Shown here: positions 1-64,000 of the stretch, piece after piece
Layout of the letters: the number at the start of each line of letters is the position of its first letter
How positions within the stretch are numbered: the first letter of the stretch is position 1
NCBI GenBank assembly: GCA_964234715.1
Contig: OZ174279.1
Length of the DNA stretch: 64,000 nucleotides
Source: Podarcis melisellensis
Taxonomy: Eukaryota
Strand: one strand, 5' to 3'
The notes under the pieces: generated by a model
The model's input: the letters and a program-made list of their open reading frames with translations, nothing else
Told to the model about the DNA's origin: nothing
Databases searched by the model: none
Made by a program: the position numbers and the translations under genes

Positions 1-538
1 CTCACATCTCTCGTTCCTGCGTTCCAAATTTTTCGAGCTTTACCCAGCAATTTATTACCTTGTATCAATTCTTAAATTAAAGTTTCCCAATTTTATATCC
101 CTAATTTCAGATAATTTTACCCAAACCTTAAAAGCTTAAACTTTGACTTCATGTTTATCCAAAATTTATCTTATCCAATTTTTCCATTTATCTTCATATT
201 CCCTTTAACTAGTTTAATGGAACCATATTGTTATTAATCTTACATCTTTCTTAACATTCATACAATTTACAATACTTTTGTAAATAGTCCTTAAATTTTT
301 TCCAGTCCTCCTCCACGGCCTCTTCTCCCAGGTCTCGGATTCTGCCGGTCATTTCTACCAGTTCCATATAGTCTATCAGTTGCATCTGCCATTCTTCCAG
401 TGTGGGCAAATCTTGAGTTTTCCAGTGCTTGGCGACAAGTATCCTTGCTGCTGTTGTTGCATACATGAAAAATATTCGGTCCTTAACACCCTCTGGCCGA
501 CAATACCCAGAAGAAAGGCCTCTGGTTTCTATGACCAT
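1..538 (-). mobile_element. L1-clade LINE 3' fragment (ORF2 C-terminus plus A-rich 3' UTR)
   Basis: ORF 251..538 (FMYATTAARILVAKHWK...PTLEEW...DWKKFKDYL*) resembles the C-terminus of non-mammalian L1 ORF2, followed by A-rich sequence on the minus strand. Confidence 0.8.
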
Positions 539-3334
539 TTAGTTTTTAATCAGAATTTGGAATTTAATCAGAGTTTGAAACTGGCTTCACAATTCAATGT
601 TAAGAGCAAAGCATGGTTAGCTAGCACCGTGTAAGACTTAAGTGAAAATTTGTGTGCACAATGGGAAGTGCTGTCTTCTATACTCAACCCTTAACTGAAA
701 TTAAGGCATCGACAGTGTTTTGTCTGTATAGGCTCTTTAGGGTTTGCAATCTGCTTCCATTGAACTCCATTAAGAGGCTGCCAGCTAGGATCCAGATACA
801 TATTCAACTGTTCATGGGCTGAATGATTATAAGCATGGCATGTGCAGAGAAAGTAGCAGAAGGCATTTTTGCTCCTTTCGCTTTTAAGGAGTACATATGC
901 CTTGGTGTGTCCCACTGATAGCTGGAATATGTGTCAACAAAATTTCTGACTGCATTGCAAATACAGATAATCCTTCATTCCAGACCTTTTGGAACAGAGC
1001 CTCCAACTTTGAAGAAAGAATTTTCCTTTCCAGAGATTGGGGTGGGGGTGGGGAATATTTTAATAGAAATAATCCTTTCCTCTAGTTGAATGTCAAACTA
1101 GAATTACCACTGAAACCACATACCCCAAAGGCTTTCTGGCCCTTTTGCAACACTCATGCTTGTGTACTGCATACCATTGAATCAGAGGTAAAAATATATG
1201 GACACAAATATTCATTTATTGTCTGGAGCCTTTGTTTTTATGCCTCCACAGTGTTCCAGAATATTGTATTGAATGCATTTTGGGGAGGAGTTACTTGTTA
1301 CAATACCTCTGAAAGTAATAAGTTACACTGAAGCCTGCTGTAGACTGGTTGGATTATGTCTGAAGACTATTTAGAGTTCCCTAATTTGTAGAAAAGTTGT
1401 GTAGTGTGTGGCCATATATTTTTCTGGTTTTGTCGTTTACAGCCTAGGCAGCATGCTTCCAGCCATACCAGAAGATGGTGCAGTTTGCTAAAATCTATTT
1501 CCCTGTGAGCGTGTTCTAAGCAGCAAACTGACTCAGCGATTACGAGTTCTCATAATTCAATGCTTAGTAATGCCATAGATGGTAGTGATAATGTTGTACA
1601 GTGGTTAGCGTGCAGGGAAGAGCTGAGTTCAAATTCCTTCTTGGAACACTGCTGCCATAACCTCTTTCATATGGCTGAGATGAACTTTCACCGAATATTG
1701 AGTGAACTCAGGAAGCAAAAGGAGGGACATAACTAGCTCCTAAACTTATCTTATTTCTCTGCCACTGCTTGTTTTCACATGTGACAAATATGGCCATTGT
1801 GAGGCAGAAACAAGTGCTGAAGTCATTGCTGAAAAACAAAACGTAAAGCCCAATTTCAGCTATTGTTTTCCAATACAAAGAAAGGGCCTACCATTCCTCA
1901 AATGCTAAAGATTTATTTTCATATCAGTGGAGCTTTTTGTTTTCATTTTTGATGGGTGGTGGGGAATAATTAGAACAAAATGAATTTTGAACTTAGTGAA
2001 ATTATGCATGCATATAGAGCAGCCCATCAAATCCCAAACATTAAGGTTGAACTTCAGATTCTGCAACCAGTTAAAAACGCATCAACATATTGCACAAATC
2101 AGTGGGTTATTAGACTGATTTGGCAGGTCTTTCTCTCTAAACCTTATTCATTTTAGATCTAGACAGCAAAAAGGGAAATTGAAAATAAGGGCGCTAATTA
2201 CCCTTTTAACGTTAATACATTTAAATTAGTGATGCATCTTTACTGGAAGATAGCTGATTATCTAAATTTCTGGTGTGTTGTTTCCAGCATATTTCCTTCG
2301 TTTTGTGTTACTCTGTTTCTAAATATGTATCAGTGGATAGAAGTCTATATGCAATTAACTTTTCATTATCTTGCCAGTTTCATATGTTTGTATCATTTGT
2401 ATTGCACACTCGTGGTGCTAAAGTTGGAATACTCTTAGGAGGCTTAACAGAGCGCTTTCATATGTATCGTACTGAAAATTGTTCATGTATTTAAAATATT
2501 TATCTACTGCCCCTCATAAAAATAATATCAAGGTGGTGTATAATAAAACAGTTCCATACAAAACAACAGTTTTAAAATTCAGTACACAATAAAAACAATG
2601 CAATAAAAAACAAATTACAATTATCTAAAGCAAGTTGTCCATTAGTGTTAGGCAGAGCTGCTACAATGACTTAGTGGCAAGGATCGGAGTATCTCCCATT
2701 TTGCACTAAGAAAAAAGAGGTAAAGAACTACCGACTGCCACTATGTAGGGGAACACAGTTACAGCTCCCTTATTCATAACTGCAGACTGAGGTCATTGCA
2801 CATTAATGTGCTTTGCACAAAAACAACACTTTTTGCCCCAGAGAATGTTGATGGGGAGAGTTTCACTAATGAGGGAGATCTATGATATGGGATATTAGAA
2901 TTCATATTTTGTGGTATAGGGTCAAATAAAACATTTAGGTTATCCACACATCTCTTTGTTGAATAAGGAACTGGGAACTGGGAATCAACTTCAGCATCAT
3001 AAATGCACACAAGACAGTGATAACTGCAAAGTCATCATCTGCTTTCCAACTCCTGAGGTTCAACACTTGCAAAAACAAACAACCACGTCCAACCATGGTA
3101 CACTTGGTACCAATTCATCATTTTTTGTGTCTGCATGATTGGGTGGCAACATGGCACATTAAATTTAATGTAAACAAGACATCTTAATTTCACATATATG
3201 CTCATGGGATCTGAACTGGTGGTGACTGACCAGGAATGAGACCTTCATAGCAGATAACTCAGCCGTGAAAGAGGTTAATTCCAAGCTAGAGATCACTAGG
3301 AAAGGAATTGAAACTAAAACTGCAAATACCACAA

Positions 3335-3570
3335 TGTCATTATACAAATCTACAGTGTTACCTCATTTGGAATACTATGTGCAGTTCTGGTCAATGCACC
3401 TCAAAACGATATTGTAGAGTTTGAATTGGTTCAGAAAAGGGCAACCGAAACAATCAAGGAGATGGAGCAACTACACTATGATGAATGGCTGCGGCACATG
3501 GCATTTCTTAGTATACAGAGAAGGTGAGTAACAGGTGACGTTTTAGAAATCCATTTTAAAAAATACATAA
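3335..3570 (+). mobile_element. CR1 LINE ORF2 C-terminal fragment (degenerate)
   Basis: cctcatttggaatactatgtgcagttctgg encodes PHLEYYVQFW and gttcagaaaagggcaacc encodes VQKRAT, both typical CR1 motifs. Confidence 0.85.
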
Positions 3571-3626
3571 TGGTGTACCTTTCAATAGAGAAACTCTGAG
3601 ATGGTATAACGAATTGGGTCCCGTTA

Positions 3627-3867
3627 CAGTCAAACCTTGGTTGTAGAACGTAATCCGTTTCGGAAGACCATTCGACCTCTGAAACGTTCAACAACCGAGG
3701 CACGGCTTCTGATTGGTTGCGAGAGCTTCTTGCACTGAAGCAGAAGCCACATTGGATGTTCAGGTTCCAAAAAATGTTCAAAAACTGGAGCATTTACTTC
3801 CAGGTTTTCGGCATTTGGGAGCCGAAACGCACAATAACAGAGGCGTTCGGGAACAGAGGTTTGACTG
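3627..3867. mobile_element. Tc1/mariner-superfamily (Tigger/pogo-like) MITE
   Basis: TIRs CAGTCAAACCT...AGGTTTGACTG with TA on both sides (3625-3626 and 3868-3869). Confidence 0.85.
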
Positions 3868-4089
3868 TACTGCAAATACAATTTTTTTGGCTAAATTTCT
3901 TCTCTGTGCTAATGACACGAAAGCCTCTGGATAGTCTTGACAGGTGGTGTTCTTCTGTCTCATGTAATGGGTTCTAACATGAGAAACCAATATTGGTTTG
4001 ACAATAGAAGATACAACTTAGCAAGCTTGATGGTGAAAGTGTCCAATTTGAGTTATGATTGTTAGAGCTAAACAATGCATAGCTTGGAG

Positions 4090-4525
4090 CAAGTGGACAG
4101 AGAAATGTTTTTATTCCTCATAACGCTTGAACTCATGAACATCCATAGAAGCTGAATGTTAGAAGATGCAGGTCAGATAAAATGAAGTACTTTGTTACGC
4201 AGTGCATAGTTACAACTATGGAACTTATTCCCACAGGAGATAGTGATGGCCACCAACTAGCATAGCTTTAAAAGTGTTTAGACAAATTCATGGAAGATAA
4301 GTCTGCCAATGGCTACTAGGCATGATGGAGGCCATTTTCTGCCTCCACAGTAGGAATCAGTATGTGTATGAATACCATTTGCTGTAAACTACAGGAAGTG
4401 AGAGTGCTCTTGTGCTGGGGTCCTCCTTGCCAGGTCCATAGATATCTGGTTGACCACTGTAAGAACAGGGTGCTAGATTAAACGGGCTATTGGCCTGATG
4501 CAGCAGGCAGCTCTTATGTCCTTGA
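4090..4525 (+). mobile_element. CR1 LINE 3' end (continuation of the 3335-3570 fragment)
   Basis: tagacaaattcatggaagataagtct (LDKFMEDKS) followed by a 3' UTR ending ctcttatgtcctt. Confidence 0.8.
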
Positions 4526-5114
4526 ACTGCGTGGGAAAGTTTGAAGGGAGTTTTGCAACCTATGATGACTACTGGGTACCCTCTGTTATCTTCTTCAATA
4601 GGGTTGTTCCATGACAGATTCACACCTGTACAACATCTGTGCCACTGACACTCAAACTTTGGGACTGTTGAAATATATACAACAAAAAAGTAATCAATTT
4701 GAGTCATGTGACTCAAATTGGGTCTACTAGATCCAGAGTTTTTAAGCAATTTGGACTAAAGTCAATTCTGGGGCCTCTCCAAGCTTACTTTCATAGTAGA
4801 TCTGCCTCTGCTTATGGAGTTGTTGCAAGGAAAAAAGTGGGAACTATGTGCACTATCTTCAACTTCTTGGAGGAAAAGCAAGGCAGAAACACAAATATTA
4901 ATAAAATATATTTTCACGTCTCTATCCTATATCAAATATAAATTACAAAACAGCAGATTCTTCAGACACTTCATTGTTCCGCTTATGGTGATAGTTTAAG
5001 TAGCATTTATTAGCCACAAACTATGGGATTAATTTGCTTTCTAGTATATTTTACATATTAAAGAGTCACTACTATAGGCATGTATTTTCTTAGTGGTGTT
5101 TAACTTCAAAAATT

Positions 5115-5251
5115 GGCCTGCAGCCAATCAGAAGTTGTGGAAGCCACAATGGACGTTCAAGTTCCAAAGAACGTTTGTAAACTGGAACACTCACTTCCAG
5201 GTTTGTCAAAATGTTCGAGTCGTAAGGCATTTGTCAACCAAGGTACGACTG
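5115..5251. mobile_element. Partial copy of a MITE related to the 3627-3867 element
   Basis: Shares gaagccaca.tgga.gttca.gttccaaa...aaactgga.ca.t.acttccaggttt and ends aaccaaggtacgactg. Confidence 0.7.
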
Positions 5252-5446
5252 GAGGTTATACTCTCTTAAAACAGGGGAATAGAATAGAATTGCTTCATAA
5301 TTATTTTCTGGTATTATTATTATTATTATTACTTACTTACTAAATTTGTATACTACTCTTCATCTGTAGATTTCAGAGAGGTTCGTAATGTAAAAATACA
5401 ATATTGTAAACAGTCTCATAAAACAGAATATTTCCTTAAGCACTTT

Positions 5447-5548
5447 GGGCATGATCCAATCAAAGTTAAGCGCTTTTAAAAATCCTAATTGATTTTAGTG
5501 TAGAAATTAATTTGACTTAAAAGTGCTAGACTTTGCTGGATCTTGCCC
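5447..5548. repeat. Imperfect ~100-bp palindrome (MITE-like)
   Basis: Arms gggcatgatccaatcaaagttaagcgcttttaa and ttaaaagtgctagactttgctggatcttgccc are near reverse complements. Confidence 0.7.
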
Positions 5549-7681
5549 TATGTGCATTAACTATGAAGAAGTTCCTTTAGAATAACTTATGCTTCTTAAA
5601 ATTATCCTCATCATGTTTTTTCTTTGGAATGGTAGTTTCCTGCCTATTCATGAAATGTTTTAGCAACTTCAAAACATGTCTTAAGTTGTAACTGTATAAG
5701 ATGTGCATTCTCCCCATATTTATTCATGTGCATGTTCTGCATACGTATGCAACACCACAATACACAGCATGAATGTGATAATTAAACGGTGGGTGATTTA
5801 CTAATAATGTGAAGCTATCATCACTTTGTTGACATAAATATACTGTAAAGAACTAAAATTTATACAGAATAAGTAAATAGAATGCAACACACCCAGGCAT
5901 TATACAAAATACAATTTTATGCCATTTTAACTTGAATTCACAAGTGTCTCTTAAGTATTCATACCAGCCAAATGCTTTGTAGATAACTCAAAAGAAATAT
6001 CTCTGAATAGTGGCTCCCTAATGGTCTGTTTAATAGACGATTTTGGAGAATACTAAGAAGTAAAGAAGACAGGTACAGAACTGACTTTTTAGATTTGGAT
6101 GATATACTGCATATTAGTATGATATGGACTTAAATGAATAAAATCCTAAATATTTATAAATTCCAATGATGATTTCAGAACACGCAAATCCCAATAAAAA
6201 GTTTAATTTTGTGTTCTCTTCTATAAAAACTAATAGCTACATGTGTACTTAGATGTGTATAGATCAACATAAATTCTGGAAAGAATTTAATGTTCAAATG
6301 TTTTATTCTTTCCCACAAACCTCAGTTTGCACAATCAAATACCCATCTCCTACTAAGCTAGTCTTTAAGCATGTCATTTAGACAGCTAAATGCTCTGAAA
6401 ACTATGATTAAGTGTAATTCAGAGAATTGGGAGTATTATAATCTGTAATGAAAATTCAAGTCTGCTACTTGGCCTTTAATGACATGTTTATCGTCACCTC
6501 ACTGCTCTTAACCTCTATACTTGCACTTTTGGTTAATGTATTTGCCTACTGAATCATTGCCTTGCATCAAAAATTGTGCTTAAAACATCTGCAGTTATCT
6601 CATGTGTGATTTGTATTCTTTACATAGGCATATATTTAATTTTACTTATATTCTTTTGCATTGGGCATGAAATGTGGTAATGTGATACACCAGATGCACG
6701 GTAGTTTCGTAATATAACATTACATTTTTTCAACACAGGTGTGTGGGATGCTTAAATTAGTTAATTTGCAATCTGATCATAAATATTGACCTGACTTGTC
6801 ATTAATGAAGGATGAGCCTAATGATAAATTGTTAGACAAACATAGCAAATGCAAGCATGTGTGTACATAAGAAGTCATCTTGAGCTATATAACATTATCT
6901 GGCCTTGAGTAGTCCTATTTGTAATGATCCATAGTTTTGCACTTTGGTGCAGCTGGAATTGATCTCGTGAATGGTAATTATCCACCATTCCACATTGACT
7001 GTGATATTTGTTACAAAATGAAGCCAAATTGCCCATTAATAGAGTTAGATAATCTCAATACGTTGTATCATATGAGAAACCTGATTTTGTTTGACATTTA
7101 TTCATATATATTTTGTTAGCTAGGGATCAATATACTATCAGTTTTCTGTATGTGGTTAAAGTTTATGGAGGTTTCAGGAGATTAACTTTTAAAACTTAGG
7201 TCTTCTTAGGTCAACATTTAGAACTAGGTGCAACATACATCTAGTGAAGATTAAGGTGTATGTGGACCAAGTGTGTGAAGTGTCAGATTCCCATCTAAAT
7301 TCCAGAAAGTTGGTAAATCCAATGGCCTGTGGCATATGGGGTTCAGGAGGACTTTACACTTTACTTTGTTTCCCATGTTGCTTAACATTTACATTAAACT
7401 GCCAGAAGAGTTTGTCCAGTGGTTTGGGTGGCATCAGTATGCTGATGAGACCTTCATTCTTTTAACCTAATTCCATGGAGGCAGTGAAGGTCCTGGTCTG
7501 GTGTTTGAGATCTGTGAAGGACTGGATCTGAGTGAAAAACCAGAAACTTAATCCGGATGGATAGAAACACTTAGAGGTGTTTTGGGGGTTTTTTAAGTCA
7601 TGAAGAAAGTTATATGACATGTTTTGAATGTGGTTGCCCTTCCCGTGATGAACCAGGCTCATAGTTTTGAGTACTCTTCAA

Positions 7682-7776
7682 ATCAGCATTGATTCTTGAT
7701 CAATGGGGGCTATGGCCAGGATTGCTTTTGATCAGCAATTCTTGATCAGCAGGGGCTATGGCCAGGATTGCTTTTG
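7682..7776. repeat. Local tandem duplication (~46-49 bp, two copies)
   Basis: ttcttgatca...ggggctatggccaggattgcttttg occurs twice in tandem. Confidence 0.85.
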
Positions 7777-8347
7777 CTACGCTAACTCTGTGCTGTTCCA
7801 TAAAAGTCAGCTCCTACCACTATCACACATCCAGGTTGGATTACTTCAGCACATAGTATCTGAGTACACTTTTGAAGCATGCTCAGAAAATAATATATAC
7901 CCCTGCTGCTTCATCAGCTTCATTGCTTCATTATTGTTTCCAAGCTCCATTGTACTCATTATCTTCTGAGTCCTGAATGGTGAGACCAAGATATATAAGA
8001 GGCGGGTCTTCTGCTGCACAATCCTTTCCATCTGTGTAGATCTCTGGGGCAGTCTTTGCTTCATGTTCCACCATCAGCTGCTGGGTACATGGGAAGGCCA
8101 CCTAAGTTCTGAAGCTCCTTATCTTAAGAGGTCTGGTTGGTCCCTTCTTTGATAGTATAAAACAAAACAAAAAAAAGGTGTTACTCCATTGTTGGGTCTG
8201 GATAACTCCTCTTCTTAATGTTGATTTTATTAGATAATTCTTCATATATTTTAGTGTATTACTTTCTCTTGTAACTGATTTTTTTTAATATATTAAAATC
8301 TTTGTTAATTGGAGGATTCATTGATGGAACAGAAAGTATGGCGTATA

Positions 8348-8496
8348 CCATATTTTTACGTGTATAAGACTAGGTTTTTTTCCTAAAAAATAATGTCAAA
8401 AATTAGGGGGTGTCTTACAGTCTGAGCCATCTCCCCCAATTTTCTTAAATCTGAATCCCGGAAAATAGGGGGCGTCTTATAGATGGAAAAATATGG
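8348..8496. mobile_element. Tc1/mariner-superfamily MITE
   Basis: TIRs CCATATTTTT...AAAAATATGG with TA target duplication; internal repeated taggggg.gtctta. Confidence 0.85.
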
Positions 8497-9825
8497 TACT
8501 CTGTGGGATATGCTTGATTTGATAGGCCAGTGATAAAATGTGCATTAATTCACAGTGTGCAGAATTGATGGGAGTTGCAGTTATTTTTAATACACATTCT
8601 CATATGCACATGTATGTTAAGCTTACCTGCATTCTGTATTATCGGGCCATGCCCTTATTCTTCCACATGTTTGCATATATGGGACACCTATTCCATGGGA
8701 CAAAGTTTCTAATGTGCACCTAAGACAGTCAGTGGTCTGGAACACTTCACTGTTAAACGGTTTACTTTCTTAAACAAACAAACATCTGTGTCATTGTATG
8801 AATATAGCTGGTGGCAAAATATAATAACTCAGCGAAGGCAGAAGTACATTAAATAATAATAAAAAAGAATTTGTAGCTGTAATACTGTTGTCAAATACGG
8901 TGAAGATAAAGCAGGGGTGTTAGGAAGTTAAGCAGCTTTTTTGTTGGCAAGATGCCAAATTCAGTCTATATATTTGGTAAGATTTAGACATTGCATAGTC
9001 ATATCTCTCCTTTTTGTACCCCAATAGAATTTTGCTGAAAAGCTCTATTTTATCTTATGTCAGAAATGATCACAGGAATCTGTTTAATTGGGAAATACTT
9101 TTAAAATAGTTTCTAATTGGCATCAGAGAGTTGAAAGTTCAATTCAAAGGTGAGATCTAAGCTTCCTAATTAGATTGAATAGGCTTAAATAATAGTTTTA
9201 TTCATTACAGAGACAATATTTCAATGAAAAAATGCTCATATTAGAAGAGATTCTTCCACTGGGATCGTCAGTTTATTCTATAGTCAGATAAGAATGTATG
9301 CTGCTCTAAATCTATTTTTGTTTTAAGGCCACAAATAATTTTATTATCTACAGTTTACCATCAATTTAAGATAACTTTTTTTTATCAGAACAAAGCTGTC
9401 TCATTTTCTGCTGACAAGAACATTCTTATTTCAGATAATCTGCCTTTTTTAAAAAACAAAACAAAACCCAACAACCCTCAAGTATTATTTTCACTTGCAT
9501 AAAATTGTATTATGAACTTATTTCCCCCCTTCTTCCCCCCCTCCCAAATTGTTTGATGCGTCTGAAATGGAAGGATGAAGTAGAAGTCGCCACTTAAGCA
9601 GTGAAGGGTTATTCTTTGTAAATAATAGATCAAGAGCACCGGAGCTATATCTAATGGAGCCGTATGCAGCCTCCGTTTCAAGGACAGCGCGTGGTTGAAA
9701 AAACATAACCGCAGTTCATCCTATCTGTAACCTGTGGTCAGTTCTTTGCCACTGCCAGTCAAATATAACCCAGTAGACTTTTCAATGCTGTAAAATACCC
9801 TCACATAATTATATATAACTCTATC

Positions 9826-9826
<1 letters not shown>

Positions 9827-9869
<43 letters not shown>
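9827..9869. repeat. (ATCT)n microsatellite
   Basis: Directly visible. Confidence 0.95.
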
Positions 9870-9870
<1 letters not shown>

Positions 9871-10654
9871 AATGTTTACACATATATAAAACCATCACAT
9901 GTAAATAATGTTCAGTATTCTTGAAGAGATGAAAAGACTACAAACTTTTCAAAATATTTAATTTATTTTCCTTAAGGATTGTTGCGATAGAAGCACACCA
10001 AACCTGGAAGATTTCTCACAATGAGAATTAGTCCAACTTCGCAGTGTTGAAACAAATCCATTGAGTCTGCAGAACAGAAGCATTCTTGTATGTTGATTAA
10101 AATATCATTTTGCATTGCCTTAGTTTCGTTTTTAACAGTGGTAATAGTAGCCACATGCAGTTGCTGAAGGTCCATCCGAGAGGACCCTTTAAAAGTATGT
10201 ATAACTCTTGCTCCTGAAAGGTTTTAGAGCTTTGTTTTAAATGCTAGGGCACAATCCGCTGGGAAAGTTTTCCCACACAAATTCCACGGAAATCAATGGA
10301 AACCACACAAGAGCATGTACGTTTGAATGTGCGTGTTCTTGCGTAGGTTTCCTTCATTTCACTGGAGTTTGTGCAAGAAAACACCCCAGTGGATTATCTT
10401 ACTAGATTCAAAATGACTCTTTTGATTCAAACAAAAGATTAGAGACAGAGAATTGTCACTCAACCGAGTGTCACTGTTTATGTTTAGAACAATGTGGAAA
10501 AAGCACAAGAATCTGTCTCCGAGAAGATGGAGATGGAAACTGTTTCGCAAATATATTTTTGAAAATTCTTTCAGCTAATTTTTTAGCTTTACTGGGGAGT
10601 AAGAAAGAAATCAAAAGCAGTAATTTTAGACAGCAGTAATTTCAAATATTGGTT

Positions 10655-10744
10655 TATATTCCTTGCACACACTTACCTGGGAGTAAGTCCCACTGAAGAC
10701 TGTGACAGTTACTTCTGGGTAAAAATACACAGAATTGCACTGTA
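10655..10744. mobile_element. Short palindromic squamate repeat (MITE-like)
   Basis: cacttacctgggagtaagtcccactga...ttacttctgggtaa; related copies near 15343, 25718, 31005, 32110 and 51676. Confidence 0.65.
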
Positions 10745-12305
10745 ATAAACTAAAATACATGGCTAATTGAACATTTTTATTCATTTTTGGTTCATGAGAA
10801 GCTTTAGTCATTAGCAAATAATAGTGCAATAATATATTTTATGAATCGGTTTGATGATTACTCATGTAGTTTATAATTTATATAATTAATAATACTGATT
10901 TTTCAATAAGATATTGACAACCAGTCTGAGCCTCAAAAATTCAAGCTTCGATTCATCCATATTTTTGAACATCATCCATATTTTTGAACATTCTTCAATA
11001 TTTCCGTTATGAATGTGATCTGTTTTGTAAGAAGGCAGGATAAGTACTTGTGTCTCATAACCTTACTAAAGCTCCAAGAACTGTGCGCAACTTTTCAGGA
11101 ATTATTTTCCTTCCTGGTTTGTGTATCAACATGGTTGAAATAGTATCAGCGTGCTCAACAGAACCCTCCTCCTTTGCTTCCACATTTCCCATACTTGACT
11201 TCTTCCTAGCAAGGTTTTGCTTGGTAAAGACAAAACATTAGATCATGATTAGCTATCTTTGAAATAACTCCTGTGATGCGCATCGTCATGCCGGTTCTCG
11301 GCATTCTATTTGGGAATTTGTTAGTCGGTGCCGGGAAAAAAAGTCGGGTTGACAGCTAATAGATATCCCCACCATCAATTGTTTAGACATTTTTGTCTTT
11401 TGTGACATTGAGAAAAAGACAAGGAAGGGAATGGAAGCAACTAAAAAATGTCAAAAGATCAAAAAATCAATGGGCTGAAGGAATGTGATCTGTTTATCAG
11501 GGTGTAGCTGCTCTTTCTGTTTGCATTAAGTCCGAGTGAGTGTCTTTGGTAGCCAACTGAAGCTGCTTTCATTCACTCCCTAGGAGATGTAATACAAGCA
11601 TGAAAGTTACGATGTCTCACAAAGCAGACACAAGAACAAAAAAAAATTTCGTTAAATCAGCAGCTTGGTATTACGTGTGCGTGTTTCCCCCCACAGTTGT
11701 GTTAAGGCTGCTATCCTCCCCACAAATTAATTGTTGAGTACTGCATACGTTCCATTTTGGTTTTAAGTGTTTTAAGGTGAAGGGAAGATATTTTTAAGTT
11801 CTTGTTTTTGAAAACATCAATAAAATGAAATGGGTTTAATAGTTCAGTTAGTGAAGTTCAAGGAGATGATTGAAGACATGTGCTTTCAGGTTTTGACAGG
11901 TAGTATAAAGTCTTTGAGTGGACTTCTCCCTTTGCTTTAATGGAAGAGGAGTTGGGTTTGCTTTATCTGAGATGGGAAAAATGCAAATGGAAGGATTTCC
12001 CCCCCTAAAGTGTTTTACTGCTTGCTACTGTTTTAAAGACACTAGTTAGTCTAAAGCTGCAATGCCCATGATTCCTTCATTTCTCTAGATGTCGGTGTGT
12101 GTCCTTTCTCTCTTGCTCTCCTCCCCCCCCCTCAGTTCTATGCCAGCCTATAAGAACCGATGAGTAGACAAGGCAGTGGTCCAATCTGGTGGACAAATTT
12201 CTCATCCCTTCTAGTTTCTGTGTGATAGGAAGTATGGCAGGGGCTGCATATTTTATAAACTTTCTATTAAAGTTGTGGCATGTTATCATAAAAATGAATT
12301 ACGAT

Positions 12306-12717
12306 NNNNNNNNNNNNNNNNNNNNNNNNNNNNNNNNNNNNNNNNNNNNNNNNNNNNNNNNNNNNNNNNNNNNNNNNNNNNNNNNNNNNNNNNNNNNNNN
12401 NNNNNNNNNNNNNNNNNNNNNNNNNNNNNNNNNNNNNNNNNNNNNNNNNNNNNNNNNNNNNNNNNNNNNNNNNNNNNNNNNNNNNNNNNNNNNNNNNNNN
12501 NNNNNNNNNNNNNNNNNNNNNNNNNNNNNNNNNNNNNNNNNNNNNNNNNNNNNNNNNNNNNNNNNNNNNNNNNNNNNNNNNNNNNNNNNNNNNNNNNNNN
12601 NNNNNNNNNNNNNNNNNNNNNNNNNNNNNNNNNNNNNNNNNNNNNNNNNNNNNNNNNNNNNNNNNNNNNNNNNNNNNNNNNNNNNNNNNNNNNNNNNNNN
12701 NNNNNNNNNNNNNNNNN
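12306..12717. other. Assembly gap (others: 13427-13686, 18875-19078, 19229-19465, 31644-31805, 39114-39493, 58858-58995)
   Basis: Runs of N. Confidence 0.99.
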
Positions 12718-14553
12718 AGGAAAGATGGAACATTTGGGAAGGTTCTTAATCTCATTTTTCTCCCTTTCTTACCCCCCTTCTTCTTCTTCTTCGTCTTCTT
12801 TTTACCTTTTGGAGATTATTCAGTTGCACAAGCAACTGTTTATCCAGAAGGCTACTGCTTTGGACCAAGTCAAAGTCTTAGTTCAATCTTCTAGCGCCCC
12901 CAACAATGCTAATTCTTTATGCTGTTTTGAGTTTGAAAGCAAACAAGTCTTGAAAAGCTTGAAGTAAGATGTGTCTTAAGAAATGATATACTAATATCAC
13001 ACAGGGTCATTGCATAGGATTGGACTATGTGCGATAAAGCTGAAACGTAAATCTCATCTATATAAAGGACGGAAGCACCTAGAAAAGTTTGAAACAAAAC
13101 AGAAGACTCAAATCTACACTATTCTCATTCTCGACTCTAAAGACAATATCCCTTGAAGTTCAGTGTTTCATCAAAATGTTCCTTGAACCAAAATCATACC
13201 CCAAACTTATGCACAATAGCAATGCCTTTGCTATAATGGTTTAATTTTCCAGTAATGTGACAAAGTTTATTGGATTTTGTGTGTATAATTATGGAATGGA
13301 TTAGCTGAGTTTGGTTCAGTGCATCTGATTATTTTCTGGCCTTTAGGGAAATGCGCTAAACCCCTAATATGTCCACTGCCCCCCAAGCAGTCTTTTTTTG
13401 AAGGCACCGCACAAAATGTGGTCTCTNNNNNNNNNNNNNNNNNNNNNNNNNNNNNNNNNNNNNNNNNNNNNNNNNNNNNNNNNNNNNNNNNNNNNNNNNN
13501 NNNNNNNNNNNNNNNNNNNNNNNNNNNNNNNNNNNNNNNNNNNNNNNNNNNNNNNNNNNNNNNNNNNNNNNNNNNNNNNNNNNNNNNNNNNNNNNNNNNN
13601 NNNNNNNNNNNNNNNNNNNNNNNNNNNNNNNNNNNNNNNNNNNNNNNNNNNNNNNNNNNNNNNNNNNNNNNNNNNNNNNNNNNNNNTACATGAACTTGAA
13701 AGTTCTTTAACTTTTATTTGACTTTTTTCTTCTGTACATAGATGATTTGTGTTGGTAAAAAACACACACATTAAATTGGTATACACAGTACATTATTATT
13801 ATTATTATTGTCTTACTGTAGATCTTTCAAATAAACAGATAGAAAATGTTCAATATCTTGAAAATTTAAACCTATTGCTAGTCCTCATTGAAGTCTAGGT
13901 AAATAAAAGCTCTGAGTTTGTCTACTGAATCACAGATATTTTCAACTTGGATATGTTCATTTTCTTCTGTGACACAACATTGCCTTTGTTGTTCCACTAA
14001 GCCATAATTACTACAGCAATTTTCGTTATATCATATTTGATGGTATAATATTTGTCCGTAGTATTTGTTCTAATGACAAAACACCCATGCTTCCTCAGTC
14101 AAAACAGTATAAGCCAAAGGTTAGCACAATTTTCTTGAATAAGGCAGTACAGTGCTGAGTTTGATGGTAAATTGGCAGAAGGTTCTTCAGATTTCAGTTG
14201 TGCTCCATCAAGAGTTGAGACAAAATATTGTTTGTTTTGTTAAATCATAAAATACTTTAAAAATCAAATATATCCACCATTTCATCTGTAGATGTCTGCC
14301 CATAGTACAAGCAACACAGTGGTCTAATGTGTAACAAGTTCCTAAAAATATGGTGGCATATAAACTGGAACAATGCCAGCACCATGTTCTGTGTCAAACA
14401 AACTATAGGATCTCTGCTGAGGGCAAAGCAGGTAGTCTACACTGTCTTCAGGCATGAGTTATAGTTGTGATTGGTTTAGAGTTGCGACGCAAATGTTTTA
14501 GATCTGGGAATATGTGTGATAGTGAAGCTAACGTTTCTTCTATTTAAAAAAAG

Positions 14554-14579
14554 GTGTGTGTGTGTGTGTGTGTGTGTGT
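14554..14579. repeat. (GT)n microsatellite
   Basis: Directly visible. Confidence 0.95.
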
Positions 14580-17500
14580 GCCTGTAAAAGAGGGAGAGAA
14601 GATGAGAATTCCAGTCTTCTATAACTGTAATCTTAGAGGCTGGGTAATGCGTTTGGAGACATGACATATTCCTACTGAATAAAAATCAGGAGACCCTTTC
14701 CAAAATTGCCAGCAAAAGGGTCTAGTGAAGATAGGTATGAAAGGCTCCCCCTTCCTCTCCCTAGCTGTCTACGAGCAGTAAAGCAGGTGGCTCCCCGTGG
14801 CTGACTTTTCATGACAACATGCCATTAGAAATTGTGGTCCTGTTGATCAATCCACTCGACATGACAGCTTTGCCGCAAGGCCTGGCTCTTTGAGCACCAG
14901 CGCTGTGGCTTTTCCCTCCTTTTTTCCTGCACTAATTGGTGAAAGTTTTTACTGTGCTTGTGGCATAGGAAATTCTTTTGAACATTGTCACAATCAAGTG
15001 TTGACTTCTTTAGAATTGCAAGTAGGTTAAGTGAGTATCAACATAGCAATATCTTTTTAGGGCTTCTCTCCCCCCCCCCCCGGTGTTAATTTAAATTTTA
15101 TTAGAAACAAATTCTTGAGGGGAAAAAATAGTTTTCTAGAAACAGTATTTCTACAAAATAATATTTTGGTGCTGAGCACCAAAGTATATTCCTTCTGAGG
15201 GGAAAAATATGGCAGAATTGTATGGCAGAAATGTTGAGATATGTTTTCCTCAGAATACTGGAAATTTCATATACTGGGAAAATTAAAGGTATAATACATC
15301 TTTTAATTTTCCTGTCCTTGATTTTTAAAAAGAACCGTTTTTAGAGTGCAATCCTTTGCATGCTTGCACAGAAGTAAACCTGCTATGCTCAGTGGGATCA
15401 GGATTGCTGCTTTAGTTTGTGTAAAGTTGTTCCTGTACACAGCTTAAAAATATATATATTTGAGGTACCTTCCCTCAAAATTTTCTTCAAAAATTGCCCT
15501 AATATTTAACGTTGATTAAGTATTAAGGATTATTGTTCTTTTGCTATGCTAATACAGAAAGTTGTTGACTAAATAATGCGTGTCTCCATGAGGAGAAAAA
15601 GAGCAAATATTCACCATATATATTATTTACTTTTATAATTCCATTGGATTTCTGCCTTCAGTATGATGTTCAAGAAAATGCTTATAATCTATTAGTGGCA
15701 CAAAGGATTGTTTGATTTAATATATAACAGGATCTACATAAGTGAACTTATAAATATATAGATTTAAGTTCCTCGGTATTTAATCTTTAGTATTTAAGCA
15801 CTGATTTATTCTGTTTTTCAGGCAACATGATGCTTGCCTCTTTCTATATTTGATAAACTGTTTGAAATCCTTTTGTTGTACCTAATAATCGTATATCCCA
15901 AGGTACATGCATTAAAGAAAGTGTTATTTAATGCGAACATATTGCATGAAGTTATTTGGAATTCATATGAAGAACAAACAAGGACTCGTTGTTTATACAA
16001 GTGGCAAAAAGACAGAAAAGCGAGTATGTGAAGCTTGCAAATAGCTGCTAGTTCCCACAACACATCGTACAAGAAGGCTAAAATAATTGTGTAACTTCTA
16101 GCCCAAAGCTCAGTTTTATTTGCAGTAAATAGTAGGTATTTCAGTGTGATTTTGCCAGTACAAATACCAAAAATTGTTATAGTTTAAATGCAGAACACGA
16201 GCAACATTTCTTTTTTGCAACTGTAATTGCTGCCATGATTTTTTTTTTGTACTTCAGATGCCCAAATTGAAAGGAGCATAAATTCATATAATTAATTTTG
16301 CCACTGTAAAAATCATTTGCTAAAATTTGCATTATTAACATTATCAAGTCGCTGGTTGGTAAGACATCAGACATGACGAGTGAGAAGGGCAGCTTAGGGA
16401 GAATTGGGCTTTAAACCCTCAGCAGATCGGAGTTAGGATCAAAGGCACTTGTTTTATGTGGCTGTGTGAGACTTTGAAGTCCTGACTGCACCTACAGCAC
16501 TCATTTCATCAGGTTCACTGGTGTCTTAATAGCAGATCAATAAGTTTCAAAGTCGGAGAGTTAATTTGATACTAGTGCTGATGCAGTCGTGCTGGGGAAG
16601 CAGAGAGAGGCAGAGAAAGCAGCCTATTAAGAACTGAGATGGGGATAGGTGTCTGATGGTGTTGATTGGTATCCACAAAATCCCAAATTGTAAATATTGA
16701 CCTAAAAATTTGCAAGCTCTAACATATTATTAAAGGGAAATGAGATGTTGGCTTTATTGAAGGAGATTATAAGCTACTGGTTTACTGTTGTGACCAGTAT
16801 CGGGTTTGGTAATACAGGCATCGAAGTAAATTTCCATTTAATGTAGAATAAATAGGCCTGAACAAAGCCCAAAGCATAGTACCTCTTGAAGATGATAAGT
16901 CTCTTATTACTCCAAAAGAGGGTATACAAATGATAGAAAATGTTCGTTTCTTTTTCCTTTCTTACTCAGCTTTCTTTCCTACCGCAGTGTTGCTTGTTCA
17001 CACTGAGGGGCGGGGGGCGGGGGGAATGGATTTTAAGACAAAGGAAGTTCACCCTATTATTAAAACCCATAGGAAAATAATTATATATAAATAAATATTC
17101 TTTTATTCTACCTTTCGCAATTTTTGGATGCTTACGGTAATGGCCAAAAAATATTTTTATGACAAAGAAAATGATGTATGGGTATGTCGGTCTTTTGAAG
17201 GCACCCTAAACCCAAATAAATGAAACAAAAATCTGCTTAGACAAAGTGCATTGAAAGAAGGTTGCGTTTTATTGCACTTTTTTTCCCCTGTACCAAAGAG
17301 GTGGCTGTGGGTGGAAATGATTCCCAAAACTCGGCAACAGTGTTCTTGTTTTATAGAAAAATCAATATACTAAAGAAGATTGTTACCTATTATTATTATT
17401 ATTTATTATTATTATTTGTCTTGACAAGGTTGATGGTATCGATAAAAACTGCTCCTAGAGAGAGAGAGGGCACACACATACGCAAATGCAAAACCCCTTT

Positions 17501-17639
17501 GAAAAGGAGATTTCTTTTAAAAAAAATAAATCATAAGAACTTTTCCATCTGTATGTACGGCAGAGGTTTCCTGGCACCAGAGGTCAACTTCACACCCTTT
17601 TGGAACAAAACTCTAATTTAGAATGTTCATCTAAGGGTT

Positions 17640-20400
17640 GATAATGGTATTAGGGGGCCAGTAGGCTGGTCAGTGGGAGCTGTAGATTAGCGCAGTAGCC
17701 TCAACAGCTTTACCTAGACCCCCATGATTCATTGGACAGATTAGCTATCACATCTGTCATTTTTATCCCCTTTCGTTCTCCCCCTTTTACCACATTTAAA
17801 ATAAGAAACTTCTCCCCAAAATGGAGGGAGGGGGAGGATTAACAAATATGATCTCGGGAGCAATTTCTGCGAAAGAAGCCACCAAAGGTATGTTCCAAAA
17901 CGCGCCTGTAAAAATCACATGCCCAGGTATATAAATTAAGTAACTGATTTGATCTGTGTGGGTGTGGGTGGGTGGGTGGGTGAATTGGATACAGCAGTGG
18001 ATACAGATAAATTGGTTAAAACAGGTAAGAGACAACTTTTTAAGATGTGATTTATTTTAAAACAGCGAGCGTTGAACTGCTCTAGTAGCTCAGCTCTGTG
18101 TGGTCATTTTTCAAAATCTTTCCAGTATTTCCTTCGGTTTCCATTCGCTCCTTTTGATTTCACGAATCCATTAATTATCATAAGGCATAATGCACGACTT
18201 TTCATGTTCAAAAGTTGGGACCTGGTTGAATTCAAATTAACAAGTTTGATCTCTTCCGAGTCCAAGGGAGACCACTTTCCGCTTACTGGTTCGTTAATGG
18301 TTGTTCTTGGGTTCTTCAAGTGTTGTTTCCTGTGTGTTTATTACAGAAAGATGTCACCATTAAAAGGGAATTTAAGAGTTTCTGTAAATGTAATGGTTCA
18401 TCCAGAATAAAGTGAGTGAGACAGTTCTTGGAAACTAGGGAATTGGAGTAGAAGGAATTGTAGCTGATGAAGGTGTCTCTTGTCAAAATTGTGTAGGAAT
18501 TATTTACTGTGCTGTCTTTTCTGAGCTGCTAGACTAAAAGTGAAGACATGGAAAATTATCCCAGATGGGATGAATTGCTCCTTCTCTGTTCTTTTTTTTA
18601 AGGAAAAAAGATTTCAGAAAAAGTCTTCTTTTTCTTAGAACAGTATGAATAAAAATCTGGACAGCTGTCAAAAAATATATGCAGTCTGTATTTTTCTAAA
18701 AAAATAAAAATAAAAATCTAACAATAAGCATAACTAAATAGCTTCAATAGTCTATATCTCACCCCCCCTCCCCAAATAATGATCTGTACTTCATTAAAAG
18801 AGTATTAATCTAGTTGCCGGTCTCTTGGGAGACACCTTAAGATGATGATATTGTGGGGGGAGGGGGTTCCCCCCNNNNNNNNNNNNNNNNNNNNNNNNNN
18901 NNNNNNNNNNNNNNNNNNNNNNNNNNNNNNNNNNNNNNNNNNNNNNNNNNNNNNNNNNNNNNNNNNNNNNNNNNNNNNNNNNNNNNNNNNNNNNNNNNNN
19001 NNNNNNNNNNNNNNNNNNNNNNNNNNNNNNNNNNNNNNNNNNNNNNNNNNNNNNNNNNNNNNNNNNNNNNNNNNNNNNGCATCAGAGCTACGCAAGGTGG
19101 CAAGATAATTTGTGCTGGTTTGCTGAGCTGAAGGCTTTTAAAGTCTATAGCAAAAAGCTAGGTACCACAAACAAAAAAGAGAAAGGGGAAAAAGTTCTGA
19201 AGCATTGGAAGGCAGGGCGGCGGAAGTANNNNNNNNNNNNNNNNNNNNNNNNNNNNNNNNNNNNNNNNNNNNNNNNNNNNNNNNNNNNNNNNNNNNNNNN
19301 NNNNNNNNNNNNNNNNNNNNNNNNNNNNNNNNNNNNNNNNNNNNNNNNNNNNNNNNNNNNNNNNNNNNNNNNNNNNNNNNNNNNNNNNNNNNNNNNNNNN
19401 NNNNNNNNNNNNNNNNNNNNNNNNNNNNNNNNNNNNNNNNNNNNNNNNNNNNNNNNNNNNNNNNNGAAGACATCCGCAAGTTTCTGTGATTTTTACTTAA
19501 AACCATGGGAAAAATTACATACTAAATGCTTCTGTTTTTGTTTTTTTTTTGTCTGCTTTTTAGACATTATGCTATACTTTTTTAAAGTCTTTATAAAAAT
19601 AGAATTCAATTATTGCTGTTGACAGGAATTTGGGAATGGGGGAATTTTTGTAAGCAAGGGGGTGGAAAGAGCGGAACAATCTTCTACCTTTTACTGAAAT
19701 TGAACCACCGGCTTCCCCCAATTGAGTGGCATCAAATAGCCATTAAAGCTTCATTTCATTGACGAGCAGCAAAGCAGTGCTTTCACCAAGTTAGGTGAAC
19801 TTTGGAGAACTGAGATTTCCTTTATATTTGCCAAGTCGGCAAACAAAATATCGGCTTTTGTTCTTTAGACTGAATATACAGAGTTTTGTGGGAAGGAGGG
19901 GAGAGAGAAACGAGAGCTTTTTCACTTTTTTGTGGATTTGCATTGAATCAGGGGGAGAGGCGAGTATTGTTCATTTTCCTACCATGCGAGATAATTCTAT
20001 GAATGGAACTGGACTTGAGCATCTTTTCTGAAGAGCTGGCGTTGCAGAGCTGCTTCCCGTGTGTTTATCTGCTCAGCGCAGCTCAGTGGTGAATGGCTTA
20101 GGTAGGGTGCTGCCCTCCAGTGGATCAACCAACGGCAGTCTTATTGCACATCATGTAGGTATGTTAATATAACAAGCGGCAGCATGCTTGAAACCAGGCA
20201 GCGTGAAGCATCCTGATTAAAACTGTTGTAAATGGTAAGCTAAACCTTTTCCTCTTTCCCACAAGGCTAGCAGAGTGAGGCATTGCTTTTAATGAATCGG
20301 CACTGATACTTTCATTTCTGTCGCATGTTCTTGTTGCATGTTAATTTTTCTCTGTTCGGAGCATTTTAAGATTGACGGGTTTAAAGCATAGCAAAGAGTT
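17640..20400 (+). promoter_or_regulatory. TCF7L2: Candidate intronic alternative promoter and first-exon cluster (truncated, dominant-negative TCF7L2 type)
   Basis: No recognisable transposon, more CpG than the flanks. TATATAAA at 17928, GGGCGG plus CGGAAGT at 19215-19227, donor-like sites at 18025, 18412, 20159 and 20235. Internal promoters in this intron are established in mammals. Confidence 0.55.
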
Positions 20401-22980
20401 TTTGTCTTTTAAAAGAAGCTTCAGAGTTTGGGAACTTTAGCATGGACAAAGTGATCTCTGTCATCATTAGCAACTAACCCTTTGCCTTTTTCTTCTTCTT
20501 GGAGACACACAATATTCTTCAGTGCTTTGCTCCTCAAGGTTAGGTTAAGTAAGGCCACCACTTTCCTTCCATCAACGAAAAGTTGTCTTAGGGAAGCCGA
20601 ATGTTTGGGGGATTCCTCCCCTTGTAGAAAATCTCATGGTAATACTTGTTCCCCTGTTCCCATAAATAATAAAGTTTGCTTTAACATCTGTGTGCTGGAC
20701 CTAAGAAGAATCTGATATTGAACAGCAGATCCATTTGGTCTCTCCCATGTGTAATTGCAACTTCATTGCAACAAGAGGAGGGTTCTATCCCTCCACAGAG
20801 GTACTATCACAGCTTATTTTGCTAACTTTCAGATATTTTGTTTCTTAATTAGTTGGGTTTCTGTTCTTAGACTGTGCTTACTTCTCTGACATTTCAACAC
20901 CCCCTGCCCCCGCAAACCCAAATATTTTTGGAAATTTTAATTGTAGGACGCTAACTAGATGACTGCTCTCCGCAGTGCTTTCAGATCAGTTCTGCTGAGA
21001 AACTATTTTTTGAGGAAACTTGGTAGGTGCATGCGTTGCTTATAGGAAAGAAGTAAAGAAAAAAATACTGGGCATTATACTGTTGTGCTTCCTCAACCCC
21101 CCCCCCCCAATGTTGCTTCCCTCTGCCTCCTGTTTTTGGGATATCCAAGAAAAGGAAAGCCTCGGTTTAAAAGCTGCCCATCCTATTTGCTGCACTTTAT
21201 AAGTTATTGTTGCTAAATGATTGGGAACTGTCCATCACCAGCCAGAGAACTTGCAGTTTACTTAAGAAATTGCACGTGGGACAAAAGCAGCCGCTGGAGT
21301 GTGGTGGCCGCTGTGAATAGAGGGAGGGAAGGCAATTAGTTGCCGTGTTGTTGGAGCTTTTTACTTGTCAAACTGGAGCCTCATTGCTTTTGTTATTGCC
21401 ATGTAAAGGGAAATTGCAGGGTTTTGTTTTGGTATTAAGGGCCTTAACGGTTGCTGGCTGACACTTTACGTGCAAAGGCCAGATAAGTGCGGAAAAGGAT
21501 GGTGGTAAGAAAAGCAAACAGAAGAACTTTCTGTCTCCGTTGATTACATTCTGGCGAGTGTCTCCAGATTCTTAAGGTTTTGTCTCCACTTCTGAATTGC
21601 AGATTAGTCTGTACACCTGTAAAGTAATAATAGCAACAATAGTAATTAATACAGCAGGACAACATTGCAGTGACTTCTGTAGTGATTAGCGCAGCATAAG
21701 TTTTGAAACTGTCTTAAAAATCATTGTGTAGGTTATATTACTATATATAAAGGTATAAGGGTTTATGACAGGTCTTCTTCACATCTCCTCCAGATGAGTA
21801 TAAAATCTTTGTGGGTTTTGGACAATTCAGAAACTTTTTTGCTCTGATAAAATTAACTTGCACACCGAACTACTAATCATACTGAACCACAGATAGTTTT
21901 ACCTATCCATTGTGCTTAACTATATTACTGGCGCTTTCTTGTCAGGTATTTTGAGAGGTATCCACTATAGGTTTGACCGCATTCCCCCATAAAAACCAGA
22001 GCTGCCTTTGCGATTTTTGTTTCTTAAGTCAATACCAATCACAAAGGATGGATAACTTATGAATGTAGATGAAAAAAGAAACAGTTTTTCAGTTCGTGGA
22101 GGAATCTGCTCTCCCTTTTAAGCTCGTGCTTACAGAAACCAAAATATGCTTGCTGTAGCGAAATACCTTAGACAGTAAGACTGTAGAAAACTTGATGAGC
22201 ATTTCTTATACTGTTTTCATGTGAACCAACCTGTTTAAACCAAGAACCAAAAAATTTAATATTGGTAAAAGTTGGGGGCAAAGGAGAGTGATTACTAATG
22301 TGTCAAAATGATAACAAAATCAACTGCTTCCTGCAGGTCTCTCCTGAAGAAATTTGTTTGGTGGGAACTGACAGTGACTGCTTGTTACACTTAGGTGCTC
22401 CTGCTCCCTCATGGCTATCCGTTGTTGCCTCACTACGCATAGCATTACCTGTAACTATCTGAATCGTAGTAGCGTTGTCATTTATTTCCAAGGTAACTGC
22501 TTCTTTAGCTATCCTTAGCAAGCAAACGGAGGGGCGGTTGGGGGGTGTGTGTGTTTGACAGTAAGAGAATTTGTGTATCAGAAAACCGAAGTGATTATTT
22601 CAAGTTTCGAAATCTGCAACAGAGACAATCTTAGAAAATAAGACACCTTCTCTCACAGCCGACATCCGATGTCATGATGGATGCGGAGCATTCAGGGAAC
22701 GCCAGGCCTCAAATCTGGAAACATCTTGATCTTTTAGGACTGTACTTTAAGTGAAAAAACGCAGGCGGGGGATGGGAGGGAGTCAGAAAGTGAAAAGCTG
22801 CAAGGGAAATAATACAAAGCTAGTACAATTGGCATCTAGACAGTGAAGGGGGAAAAAGTTTATGAGATTAAGAGTGGGAAAGACAAAGCCGTTATGTACC
22901 CGAGGGATGCAATTTTAGTGGGAATGGAAGATTTGAGTGGTAAAGGAGGAGCACTCGCCTCTGGGTTCTCTCTGTTTCAG

Positions 22981-23016
22981 CAGTTTGGCTGTTGGCATCT
23001 CAATTTGAATTGCTGG
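22981..23016 (+). CDS. TCF7L2: Candidate in-frame 36-nt exon (QFGCWHLNLNCW), or the 3' end of an alternative first exon
   Basis: Acceptor ttctctctgtttcag|cag (tandem AG) and donor TGG|gtgagt; phase 0, no stop, compatible with exon 6. Confidence 0.5.
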
Positions 23017-23037
23017 GTGAGTAGCATTTGTGTTTAA

Positions 23038-23082
<45 letters not shown>
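23038..23082. repeat. Compound (GT)n(GA)n microsatellite
   Basis: Directly visible; starts about 21 nt after the candidate donor at 23017. Confidence 0.95.
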
Positions 23083-23087
<5 letters not shown>

Positions 23088-25717
23088 CTTGACCATTGAA
23101 CTAGTTGTGTGACTTGTTTTTATTCGTGTCTGTGGAAGCATTTTTTAAAAGGAAGATAGAACAGTCAATTCAAGCTATGACCTTTGTTCAATACTAAAAA
23201 AAAAATACAGTGCGAGTCAGTTTAGGGGAGGGGGTAGAATGACTTGTCAGTGACAGTTCTTAACATACTGTAATAGTTACAAAACAACACAAAGCATGCA
23301 TGTCCTTTTCATCACATGCAAAGGCCTGGAACAATTAAAAAATAATTGTTGGAGGGGATTTTTCTTTTGCCTTTTCTTCTTCTTGGAGAGCAGTTCTCTT
23401 TTTCGTTGCGGAGTGTTGTCATAGGGAAAAGGCCATTTCATAATATACAGCTGGTTGTATTTATTGAGCTAAAGCTGTTGAGTGGAGCTTGCCAACAAAA
23501 GCAAGTGTGCATGCGTACATGTATTTTTTTGTATATGTACTGTGATAGGTGTATGTAGCATAACAAAACATTCCCTTTTTATTTATTTGTTATGTTTGCT
23601 TCAGAATTTTATTTGATTGTGCAGGTATTTCATCTCTTAGTTATTCTCTGCTTTGGAAGCCAAGCCTTATTTCTGCTTGACAGACATAAGTATTTACATT
23701 AGTAAAGTAAGTTCTGCTGATTTTAAGTGCCTGATTTCCACAGTGGAGGTTTTTTTTTAATTTTAAAAAATGATAATGTAGTATTTAAATTTTCTACAGT
23801 CTTAACCTTACATATTACTTGTTTAAATGCCCCATTCACCTTCACCCGAGGTGTTAATTTGAGTAGATTTGTTAAACATGTGCTCTTTCGAATGGTTCTG
23901 GGTTCCATGTGGAAATAAATTGGATTCAGTGAGGACAATATTCATTTACTCTATTAGGAACATAGAAGAGACAACAAGTTGTTATAGTAATTATTTGCAT
24001 TGCAAAGATATCCAAAAGATGTTAATTGAAAAGATACATATACTTCAGTGCTTGTGACAAGAAAAATGCATTCAGGGGTTTTTCAGGACGCATCTATGGG
24101 GATGCAGAACATACCTTGCTTGCTATGCTGTAATTACCAAGCTCTGCTTCACTGAGGTTTAGGCCTCGTTATGGATAGCCTTCCCTATCTAATGTCTTCA
24201 AAAAATGGTTGAAATGCTATTATATATCATTTTTATCTTTCAGTTTTCAGTGATCCTCTCGTGTGTGTATGTGTGTGTGTTTAAATATTTTGTGGACTAA
24301 AAGATTCTCAAAGACGAGAGTTTGGCTTAACGTCTCTCTATGTCTTTATAGTTGTGGATATTAAACTGTTACATAACGCACATAAGTTAATAAAAATGAT
24401 CTTTTATAGACTATGTAATAATGAAATGCATATTTATATAGGATATTGGAGAATTTATAATATTGAATTTTATTTTTTAAATGCTGTCTTACTGTTGCGA
24501 TAAAAACTACATACATATGAATTGCAGTTAATTTAGTTTTCTCTCATTTCACTCTCCCCTTTATCCAAACCATCTCTTCATCCTCAAATACATGCAGACT
24601 TTGGTTCTGAATAGCTTTTCTACTGTATATAAATATGTTTTCCCTTGCCTGGGCCGTGTGTGTGTTGTTTTGTTTTGTCTGCACATAATAGAGACCTGCA
24701 TAAACAAGTGCATGAGTTGGCACACCACAGTTTTCCCCTCCTGTGTTCTGGAAATCAAAAACTAAAGCGTTTAGATAATTTTTACCTTGATAGTGATTCA
24801 TATGAAAGAGGAAGCCAATCTTTCCTCTAAATACATTTGGAACAAAACAGCACAACCTCGTTCTATCTGTACATTATTCCTGAATTCCAAAGCACAGTTA
24901 TATGCTTTTTTGCGTGCGTGTATTGTTACTTGTTTTGTGATTGGTTTCATTTGTTTCTGTGTTTTAGAAGAGGTTGTCACTGGGCTCTTGATCTTTATCC
25001 GTATTATATCTCAGTGTATAACAACCTAAAACAAATTATGTAGATGAGTTTAAATATAAAGTAGAATGAAATTAGTGCTTGTTTCAAAGTTTCTATCAAG
25101 AATTTGGTAGGTGGGGAGGCGGCAGATTGTGATGGCTGTCCGTTTTTCCATCACAACTTCTTGTATTAGGCATACACCTGTGGGTTTCAATCTTTAATCC
25201 TTTTATAATGCTGGTAAAACTAACCTGGAATTACGTAGGCCACAATTTTTAAATGGCTAGTTATTTAACAGGCTGCTAAATTGTTTCAAGTGATAAAAAA
25301 CTAAGCATTGTTGTCACTTCATAAAGAAATTAGCATGAATTAGGAAAAAACCATGTTTAATGTATTAACTTGTAGGGTTTTTTTGCAGAACTTTTAAAAG
25401 CTAACACTGACTGACATGATATTGATTGTTCCCAAAATCTTCTTGCCGGAGTATTTAGATCTCACCCCAAAATAAAATAAAATAAAACCTCCCTGTAAAA
25501 GAATATTTCATGTATATTATCACATTTATTACCTGTACATTCTGGCCTATGTCACATGCTATTATGAAACACGGTTGGTTTTCTCTCCATCAAAAGTAGC
25601 ATTAAAATAACAGCAATCTTTTTTTAAAAAAAAATGCATTTGTTTTAATCTTATTGTTTGAGGTACTATGTATAGTTTTCTTTCTCCTAAGCAAGTGGTA
25701 AAATCCTAATGATTTCA

Positions 25718-25814
25718 GTTACAGACCGATCCTAGCCATGTTTACTTGGAAGCAAGTCGCCCTGAGTTTGTTGGAACTTGTTTCCTGGTAGGTATTCTTA
25801 GGATTGTATCCTTA
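25718..25814. mobile_element. Short palindromic squamate repeat (MITE-like)
   Basis: atcctagccatgtttacttggaagcaagtc...acttgtttcctggtaggtattcttaggat; same family as the 10655 and 51676 copies. Confidence 0.6.
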
Positions 25815-28800
25815 ATGTGTCTTTGTTATTAAATTACGTGGGTATGTCTTGCAATCTTTCTATAAGAAAGTGTATAAAAGTGTCATGTAGAAGTGAGACA
25901 GGGGACATGGGATATCAGTGAACATTGCCCCCATACTTTGTTTAAATTAGCTGTCCCATATTTTAGAGCAAGAAGCCAGCATTGTTTTATTTAAACAATT
26001 TACCGAATTACGGGGACTGGAAGGTAGGCCCTTATTGATAGGAGCAGTCCTCTAACCAGGAAATAGCTGCTAAGAGAAAAACAGAAGGGAAGTAGAAATA
26101 TGCTGTGCCTACGCCACTCCTTGAAGAGAGGTGTGTGTGTGTGTGTGTGGTTTGCTTTTTGTCAGACTCAAGCTAGGGGAGTATTGTCCCAGCACATGGT
26201 TGTCAGCGCTTCTGTTGTCATTTGTGTGAAGGAAGAAAATGAGCCCTTTTTTTTAGTGTAGGGAGCCATGGTTATCAATGGAGGCCTTGTCTTCAGTTAC
26301 AATAGGGAGCGAGCACAGGGCAAGACCTTAGGTAGAAATGAGCTACACTAAACTTTGAAAGGATTCAGAGCACTGTATCAACAATAATAGGCTAAGGAGA
26401 AGTAGATTTCTGAAGAAAATGCTTAGTCAGGTGTGAAAGCATTCTTTATTTCAATAAAGTGCATGTTGCGTAGATAAACAGAATGGTCTCATTCCGCACA
26501 AGAACATGTCCAGCACTTGGAAGGGGAAAAGATGAAGAGTTTGTTTGTATTCATTGTCTTTTAAATGTGTCAGAATTCTCTAAAATGTAACGTTTTTGTT
26601 TTCTTATTCTGTTGTATTTGTTTATTTAGGTAATTTATATACTGCTCCATGTTTCAAAAGGTTTACAATCTTATTTTGTTCGAAATAATAATGCACATTA
26701 AAGACACACATTTCTGTTGTAAATATGGCATTGGGTACCAATTATGACTGCAAGGACCAACCAGGCTATAGGAGACAGGTTGGTAAAAATAAAATTTAGA
26801 AATAGCGCAAAACTCAGGTGCTTCTCCTGTGAAATTAGTTACTTATGGTGTGCCAAAACAAGAGAGAAATCCATGTTCAGTGTGGCTGATGTTGTAGAAT
26901 AATAAACTGGCTACAGGCACATTGCTTTTTCTAGATTTGTAAAGTCCAGAAACTTCTAAAGAAAGCTTTAAAATGTTCATTGGTTAGTGAAGATAAATGA
27001 GATTAAATTTATGCATTTCAGTCTTGAGAATAAAAATTAGTGGATCTTTCTAGTCGTAAGCGTGTTACCTCATAATAATATTTTACCGACTGCCATAAGT
27101 ATGGTGCAGAGTTTTAATAAGAGCATCTGGAAAGAGTATAGAATACCAGTTGTTAAATGTAAATGTGTTGTGAATGGCACAATTTGCTGGTGCACAGAGC
27201 TGTCCTTGGAAGGGTTTAGTAATCCAAGATGACTGTGCTTTAATGCAATCTCTCAAAGATTAACAGAAAAGGCCTACAAAACTACTTCTCTTTTGCTTTA
27301 GTGTATTGGCTTTTAAAGGCAGTTTTAAGTTACAAGTCCAGTTTTTATTGTGTAGAAAAATAAAGCACTAAGGGAATATTGATGGGGAGGGAAAGGCAGG
27401 TAGAGCTATAGTTCCATTTGTTTTCAATATGTGGTGGTGATTCATAGGTTTAGAGGTGAGTTGCGAGATTCCATTTCTTTTAGAATATGAATCCTAGAGG
27501 AAGAATTAGAGCCATAGAGGTCTGGGGCAAAGTGCCTATTCAATATTAAATTTACCACAATCCAAAATGTGAACAGTGTAGACAGGAGGATGCTAACAGA
27601 ACATGCTGTGCAAGCTAACAGAAGTTTATGCTTTAAGTATGCTTGGAAGGTGAGCGGTTCTTTCCCAGGGTTGTGACCTTCATGAACTATGGCATGGATC
27701 TGATTTGTTCCTATTGAAAGCTTTCTGTACCCTTGAGCATTTGGCATATAAGAAGGTAGTGCATTGGGCTGTATATGTAATTATTGCTGTTGTGTGCAAT
27801 TACCTTTAATTTTACTAGTACTGTAGTATCCCTGCATGTGTAATGCCCTGGTTTTTCTCCACCTCATGCATTGAGGGAAATGTATAGGAATTTACTCACA
27901 ACACAGCTGTTCTTTCAACCACAGTTCAGCTTACATTTCTAATGGGAAACTCAGCTCTATGGTTTATGTTATCTTTGTTTATACATGTGCTAAACCATCC
28001 CTAATTCCTGTTTGGTAACTTCATTGTTGATTCCATGAGTGCAATTTAATTTGCTTTGCTTCAGGCATAGGCAATCAAGGGGGGGGGGAATAAACTTTTC
28101 CTGTTGTTTGTATTTTGATTTGCCTTTTCAGTCCAGAACATTAATTAGCAAGTTTAAAACAAAAGGAGTGCCTTACTTCCTTATTCTCTCATTTTATATT
28201 TACGTTTGCATTTATTCTAAATTCCGTCTACTAGGATAACTAACTTAAAAAATAAGAACTGCTGTGATAGCCATTAATGGCATAAAAAAGAGATGCTGTT
28301 TCCAAAGAACTTCAATTTTCTCAGAATAGCTATTAGCTTTTATTATAAAATAAGCATGAACAAAGTAAGAGGAAAATATACTCCAGGGGACAATCACATA
28401 CAGTATCTGGAAGACGGGATGGGCTAAGATGATCTAATAGTGCTTTTTATCTAATTTCTGTGACTTACCTTTTATAGCCATTGGATAGTGCTAGAGACTG
28501 CTCTTTTTAGTCAGGCAAACCCCCTGTATACTTCAAAGAGAGAAGCAAATGCAGGATTAATCTTCTTCTCATCACTCACATTGCTAATAGTCTCCCCCTG
28601 TGCCTCTACTCCCCCCCCCAGCGAAAGCTTATTTAATATAATTCCATAATCCTACTTTTAAAGCCAACCTTGTGTGTTACACAACCAGAAGTGCTTCCAG
28701 AATTGTTTGTACCTTCCTCTTGCAAATTATTAGATATCTTTAAACCGAGCATAGCTTTCCTCTCCCAATGCTTCCTTCTTCAGTGATTGTCTTCACCTTA

Positions 28801-31800
28801 CTCTTCTATCCGCAACAAAACTAAATTGTGGCCATCAAACAGAGAGCTTCATTTCTATAGAAATATGCATATATAGATAGATCGACATAGATTAGTTTTA
28901 ACCATGTGTGGTCAGCACTATGTATCAGCCCACTTACTGGTGGTGCGTTTCCCTCTTAACTGTGGAAACAGCTCCAGACCCTAGTTTTGAACCGAGTGTT
29001 GGTAGGAGAAACTGGAGTGGAAGAGACTGCAGACTCATGACTCCCAGTCTTCTGTTGTGTGATCTGCTTTTTTAAACTGCTGCTTTTAACTGATGTTGGG
29101 TTTGTTTGTTTGTTAGTGCGTTTTGTTTTTAGGTTGCTTTTTAAATCTTATTTTGTACTGTGTCAGTTTTGTGTAAACTGCCTTCTGTACAAATTTGCAA
29201 ATTCAACCACCACCATGCCGTTGTTCTGCTTCACTTCTGCTTTAAAACCAACAGCGTGCCAAACGCTTATTCAGAGATCTGATCACTGGTATCAGACCTG
29301 GTGGACAAAGCAGGAAAGGAAGGCTTGACAGTATGTGAAGGGCAAATGAGTGTTTGATGTGACAAGGGAGTAACCTACAGAACCTTCAGGAATAAACTCC
29401 CCTAATAACCAGGTGAGGCTGTTCCAGGCATTGAACGTGGCATGGCAGGACTGAGAATAGCAGGAGTGAAATAGGAAAACAAAGGCTTCCCTCCTTCACA
29501 AAGCAGTTATTACAAGTCTGATGATAACTCAGAAGACCTGCTATGAAGGTGCCTCAGACTTGAATTCTAGCATAAATTTCTTGATGCGGTGAAGAAAAGT
29601 CAGCATCGCTCATGCTAAACATTTATAGGAAGAGTGAGGATTGGAGCTAAGTGCTCACTCATAAGAACATTAGCTTCTGGGTAACTATTTGAATAAAAGA
29701 GATTTTCCCAGGTAAAGATTTACCAAATTATTCTCTAAACTCTTTCTTTGGGAATTGTACATTCTCTCCTCATGGCTGGCAGGGACAGGCAGTATTGCAG
29801 ACTTGACCTCCTGCCACTGGTGTTACTGCCACTTGGGGCGAGGTGGGGGTGCTCCCAAACTCACTGCTGCCATGCCCTGCTCCTGCCCTGGCCTGGTAAG
29901 TTCAGTGACACCAGTATCAGGATGCCAGGTCCACAGGCTGCCCTCCCCATCAGCTGCTCTTGCGTTTACCATGTCGTATGTAACATTTCATGAACTTTGG
30001 AACACCAGAAGCTGGCATTATAATTTTACTTCTGTATCCGAGCAGTTCTAATGCTGAAGCAGGCATGTAGACCATGAATGCTGTTAAGGCAGTGCATGTT
30101 ATTAATAAAATGCGTCAATCATTCCCAAAGTTTTCATAGGTTTGTCACATCTGGCTTAGTATGTTGTGGTCCAAACTATACACACAAAGTGAAAAGATGT
30201 TCCATGTCATATATTTTAGCTGGTCATACCAGATTATATGCCATGGTTTCATGGAAGCCATGGAGGTGTGATCAGTGAACTGGACTCTGCAGTACAGTAC
30301 ATGGAATCTGAGAATTCTACATAGAATCCATGTGATTCATTTGACTGATGGTTCATTGAGGAGTTTAAAAGCTACATGACTGAGTATACTCTGACATACT
30401 TACACTGTACAAACTGCAAGCATGCAATTTGTCTGAAAACAGAGGGAAAGGAAGTGTGGAAGCAGTGTGTGTGTGTGTGTGTGTGTGTGTGGCAACAAAG
30501 CTAGTTGAAGAGATAGAATGAATCCCAAAGGATTTTCTTCTCTAGTGTGACTTTCCTCTAACATTTTGGTGTGTGCATTCTTTTTAATTAGGTCACAGTT
30601 TACAGTTTGCAGATATAAAAATGCAAGATGCATTCATGGAAGGATGAAAGATACTAAAATGCTTGACTGCACCACCCATTTAGAACAACGCACAGAACAA
30701 GATGGGCGAACCAGCACACCTTGTAGTCTGTTAGAAACCCTTCTACACGTACCTACCTATTTGCTTCGTTCAAATACCACTTTTTAGACATTCATTTGTA
30801 CTTCTGAAATAGCTTGCGAAATAAAAGCCGTATAATAATGAAATTCTTCTAAAAACGAGTTAGCATAAAACAACAAATAAGAACAATAGGCAGTAAATGC
30901 ATGGTCCTTGTTGAATTAGTCTTCATAAAATTGTGAGTTAAGTTGTGTTTATTCCCATTGTACAGGTGGGAAAATCAGGCCAAGAAAGCATGACTTTCCC
31001 ATGAATGCATGCACTGTGTTCCTCTGAATGTTTACTGAGAAGCAAGTCTCCCTGTGATCATTGGAACTCAGAGTCCCTACTAAGTGTGCCTAGGATTGCA
31101 GCTTTCCAGATAGATTCTTTGTTTTCAGTAGTAACTCCTGTAGCATTAAGCAGACCTCACTCACTCCATAGCTGTGCTGAAGTTTTAACTTAATTTTAAC
31201 CCGTTCAAAGCTTTTGTTAATCTTACTGCAAAAACAAACATGAATGATACAGTATTTTGAAAAGTGCTTTGAAAAGATCAACAAAACACATACGTATTTT
31301 TTTTTAATGAACACATTCTAGGTTTCATGGTCTCCATTGAAAACATCCATCCCCTTTTGACAATGGATGCTGCTAATCTAGTCTGAGGATAATAGCAAAG
31401 ACTGGCAGGTGCTGGACTGAGGTGGCGCTCGAGAGCACCACTGCACTGTCCCTCGGTCTTTTAATGTAATTCCTTTTACTTGATGTTAATGCAAATTGTT
31501 CCTTACTTAAAGTAATAAAAGAAAATGAAGACACATTTGAAAATGAAAGTTGACTCTAATCCATTTGTCATCTAATACTAGCCTCTTTATCTTTGCTGCT
31601 ACCTAATCTGGTTAAATGTCCCTGTTGTAGGATTTTATTGTAANNNNNNNNNNNNNNNNNNNNNNNNNNNNNNNNNNNNNNNNNNNNNNNNNNNNNNNNN
31701 NNNNNNNNNNNNNNNNNNNNNNNNNNNNNNNNNNNNNNNNNNNNNNNNNNNNNNNNNNNNNNNNNNNNNNNNNNNNNNNNNNNNNNNNNNNNNNNNNNNN

Positions 31801-33305
31801 NNNNNTGAAATGGTTCTTTGCTTTGCTTGTTTCATCTTAATTTTTCCTTGGTGATCTTGTGAAGGTAACACAGTATCATACAAACTGTAGCACTTTAAAA
31901 AAATATATTGTTGCATTCTGTTTGTGTTATTTTTAAAAATAAATAATAGCTTTACATTGTCTTGGAATGATAAGAGAAAAAAATGTGCCCTCATGTCTTT
32001 AAGCATCTGTTTATAACCATGCCATTTTTCTCCCTAAAACTTAGTGTAATTACATTCATTGTTAAGAAGCTGTTTATTAGTGTACTTCGAACTGAACATT
32101 GCTGCACAGTTTTATACATAGCTATTCAAAAGTAAGCTCCACTGAATTCAAAGGGTCTTACCCTCAAGAAAATGTTTAGAGGATTGTAGTCTCAATCTCT
32201 TTTACTACAGAGCAGTGACCAGTTGTTCTTTTCTATTTAATGGTCTAAATACTGCAAAACAATTTGTCCCGTTCTCCGGGTTCATATGGAAAGAGTTTTA
32301 AACAAAGCAAAACAGAAGTTGGTCCTTCTGATGAAAGAAGAGGATGTAAATAGTTTCTCCGTAAGGAAATAATAGAACTGCCTGTTCTCAAAAGCCATGA
32401 AGGGAAAATTGGGGGTGAAATTTGATTTGCCAGGCCTCCACCTTGTAAAGATTTGCCCTTTATTTTAGAACATACAAGATCCAATGGGAATGGCAACTTA
32501 TTACAGGGTATAGCAGATGCACAATTGGCTCTGGCTTCTGCATGCCCGCTAATATAACTTTTGAACTGCCGACACATGGGTCTCACTTTTGGCTAGATCT
32601 GTGTGTCCTGGAATGAACTCTGCAGCATGCACACATCTGACTGTGGGTGAGAGCTGTGTCTCAGCAGTTTGAACGTTGCATTATTAGCAGGTACATATTG
32701 GTGAAAGTGATCCTTTTAACTCCTATACCCGATAACAATCAACAATCAATTGCTCCCTTAGGATTCCTTATTTCAGGATGCTAAAGCCCCTTACAAGACC
32801 ACAATGCATCCTGCCTTTGTCTAAGCACAGTAAAGCAAACAAACACAATATACTACTTTCTGTGCCATAAGGGCACCCCCCCCAATTGGTGGGTGGCCTG
32901 TCTGTAGGTCCCGAAAACCATACAGATGGGTTACAAGGTCACCAGGAATGGGTGCTGGGACAATACAGTGCATGGGATTAAAGAAGTTTCATTTTACAGG
33001 TCAGGCTTTTGCAAGCCAAAGGGTGGTCCTTAATAACAATGAGCTTATCTTGACCGACATCTTTAGCAAACAGTTTGAGAACCAGATCATTAGGAAAAGC
33101 AGGAACTAATAAGCTTGTGTGAAAATAGGGGGGGGGGACTGAGGCTATTTTGATGACACTCTTATTGTGTACAAATGTCTTACTGGCTAGTTTTATAGCA
33201 GAGTATGTGTGTGTGTGTGTTTCTAAACTGCTTTCTTAATGTTTGCGCTATGTAGCTTTCTTAACATAGCATTTTCCTCACACTCTCCATTTTCTTTTTT
33301 CACAG

Positions 33306-33438
33306 TCTAACAAAGTCCCAGTTGTGCAGCACCCACACCATGTACATCCTCTCACGCCGCTTATTACGTACAGCAATGAGCACTTCACACCAGGGAATCC
33401 TCCTCCACACTTACAAGCCGACGTAGATCCGAAAACAG
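33306..33438 (+). CDS. TCF7L2: TCF7L2 exon 6 (133 nt): [44 protein letters not shown](G)
   Basis: Acceptor ttttttcacag|TCT and donor ACAG|gtaggg. Manual translation matches the TCF7L2 context-dependent regulatory domain; too short for the ORF track. Confidence 0.97.
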
Positions 33439-35460
33439 GTAGGGTGGACAATGTTTGATGAGGAGCTAGGCTTTGGGGGGGGGGACGCTTCCTGAAATAT
33501 CATAGAGTTAGATCATTTTGGGGGTGGGGGGACACCCAAAATATTCACTTAGGAGTAAGTATATTAAAGCTAACAGTCTGCAGATTACCCAAAAATAAAT
33601 AAAATGAACATATTGACTGTGTAATTGATCTCAGGATGCTGTCTCCTGCCATTTAGGCCCTCAATCGCATTTTAATAACAACAGTGTGTTCAATTTCTAA
33701 CATCTATGCTTATGATGGAATACATTGATCAAAATCTAGAAACTGAAATGACAAGTTGTCCCCATTGTTAAATTCTAATAGACAGTGCAGCAGTCTGTAA
33801 TGCTATACATGCATTCACTGTTCCAAATAACTGATGTTGGAGGTGCTATTTTGACTAAAGGTTTATATCATAAATTACTTTAGATGTATGATAAAGAGCA
33901 TTTCCTAGAAAGAGGATAAATGGAGATTGTCCTGCTTTTTGAATAGTTTATTTGATCTTCTTAATTTCAGAGTCATTTCCTACTACTTTTTATATTACAG
34001 TATTTAAAGGTTCTATAATACCTTTTTAGCTCTTTTCCTGGATAATATCAGTTTTTTACCTTAGCTTTTAACAATTCTGTTTTTTAAAAAATGAAATCTA
34101 AATCCTATGTGCAGTTATAAAACCACATTCTTGAGACCATTCTGTTGACTTCATCAAGATTATTACAGAGTTATGTATGTGGCTTACTGATTTTAGCCAA
34201 TGAATAAAATGCATAATCATGTTAAGTGATCTTTTTGGCTGCCAATGTCACAGGATCGGATGCTCTCTTGTAATTTTAATCCCACTGCTACATTCTGAAA
34301 ATTTTACTCCAGTCCAAAGGGATTATTGTGGACACATGGCACTCTTTATTAGTGTTAAAGACTAGATTTTAGTTATTTTGTTAACTAAAAATATATACCT
34401 TGTTAGCCTGTTGCCCTAGAGGATGTAATAGTGTCAGTCTTTATTCTGCAGACTGCATAGAGTCCTCAGACGGCATTTTTTTCAGTTAGTCCAAATCCTT
34501 GCAAGTTAATTAAAAAGTAAATTTGAAACCGTGAATACGTGTTAGAGCTTGTCAAAGAATTGCTGTAGTTGTGATTAACATATTTAGATAATGCATCCAA
34601 ACTCAGTCTATGAATGAATGAATCAATGTTTCTTTTATTCCCATATGCTACAATTGGGCTTCCTTTGGATTGTGTTTAATGCTAATATTGCATAGGTTTA
34701 AAAGGATCTTCATCCAGCCGTCTCTGTATTGCAAGTGCATGGCAGCATAGTCTGACACCCATTTAAATAATGGTAGTACAGGGAATGGTTTCTAAATGGT
34801 TATCGTAAAACATATGATTAACGTCCATAGACTGTTTACTTTTCTTCTGCGAACATTCTTTCAAGTGTGCAAACAGCTCACTGTATGGTTAAAGCCCAGT
34901 TAATCTGTTTGGATTTTGTAATGGAGAAAAAGCTGTGTCTGCCCGAAAATGTCACACAGGAAGATTTAATTTAGAGATTAAAAGCTCCCTGAGTGTCTTT
35001 AAAAAAAAATCGTTTTTTAGCTGTGAATACAGGGCCTCTTCATTTTAATGCTTCTGTTCTTAATTCTACATTTGCTATATTTTGAAGAGCTGGGTTCTCT
35101 TGAAGTACCCAACCATGTAACTTTTACTCACCTGAGAAAGTTTGAACATGCAAGCACTGCAAATTATGATCTATTTATTCCTGGGCAGTCTTGCAGAACT
35201 CTCGGGATAGTTCCAAACAAAGTGTTTCAAGGATCTTATCCTTTACACTCATTTTATCTGAAAAGATAGATGTTTATGCACATATTATCACCAAGAGTCA
35301 GGATTTGCTGAAGCTCCCTCTTGAGATTACACTCAGTGTGAAACTTGAGTTTGTTTATGACTGGGAGGCATTTGAAACTGGTTCTTTTGCATCCACACCA
35401 AAACAATCCAAGCCACTCATGATTTGGACAGTTATCACATATAGCTGTATATATTACAAC

Positions 35461-35599
35461 CAGTGCTTTTCCCCCTAAAAAAAATAATAATGTTTAGGGG
35501 TACTCTCATTTTCCTACTCATATTGAAATACTGCCAATGAAGCCAAGCTTAGATTCACAAAATGTTTAGGGGTATGTGTCCCCCCGGGAAAAAGCACTG
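35461..35599. mobile_element. Non-autonomous hAT transposon (139 bp)
   Basis: TIRs CAGTGCTTTT...AAAAGCACTG with perfect 8-bp TSD ATTACAAC (35453-35460 and 35600-35607). Confidence 0.92.
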
Positions 35600-36845
35600 A
35601 TTACAACTATCACTTGGGTAGAGACACAGTGCTCCCGATGGCTAAAAGGGCTTAAGAATCACTCACTTCCTAGCTTCTCTCTCACAATTCAATGCCCTTC
35701 TTCCTTTGGCTATAACCATGGTTAAGGATTAGTGTGCACTGATTCCAACCAGGGCTAATACTAACTAGGGTTCCTTTCATGATAGCTTTAGTTTAGAACA
35801 TAATCTTTAACTATGCTTATGGCCATCAAGGGAGGATTCGCATGCATAAGTGGAGGGAGCATACAACCCTATGGACCACCACTGATCACTTAAATGAAAT
35901 CAGAAGCACTGTGTATGCCCAAACCTTTGCAACTGAGGATGCCTTTTCTACATAGAATAATGTGGATTAATGTAACCTTTCATACATATTTCTCTTGTAT
36001 GTACAATACAATATGGTTACTTGTGCTAGGAATATGTATTATTCTTTGTTAATCCAAGGATTTGTTTCTAGATTTAGTATCTTTTCTTAGTCATTAATGA
36101 AGTTAAATTTGCCATTCTATTCGCTAAATGTATTTTGGAACAGTGAAAAACTTTACTGTTTTGTACAGAAACAGAATGTGATCCATAGGAAAAGAGTAAT
36201 TAAAATAGTAATTAAAATAGCTAAGGGCTAATAATGTACATTAATTAAATGGATGACTACACCCCCAACTCCTCAGATATAAGTTCATTGTTTTGTTTCA
36301 TTTTCTCAGCACTCCATCCCCGCCCCCCGCCCCCAAACTTCCCTTTACCATCAAAATTAGAACAAATGTGGCTTATATAAACTCATAACAGGAACCTTCT
36401 GGAAACAGAAAGGCACTGCAGCCATATAAAATGGTTTATTTTAGAAAGTACCTTTTTGAGTGACCTGAAGGTGTCTGCACAAAAGAGGCGACACACATGA
36501 TGGTACAAAATGAAAGCAAGGTGGGAGCCTCCATCCTTTTAAGACTTTGGGAGAACAAAGTCCTGCACGGTCTTTGACTGTGGGGAAGAAAACAGATCAA
36601 ATGTCCTACTTCTCTAGCTGAGTCTCATTTGCTTACTGTACTAAGTAGGACGCTCTGGGGACGATAGGTGAAGGCAGCAGGCCATGTCTTGAGAATAGGA
36701 AGTAGAGTTATGAAAGGCAGAAAGTGTGGTACTCATGGTGTAGAAATTTGTATGACTTTCTGCCTCCTTTTTCTTTTCTTTTTTAATCCCCCTTTTCCCC
36801 CTGCCCTGACCCACTTTCATGATGCTTCCTTTTCCTCTTCCCTAG

Positions 36846-36948
36846 GAATTCCACGGCCTCCGCACCCTCCAGATATATCTCCTTATTATCCACTATCACC
36901 GGGCACTGTAGGGCAAATCCCCCATCCGCTAGGATGGTTAGTACCACA
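36846..36948 (+). CDS. TCF7L2: TCF7L2 exon 7 (103 nt): [35 protein letters not shown]; alternative donor after 36936 removes LVPQ
   Basis: Acceptor cttccctag|GA, donors TG|gttagt (36937) and CA|gtaagg (36949). Peptide visible in ORF 36668..36952. Confidence 0.97.
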
Positions 36949-37476
36949 GTAAGGAGTTCCATTTTTTTCATTTTATTTTTTATTTTTCATTTTTGTACAT
37001 ATGTGGGGGGGGGAGTGGGGGGGGGAAGGATAATTGTGCTTATTTGCTTTGCCTGAAATGCATACGTTGAGTTAAGCATGCTTGCCAGCTGCCAGTTTAT
37101 GGCATGGGCAAATCAATAACTTTTGCTCAATAAAGATTAAATGAACTAAAGTGACGGGTCATTGTGTGTTAAATAAGAACAGAGCACGAGGGCATCATTT
37201 CACGTGTCCTGACATCAGAGGGTGACCCATGGATCATAAATGTCAAACATTTGTTCTGAAAGGGTGGGGTGAAAACGTTCTGGATAGTATAATTTGTAGG
37301 ATTGCTGTTTCAGAAACATCCCTTGCTGATACCCTATTATTTTTATAGTGCACTATTATTGCGCTTTGTGTAATTGCATTACATTTGCATTCCCCTTTAA
37401 TTCTTGTTTCCAAGGTTTGGGATAATATTTTTTAATGGGCTGGAACATGGCTTAAAAATTGGGAGGGAGCTAAGTG

Positions 37477-37610
37477 AATCATAGGATCATAGAATTGTGG
37501 AGTTGGAAGGGACCATGAGGGTCATCTAGCCCCACCCGCTGCAATGCTGGAATCTTTTGCCCCACATGGGTCTCAAACCCACAATCCTGAGTCTCAGGCT
37601 CTACTGACTG
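37477..37610 (-). mobile_element. tRNA-derived SINE with CR1-type 3' tail (POMSINE-like)
   Basis: Minus strand reads cagtcagtagagc...gggtttgagaccc (A/B-box-like) then ctagatgaccctcatggtcccttccaactc.acaattctatgatcctatgattc. Confidence 0.75.
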
Positions 37611-39642
37611 CAGTAGGGAGCTCATGGGGAGAACCTAATTTCAAAATGTGTAATAACAACAAGAGGGAAGAAGAGTTCTAATGTGTAGGCAGTATTTTTG
37701 CAATGTCTAATGAATAGGTGCAGTAATGGTCTTACTAATCTGAAAATTAAAATTAAAAGAGGCAAAATTTTAAAACAATGCTTTAAAAAAATGTGTTGTG
37801 GCATGTGATTTTCCTCAAACATTTTGATTACTTGTCTTCTTCAGGGACAAGCAAATCTTGCGCAGTCCTGTTCCACTGCACTAGATGAAACAATTGATTG
37901 CAACGTGCTCTAAATTAATAGTTGTAATAAGCCACAGTAATAAGATTGTGTGATTTACATGAGTCTGAATATGACAATTAGTCAAAATGCATTAGATGCA
38001 AAAAAGTACATTGATGATTTTGAGTATTAACTTGAACCAGACTCTCTCTCTCTCTCTCTCTCTCATTTCCCCCCTGATTTGTGGTGTTGTCCCCTCCTTT
38101 CCTTCTGTTTGGCTTTATTAATCTAATTTTAGCTTCAAATAATTTCCTTTATTATGTAACCCATTCTAAGTAGCAGGTTCCCTATGTCCCTATGTTCCCT
38201 ATATGGGAGAAAGGTTGTTTGCACTGAAAAAATATCAGCCTAGTACTATCGCTATACTACTATACTGTAGTATATACAGTTCAAATATACTTCCAGAATT
38301 GGAACCTGTGGTCTTTTATGTGGCCACCTGGAAACAGTGGTTCCTTTTACAGGTGGTACACTATTCTATTCATTTTCCTGGTCCTATGGGCCTATTTCTT
38401 ATTTTTATAGACAAAATGTGTGATCCCTAGGGGGGAAACACTGCAGTTTTAGAAAACACATCCTGATTATGCTTCAGAAAGTTCACACTTCAAAGGGAGA
38501 AAATAATAGCAGGAAAATAGAATCACTAGCCTCTTGTTCTCCCTGTGATCCAAACAAACACCAGTATACCTTTGGTTTCTATATTGTAGTAGGACTTTTA
38601 CAATGTCTTCTCATTTGATGGGCTACCTACATATCTTCTGTATGCAGGAGTAGATTTTACAGAATTCATAATAAATAACTGTTAGGGTATTTCAAAGACA
38701 TTTTAATGTACAACTATCACCCCCCCTCTTTTCTTTGGAGAGATAACTTTTTTTGTACCCCATGCAACTTTTTGAAGAGCCAAAGAGCATAAACATCAAA
38801 TTCCTTTAAAAGATAGGACTGTCCACCTGGTATTTTTATTATTTTAACCATTTATGGGCTCTGCTCTGTATTAAGATGGTCTGTGGGTATATTTAGCAGA
38901 GTAACCTTTCAAGAAAAACTCACACCCCAAATAACAACTTACCCGTTCAGTGGATACATTTGAAAGACAGATGAAAAGGACCAGCCAACACAGACAAACC
39001 TCAATCAGAAAAAGTTGTGTAGCTTTCATGAGGATGCTGTTTTGCATGTTGCTGTATTTTTTAATTATTGTAATGAGGTATGATTGTCTATTGGTTACCC
39101 ACAATACTTCTTGNNNNNNNNNNNNNNNNNNNNNNNNNNNNNNNNNNNNNNNNNNNNNNNNNNNNNNNNNNNNNNNNNNNNNNNNNNNNNNNNNNNNNNN
39201 NNNNNNNNNNNNNNNNNNNNNNNNNNNNNNNNNNNNNNNNNNNNNNNNNNNNNNNNNNNNNNNNNNNNNNNNNNNNNNNNNNNNNNNNNNNNNNNNNNNN
39301 NNNNNNNNNNNNNNNNNNNNNNNNNNNNNNNNNNNNNNNNNNNNNNNNNNNNNNNNNNNNNNNNNNNNNNNNNNNNNNNNNNNNNNNNNNNNNNNNNNNN
39401 NNNNNNNNNNNNNNNNNNNNNNNNNNNNNNNNNNNNNNNNNNNNNNNNNNNNNNNNNNNNNNNNNNNNNNNNNNNNNNNNNNNNNNNNNNNNNTCCGTGC
39501 TGTACAATCCCCAAGATTTTTGTTCTGATCAAATGAGAATAAAGCTTACTGTGCAGAGAGAGAGAGAGAGAAATTTAAAATGCCAAAAATACATACCCCT
39601 GGTTTTTTTACTCATTCTTTCCCCCTCCCCCCATCTTTCTAG

Positions 39643-39729
39643 GCAAGGTCAACCAGTCTATCCAATCACAACAGGGGGATTCCGACATCCCTACCCAACC
39701 GCTCTGACTGTCAATGCTTCCATGTCAAG
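39643..39729 (+). CDS. TCF7L2: TCF7L2 exon 8 (87 nt): QGQPVYPITTGGFRHPYPTALTVNASMS(R/S)
   Basis: Acceptor tctttctag|G and donor AG|gtgagt. Peptide is at the end of ORF 39080..39733. Confidence 0.97.
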
Positions 39730-40840
39730 GTGAGTTCAAAGTACTCAGGTCCAGAAGTAGGGGCATCTGCTACTTCTGTTTATCACTCTCTGTAGGGCAG
39801 TGAAGTTTGCTAAAAAAAATGCCTTGATTTAGTTATGCAATGATCTTTGTTTTAGTTTGGGGCGGGTGTGGGGAACCCTCACATCGTTCCCAGTGACAAA
39901 GCCTTGTCATATAAGTCCATTCTTGAAGATCAGTGCTTTTGAACTGCATTTATTTTAATTCTTAACTAACTAGAGGGAGGCATCATTGTAACCCTATGAT
40001 ATTGAGAAGCCTGGAGATTATGCTGTTGCAAGTTTTGCTTTCTCCATGGCTCTCATTTCAAGCAAGGTTTTCTATGAAGAACAGGGTCTGTCTGCTTTTA
40101 TTATGCAAGCAGACTTAGAAGGAGGGGTGTTGCATTTTCTTCTCATTCCCAAACTCAAATTATTTTTAGTTGACATAAAAAGACCCACCTGATCCTCTAA
40201 AGGGCTTAGAAGTATATATTTTCTCTCTCTCTGCCCCAACCTCCAATTAATTCCAGCTAATTTTCCAAGGGCTGCTAGTTTTATTTACAAACTGCTTGGC
40301 AGCACTATGTTTAAGTAATCACTAATTGCTCCTAATGATAGTTTTATTCTCTGTTCATCTGATTTTCAGTCTAGTTAATTAAATCGGTGGAGGTTTAGAC
40401 TTTCCTGATGGGCTGAAACAGCTAATCCATTTTGATGATGGTACATAATTAAATTAGCATGCATTACATAGCAAGGTTCCACATTTCCCCCTCAACTCCC
40501 CCCCCCCCGGACCTTTCCAATCCCTGCAGTTAATACGTGAAGGTTAGATTACAGAGGAGGAAGGGTTTGAGGAAGCAAAGGGCACAGAGAAGCTAAAGGA
40601 AACTTCATGGCTAGCAGATAACTCTTCTCTTATACAGTTGCAGAACGAGGCAGCAAACCAATTCTGCACACACAAATATAATTAAAAACCAGATTCCCTA
40701 ATGCTAACCTTTCTGCTAATATTGCACATTTGTGAAAAAGACTGGCAAGCTGAGAAAGGGCAATAAAAATGAGTCTGAGTTCATCTTAATTATTATTAAG
40801 GCTGTTCTATTTATCTGTTTAGTTTTTTGCAAGGGGCAGG

Positions 40841-40842
<2 letters not shown>

Positions 40843-40879
<37 letters not shown>
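40843..40879. repeat. (GA)n microsatellite
   Basis: Directly visible. Confidence 0.95.
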
Positions 40880-40881
<2 letters not shown>

Positions 40882-42343
40882 AGTTCTATCCCTTAGATAT
40901 GCCTTTATGAAAGGGATCTAGTTAAAAAGGGTATACAGCAAATTAAATACATTATTGTGGTAATGGGACGACAGAAGTACAAGTCTATTATACTTACAGC
41001 AGTTATAGGAATTGTATGCTCCTTGCCCTGTTCTAGCACATCCTTTGATATTCATTCTATTCAGCAGCAGGGCCAGGACTTCTCAGAATTAAGTGATGGG
41101 TCATTATACTTTAAACACCATGGAGAAGCCAAGATTGGCAATTAAACAGCACTTGCTGACACTCGCTTGTGCCACTCTGTGACCCCCTTTAGATTGAGAT
41201 GTTGGAGCTCGGGGCCCTCAGCCTGCTAAATTGGTAGCAGGCACTTCTCCTGACGAGGGCTGGCTCTGAAATCTGCCGGCTTCAAAGGGAGCAAGATCAT
41301 GTATAAACCATAATATGGGTGCACCGTGGCTCAAAAAAAGGAGGGAAAAAAGGGGGGGAGAGGCAGGAATAGATGAAATGTTACAAGTGCAAGGGGAAAA
41401 TGAGGGAATAATGACAAATCTAATGCAACTCAAAGCAGAATTGTTGCACGAAAAAATGCATCCCACTGCTTGTGCATAAAATCAAGGCAGGCAGATGACA
41501 TCCAGTTAACAGAAACATGTCAACAGTGAAGTAAAGTGAGAGTGAGTAAGAGAGAAGCCCCTGAGACAGCCAGGAACAAAAAATTAGTTGTCCTTAACAA
41601 GTTACGGCTCATCATTATATTCTGGCTTGGAGCCATAAAAGCAGACAGGGGTATATAATGAGCTGCTTAGAATTTTTTAGGGTGTTTATTGCAATTCATA
41701 GAATACTTGTCTGCGGAAAGGAATTTCTCAGTCAAAGAAGGGTGTGTGTCCTTTATATGTGATAGCACGCTATGCAAACAAACACGCAGAAAAAGGGGGG
41801 TAGCGTTTAAAAAATAATCCACATGTGCATGCACATGGCATGTGTGTGCACAATGAAACATGTTCTCTGTTTAACGGACAAAACACATTAAAATGTACAA
41901 TGTGTGCTTTTATTTCATATGTGAAAATTTCAACTTTAAGACCTACTGTGTGATGAATAGTGTGATTAAGCATTTTTGCTGACATGCAGTTTTTTACATT
42001 GCTAAATATGTTCTGTGTAATTGAACATGCACCACATTCATACGTTTATGCTTGTCCTCTCTTGACATGCATGAGTGCAGGACATGTGCCTTTTATAATC
42101 ATGCCCCATTGTATTGCATAGGTGGTTTGATTTAATATTTAATTATATTTATTTATTTAATAATAATAATAATATAAAAAGATTATAGATTCCCCCCCCT
42201 TCACACAGACCCAGAATTAAGCACTAAAGTAGATTGCTATCTTCTCTCTCACCCTCCCTGCCCCCCCTCTCTCACACACATTACAGCTCTCTATCAAATT
42301 CTGAAATTGGGCATCAACTCATATTTTACACCTCTCTACTGTT

Positions 42344-42695
42344 GGACGCGGGTGGTGCTGTGGGTTAAACCAAAGAGTCTAGGACTTGCCGATCAGAAGG
42401 TCGGCAGTTCGAATCCCCGCAACGGGGTGAGCTCCCATTGCTCGGTCCCTGCTCCTGCCAACCTAGCAGTTCGAAAGCACATCAAAGTGCAAGTAGATAA
42501 ATAGGTACCGCTCCAGCGGGAAGGTAAACGGCGTTTCCGTGTGCTCCTCTGGTTCGCCAGAAGCGGCTTAGTCATGCTGGCCACATGACCTGGAAGCTGT
42601 ACGCTGGCTCCCTCGGCCAATAAAGCGAGATGAGTGCCGCAACCCCAGAGTCGGTCACGACTGAACCTAATGGTCAGGGGTCCCTTTACCTTTAC
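42344..42695 (+). mobile_element. Sauria SINE, near full length
   Basis: Head ggacgcgggtggtgctgtgggttaaacc, B-box-like gttcgaatccc, core acctagcagttcgaaagcac, tail cctttacctttac; TSD-like TACTGTTG at 42337 and 42693. Confidence 0.93.
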
Positions 42696-45600
42696 TGTTG
42701 AACATATAACTTTGCCCACTTCTTTTATGCCCTGCTACACCCCAAAGGCGTAGCAAACTTTTATGGCTTACATTGCAGGCATTTGGACTAGATTACCCTT
42801 GTGGTCTCTTTCGATTCTATGATTCTGTGACCACGTATTTTACAGCTGAACATAAAGTTTGAGTCTGGATAAGTACCTTTGTAGTTATAATCAGAAATCC
42901 CATGCAGTTGTTTTTTTAAAAAAAATACAAACAAATTTGAGGGTAATATTCTATTATGTTTTATTCACAGTATACCCATTGAAATTAATAAGCATGGTCA
43001 AGTTTGGTCATTGATCTTAATAGGTCTACTCTGAGTAAAACTTAGTTGACTACCACTCTGAGCTTTTGTATGGTGGAGTCTGTTTTCTCAGATACCAGAA
43101 GTAGTATCTTCTTTACTGCTTGGTATTTCTTTTTTAAGTTCCCTGCTCTTTCTTTGGCATACCCTCAATTTTATTTACCTTCCGTCCCAACCTCCAGAAA
43201 TTAAATGTTAGTTAAAGTAGAATAATAATGAGATTTCCAACTGGTGTTCCATAGGTTGTTTATTGTGTTGTTTTGTAACAAGGTTTACGATTGTATGCAG
43301 TAGCTTTGCCGCAACCTTTTCCATGGCAAAGTGAAGAATATGACATACCTTAAAAATCTTCATTTGGGGGGAAAATATGGTTCTCATATTATCTCTGTGA
43401 TGCAGGAAGTTTCCCATTCTTTTCCCATGGGAAGAAACTCCTTCACACAAATTCTTCTCCATATGAAATTATGATAGACTGTTGTTGCTTCACTACATCA
43501 AAAAACAATGTACAAACTGGTGCTGAAAAATGACATTTTGACAAGTCAACCCAGCCCCTTTTGTAGTGTAGTACACCTGGTTTCTCACCTTGTCTTCTCT
43601 TCTTCTATCACAAAACCAAACCAAAGTTAATACAATATCTACTTTCCTTGTCCCTGCCACAATTCTTAGTTCCGCCTCCATAGTCATTCTCAATAATGAT
43701 TTGCAAACTTATCTTGGAAATGAAAACACCTCTCTGCTCCTGTTTATAAGCACTTCTGGCTGTTAAATAGAACTTCCCCTCCCTGTCCTTTCTCTGCATG
43801 GCCCCTAAATCTGCTCTGGAGGCTTGGGAGGGTGGAACCCAGAACATATTTAGGGGACATGTGGGAAGGTTACATTGTTCTAGCAGAAACCCAAGCTTTC
43901 CCACCTAAGAAATTCTTTTGGGGAACGGAGGAACAGAATGGACATTGACCATTCCCATCTTCTCTGTGCCCCCTATATTATGTCACTCTGCTTTTCCCTT
44001 CCCATACAAGGAAAACAATCAGCTAAGGGCTAGAAGACCAACTGTATGCATATCCCAATTTGGGTGAAAACAGTTTCCATAATTAGAATGTGATAACAGC
44101 CTACCAATTTGAAGGCTAGGGTTGGTAATATTGAGGAGTAGCAAGTCTCTTTTCTTTCCCATTCTCATTGCTTCACCCCCTTCTAACCCCTTCTCTTCTC
44201 ATTTGATGCTACACCTGTCCCAAGTGCTGAATCCAACATGAATAAGGGAAGGAAGTGAGTTGGTGATGAGTATATCCATGCCAGGAATGAAAGGCTTTGA
44301 AGTGTTTAAGGCATCCATGCCCTGGGGTCACCAGGAGAGGCAAAGTGACACTACACTCTGGAGCCAGTGGAAGTCAGTGGGAGCCGTGTCTAGGGCAGGA
44401 GCCGGTATTATACCTCCACCTGATACCCAGACACTCCACACACTGGTCACAAGACTGCAACCTTCATACCTAGTCCTATTTAACTAAGTGGAGGCCAACA
44501 TGACACAACCCTACCAATATCTGTAAAGCTTTATTCCTTCCCAGGAACAGCTTGCGAGGTGGGATGGAGCCACTATACTAGCTTCCTGGCTGGTGGTTGA
44601 GTGTGTTGCTCCTGGGAGCAGCAGGAATGAGGTGGTGGGGAGGTTGGTGAAGGGCAACCAGCCAGGATCTTCAGATTGGCTCTGCTGCTGCATTTGCATC
44701 AAGCAGACTTCTCCAGTGCCAATAGCGGCCCACCTGTTGGGAAGCTAGCACAGGTGATCTGCTTGGCCTCACCTACTGAGCTGCTTCTGGCACTGGCATA
44801 TGCCATTGTTGTTGTCTGTAGCTTGGTTATGCTAGATTAGAATATGGCAAAGAATGACAAAAAGATGAGAGGCACCCGTGCAATTTTGCATGTGGGTTGA
44901 GGTGAAGGACTCTTCTCCCATCTCTTTTTGGTTCAGCACACACATACACACCCCTTCTAGAGTAGCGTTTTAGGATTGAAGGGAAATAGCCTAGTCAACT
45001 TTAATGTTGCTGCTACTTACTTGAGTACACTTGAACACCATTCATTAATCAGTGTATTGTTTTGCCACTAGAAAGCATATTTATTGATTCTTGTTTAGTG
45101 AAAGATGGCTATAGGAACATAGGTACAACACCAGTACATGATTCAATATTTATATGACTGTACATTTGGATCTTATCACTCACATCTCCCATTTTCCTTT
45201 CAAATGTTTCCTGTTTTCCCTCTTTAAGAAGTCCCTGCTTTTAAATCTCAAGTCAATTTCAAATTTGATTTCCTGTGCTATGGAGTTATAAGACAATGAT
45301 TAAAAAAAACAAAAAACCCAAATTTTCTTACGCTCCATTTTAAGAGACTATAGCTAATAAGGTGAAGAATTGCATGTAAATCGAGGTTCCACAAACACTT
45401 GCTATTTATAGCAATGAAATAAAGAGCCATTTTGTAATCCTCAGCCTGATTTGAGGTTCATATTAAAAGTTCAACTCCCCAGAGGCTGTTTCCCCATAAT
45501 TTTATATGAGTAGGACCTGCACTTTACAATGAAGAAGGAGTGGTCAAATTTCTAATTTTTTTTAACCATGAACTGAACTGAACTGAACTGTTATTGTTGT

Positions 45601-45813
45601 TGTAGTTATTGTTACTATTATTATTATTATTTAAAAAGTTGTTATTTGTGTTCATGAAAGTAGAAGAATTATGATGTTTAAAGTATCATTTATTGTTGCT
45701 GCCAGTTTTCATATATGCTTGTCTAGAGTTTGTTTGTTTTTTATATGCCTTTTATTATATGCGTGTACACACCCCTCCCCATTCATTCATTTTTATTCTG
45801 ACGATTTACACAG

Positions 45814-45954
45814 CTTTCTCTCCTCTAGGTTCCCTCCACACATGGTCCCTCCACATCATAGTTTACATACGACTGGGATCCCTCATCCGGCCATAGTCAC
45901 CCCAACAGTCAAACAGGAATCTTCCCAGAATGATGTCGGCTCACTCCACAGCTC
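45814..45954 (+). CDS. TCF7L2: TCF7L2 exon 9 (141 nt with SFLSS; 126 nt from alternative acceptor 45829): [42 protein letters not shown]
   Basis: Two acceptors 15 nt apart (acacag|CTT and ctctag|GTT) and donor TC|gtaagt. Peptide is in ORF 45671..45958. Confidence 0.97.
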
Positions 45955-46484
45955 GTAAGTATTTTTTTAATATTCAAATCTATTTTACAAACTTTTATTT
46001 AATTTGCTTATTGTAGAAAGTGTGGAATATTGGTAGCTGCCTTATGACAAACAAAGTAAAGACCATTGGAGCATGCAAGCTCAATATTACACATATTGGC
46101 AATAGTTTTCCAGGGTTTCACCCAGGAAAGTATTGTACTACCTTCTACAAGCAAAGCATACACCTCTATCACTAAACAACAGCCCTTTTCCTATGGGATG
46201 GGTGTGCTGCGATATACAAGCACCTAGACTGTGATTACAATCTCTTAACTTTCATTAGCCTTCGAGTTGTTTAGGATGAGTTGATGTCAAAGAGACATGA
46301 GCCTGCCCACCCCAGACCTGAGAAAATCCCAAGCCCCTTTCCTTCATTTGGAGAGTGCCTGTATAGATATATATGAAGTCTATGGTTTTTGAACGAGTCA
46401 AGATAGTGAAGAAATGTGTGTATTTGAAGCACTCAGGAATTCCTTATCTTTTTATTTATGGGTTGCTAATAGCAAAGTATTTAT

Positions 46485-46866
46485 GGGACGTGGGTGGCAC
46501 AGGGATGTGGGTGGCACTGTGGGTTAAACAGTGGGCTTGCCTATTGAGAGCTCGGCAGTTCGAATCCCCATGACGGGGTGAACTCCTGTTGTTCGGTCCC
46601 TGCTCCTGCCAACCTAGCAGTTCGAAAGCACGCCAGTGCAAGCAGATAAATAGGTACCGCTCTGGCGGGAAGGTAAACGGCATTTCCGTGCGCTGCTCTG
46701 GTTCCGCCAGAAGCAGCTTAGTCATGCTGGCCACATGACCCGGAAAAACTGTCTGAGAAAGCGGACAAACGCCGGCTCCCTCGGCCTTTAAAGCGAGATG
46801 AGCATTGCAACTCCAGAGCCGTTCACAACTGGACTTAATTGTCAGGGGTCCCTTTACCTTTACCTT
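46485..46866 (+). mobile_element. Sauria SINE with duplicated 5' end
   Basis: Colinear with the 42344 copy; tail of acctt(t) units; 12-bp TSD ATAGCAAAGTAT at 46469-46480 and 46867-46878. Confidence 0.93.
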
Positions 46867-47516
46867 ATAGCAAAGTATGCAGCTTCTGAAATAACTTCAG
46901 TTATATGTTTCCAAAGCAATTGCCAACAATTCTGGCTAAACCCAGTGTATGTGATCCCATGTTGTTTCTAGTAAGACTTGGAGAGAAGTTTTGCCCCACA
47001 GATATTTTGCACATCCATATGCTGTTTATTAAATAAGGGCCATAATTTAGTATATGCGCTGCCAAAGCGAGCACAAATAGGGGCTGTAATTTTATTGGCC
47101 AAGATCATTATTAACCAAATAAGCATTTTGAATGATTAACCTGGGGCCCAATTTTTCATCCGCCCAGACATTGTGTTCAGAGTCATCACAATTGGCTCAA
47201 TTGGTTTTAGAAAAGCAAACACATTTCAGAGCCCCATAGTGGGGATAAGCATCAGGAAGGGGCTATCACCTTCACACACTGCTTGGCACCTGGCTGGCTA
47301 CTGCTGGAAACCAGATGTACAGCATTGTTCTGATCTTGGAAGGCTCTTCTTGCATTCTCATGAGCAGGTTCACTTGCACAGGCTTTGATTTCCCATTCTC
47401 CAACAGTTTGGATACCTGTCTCTTCGTCATCCTCTACCCTAATTGCTTCATATCTCAGCACCTATTGCTAGGCAAGAAAATTAAGACCTGGGGTTTGAAG
47501 GCTGTCTACTGCCTTG

Positions 47517-47695
47517 GGGAGAGTGGTTATAACCCAGCAGAGTAACATCTACTTTATGCCCCAGGTCCACTCTCTGGCATCTCCAGTAGCTGATTAGATT
47601 TCAGAAGACCTGTCTGCTGGAGACTTTGGAAAGCTGCTGCCAATACTGGGCTAGTTAGACCAATGGTCAGGTTCACTATAAGTCAGCTTCTTCAC
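47517..47695 (+). mobile_element. Degenerate tRNA-derived squamate SINE (Squam3-like)
   Basis: ccccaggtcc...ggcatctccagtag...agctgctgccaatactgggctag..agaccaatggtc...tataagtcagcttc matches the family layout as recalled. Confidence 0.6.
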
Positions 47696-48284
47696 ATGTT
47701 CACTGTGTAAATTATTAGATGCCTGTGTTACTTGATGATCCACAGGAGAAGTTACAGGTGGGGAAGAGAAGAAAAGTGTTGGAAGTGTTTATAAATATCC
47801 TGGGCAGCGGGGAGGATCCCTTTACTGTGAGGGCAGTAAAATGGCTCCTTGCTACCTCTGCATCTTATGATAGTTCACCTCAAAGCTCATATTTGCTTCA
47901 GAGTCAGGTACTCAAAACTGATGGCTATGTATATTTTGGAGCACAGAACCCTGGGTTTGCCCATGTAGATATGGCAAAAGGTTAAAAATCTGAGTAAATA
48001 AATTTTCCTGATGTAAAAAAAATACATGGAGTAGTGTACTGTAATCTCATGAAGCCATATTATCTATCGAAGTTTTAATACTATATTGGATGTGCACCAA
48101 GGGCAGCTCTCTCCCATACATGGCTGCTGGTATGATGCTTTACAGCTAGTTTCCGGGTTTCTGAGTTTTTCTTTGCTCCCCTCAATGTGGTTTTAATGAT
48201 GGAGGCAAAGATTGGGGTAAGTGCATAGAAGAATTTTGACAATGTTGTACAAGCTCCTTCTGTCTGTTCTTGTCAACCATCCAG

Positions 48285-48444
48285 AAAACATCAGGACTCC
48301 AAAAAAGAAGAGGAGAAAAAGAAGCCACACATAAAGAAACCTCTTAATGCATTTATGTTGTATATGAAGGAAATGAGAGCAAAAGTTGTAGCAGAATGCA
48401 CATTGAAAGAGAGTGCAGCCATCAATCAAATCCTTGGTCGAAGG
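48285..48444 (+). CDS. TCF7L2: TCF7L2 exon 10 (160 nt), HMG box N-terminal part: [53 protein letters not shown]
   Basis: Acceptor catccag|A and donor AGG|gtaggt. Manual translation gives the canonical TCF/LEF HMG box. Confidence 0.98.
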
Positions 48445-49931
48445 GTAGGTAACTAGTCAGGATATGTATATGCAAGTTTGCATGTGGGATAGAATGAGAG
48501 TGTGATACATGTCTGAAATGAAAGGGCACAATCCACAATGTTATTTTAAGTGTGATTATGGCATTTGGCTGCCCAGTGGAACTTTCGAGCTTTCTGGTTG
48601 AATACTTGTGCTTTGAAACTTCCTTGCATTCTACTTACACAGACAAGGAAATAAAGTTACATTTTCACCAAATGCATGTGCACCTGCACAGCATAATCAT
48701 ATGCTACTTACTTTTATCCAGCAGATGCATTTCTTTTTCTGTAGATATGACCCCGCTTTGATGCCTTTTCAACCCCATCCACCTCTCCATCAGTGCTTGG
48801 GCATCACCATACCTTGGTTGCTCTGCCCCTTAATTCTGAGACATGTCTTAGGAACCCCAGCATTCTTACTTCTCTCTGTAAGCTATCTCTAAACACACCA
48901 CTGTAGCCTATTAGTAAAGAACTCTGTACTTAGAAAGCTGTAGAAGCTTTTACTTGAAGCTTGATTCTCCATTCTCTGGTTGTAGGAACCTTAAGTCTGG
49001 ATGTTGTATGAACTGTAGGCCTCTGTTCACGAGTCCCATGTGAAGCTATAGTAATTTATGTAACTGGTAGCAGAAAAATAATAGTAAAAATAAACTTCTT
49101 ACATATGGAAGGTATCTTAAAGCAGGCCTTCGCAACTTGTGGCAAAGCATAGTTCTGAAGACAGGTAGCAAATTCAAGATTTATTGACTTCCCAGCAAGC
49201 TACAGCTTGTAGGTTCTATTTTACTTGTTCTGTCACACATTGTGCAGGCCTGCCTTACAGGCATTAAAAATAGGTGTTTGATTAATGTATGTCATTATTA
49301 TTATGTGGAGAAGGCTGGCTTACCAGAGTGACAAATTGTAACAAGTGGGGAAGGGAGAGGCAAATTTAAAGTGTGGTCTACTTTATGGGCATTTCTTGCA
49401 TGTCTTGTTCAAATGAATGCTGGTTAAAGGGGAATAGCTGTTGGCGGCTGGTCCATCAGGGTGAGTGGGGCTCTGTCCCATCAAGACCTCACCTGCCTGC
49501 CTTCTTACTTACAACCATTCCTGGGATGGCACCACCGGTCATTTTCCTCCTCCTTAGTCTCAGTGCTGCCCTTTCACAACACAGCAAAGAGGATGTTGGC
49601 GACAAAGCTGGAATTAGTTGATTCTGCCTGTCATTGGCTCCTGCTTCTACTACTGTTGGTCTTCCAATGGGCACCATCTACCACTGGTAAAAGTCCTTGA
49701 AGAATTACACTATTCCGTTTTCAAAAGTGAAAGGCTCCATCGGTATAACCCAGCTTAAACTAACCTGGATAAAACAGAGTTCTTAATAATAAATAAATGA
49801 ATAGTCTGCATCAGTTGATATGCTTTAATTGGCTGTCATTTTCCAAAGTTTGAATGTGAATGCACATTGTACACACACTGTATTACTGACGTTCTGTTGC
49901 GCTTGTGGTTTTGTTTTCTTTCTCTCTGCAG

Positions 49932-50039
49932 TGGCATGCATTATCCAGAGAAGAACAAGCTAAATATTATGAACTAGCCAGAAAGGAACGACAGCTCCAC
50001 ATGCAGCTTTACCCCGGCTGGTCCGCACGGGATAACTAT
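49932..50039 (+). CDS. TCF7L2: TCF7L2 exon 11 (108 nt), HMG box C-terminal part: [36 protein letters not shown]
   Basis: Acceptor ctctctgcag|TGG and donor TAT|gtaggt, with a duplicate donor 12 nt downstream. Peptide is in ORF 49905..50102. Confidence 0.98.
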
Positions 50040-51675
50040 GTAGGTGGCTATGTAGGTGGAATTTTTTTCAGTAGTAGAGCTTGTAGACAAGTACTGCTGT
50101 AATCTGCTGAAGTACACCCACACACGGAAGACAAGCACTACCAATCCAGTAATTCTAGCGGATGTTTTGGTTTTGTCGCCAACCCATTTGGATACAATTG
50201 GCACCCATTCAACTGAGGTGTGTCAGTAGAGCTCTGAGGGGGGGCGGGGAAATCTGGCCATGTGTCTTCCATCAGGGCACCAGCTTTTGTGCAGTTTCCA
50301 AAAAAAGAAAATAATAAAACAAGAAAGAGCTCCCTCTCTATTATCACCCTCATCTCCTTCCCTTACCCCCCAAATTAGTGCCTTGTTGCATACCTGTGTG
50401 AGAGTATAGTGGAAAGTGGAAGAATGGCTTACCCTAGCTTCAGAGAAGGACTGGCAAAGACTTGTTGGAGGTCTTGCTCTCAAGTGGGGCTAAATAAATT
50501 ATTCCACCCTCTACTTTTTTATATTATTGTACTGTTGTCTGTCGTGGTCACAATTTTTTCATAAATGCTTTCAATTCATGATGTCTTTACCAAACATCTT
50601 GGTGCTAGCTATTGGTGAACTATTCCTGTGCAATTCTCATTTGCCACACTTTCTTCTATTGAGTTATTCTAACTGTGGCTGCTTGCTTTCAGAGATCAGT
50701 GTCTCGATTTAACAAGAGAGAGATGTGCATGGAAGCTGCCTTTTGCATGCATGACAAACCTTCCTTTGTGCTGGCAATGCAGATGCATTGTGAATGAGCA
50801 TTGGACACTAAAATGTTCATTCAAACCCTGATGGAGTGGCTGGCTTCATCTTTAGATTTGAAGGGGATGCAAACCTGCATAAATCTACCAATTAATACGC
50901 ATGACTGTTTGGTCACAGCTATGGCTGAATTGCAACCAAAATCCCATAGGCAGGAAATAAGCATAGCATGTACATTTAGAAGGAAGTAATAGCTCACGGA
51001 TAAGTATTTCCAAGTTTACAGATTGTACCTAATAGAAATTGGTAAAATCTCTAAAGCTTCCCAGACATAATTAATTAATTAATTAATCAATCACTGAAAT
51101 GCACCAATCATGTAAGGGAAAATTTAAATAGAGGCCAGATGTCATCAGTATCAAGACATTATTGCAAGATCACAAGTGGAAGGGGGGTAATCAATTTATT
51201 TCATTTAAAAACATTGCTCCTCTGCTTTTGCCACAGATACTTTTGAGCTGTTTCGCAGAATTAGAATAATATACAAGATGACATAAAATACACAGCCCTA
51301 ACATATTAGACCCTACCAAACAGATGTTTAAACCAAGTCTTGCAAGCACTATGGAAAGGTTACTACAAGTAGGCTTTGACAGACCTCCTGAGCAGCTGGT
51401 TCTACAAAGGCCTATAATTGAGAAGGGTGTGCTTTATATCTGGTAGGATGACCAGATCCTGTAGATTTAAGAGTTATATTGGAGAGGTTTCACCTTAACA
51501 TGAGAAGGAACATGAAATTATTTCTTCATACAGGTATAATAGGTACAGGATCCCTGACCTCCTTTGCCTCTGGTCCTTGTATTGTTCCTGCCAATCTTAC
51601 CTCTCTTATTGCAGACACTCTGATATGCATTATACTTATACAGTTTTGTTGAATCTGCTGTCTTGATTATTTCTT

Positions 51676-51758
51676 TAGACTGCAGTCCTATGCACACTTT
51701 CCTGGGAGTAAGCTCCATAGAACTCAGTGAGTCTTAGATCTAAGTGTGCATAGGACTA
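51676..51758. mobile_element. Short palindromic squamate repeat with perfect 16-bp arms
   Basis: AGTCCTATGCACACTT (51684-51699) and AAGTGTGCATAGGACT (51742-51757) are exact reverse complements. Confidence 0.8.
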
Positions 51759-53494
51759 AGTGTGTGCGTGCGTTAGTTTTGTTTTGTTTTGCAAAGGCAG
51801 GAATTTGTTCTTCTGTAAATTAGGTAACGTATGTTCTTATGCTGCTGCACATATTTGCATGCATAAGCCTATATAGCCTTACATGGAGAGGAGAGGCACA
51901 TTAATATGCTACCAAGCAACATTTTATTAATTCCATTTATTGAGAGAAATAAAGACAGCATCTTAGTTTAGTATTTTGCCACCTAAAGATGAAGTGTTGT
52001 TTAAAACTTATAATCAACATCTGTGGTATCAAAATCCTCACATAATCCTTCCCTAGTTCTTATTTCTTCACATGCATAAGAGAGTATCTGTATACCCTCT
52101 TTTGAGGTGATTTCCCTTACAACCCAGAAGCTGTCTCCGACCATTTTTGCCACCACCAAATTCATAGCCCACATTTTGTGCCATGAATGGAGTGGAATGA
52201 AGCTGTCAGACCACAGGGCCGATTCATTCCTGGTACTCTGCAGTCTGATTCCTCTTGGGAGTTCCTGGGGGAGTAGCGCTGGGATGTGCCGTAATGCTTG
52301 AAAGATTTCCAGGAAACATTTCCTCTGCTTTAGTGACTGTGTCACTGACAGATGGGCATGTACTGTGTCTTAAATGTTTAGGACCTTTACATTTGTCCTC
52401 AGCGTGTGAGCACTGAAAATCCCTTTCTTCTCAAGCTAAAAAGGACAGGATAAGAAAGCTGATACGTCCCCAGCAGCTTGAGGCTCTATCCCCACCTGAC
52501 CTTCAGGGGGAACCTTACTACAGTAGGAGAACTCAATAGCTTTGGATCACACAAGCACATGATCTACAAGGGTTTTACTTTTTTCTGCATAACACTCAGA
52601 ATTCTTGGAGTCTATCCTCTTCCACGTGCTTTCTTTGGACAACAGTCTTTCTACAGATATAGAAAGGAAATGAGGACTGCACTGTATGTAGTGACTAGAT
52701 GACCCTCTGTGTCCTTTTCATCTTGTATTTATGTCTCACACACATGATAGTGTCTGCCATACATAATGAAGTTTTGGAGGCCTCTGTGCACATATCTTAA
52801 TTTTTTCACAACTTCAAGCAAAATTAAATATCAGACGCTAAGTCCTTGGTTCCAAGTGTCCGGTCAAAATTTAAGTATTAAATTTAGGGTTCATATTTTT
52901 ATTTTTATTTAAGCAGCATGTCAACCAGGATAAGAATTTTGTATACTTGAAAAATATTTTTTAAAAACCACTCCCTGAAGACAGATTAAAAGTTGTTATA
53001 CAAAAGCATGAATTTTCATTTTAAAAATAATCTCAGAAGTTCAATTTCAGTCCCAGGATGGATGGATTCAGTTTACAATACCCTTGCTATTCAGTCTCCA
53101 TGGGACTACAAAAATTTATTTTGATGAGCAAGACACAAATGTACAGTACTAATAAATTGACAGCTGGCTCACACGTGACAATGGCCCTACCCAAGATCAC
53201 TTAGATCACCTAAGGTCTCACCACCAGCTCACATCTAATCTATGCTTATATAAATTTTCTTGTTTGTGGGAGCTGGCGCATCTCTGCAGGATGCGTATAT
53301 ATCAGAGGTCTAAGGTTTTTGAGCTTGTACCACTATGGAAATTGTAGCGGTTTCATATGCCACACACACATAGAAGCATCAGTTCACTGTGACATCACCT
53401 GAAGATGGCCTAGCTATAGTTACTTGAAATTTTAAATTAAAAGGTATAAGGTTAAATAAACAAATAAAGCAGTAAAACAACAGAGTAGAAAGAT

Positions 53495-53560
53495 TAGCCG
53501 CTCTGAGCCCGGCTTCAGCTGGGGAGGGCGGGATATAAATAAAATATTATTATTATTATT
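53495..53560 (+). mobile_element. 3' tail of a LINE/SINE (L2-like)
   Basis: agccgctctgagccc...gggagggcgggatataaataaa followed by (ATT)n. Confidence 0.6.
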
Positions 53561-53899
53561 ACTAAAGCTACTTACAAAAATCACAAAAATACCTAGAGAG
53601 CTATGGGTTCAGAGTGGAGAGCTCACTAAAAGTACCTGTTTCATCAGCGAAAAATAAAAATTCAGTGTTAGGAAATACTAAAGAAGGACTGAAATTATCA
53701 AATAAAAGTATGATCACTCTGAATACTGTGTACATTTCTGGTCCTCTCTCTCAAAGAGTATGCCAGGTTGCTGAAAGAGCAACAGTCTTTGGGGATTATT
53801 AGTTTGGAAAATACAAAACTAAGGAGGGATATAATAAGGATTTATTAAGCTATTTATTTTTATCAAGTGAATGATGAGGGAGAACAATAGAGTAGAGCT

Positions 53900-54215
53900 T
53901 AGCAGTGTAAGGTTTAGAAGTCAAAAAGGAAGCACTTAAACATGCAATGCCTTATTAACATTTATTATGGCGAGATATAATGTCTCTTAGCTTAGATTGA
54001 TTTTAATTAAGCAATAATTAGTCAATGGCTATTAGCCATGTCATAGCATCTCCATCTTCAGAGGCTCTAGGTCTCTGGTGACCAAACTCTGGGGACTAGC
54101 AGTGGAACAGAGTTTCTTGGTTTTAAGCCACCTAGAAGCATCCAACTGTCTGTTATTGGGGAATGAATATTACATGTAGGTAGATATTGGGCCGATCCAG
54201 TAAGACAATGCTTTT
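53900..54215 (+). mobile_element. Highly degenerate CR1 3' end
   Basis: tcaatggctattagccatg...ggccgatccagtaagac resembles 4307-4510. Confidence 0.45.
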
Positions 54216-56534
54216 GAATACCGTAAAATGTAGCAGTTTTGAGAGACAGCTACATATTTTCCATTCATTTTCAAGATACCATAGAACATGATATCATATG
54301 TTCCCATGCTGTCTGTGTCACATTTACTAATATTAGATTATGTGTTTTTATATTATAAAACTCCCTGTGATGCTCGGGTGAGGGGCAATGTATAAATTTA
54401 ATTATTATTAACACCAGTGATGAAGAACCTCTGGCCCATCACATGCTGTTGGTTTGCAGCGCCCATCATCCCTGACTATGAGCCAATACAGGCTTGGATT
54501 GACAATATGTAGAGAGCCACACATTCCCTATCCTTTCCTTAGGCACTGGAAATGTCTATATGGTGGCTCAGTAAACAAAAAGAGGTTTGCCAGTCCACCT
54601 AATTATAGCTGTTAGACATCATGTGTAGGAGCTTGTGAACGTTGCATATTCTATAGTGAAAAGTACACATCTCTTCCAGAATGCAAGGATTCTAATAGAA
54701 ACAAAACATCTTTATACTGTTTCTCTTCCCACAACATTGCCACTTATTTAATATTATGTACTGGGTTCAGAAACTTGTTTTTGAGGAAATATGGAAGGGC
54801 CTTTGTCAAGTTCATCTATATTAACACAGATTTTCTAGCTTGGTTTGAAAAGTCCACCAAACTATCTGAAGTGAAAAGATGCACTTGTCAGGTATTTTTG
54901 ATGGATTACTTTCGAAGGGGAGAATAGTTTTTTCTAAAATACTTATTACAGTGTCAGATTAAATGATAGGAATTTACTTTTCAACAAGCTATCTTGTTAT
55001 CTGATGGTAAAGGAAGTTGGTCAAGTAGAAACTTATAATTGCTTGACTTTTATGTGGGGAGGGGGAATTGAATTTCCCACCTCTTCCTCTAGAAGGATTA
55101 ATTCAGTTCTACCTGTTTTGCTCCAGTCCTTTTCATGCAAAATAATAAACTCTCCATGAAAGATGTTTACTAGTTCACTATCCTTGTCGCTTTTGTTGGT
55201 AAAATAAAATATATTTTATACCATAAATTTAAAACTGTTTCAATAATATTGCGTATTTTTGATCCTTAGTTATGCAGTACACCATTGAAATGTCTGAGTT
55301 GTTTTGGTCCCCTCTGTGGAATTATTTATGGAAAGGCTATGAAACATTAATCTTTGTGGATTTTGAGTATGGTAGTACTATATAGCTGAGATTCTAGTTC
55401 CAGTCTGCAAATCACCTTATATGTGGTAGAGATTAAGTTGAGGCTTAAGTTGGGTAATTACTCCGTTTCTGTAGTAGTGCCACAAAATTCCCAGCAGGTG
55501 CATTAAATCTGAACAAAACAAGCAAGCACAGACACAGCCTTCCATCAGCAAAAGTTCACCTGAACAAGACTTTATTTGTCACATCCAAATCGGCAGGGTA
55601 GCAGTTTACAACCAGAATGAGCAAGGAGGAACAAGTTCAAAGACCTTATGCCTGGAGACCTGCATGAGCTACATTTTCAAAAGGAACGTTCACATCTCCT
55701 CTTCTTACTGGTACATTCCAGGGAACATAAACATCATAGTGGACATGCTGAGTTGAAACCCAAAATGAATCGCTGAAGTGGGAACTAGACCAAGCTATTG
55801 AAGAGAAGACATCACAGATCTAGGAAAGCCTCTCGCCCACCTACCTTAGGGTTGTAGCCAAATCTTCACTAAGCCCAAAGCTTTCTCGTTCCGAGAGCAT
55901 GCTTTCAGTTTACCCGCTGATGAACAGAGATCTAGTCTCTGTTACTCCCTTGTGAATTTCCATTAATATCTCCTTATTAGAAGCAGAACATGCAAGTAAC
56001 CACCAGGCTAACCACACTATGCAGAGCCAATAAAGCAAGGTGAGACTGAGCAGCCTTTTAATGTTTGCTCAGCATTGCCAGTTCTGTTGTAGGGAAAGCA
56101 AATTTACTGAACATAGACACGAGCCCTATTCAGGCCTTACACTAATGAGGGAAAGTGGCAGGGCAGATGGGTGTGAGCATGCTAGCTTTACTTCACATAC
56201 ACCCACAAGGTTGCTCTCCATGACTAATTGCAGCAGGGAACTGGCTTCTGCTTGTCATAAAAGTGAGCTCTGCATCATGTAGGAATCCTAGCCAAGTGGG
56301 GGAAAACCTCCCTGCAGACCGTTGCAGCTCAGCTTGTGAGGGGCAATGGCAACAGTGATGGGATCGAGCCCAGCATGTTCACCCCCATCTTCCTTCTCAG
56401 GTGTTTTAATTTCCTTACTGGTATAATACCTGAATAGGACTGCTATTCTTTTCATTTCTTAGCGTATTAAAAATAAGAATGATGCTTCCTTAAGATTCAT
56501 GGGGAAGTTGAGCCTTATTTCTAATACTTACGTC

Positions 56535-56640
56535 TTTGTTTGTTTGTTTGTTTAAATTTATATACCCCCCTTCATCATAAGATCTCAGGGTGGTTTACAA
56601 AATAAAATACAAGATAAAAACACAAGTAAATAATTAAAAC
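56535..56640 (-). mobile_element. 3' tail of a retroposon (L2-like), minus strand
   Basis: (TTTG)n-taaatttatatacc...ttcatc...agatctcagggtggtttac; similar copy near 5320-5400. Confidence 0.55.
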
Positions 56641-57251
56641 TGTTGACAGGAAAAGGTTTCCTGCTGAATGCAAGTTTGCAATCCATTTTTAACTTTATTT
56701 GTTCATGAGATTTTGTTAGACATTGTAGAGCATATTTTGGGTACAATGTTTTCCCACCCATCCCCAGTCCCATTTGTTCTGACTGGATGAAGAGCAGAAG
56801 TATGTAATGGTAATTTATGTAACACAAACAGAGTCTTGATTGCTGGCCAGTTTTGGATTCTTTATGGGAAGTGTTGACATTAAATGCTCTGACTTGATTT
56901 TATCCAATAGTAGTCTATATCAGTAGTCTTCATCGCTTCAGATCCAAGACCCACCTTTAACCCAAACACGCATTTGGCGACTGATTTATTTTATCATACA
57001 TTTATGTGCTGCTCTTTGTACATGGTGTAAGTTATACTCTTAGGAGTTCTGAAGTGTCGCTATGACTAGAATGAAATGTTAAGTAGAAAGTGGGCAATTT
57101 GAGATGCTGAAAAGCGTTGTGTTGCCACACACATTGAAATGTTTTCAAATATGTACAATTCTAGCAAGCTTTGCAGAACATTTCTTTCCTCTTGCCTCTT
57201 TTTGAAAGTAGGTTCTGTAACAACCCTTTCATGTATTTGTGTTTCATTCAG

Positions 57252-57300
57252 GGCAAAAAGAAGAAAAGGAAAAGGGACAAACAGCCAGGAGAGACCAATG
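57252..57300 (+). CDS. TCF7L2: TCF7L2 exon 12 (49 nt), basic tail/NLS: GKKKKRKRDKQPGETN
   Basis: Acceptor tttcattcag|GGC and donor AATG|gtaagt; manual translation. Confidence 0.97.
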
Positions 57301-57831
57301 GTAAGTAACATGGAATGTTTTATGTATTCCTTAGTGGAACAATGAAGGCCATAAGTTACTAATACTGTGCATAAGAAGAAAGTTTGAAATCTCCCAACCT
57401 TCTTGCCACAGGGCCATTACTACATCCAGCTTTTTCCTGTTGGATTTTAAGTACAGTTAAATTCTTATTGCTCGCCTTTTAAAACTAGTAGCCACGTAAA
57501 TGCATGAATAGCATATTATAATGGTAGTTATGTTTGTCCTTAATAACTGCAGAGCTACTCACTGTAGAGCCATAGTTTGTTAATGCCTGTGCCATTATTA
57601 CCAAAGGTGTGCGTGAGAGAGAGTTTGGTATTAATCTGGGCTGTTTCTGTGTGAACTGATGCATGCCTTTACAGTGGTAAATTGCAGCCATTTTTTTTTA
57701 AAATTAAGGAGGTTTGCCATTCTTTCTAGAAAATTAGAAATACTGCATAGGCAATCTCATAGTCAATTTTGAAAAAGCCCTGATTAATTTTTTTCTTTGA
57801 AGCCTTTGTATAATTTGTTCTTTTTTTTCAG

Positions 57832-57882
57832 AACACAGCGAATGTTTCCTAAATCCTTGCCTTTCACTTCCTCCGATTACAG
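57832..57882 (+). CDS. TCF7L2: TCF7L2 alternative exon 13 (51 nt): EHSECFLNPCLSLPPIT
   Basis: Acceptor tttttttcag|AA and donor ACAG|gtgcta; symmetric phase-1 cassette with the recognised peptide. Confidence 0.95.
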
Positions 57883-58701
57883 GTGCTAATGTCATTTTCA
57901 GCCATTTAAAATAGTTTGTAAATTGCTCTTTTTTTATCCTGCCATTTTAGATTTTATTAACATTTAAACACTGACATTAAAAATAAACTTATCATTCACA
58001 CGTTTGTAGCGTATATATATATGTGCTATGGTTAGGTTTTTTTTCTTTCTTTCTGATTTGTTATTCATTACAGTTGCTATTAAACAGTAATGCAGTAAAA
58101 ATAACTCATTTGTACTAACTGTGCAAATTGAATATGCAGTATTTCTTTAAAGAGACTGATATAAAAAGCTTAATAATGAACCTCCTTAATCTAATGGCAT
58201 TTTATGCGGCACCCACTAAGTCTTCTCATGCCTGCATGCGATATATATATCTGTATAGAGATATATATATATAGACATATGCCTTTCTACTCAAACATAT
58301 CCATTGCTATTCACCTGCTTTACCTGCATACCACTTGCTTCCATGCTTCTGATCATTTTATTTCTGGCTGAAACTAACATATCCATTTTGCTATCTGCTT
58401 ATTCTGAGCCATTTCTTTTTTTCTTTTTTAAATTATTTTTTAAAAAAATACAAATTGAATGTTTATTCCCAAAGCTGCATTATCCCCCCCCCCAAGAAGA
58501 AAGCATGTTAGCTATTTCTATACTAAGTTCCTTGTCTCCCCTCCACACACCTTTTTCCCCTATAAAAATAAATATTTTTATATCAAAAGAGAAATCCACC
58601 AAATAGTGTTCTTCACAAACCCGCTGCATTTCCTGGGGCTTGTGCAGAAACAGTAGACGGGTTGTGCCTCCAATGCCTCTTGAATCAATTGCAATTCTTC
58701 C

Positions 58702-58732
<31 letters not shown>

Positions 58733-59009
58733 AGTCCTTTCCAAAGGGATACTGCAGCTTTAATTGCAACAGCTAATTTTAAAAGTTTGATAGATGTGAC
58801 AATCACTATTTAAAGAAAATAAAACAATCAAAAGTTGATATTTTGCAGTTAATAATGNNNNNNNNNNNNNNNNNNNNNNNNNNNNNNNNNNNNNNNNNNN
58901 NNNNNNNNNNNNNNNNNNNNNNNNNNNNNNNNNNNNNNNNNNNNNNNNNNNNNNNNNNNNNNNNNNNNNNNNNNNNNNNNNNNNNNNNNNNNNNNTTGAC
59001 CTCATTCAG

Positions 59010-59082
59010 ACCTGAGCGCTCCTAAGAAATGCCGAGCGCGCTTTGGCCTTGATCAACAGAATAACTGGTGCGGCCCCTGCAG
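59010..59082 (+). CDS. TCF7L2: TCF7L2 alternative exon 14 (73 nt), C-clamp CRARF form: [24 protein letters not shown](R)
   Basis: Acceptor cattcag|AC and donor CAG|gtgtgt; manual translation. Confidence 0.96.
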
Positions 59083-59410
59083 GTGTGTATAGTCTCCCCC
59101 CCAACCCCGACTTGCTATGGCTGGTTTTGCAGCTGGTTTATTTGGTACTTCCCCCTTCCCCTCCCTCTCCTCCTGCTTTGTTGCTTTGTAGCTCTGTGTT
59201 GTGATCTAGAAGACACAAGGGAGTGGGACGCTGCCGTGAATGATCATCTCTTTCTGTTTAAAGGATTTCGCTCTCTTCCGCCGGCCCCCCCTCATTTTTG
59301 TTTCCTCCACCCACCTGCACACTGCCGCTAGCTGGAAAATTCCCACTGTAAGACAGCATCAGCCTAGGCTTGCACACACAATCCCACCCTCCTCTCTGGA
59401 AAGTTCCATA

Positions 59411-59412
<2 letters not shown>

Positions 59413-59459
<47 letters not shown>
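59413..59459. repeat. (AT)n microsatellite between exons 14 and 15
   Basis: Directly visible. Confidence 0.95.
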
Positions 59460-59465
<6 letters not shown>

Positions 59466-59723
59466 CACATTGCTAAACATCCTTTGATACCACAGTGCAG
59501 AGTTCAGCAGAGAAGACACAGGGCTAAGTGAAGAGAATGCACAGCAGGCTTAGGCATTGTAAGTGTGTGTTGCCTTGTGGAGATCCTCTTTCTTTCTTGC
59601 CCTTTGGTCTGCGAGATTGCCAAATGAACTGGGAGAAATGTTAGCTGTAGCTAAGATTTCACATCCAACTGAGCTCTATCCACCATTGTGTTGTATTTTT
59701 TTGTGTTTACCTTGTGCTAACAG

Positions 59724-59796
59724 ATGCAAATACTCCAAAGAAGTGTCGGGCATTGTTCGGGCTTGACCGACAGAGTTTATGGTGCAAACCGTGCAG
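59724..59796 (+). CDS. TCF7L2: TCF7L2 alternative exon 15 (73 nt), C-clamp CRALF form: [24 protein letters not shown](R)
   Basis: Acceptor gctaacag|AT and donor CAG|gtatac; same length and phase as exon 14. Confidence 0.96.
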
Positions 59797-60592
59797 GTAT
59801 ACTACCCATTAGGCCTTTGGGAACTAAAAGCATTCTGTCATCTTAGTATTAAATGTGTGGTTTATTTTTAACCCCTCCCCTTCCACTTCTCGCCTTCCTT
59901 GCTTCTACGACATTGATTGCTAATCAATTTTTGATCTTCAGAATTCTTTGCTAATTCAATGCAAATTTCTTTTTCTTCTTGACCAATAACCTCTCTTTTG
60001 GTAGTAGAACTGGGAGTTGGTATACACATCCCCAAGATGCAGAAACTAACATTTTCTTGGTCAAACAAGTGTGTTAAGTGGACATCCGTACAAGTGTCTA
60101 TAAGTGTATGCTCTCAGTCTCCAAAGGATATTTGCTGCACTGGTATTTTCACTGTGATGAAAGAGGATACAAATTAGAATTTCTGCTTGGATCTAAGCTA
60201 ATAATATATTGGGAGTCTATATAACAAATTCTTCTGTATACTTTTGAATCAATCTTGTGTGCTTATGAAAGCTCAACTAAAATTCATATTAGGCACATTC
60301 ATAAGGTGCCTGGCAAAAAATATTTGCAGTAGTCCATTTGTCTCTGGCTTGTTAAGTTGACATTTGCTTGGCAAGTTGTTTTGGGATTTTAATCAAATTA
60401 CAGGACATTGTTCTGCATTGTTCAGCTTAATGGCACCGAAGACCAAAACATTTGAAACAACCCATGTTCTACTGCAGGATAAATTCAGTATGCACTTGTT
60501 TCTTGGTGAAGGGAAGCAAACTATCTCTTGTTGAATTCTTTTTTCCCCTTAATATGGTTAAATTTGTTATTTCTCTGTTCTGATCCAAGCAG

Positions 60593-60617
60593 TCTTTGAA
60601 TTTGGAATATTATGATG
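60593..60617 (+). CDS. TCF7L2: TCF7L2 alternative micro-exon 16 (also called 13b; 25 nt, stop-containing)
   Basis: Sequence aagcag|TCTTTGAATTTGGAATATTATGATG|gtaggt. Length, position and sequence agree with the mammalian 25-nt exon as recalled. Confidence 0.85.
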
Positions 60618-63600
60618 GTAGGTATCTCAGTCCAACACACACTCTTTTCTGTATGTAGTGCTCCCCCTCCTCACCTTTCCCTCTGATTCACACCCATACC
60701 ATGTGCTTCATTCTGTTTTTTTAGACAATAGAGCAGTTATTCATATTATATGCATGCCAATTCTGTTAGTTTTGTGATGCCAAGCTATACACATGGATTG
60801 AAAATGTACTGTACATCTAATTGTTAGATAAAGTTCATGCATTGTCCTTTAAGGACGGCATTCCACCTGAACTCTGTAACTTCCCATCAGATGCATGCGT
60901 AAGCACTGTGATTGTGTGACAGAAGCAGCAAAATAGCACAGGTCATTGTCAATGCAGATTATTGAATACCTTTTGGAAATTACAAATTCAAGAAACATTT
61001 GAACAGCCAGATTACAAGTTTAGCTTTTTAAAAATGAGACAACTCATTTAGAGAGAGAAATTCCTCTTAACACTACTAAGCTTATCTGGCAGTTATTCTA
61101 GTACATAGAGACATAGACGACCATTTTTATATTTGTCAAAACTAGAATGCTGGTGGAAGGTAGGAATTATGCTCTAAATCCCTTATCAGTAAAGGAACTA
61201 TTTTGAACTGAGATAGAGGCCAGCAATGTTGGCTCCACACGTCTGGTCACTGCAACATAAGCAAAGCCATCCCTAGCCATCTGTCTTGAAGGCTATACAG
61301 TAATAAATACTTTGTCAAAGGCTTCGTTTGGGGCACCTTAGGTGCTCACTGCCATATTCACCTGTGACTTGGTTTGTGCACGGGTCTGAAATTCTCTTTG
61401 CCCTGGGAGGAAAATGAGATTAAAGACCATTTTTGTATGTTTCTTGGTTTGGTCGAAAGTGGCCAAGGTGCATAATTGTACATGGGAAGGAGGTTGGGAT
61501 CAAGGGAGCCTGATAGGATGTCTTATGAGGATCAGATTTGGCTCTGGCTGCCTGTCTCCAGCATGCCTCTTTTATTACCTTTTTACTGCAGCCAGTATTT
61601 TATTGCTTTAAAACTACATTTAACTGTTTTCAAGTCATATTTAAAGAGGATCTGCTACATGATCTGTAGTATTTTCAGTCAAATGATCGTTGAATTGTGT
61701 ATGGAGAGAAACAAACTCTTTTCTCTAATACAAAATAGCATTTTCAGCTTAACATAATTTCAGTTTAGTTCTAAAAGCTTTGCGGTAGGATCTTTAAAAT
61801 GTCATTCTTGAAGCTACAGAGCATGCATATTAACACTGCAAACAATTTTTTTAAACAAACTGTTACAATAAACTTTAACTTGAAACTCTGTAGGTCATCA
61901 CTTTCTCTCTTTCTCTCCCTCACTCTTTCTGCTTGACTCCAGTGTTTTGTTTTTCTGGGGATAGATGATACATTGCAGAGTTCAGTAAAAGAGCAAATAC
62001 TGGACGTGATTGGGCGAGGGCATCCCACAAACCCAAGATAGTTTTTGATTTCTGATAGCAAAACTCTACTGAGAGTAAAATGAGGACAGTTGGGACAATA
62101 TTAGTATTAATTAGTACTTAATATTCCAAATATGCATTAGCCTGTGAGGATAGGTAAGTATCATGGCCCACACTTCATGTGTGTCTCATACCTAGGTCAG
62201 TACTGTCTAGAACATAGAGTTAAATACCTTAAAGGTCAGTTAAATTAGGTATAATGCTTTTAGATAGATATTTGGTTTTCTATAGCTGTTACCAGTGACA
62301 TCATAACTAGCTGAACAATAAAGTGCTTTTGGGTTTCAATTCCAGTATTTGCTTCCTGGTATGTCATCTACACTATATTAAAGCATATATGTACGAGACA
62401 TTTACCACTGGGCTCAGGGACACCTTAATTATTCAATTAATTAATCTAAACATGCTTTGGAGCTAAAAAAATTGCCCATAATCCACTAGGTCTAAAGTGC
62501 AAAAAGAGAGAGAGTGAGTGAGAGAGAGCACTTTGCATGTTCCATGACTTATTAGTGCTGTGTTTATATTTCACAGTTCTGTGGCTGCTCTTTGTAAGCA
62601 CAGAAACTTTTGTTGAGTGCTGAATTAAAAAGTTGTAAGATTATTTTTTTTAAAAAATCAAGTTCTTGGACCTTATGGTCAGGAAAATCACTGCCAACAT
62701 TTTGAATTTCCAAATGTTGACCAGAGAAGGAAAATACATTTATGGCTTGCATAGCACTTTGTCCCTTGCCATAACTCACAAAATAAATTGTTCAGGATAA
62801 GAAAATAGGTCTGTATTTATTAGTCATTATAGAATTCAGCTTTTCTCAGCACTGATTTTTTTTTTACATACTACCCCGGGCTTACTACTTGTTTTCTACA
62901 AGCCTCATGCTGATGACCTACTGTTTACTCAGCTATAAATCTATACCTGTTGCAACACTAATCACACACGTCCTAAGAAACATCTGTTTCTCTTGTCCTT
63001 TATATAAAACTGATTTGCCTGAACCATACGAGACTGATTCTGATTTTGAAGTGATTTCTGTAAATGAACGGCAGCAAACAGTAACAATCAAAACACCACT
63101 TTCAGTAATAACGCTAGTTTTGCCATCGCATGTTCTGGGTTTTCTTGGCCCAATGCTGTAGGGAAATCCTTTAGTTGTAAAGAAGAGTGGGTGTCAGGGA
63201 GGTGGAGGAAACTGAATTTGGGCACTGATCCCAATCCTATTAGGGACAACACTGGTAATGCAGACATGTAGTTTTCTTCAGCACCTCAGAACAAGAACCC
63301 ATCTTGAAGCTTGTTGGCTTCTTTATGGGCTTACCATTTCAGGCTATGTCTGTAATGACCAAATCCTTGCGCAAGGAGGTGCATCTGTGAAGTTGAGTTT
63401 GGTGGGAGGGGTTAGCATCTAGAGATCCTATCCATTGATCCATGAAGTGTATGCATGCACACACATGCTCCTCTACCCTTTGTCCTGCATGGCCTGCCAG
63501 AGCCTCCCACTGCCTCCCACCAACAGCATGGCGACTGATTCAGAAGGTCCCCATGGCATTGACAGGTACAGCTCTGTGTGCTATTTGGAAAACGCTGATC

Positions 63601-63954
63601 TGTAAGGCAAGATAATAGTACCTTGCATGCCGATGTGGAACATATAATGGGATCTCCTAAATATTAGCACCACTCTGTTAATATAATCTTGCTTATTTCC
63701 CATGGGTTGGTAAAAAAAATATATGCTGCTTTGAACTGTTGATATGGTAACATTGCCTCCTTTCTGCCTAAAGGGACTAATTAAAGAGTAAGACATAAAG
63801 AACATGAAATAGTTCAGGCCAGTGGACTACATCAATTTCTCGCTAATAGATTTCCAGTTTTTATTACTTTAGGTAGGAGGCTTCTAGCAAGGTTCTGTTT
63901 AGAGCCCACCAATTACTCTTTTTTATCTTTTAACTTGCCTTAATAAAGCATGGT

Positions 63955-64000
63955 TTGCTGTTGCTTGCCATCTCGCACTTTCTCTTTCCTTTTATTTTCT
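63955..64000 (+). promoter_or_regulatory. TCF7L2: Probable polypyrimidine tract of the TCF7L2 terminal exon 17 acceptor
   Basis: Window ends in cacttttctctttccttttattttct. The last exon (RKKKC...) has not appeared yet, and the AG itself is not visible. Confidence 0.65.

Follow-up and report, generated by a model that had tools for sequence, protein, structure and literature searches.

A probable alternative first coding exon in intron 5 of TCF7L2, conserved between teleost fishes and lizards

The window, by which we mean the whole stretch of 64,000 nucleotides of Podarcis melisellensis DNA that was analysed, includes part of TCF7L2, which acts as a key effector of Wnt signalling in metabolism and in the developing brain. 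Exon 6 of the gene (...DPKT) was located at 33306-33438 (+) and starts in phase 0, opening with the full codon TCT; exon 5 was not found in the window. Therefore, a 123-nt unit at 22894-23016 (+), which lies 10.3 kb 5' of exon 6 and on the strand of the gene, sits in intron 5. The unit is the candidate coding part of an alternative first exon and comprises an ATG (MYPRDAILVGMEDLSGKGG...) and 40 further codons (MYPRDAILVGMEDLSGKGGALASGFSLFQQFGCWHLNLNCW). It ends in phase 0 at the donor TGG|GTGAGT, with 23016 as the final exon base and the 5' splice site GTGAGTAG at 23017-23024 (+). As the initial annotation had indicated, no stop interrupts the frame as far upstream as the ATG at 22894, within an ORF that spans 22843-23037; an in-frame TAG stop is found at 22837-22839. 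Inside the coding sequence, the pyrimidine-rich codons F-S-L-F and the following CAG CAG (Q29 Q30) occupy 22965-22983 (+).

On its 5' side the unit is preceded by a conserved purine-rich stretch (22724-22893, +), which aligns to five distant relatives with lower identity and with frameshifting indels, and which probably represents the exon's 5' leader, sequence proximal to its promoter, or both. The relatives carry a T-run followed by CAG about 175 nt 5' of the ATG. A non-coding exon may lie further upstream, or the exon may have an acceptor on its 5' side. On the 3' side, the donor is adjoined by the (GT)n(GA)n tract already described, consisting on the plus strand of the intronic microsatellites (GT)9.5 at 23038-23056 and (GA)13.5 at 23056-23082. 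Past it, a short intronic block, cttgaccattgaac, at 23088-23101 (+) is formed mostly by invariant columns of the six-way alignment described below.

Two readings had been offered for the 3' part of this unit: a cassette micro-exon of 36 or 33 nt entered through a tandem acceptor, or an exon that opens the coding sequence of a protein without the beta-catenin-binding domain. The motifs invoked for the first reading are indeed there. After the pyrimidine tract ttctctctgttt comes CAG|CAG, so that an exon could start at 22981 or at 22984, and both forms are stop-free, multiples of three and phase 0 like exon 6; the 36-nt form (22981-23016, +) corresponds to codons 30-41 of the first exon. The case from splice-site strength alone is weak. 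Four acceptor-donor pairs on the plus strand of the 64 kb reached the scores of the candidate with a crude weight matrix, two of them being real exons, and chance should give some 0.2-0.3 comparable in-frame pseudo-exons per 64-kb window. This expectation, based on splice strength and an open frame, is what favors a chance intronic pseudo-exon, but the conservation of the candidate across distant relatives and teleosts refutes such an origin, for which we see a practically negligible probability. Other candidates were also discarded. A dispersed repeat was rejected after self-BLAST of 22500-23500 gave microsatellite matches only, and an Rfam search of 22000-24000 returned no match at E<=1. RNA structure was not taken as evidence either: RNAalifold proposed a hairpin between the CAGCAG region and the donor, with no covariation benefit and with a z of -0.54 for the window fold.

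For the 64-aa ORF, 16 homologous ORFs were recovered from other assemblies; the relatives come from a protein search based on ORFs, a procedure that favors open-frame copies. The contigs of five distant relatives (L001-L005) align to the window as islands only, one of which covers 22859-23055 with 79-83% identity; outside the islands, their introns are unalignable with the window. These five contigs and the window make up the six-way alignment, and the addition of a carp (L006) and a toothfish (L007) gives a set of eight sequences. All members of the six-way alignment (6/6) keep the ATG, the length of 123 nt and TGG|GTGAGTAG unchanged, and similarity collapses about 10 nt past the donor. In the larger set, the ATG, an indel-free length of 123 nt and a donor are kept by all (8/8); the donor is TGG|GTGAGT in the six squamate-like sequences and in the toothfish, and TGG|GTAAGT in the carp. 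A (GT)n run of differing length is present at the same place in 5/5 relatives and the (GA)n run in the window only, and neither of the two follows the donor in the carp or the toothfish.

The distribution of the variable sites by codon position bears on the limits of the coding unit. From the ATG to the donor, the six sequences present 13, 1 and 16 variable sites at the first, second and third positions, respectively (Fisher p=1.6e-5), with a pN/pS of 0.32, and this is the sole frame without stops in all six. The 87 nt located 5' of the supposed acceptor show 12/0/14 variable sites and no indel, and the segment 22981-23016, nearly invariant in squamate-like sequences, shows 1/1/2 of 12 per codon position. 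Upstream of the ATG the counts are 24/21/23 of about 43, with no codon periodicity and with frameshifting indels. Given this periodicity and the invariant ATG and donor, and its absence 5' of the ATG, the coding unit therefore runs from the ATG to the donor and consists of 41 codons, not 12. The 33/36-nt cassette micro-exon is in this respect unsupported, since coding-type conservation extends 87 nt past its supposed acceptor, up to the invariant ATG.

Developmental genes such as TCF7L2 are typically rich in conserved non-coding elements, and intron 5 holds other conserved islands at 21171-21411, 27290-27481 and 31457-31643. The unit might be one more of them, a piece of a TCF7L2 enhancer or promoter with a chance open frame and splice-like motifs that enters no lizard mRNA. 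A search of deposited sequencing runs for this stretch returned DNA runs from six organisms, whereas RNA runs appeared under other species labels only and none was listed as containing the stretch. However, these three islands, taken as controls, lack codon periodicity, whereas the unit has a three-base periodicity with an almost invariant second codon position, and its exact length of 123 nt is kept while its flanks carry indels. In addition, the similarity between lizard-like and fish sequences is limited to the ATG-to-donor unit, and in fish the homologous sequence belongs to the annotated coding sequence of TCF7L2 isoforms. We consequently regard a non-coding element as very unlikely.

The fish sequences deserve further description. 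A profile search recovered 26 homologues, among them a protein of Dissostichus eleginoides named "Transcription factor 7-like 2" that begins with this peptide. The genomic loci of carp and toothfish contain a 123-nt ORF with a GTAAGT or GTGAGT donor located 4.8 and 5.4 kb, respectively, 5' of exon 6 and on the same strand. Nucleotide similarity between the lizard-like contigs and the fish is confined to the ORF, so that the carp alignments begin at the ATG and those to both fish stop some 6 nt beyond the donor. In nine teleost species, TCF7L2 isoforms annotated by NCBI, all of them pipeline annotations, lack exons 1-5 and present the leader MYPRD...W joined directly to SNKVPVV of exon 6. RefSeq isoforms with MYPRD...NLSSW at or near the N-terminus include Larimichthys crocea X18, Maylandia zebra X17, Odontesthes X17, Thalassophryne X24, Sander X19, Etheostoma cragini X17/18 and Lates X19/20. 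The exon is the first coding exon in every annotated isoform retrieved. In several fish isoforms the annotated coding sequence reaches about 190 nt 5' of the MYPRD ATG, and a related fish (P0041) has a contiguous genomic ORF with the homologous extension. At the sequence level, the exon is conserved from bony fish to lizards and the lizard unit is the squamate orthologue of the teleost exon. These orthologous isoforms, and the shared position with respect to exon 6, support the second reading of the initial annotation, that of a coding first exon for a protein without the beta-catenin-binding domain.

The splice partner in the lizard is deduced from phase compatibility and from fish only, and it could be argued that the exon is real but belongs in squamates to a different transcript, be it an independent RNA of the intron, non-coding or with a small ORF, or a messenger joined elsewhere than at exon 6. 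We consider this highly improbable, because the fish isoforms join the exon to exon 6, the phase-0 donor matches the phase-0 start of exon 6, and no other conserved coding island is found between 23017 and 33305.

Taking these observations together, 22894-23016 most likely represents the coding portion of an alternative first exon that TCF7L2 has conserved in intron 5 and that serves a short isoform. By analogy with the fish, we infer that transcription and splicing proceed in the same way in the lizard. Transcription would start at an internal promoter region 5' of the exon, the ATG at 22894 would act as translation start, and the leader of 41 codons would be spliced in phase 0 from 23016/23017 to exon 6 at 33306. 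The predicted product is a short TCF7L2 devoid of exons 1-5, and therefore of the domain that binds beta-catenin, and would retain the Groucho/TLE-binding region, the HMG box and the C-terminal parts. Such a protein could sit on TCF sites without recruiting beta-catenin, as expected for the S-/dominant-negative TCF7L2 class. A purely coding reading of the exon leaves unexplained the constraint on synonymous sites in its last 18 codons and the retention of the acceptor-like motif.

Another aspect to consider is whether the exon has a dual use, with CAG|CAG serving also as a 3' splice site. In this case exon 5 would be joined, in transcripts of the main promoter, to 22981 or 22984 and then to exon 6, inserting 12 or 11 residues ((Q)FGCWHLNLNCW) beside the Groucho/TLE-binding region. 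The acceptor-like combination of pyrimidine tract and AG reaches scores like those of real exons in one or more registers in 8/8 sequences, including the two fish, and no sequence seen lacks both AGs. Codons 24-41 are unusually fixed at their synonymous sites: GGG24, CAG30, GGC32 and CTC36 are represented by a single codon in 8/8 sequences, while 0/5 comparable codons of the first half are fixed to one codon across the eight; the 36-nt and 33-nt forms are both phase 0, and the same intron holds cassette exons in other species, as exemplified by zebrafish exon 5 (PMC6908431). On the other hand, conservation at the orthologous loci, proposed from the beginning as a check, extends to the GT donor and the frame but to neither AG individually: L002 and L003 have AC in place of the first AG, and P0017/P0037, with Q-H at codons 29-30, lack the second. 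The tract is moreover broken by purines in 3/6 relatives, and the codon periodicity 5' of the "acceptor" is that of a coding stretch, not of an intron. No isoform retrieved carries this peptide between ...AHIV and SNKVPVV, a weak point given that the search was unable to score a 12-residue match. As for the synonymous constraint, it involves small numbers and is equally explicable by splicing enhancers near the donor. The use of the 3' third of the leader as an internal micro-exon as well is therefore a smaller possibility, which we regard as unlikely.

Returning to the alternative first coding exon, the short TCF7L2 may carry an N-terminal module of its own, formed by the 41 residues (MYPRD...G.SL.QQ.G.W.L.L..W), kept by purifying selection since the teleost-squamate ancestor and conferring a specific partner or a specific regulation. 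We put this forward tentatively, and with rather more doubt than confidence. AlphaFold2, run on the alignment of eight sequences, gave one low-confidence helix in the leader (pLDDT 64), which is uninformative. A specific role of the leader, if true, would fit recent data from mouse that suggest roles of S-TCF7L2 beyond antagonising the long form.

No new kind of mechanism is revealed by these results. The promoter in intron 5 and the class of short isoforms are already known in mouse, and what is shown here is the conservation of the leader peptide between teleosts and squamates. The description of a little-characterised isoform holds for the leader of 41 residues and not for the isoform class; a full-text literature search for the peptide fragments CWHLNL and MYPRD found no paper on the leader. 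In practical terms, a conserved leader peptide offers a precise handle on the short isoform, by means of an isoform-specific antibody, a knock-out or a tag, and the annotation of TCF7L2 in squamate genomes can be corrected. It also brings a caution, namely that a short open "micro-exon" between good splice motifs can turn out to be the end of a longer first exon.

Regarding other vertebrates, Vacik et al. (2011) reportedly found in intron 5 of mouse Tcf7l2 the alternative first exons Ex1b-e, which yield dnTCF7L2/S-TCF7L2. An internal promoter and alternative first exons spliced to exon 6 are established for this intron (PMC10208975; PMC3825142; bioRxiv 10.64898/2025.12.27.696670), with at least 10 such exons ("exon 5-prime" 1-10, Qi et al. 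2023) that account for about half of the brain transcripts (PMC10208975). Like the lizard exon, those of mouse lie in the same intron, 5' of exon 6, and have their own donor. They cluster within about 6 kb, and the lizard intron likewise has a second candidate first exon, at 20030-20243. The likeness is one of position and kind.

Internal cassettes are a different case. The zebrafish tcf7l2 cassette "exon 5" encodes 20 residues, GPFCLEFPGQTDLSLHQLQL (Young et al. 2019, PMC6908431), and occupies the same intron, where it separates ...SPSPAHIV from SNKVPVV and affects the region near the Groucho/TLE-binding site; unlike the lizard exon, it is internal, and the two have no similarity. No copy of it was found in the plus-strand frames of the window, where the best 20-mer match reached 8/20 identities in low-complexity sequence elsewhere. 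In human, the alternative exon "4a" of the Groucho-interaction region comes in two forms that differ in frame by 3 bp (Prokunina-Olsson et al. 2009, PMC2748888) and, to judge from the exon numbering of that paper, presumably lies in the same intron. The 3-bp variant resembles a tandem acceptor; exon 4a itself is an internal cassette. A scan of the window for the 4a peptide motif gave no match, an unreliable result.

Close counterparts are the teleost isoforms, for example Larimichthys crocea X18 and Maylandia zebra X17, whose first exon has the same length of 41 codons as that of the lizard, agrees with it in the donor and in the phase-0 junction, and likewise lies 5' of exon 6. The leaders of carp and toothfish are 56-59% identical to that of the lizard and 14 residues are invariant, including the GxW..L.L..W tail. 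The differences are that the middle of the peptide has diverged, that some fish ORFs start further 5' in the same exon, and that a (GT)n run follows the donor in the squamate-like sequences only.

TCF7L2 exon 6 (SNKVPVV...DPKT) was located at 33306-33438 on the + strand, with further exons downstream of it. Exon 5 (YLQMKWPLL...AHIV) was looked for in the window and found to be absent, which places the site under study within intron 5 and puts no less than 22.9 kb between it and exon 5; for the same reason, absence from 1-33305, this intron must exceed 33 kb here. Five runs of N lie within 1-33305 (12306-12717, 13427-13686, 18875-19078, 19229-19465 and 31644-31805). The motifs described in the initial annotation are all present: a pyrimidine tract followed by CAG|CAG, with possible exon starts at 22981 or 22984; a donor TGG|GTGAGT with its boundary at 23016/23017; frames of 36 and 33 nt, each without a stop; and an upstream open frame that reaches back to an ATG at 22894, inside the ORF 22843-23037. 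The distance it gave is also borne out, exon 6 starting 10.3 kb downstream of the site. An in-frame stop (22837-22839) precedes the ATG, and the window holds no earlier in-frame ATG.

The splice-site weight matrix that we used was crude and served for ranking only. Four acceptor-donor pairs on the + strand of the 64 kb match the scores of the candidate, two of the four being real exons, and about 0.2-0.3 in-frame pseudo-exons of its quality are expected per window. Motif strength alone barely lifts the candidate above chance, and it is conservation that settles the matter. Apart from the candidate, a strong acceptor and a strong donor are paired outside the exons at just one place in the window (42209-42426, open frame ...VGSSNPRNG), which was read as tRNA-derived SINE-like sequence and taken as a chance pseudo-exon.

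Searches of Logan, ENA and NCBI assemblies with the 64-aa ORF returned 16 ORF homologues, with identities of 67-100%. For the nucleotide comparison, five squamate-like contigs (L001-L005) from this search were aligned to the window. They align in islands only, the 11-kb L001 in just three collinear blocks, which indicates that neutral intron sequence is saturated and that these contigs come from distant relatives. One island, 22859-23055, is common to all five, with 79-83% identity to the window. The six-way alignment shows no change in the ATG at 22894 or in the donor TGG|GTGAGTAG, and no indel in the 123 nt between them. About 10 nt past the donor similarity collapses, and the sequence 5' of the ATG has a lower identity and contains frameshifting indels. 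The -3 position of the ATG is a purine in all six sequences. A (GT)n run of variable length lies 10-25 nt after the donor in the six squamate-like sequences and is absent in the carp and toothfish loci. UG repeats are known binding sites of splicing regulators, and this run may tune donor use. In the window, where a (GT)n(GA)n tract was initially described, it is (GT)9.5 at 23038-23056, followed by (GA)13.5 at 23056-23082, the (GA)n run being restricted to the window.

From the ATG to the donor (41 codons), the variable sites at codon positions 1, 2 and 3 number 13, 1 and 16 (position 2 vs 1 and 3, Fisher p=1.6e-5), whereas upstream of the ATG, with about 43 sites per position, they number 24, 21 and 23. 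The pN/pS ratio is 0.32 in the proposed frame, the only one free of stops in all six sequences, and the replacements are conservative (A/T, I/V/M, F/L/V, S/T). No periodicity was found in three other conserved islands of intron 5. The homologue search route was biased toward open frames, but such a bias is unable to produce an invariant second codon position; therefore, the coding unit extends all the way from the ATG to the donor and comprises 41 codons, not 12.

This bears directly on the first of the two readings initially offered, in which the internal CAG|CAG is the 3' splice site of a 36- or 33-nt micro-exon. An acceptor-like motif gets a good score in each of the eight sequences, fish included, and synonymous sites are fixed in codons 24-41: four of the six comparable codons there are the same in all eight, compared with none of the five from the first half. 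However, this constraint could equally come from splicing enhancers beside the donor, and the supposed intron is itself coding: the 87 nt (29 codons) 5' of the acceptor show 12, 0 and 14 variable sites at the three positions. Neither AG is kept throughout, the first being lost in L002 and L003 and the second where the homologues P0017 and P0037 read Q-H. The peptide appears as an insert in no retrieved isoform, in a search that could not score a 12-residue match. This reading is probably wrong, and we regard such use of the acceptor as improbable. The CAGCAG region is also complementary to AATTGCTGG|GTGAG of the donor (22972-23021), and a hairpin there might hide the 5' splice site; the hairpin is predicted by RNAalifold, but with no covariation and with a window fold no better than shuffles, so it was discarded as evidence.

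The second reading, a coding first exon of a protein lacking the beta-catenin-binding domain, is most likely right, given the coding signature, the position upstream of exon 6 shared with fish and the junction annotated there. A profile of six 41-residue peptides, searched against 1.84 billion representative proteins, gave 26 matches, every named one from a teleost; among them, a Dissostichus eleginoides protein annotated as 'Transcription factor 7-like 2' has the leader peptide as its N-terminus. A word-based search limited to the leader retrieved NCBI-annotated TCF7L2 isoforms from Larimichthys crocea (X18), Maylandia zebra (X17), Odontesthes bonariensis (X17), Thalassophryne amazonica (X24), Sander lucioperca (X19), Etheostoma cragini (X17 and X18) and Lates calcarifer (X19 and X20), in all of which MYPRD...NLSSW is joined directly to the exon 6 peptide (SNKVPVV). 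In some fish isoforms the annotated ORF begins about 64-68 codons farther upstream. In a related fish (P0041) one contiguous genomic ORF includes the homologous extension, which thus most likely belongs to the same exon, of at least ~315 nt in those fish. The genomic loci of carp and toothfish have the 123-nt ORF on the strand of exon 6, 4.8 and 5.4 kb 5' of that exon, and its donor there is GTAAGT or GTGAGT. When the lizard-like contigs are compared with these two fish, only the ORF is similar in nucleotide sequence: carp alignments begin at the ATG, and those to both fish stop some 6 nt beyond the donor. The fish and lizard peptides share 14 invariant residues, mainly in the tail G.SL.QQ.G.W.L.L..W.

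We therefore consider it likely that 22894-23016 is the coding part of the squamate orthologue of an alternative first coding exon of a short TCF7L2. Transcription would begin in the intron-5 promoter region, the ATG at 22894 would start translation, and the donor at 23016 would be spliced onto 33306 in phase 0, giving a product that begins MYPRD...NLNCW-SNKVPVV...; that the lizard uses this exon, and that its leader has a role, is what we infer from the comparison. The 41-residue leader is ancient and, it appears, unstudied: a full-text literature search for its fragments CWHLNL and MYPRD gave no relevant paper. Its AlphaFold prediction was uninformative.

Other parts of the intron are also conserved. 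The island 21171-21411, which has 88% identity with the distant contig L002 and no codon periodicity, is probably a conserved non-coding element. Those at 27290-27481 (68%) and 31457-31643 (88%), shared with L001 amid unalignable intron, lack periodicity and are therefore likely TCF7L2 regulatory elements.

The class of short TCF7L2 isoforms, and its annotation in fish, is already known. The zebrafish tcf7l2 cassette 'exon 5' shares its intron with the lizard exon but has an unrelated 20-residue sequence, and no copy of it was found in the + strand frames of the window. In mouse, intron 5 of Tcf7l2 contains an internal promoter and at least 10 alternative first exons spliced to exon 6; these first exons encode dnTCF7L2 / S-TCF7L2 and give rise to roughly half of the transcripts in brain (PMC10208975; PMC3825142; bioRxiv 10.64898/2025.12.27.696670). 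A second candidate alternative first exon at 20030-20243, which ends in ...aaATG|gtaagc and would yield M-SNKVPVV if spliced to exon 6, lies 2.7 kb upstream of the exon at 22894-23016, an arrangement that fits a cluster of first exons as in mouse.

Follow-up and report, generated by a model that had tools for sequence, protein, structure and literature searches.

Introduction

TCF7L2 is a main nuclear effector of Wnt signalling, and few parts of the TCF/LEF family are conserved as strongly as its HMG box and basic tail. Variable splicing of the gene in mouse and human concerns exons 4, 7-9, and 13-16, with the HMG and basic-tail exons constitutive, and no splice variant at the HMG/basic-tail junction of mouse or human TCF7L2 is described in the surveys (PMC2847248; PMC12166992; PMC9303524). 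Within the same gene, the LVPQ and SxxSS/SFLSS motifs of exons 7-9 are a related case: these motifs of four to five residues come from alternative donors and acceptors and alter transcriptional properties (PMC2847248; PMC9303524). The known variable sites lie beside the co-repressor region and the C-terminal exons, whereas the site described below, at which the four residues VGGY could be added, falls at the junction of the HMG box and the basic tail.

Outside the family, the closest described system is WT1 +KTS/-KTS, where exon 9 ends in two donors separated by 9 nt; the pair occurs in all vertebrates, and its two products keep a fairly constant ratio near 1:1 (PMC11807054). The TCF7L2 pair resembles it in being an in-frame donor pair with a short predicted insert in the linker between DNA-contacting modules. 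It differs in that its two sites are exact duplicates and that its insert has four residues and lies between the HMG box and the basic tail; moreover, both WT1 junctions and their distinct functions have been shown by experiment, whereas the TCF7L2 pair is known from sequence, and its range is a squamate clade and not all vertebrates.

More broadly, tandem alternative splice sites (TASS/TassDB2) are catalogued for shifts of 2-12 nt, and here too two GTs lie within 12 nt of each other at a shift that is a multiple of three. Most catalogued tandem donors are of the GYNNGY type, with a 4-nt shift and a weaker minor site, whereas the TCF7L2 pair is identical over 12 nt by duplication. In human tandem pairs most of the splicing usually falls to one site, the share of the minor site rises as the strengths equalise, and of two equally strong sites the upstream one does better (PMC8055015); the ratio in which the sites are used should follow their relative strength (PMC8055015; PMC2878309). 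A literature search returned no paper on a tandem donor site of the HMG exon in reptiles.

The locus was analysed in a stretch of 64 kb from Podarcis melisellensis (the window), for which a preliminary description, made from the sequence, had proposed that a perfect 12-nt tandem duplication of the exon 11 donor could insert VGGY between the HMG box and the basic tail.

Results

TCF7L2 exons around the duplicated donor

Three TCF7L2 exons on the plus strand frame the donor, as follows.

48285..48444, plus strand: TCF7L2 exon 10 (17-exon numbering), N-terminal half of the HMG box (Pfam, splice sites)
49932..50039, plus strand: TCF7L2 exon 11, C-terminal half of the HMG box, ending ...WSARDNY (translation, Pfam)
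57252..57300, plus strand: exon 12, coding the basic tail and NLS, GKKKKRKRDKQPGETN; its acceptor would serve both donors

The Pfam HMG_box profile (PF00505) is split between the first two of these, with profile positions 1-38 on 48289-48444 (E 1.7e-10) and positions 39-69 on 49932-50039 (E 1.5e-6). The acceptor AG of exon 11 stands at 49930-49931, and exon 12 at 57252 is preceded by ...ttcattcag. Exon 12 supplies the basic tail/NLS GKKKKRKR directly after the HMG box, as in TCF/LEF proteins. A motif scan placed further TCF7L2 exons in order on the plus strand, including the EHSECFLNPCLSLPPIT exon and two alternative C-clamp exons (CRARF/CRALF), and identical C-terminal exon products are found in TCF7L2-named models of Anolis carolinensis and Podarcis muralis.

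Several side observations were made on these downstream exons. The two alternative C-clamp exons, at 59000-59089 and 59651-59809, lie about 700 nt apart; a mutually exclusive pair of C-clamp exons is known for TCF7L2, and the pair in the window fits it. Read-through of the second C-clamp exon (CRYTTH, then a stop) gives the C-terminus of a gene model from Phrynosoma platyrhinos (P0173) that is taken up below. The alternative exon EHSECFLNPCLSLPPIT, at 57831-57881, follows the basic-tail exon after about 530 nt, and reading on from it gives GANVIFSHLK, the sequence in which a quail model ends (P0217, ...PPITGANVILSHLK); that model therefore looks like another donor read-through.

A perfect tandem duplication on the exon 11 donor

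At the end of exon 11, CTATGTAGGTGG stands in two head-to-tail copies, at 50036-50047 and 50048-50059 on the plus strand, with no third copy within the 64-kb window. TRF returned a period of 12, 2.0 copies, and 100% matches for 50036-50059, and the repeat unit ends sharply, with no extension on either side. Through the GTs at 50040 and 50052, the repeat carries two donors, TAT/GTAGGTGG, that are identical from -4 to +8, in frame, and 12 nt apart. Both the exact count and TRF thus bear out the perfect duplication and the pair of in-frame donors that the preliminary description had reported. The features of the junction and of the intron start are the following.

50036..50047, plus strand: repeat copy 1, CTAT/GTAGGTGG; proximal (canonical) 5' splice site, GT at 50040-50041
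50048..50059, plus strand: repeat copy 2, CTAT/GTAGGTGG; distal 5' splice site, GT at 50052-50053
50040..50051, plus strand: optional 12-nt exon extension GTAGGTGGCTAT, coding VGGY, included only with the distal donor
50060..50069, plus strand: A2T7C U-rich tract directly 3' of the distal donor; ancestral downstream context of the single donor
50070..50086, plus strand: conserved intronic element AGTAGTAGAGCTTGTAG (cross-genome comparison)

Translation past the exon end at 50039 reads VGGYVGG. A pyrimidine- or U-rich run adjoins the last donor copy in all genomes compared, and the tract at 50060..50069 may be regarded as a candidate intronic enhancer of the TIA-1 type. Further into the intron, the block +33..+44 shows zero changes among the window, Phrynosoma (contig L013), and two further contigs (L001 and L012), and the TAG..GT core of the element at 50070-50086 is invariant in alignment A1, the single-copy amniote contigs included. 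As a side observation, this element, AGTAGTAGAGCTTGTAG, is a candidate splicing regulatory element for a weak TCF7L2 donor.

In 64 kb of random letters, a given 12-mer would be expected in tandem about 0.004 times. The window nevertheless has three perfect, non-simple tandem duplications of 10-20 nt, the donor repeat included; short duplications by slippage are no rarity in the genome, and what is unusual is the position of this one on a splice donor. The other two, AGTAATTAAAAT twice at 36195-36218 and a 19-mer twice at 10953-10990, both appear to be intronic, the former about 650 nt upstream of an exon near 36850. All 97 of the 97 sampled 31-mers from 49500-50500 were present in three runs of the best-matching sample, a match that is not independent support because this sample may be the source of the assembly.

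Spread and age of the duplication

Relatives were found through ORFs called across exon 11 (protein word searches) and through the contigs behind them. The Phrynosoma platyrhinos assembly GCA_020142125.1 (L013), which was searched by motif for the end of exon 11 and for the basic-tail exon and compared by local blastn with window positions 49400-57400 as the query, contains the same 24-mer followed by the same AATTTTTTTCAGTAGTAGAGCTTGTAG, with its basic-tail exon at 38053-38101; its identity with the window over alignable intron is only about 82%. The Anolis carolinensis protein XP_003230746.2 (P0126) reads from exon 11 straight into the intron and is almost the same as the window's own read-through. 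Diverged duplicates were present in three more contigs, reading GTAGGTTC-CTAT-GTAGGTGG in L001, GTAGGTTC-CTAT-GTTGGTGG in L012, and GTACGTGG-CTAT-GTAGGTGA in L002. Two copies 12 nt apart are accordingly found in six genomes (the window, Phrynosoma, Anolis at the protein level, L001, L012, and L002), among which exon differences range from 1 to 15 of 108 positions, all at third codon positions. A single copy of GTAGGTGG, followed by a pyrimidine-rich run, was found in a TCF7L2 model of the gray whale (P0172) and in the outgroup contigs L003-L011, for which the comparison covered the exon of 108 nt and about 360 nt surrounding the donor.

The alignment of orthologous intron starts across relatives, which the preliminary description had suggested, places the duplication in squamate lineages and the single copy in other amniotes, whale included, and so upholds the proposal that it is lineage specific. 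The distribution indicates that the duplication arose once, before anoles, horned lizards, and at least two deeper lineages diverged, and published squamate timescales would make it probably of the order of 100 million years old. Two further suggestions of the preliminary description fall on the same comparison: a polymorphism is contradicted by lineages that have the duplication in common while differing at up to 15 of 108 exon positions and at least about 18% of intron positions, and an assembly artefact by the identical 24-mer in the independent P. platyrhinos assembly and the diverged copies in three contigs.

Possible constraint on the second copy

Parsimony changes were counted per block in an alignment of five duplication-bearing genomes (window, L013, L001, L012, and L002). 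The proximal donor (+1..+8) has three changes and copy 2 (+9..+20) has two, whereas the next five 12-nt blocks have 14, 5, 18, 12, and 11 (Poisson P = 0.0005 for two or fewer changes where the mean is 12). When L002, which aligns poorly, is left out, copy 2 has one change and the later blocks average 6.1 (P = 0.016). Four single-copy genomes with a comparable exon divergence show no changes in their sole donor (+1..+8) and 12 at positions +9..+20, no fewer than in later blocks; the comparison of copy 2 with these positions gives a Fisher P of 0.024. These counts suggest that copy 2 is constrained, unlike the same positions where they are plain intron, and they are suggestive only, being drawn from five genomes and short blocks in an intron where +33..+44 is also conserved. 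The proximal donor, on small numbers, appears somewhat relaxed in the duplicated clade.

Donor strength in the window and its relatives

Donor strength was taken as the folding energy of positions -3..+8 against the U1 5' end, in kcal/mol. Both window donors come to -6.2 kcal/mol, which is weak against the -11.3 of the neighbouring upstream exon's donor, and since the copies are identical, a score computed from -3..+6 is bound to be the same for both. The values in the window and in three relatives are as follows.

Window: proximal -6.2, distal -6.2 kcal/mol; identical copies
L001: proximal -5.1, distal -6.2 kcal/mol
L002: proximal -2.3, distal -6.1 kcal/mol; proximal +4 G>C
L012: proximal -5.1, distal -4.1 kcal/mol; distal +3 A>T (GTTGGT)

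Across the tree, one core substitution has struck each of the two sites, and no genome lacks an intact ancestral core. Neither donor is uniquely protected, and the pattern of donor-core loss looks like partial redundancy. The distal donor, moreover, would be dispensable in at least one lineage, since the +3 A>T change in L012 should weaken the site.

A separate observation concerns the composition of the repeat. Each copy is itself a GYNNGY motif (GTAGGT), with extra GTs at 50044-50045 and 50056-50057, so that four GTs in 18 nt compete; the +4 and +16 sites (50044 and 50056) are frameshifting, and their U1 duplex energies (-5.7 and -6.0) are near those of the in-frame sites.

Public gene models at the junction

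Public annotation already contains the longer reading. The Phrynosoma platyrhinos model P0173 (GenBank JD844_006836), retrieved by exact look-up and with its sub-range 219-274, reads NY-VGGY-GKKKKRKRDKQPGETN, and on L013 this corresponds to exon 11 lengthened by 12 nt and spliced to the basic-tail exon, which is the distal-donor junction. The annotation was produced with MAKER/AUGUSTUS, using Trinity transcripts of eight tissues and A. carolinensis NCBI proteins as evidence (PMC8848323), and the anole read-through protein P0126 could alone have drawn the exon end of P0173 to the distal donor. The VGGY form is thus already public, as an evidence-guided prediction and not as proof of expression. 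The model is also flawed in other respects: one exon is skipped, the N-terminus is odd, and it ends in intron read-through.

The Podarcis muralis model (P0202) is canonical at the junction when read at the protein level. The Anolis protein P0126, searched with its region 91-130, was considered as evidence for a VGGY isoform and rejected, as it is an intron read-through past both donors and not a distal-donor splice. Word searches for NY-VG.Y-GKKKK found P0173 as the only instance among spliced fragments of 39-324 aa, which is a weak negative; the searches cover proteins in that length range, and full-length squamate TCF7L2 isoforms are longer. Exact protein look-ups of two window ORFs spanning the repeat gave no match.

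The linker between the HMG box and the basic tail

Among the proteins fetched, the spacer between ...DNY and the Lys/Arg run is a single G in 54 vertebrate-type sequences, whereas invertebrate TCFs have spacers of three to four residues (AQS, AQQG, GYGS, GYGT, ASHT, ALQV, and others); in P0173 it is VGGYG. The high conservation that the preliminary description had ascribed to this junction consequently stands for vertebrates, where NY-G-KKKK is fixed in TCF/LEF proteins apart from a fish-like ACNQQG, and does not extend to invertebrate TCFs with their spacers of three to four residues. The fish-like case was noted separately: P0157 (JGI, "transcription factor 7-like 2," 203 aa) reads NY-ACNQQ-GKKKKRKREK, with a five-residue insert at the same junction, and its codons ending in Q-Q would fit an upstream alternative acceptor. 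Length variation at the HMG/basic-tail junction may, on this example, occur elsewhere too.

The exon 11 product and tail align to residues 41-86 of LEF-1 on DNA (PDB 2LEF), the sole solved chain matched. LEF-1 in 2LEF has the HMG domain and basic tail without the longer linker predicted for the VGGY form. When P0173:219-274 was aligned to 2LEF, a four-residue gap opened at the end of the HMG box, adjoining the basic tail, and this places the VGGY insert between two DNA-contacting modules. The structure reads ...ARDNYGKKKKRKREK and the gap falls just before that Y, a placement equivalent to its neighbour because the insert itself ends in Y. Since invertebrate TCFs have three to four residues at this junction, a strong effect on DNA binding is not implied; altered binding by VGGY is possible, and a Gly-rich linker one residue longer than the invertebrate spacers would plausibly be tolerated.

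Discussion

A proposed tandem donor with both sites in use

The explanation that we favour, and to which we give about an even chance, is an old in-frame tandem donor with both sites in use. Under it, the 5' splice site of the HMG-box exon would have been duplicated in tandem, over 12 nt, once in an early squamate lineage, and the duplication would have been kept since. One weak donor, TAT/GTAGGTGG, would in this way have become a tandem pair in frame, 12 nt apart. U1 snRNP would be able to dock on either copy, and as the copies are only 12 nt apart, docking on the two would probably be mutually exclusive. A proximal splice would give the canonical protein, ...ARDNY/GKKKKRKR..., and a distal splice would lengthen the linker from the HMG box to the basic tail/NLS by VGGY. 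Both donors would be used, with the canonical form presumably at least as frequent, and the linker longer by four residues would be tolerated and not disruptive. What we infer in this explanation is that the distal donor is used, what share of transcripts it has, and how the protein is affected.

Possible, although we rate it at clearly less than an even chance, is that splicing uses the proximal donor only, with copy 2 an intronic passenger, no meaningful VGGY protein, and the Phrynosoma VGGY model an annotation artefact; in a variant of this, copy 2 would at most help the weak proximal donor, for example as an extra binding site for U1 or hnRNP. The 12 nt between the donors contain UAGG, an exonic silencer motif that would disfavour the longer exon, and the upstream copy retains the whole ancestral exon context. 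Equal-strength upstream tandem sites are favoured, with one site usually dominating by an order of magnitude (PMC8055015), and surveys of mouse and human list the exon pair as constitutive (PMC2847248). The weakened distal copy of L012 (GTTGGT) and the canonical Podarcis muralis model, at the protein level, point in the same direction, and P0173 may be explicable by the read-through protein P0126 that served as evidence for it. A passenger copy is harder to reconcile with the rate at which copy 2 changes, which is five to six times less than that of the following intron, at positions that are unconstrained in single-copy genomes. Over +1..+8 the proximal donor itself has changed three times and the single donor of the outgroups not at all, and in L002 its +4 G>C substitution leaves a U1 pairing of -2.3 against -6.1 for the distal site.

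An extension of the favoured explanation, in which the tandem donor would be a regulated switch of squamates, we consider unlikely. Donor choice would here depend on tissue or stage and yield TCF7L2 with a short linker or with one longer by four residues, DNA bending, DNA affinity, or use of the NLS would not be alike in the two, and the switch would have persisted for about 100 million years.

Still less likely is that the distal donor is the main or constitutive one, such that the standard TCF7L2 of this squamate clade would have a V-G-x-Y insert (VGGY, VGSY, or VRGY), copy 1 having become coding sequence. This would account for the fact that three of the four substituted positions of the 24-mer lie in copy 1, where all would be amino-acid changes (G>S, G>R) in a tolerant linker, and it would suit the better U1 pairing of the distal site in L001 and L002. 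Copy 2 also keeps the ancestral downstream context, with the U-rich tract from +9 onward, and P0173, the only spliced model from a duplication-bearing genome shown here, uses the distal donor. The distal copy of L012, however, bears the +3 A>T change, the Podarcis muralis model is canonical at the protein level, and copy 1 keeps its GT and a usable core in every lineage, which coding sequence would not need.

An artefact of assembly, or a polymorphism that is private to the sequenced individual or heterozygous in it, is exceedingly improbable and is refuted as an explanation of the feature, for although perfect short tandem repeats are typical of polishing errors or slippage alleles, the identical 24-mer stands in an independent Illumina/Dovetail assembly of another genus (L013), the Anolis carolinensis model shows the duplication at the protein level, diverged copies occur in three more contigs from unrelated runs, and all sampled words of the stretch were present in three runs, so that a duplication found in independent, distantly related genomes is neither an artefact nor a young polymorphism.

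Implications for squamate TCF7L2

Taken as a whole, the comparison of genomes identifies the feature as a lineage-specific, ancient, in-frame tandem donor that is not polymorphic. The duplicated TCF7L2 donor is in this sense a clean natural example of a splice-site duplication creating an alternative site. Public lizard annotations conflict at this position, one giving VGGY and one the canonical reading, in addition to read-through models, and comparative analyses of reptile TCF7L2 can for this reason be misled. If the use of both donors is true, squamates would have gained a TCF7L2 isoform axis that other vertebrates lack, at the junction of the HMG box and the basic tail; a regulated donor switch, if true, would be the TCF counterpart of WT1 +/-KTS.
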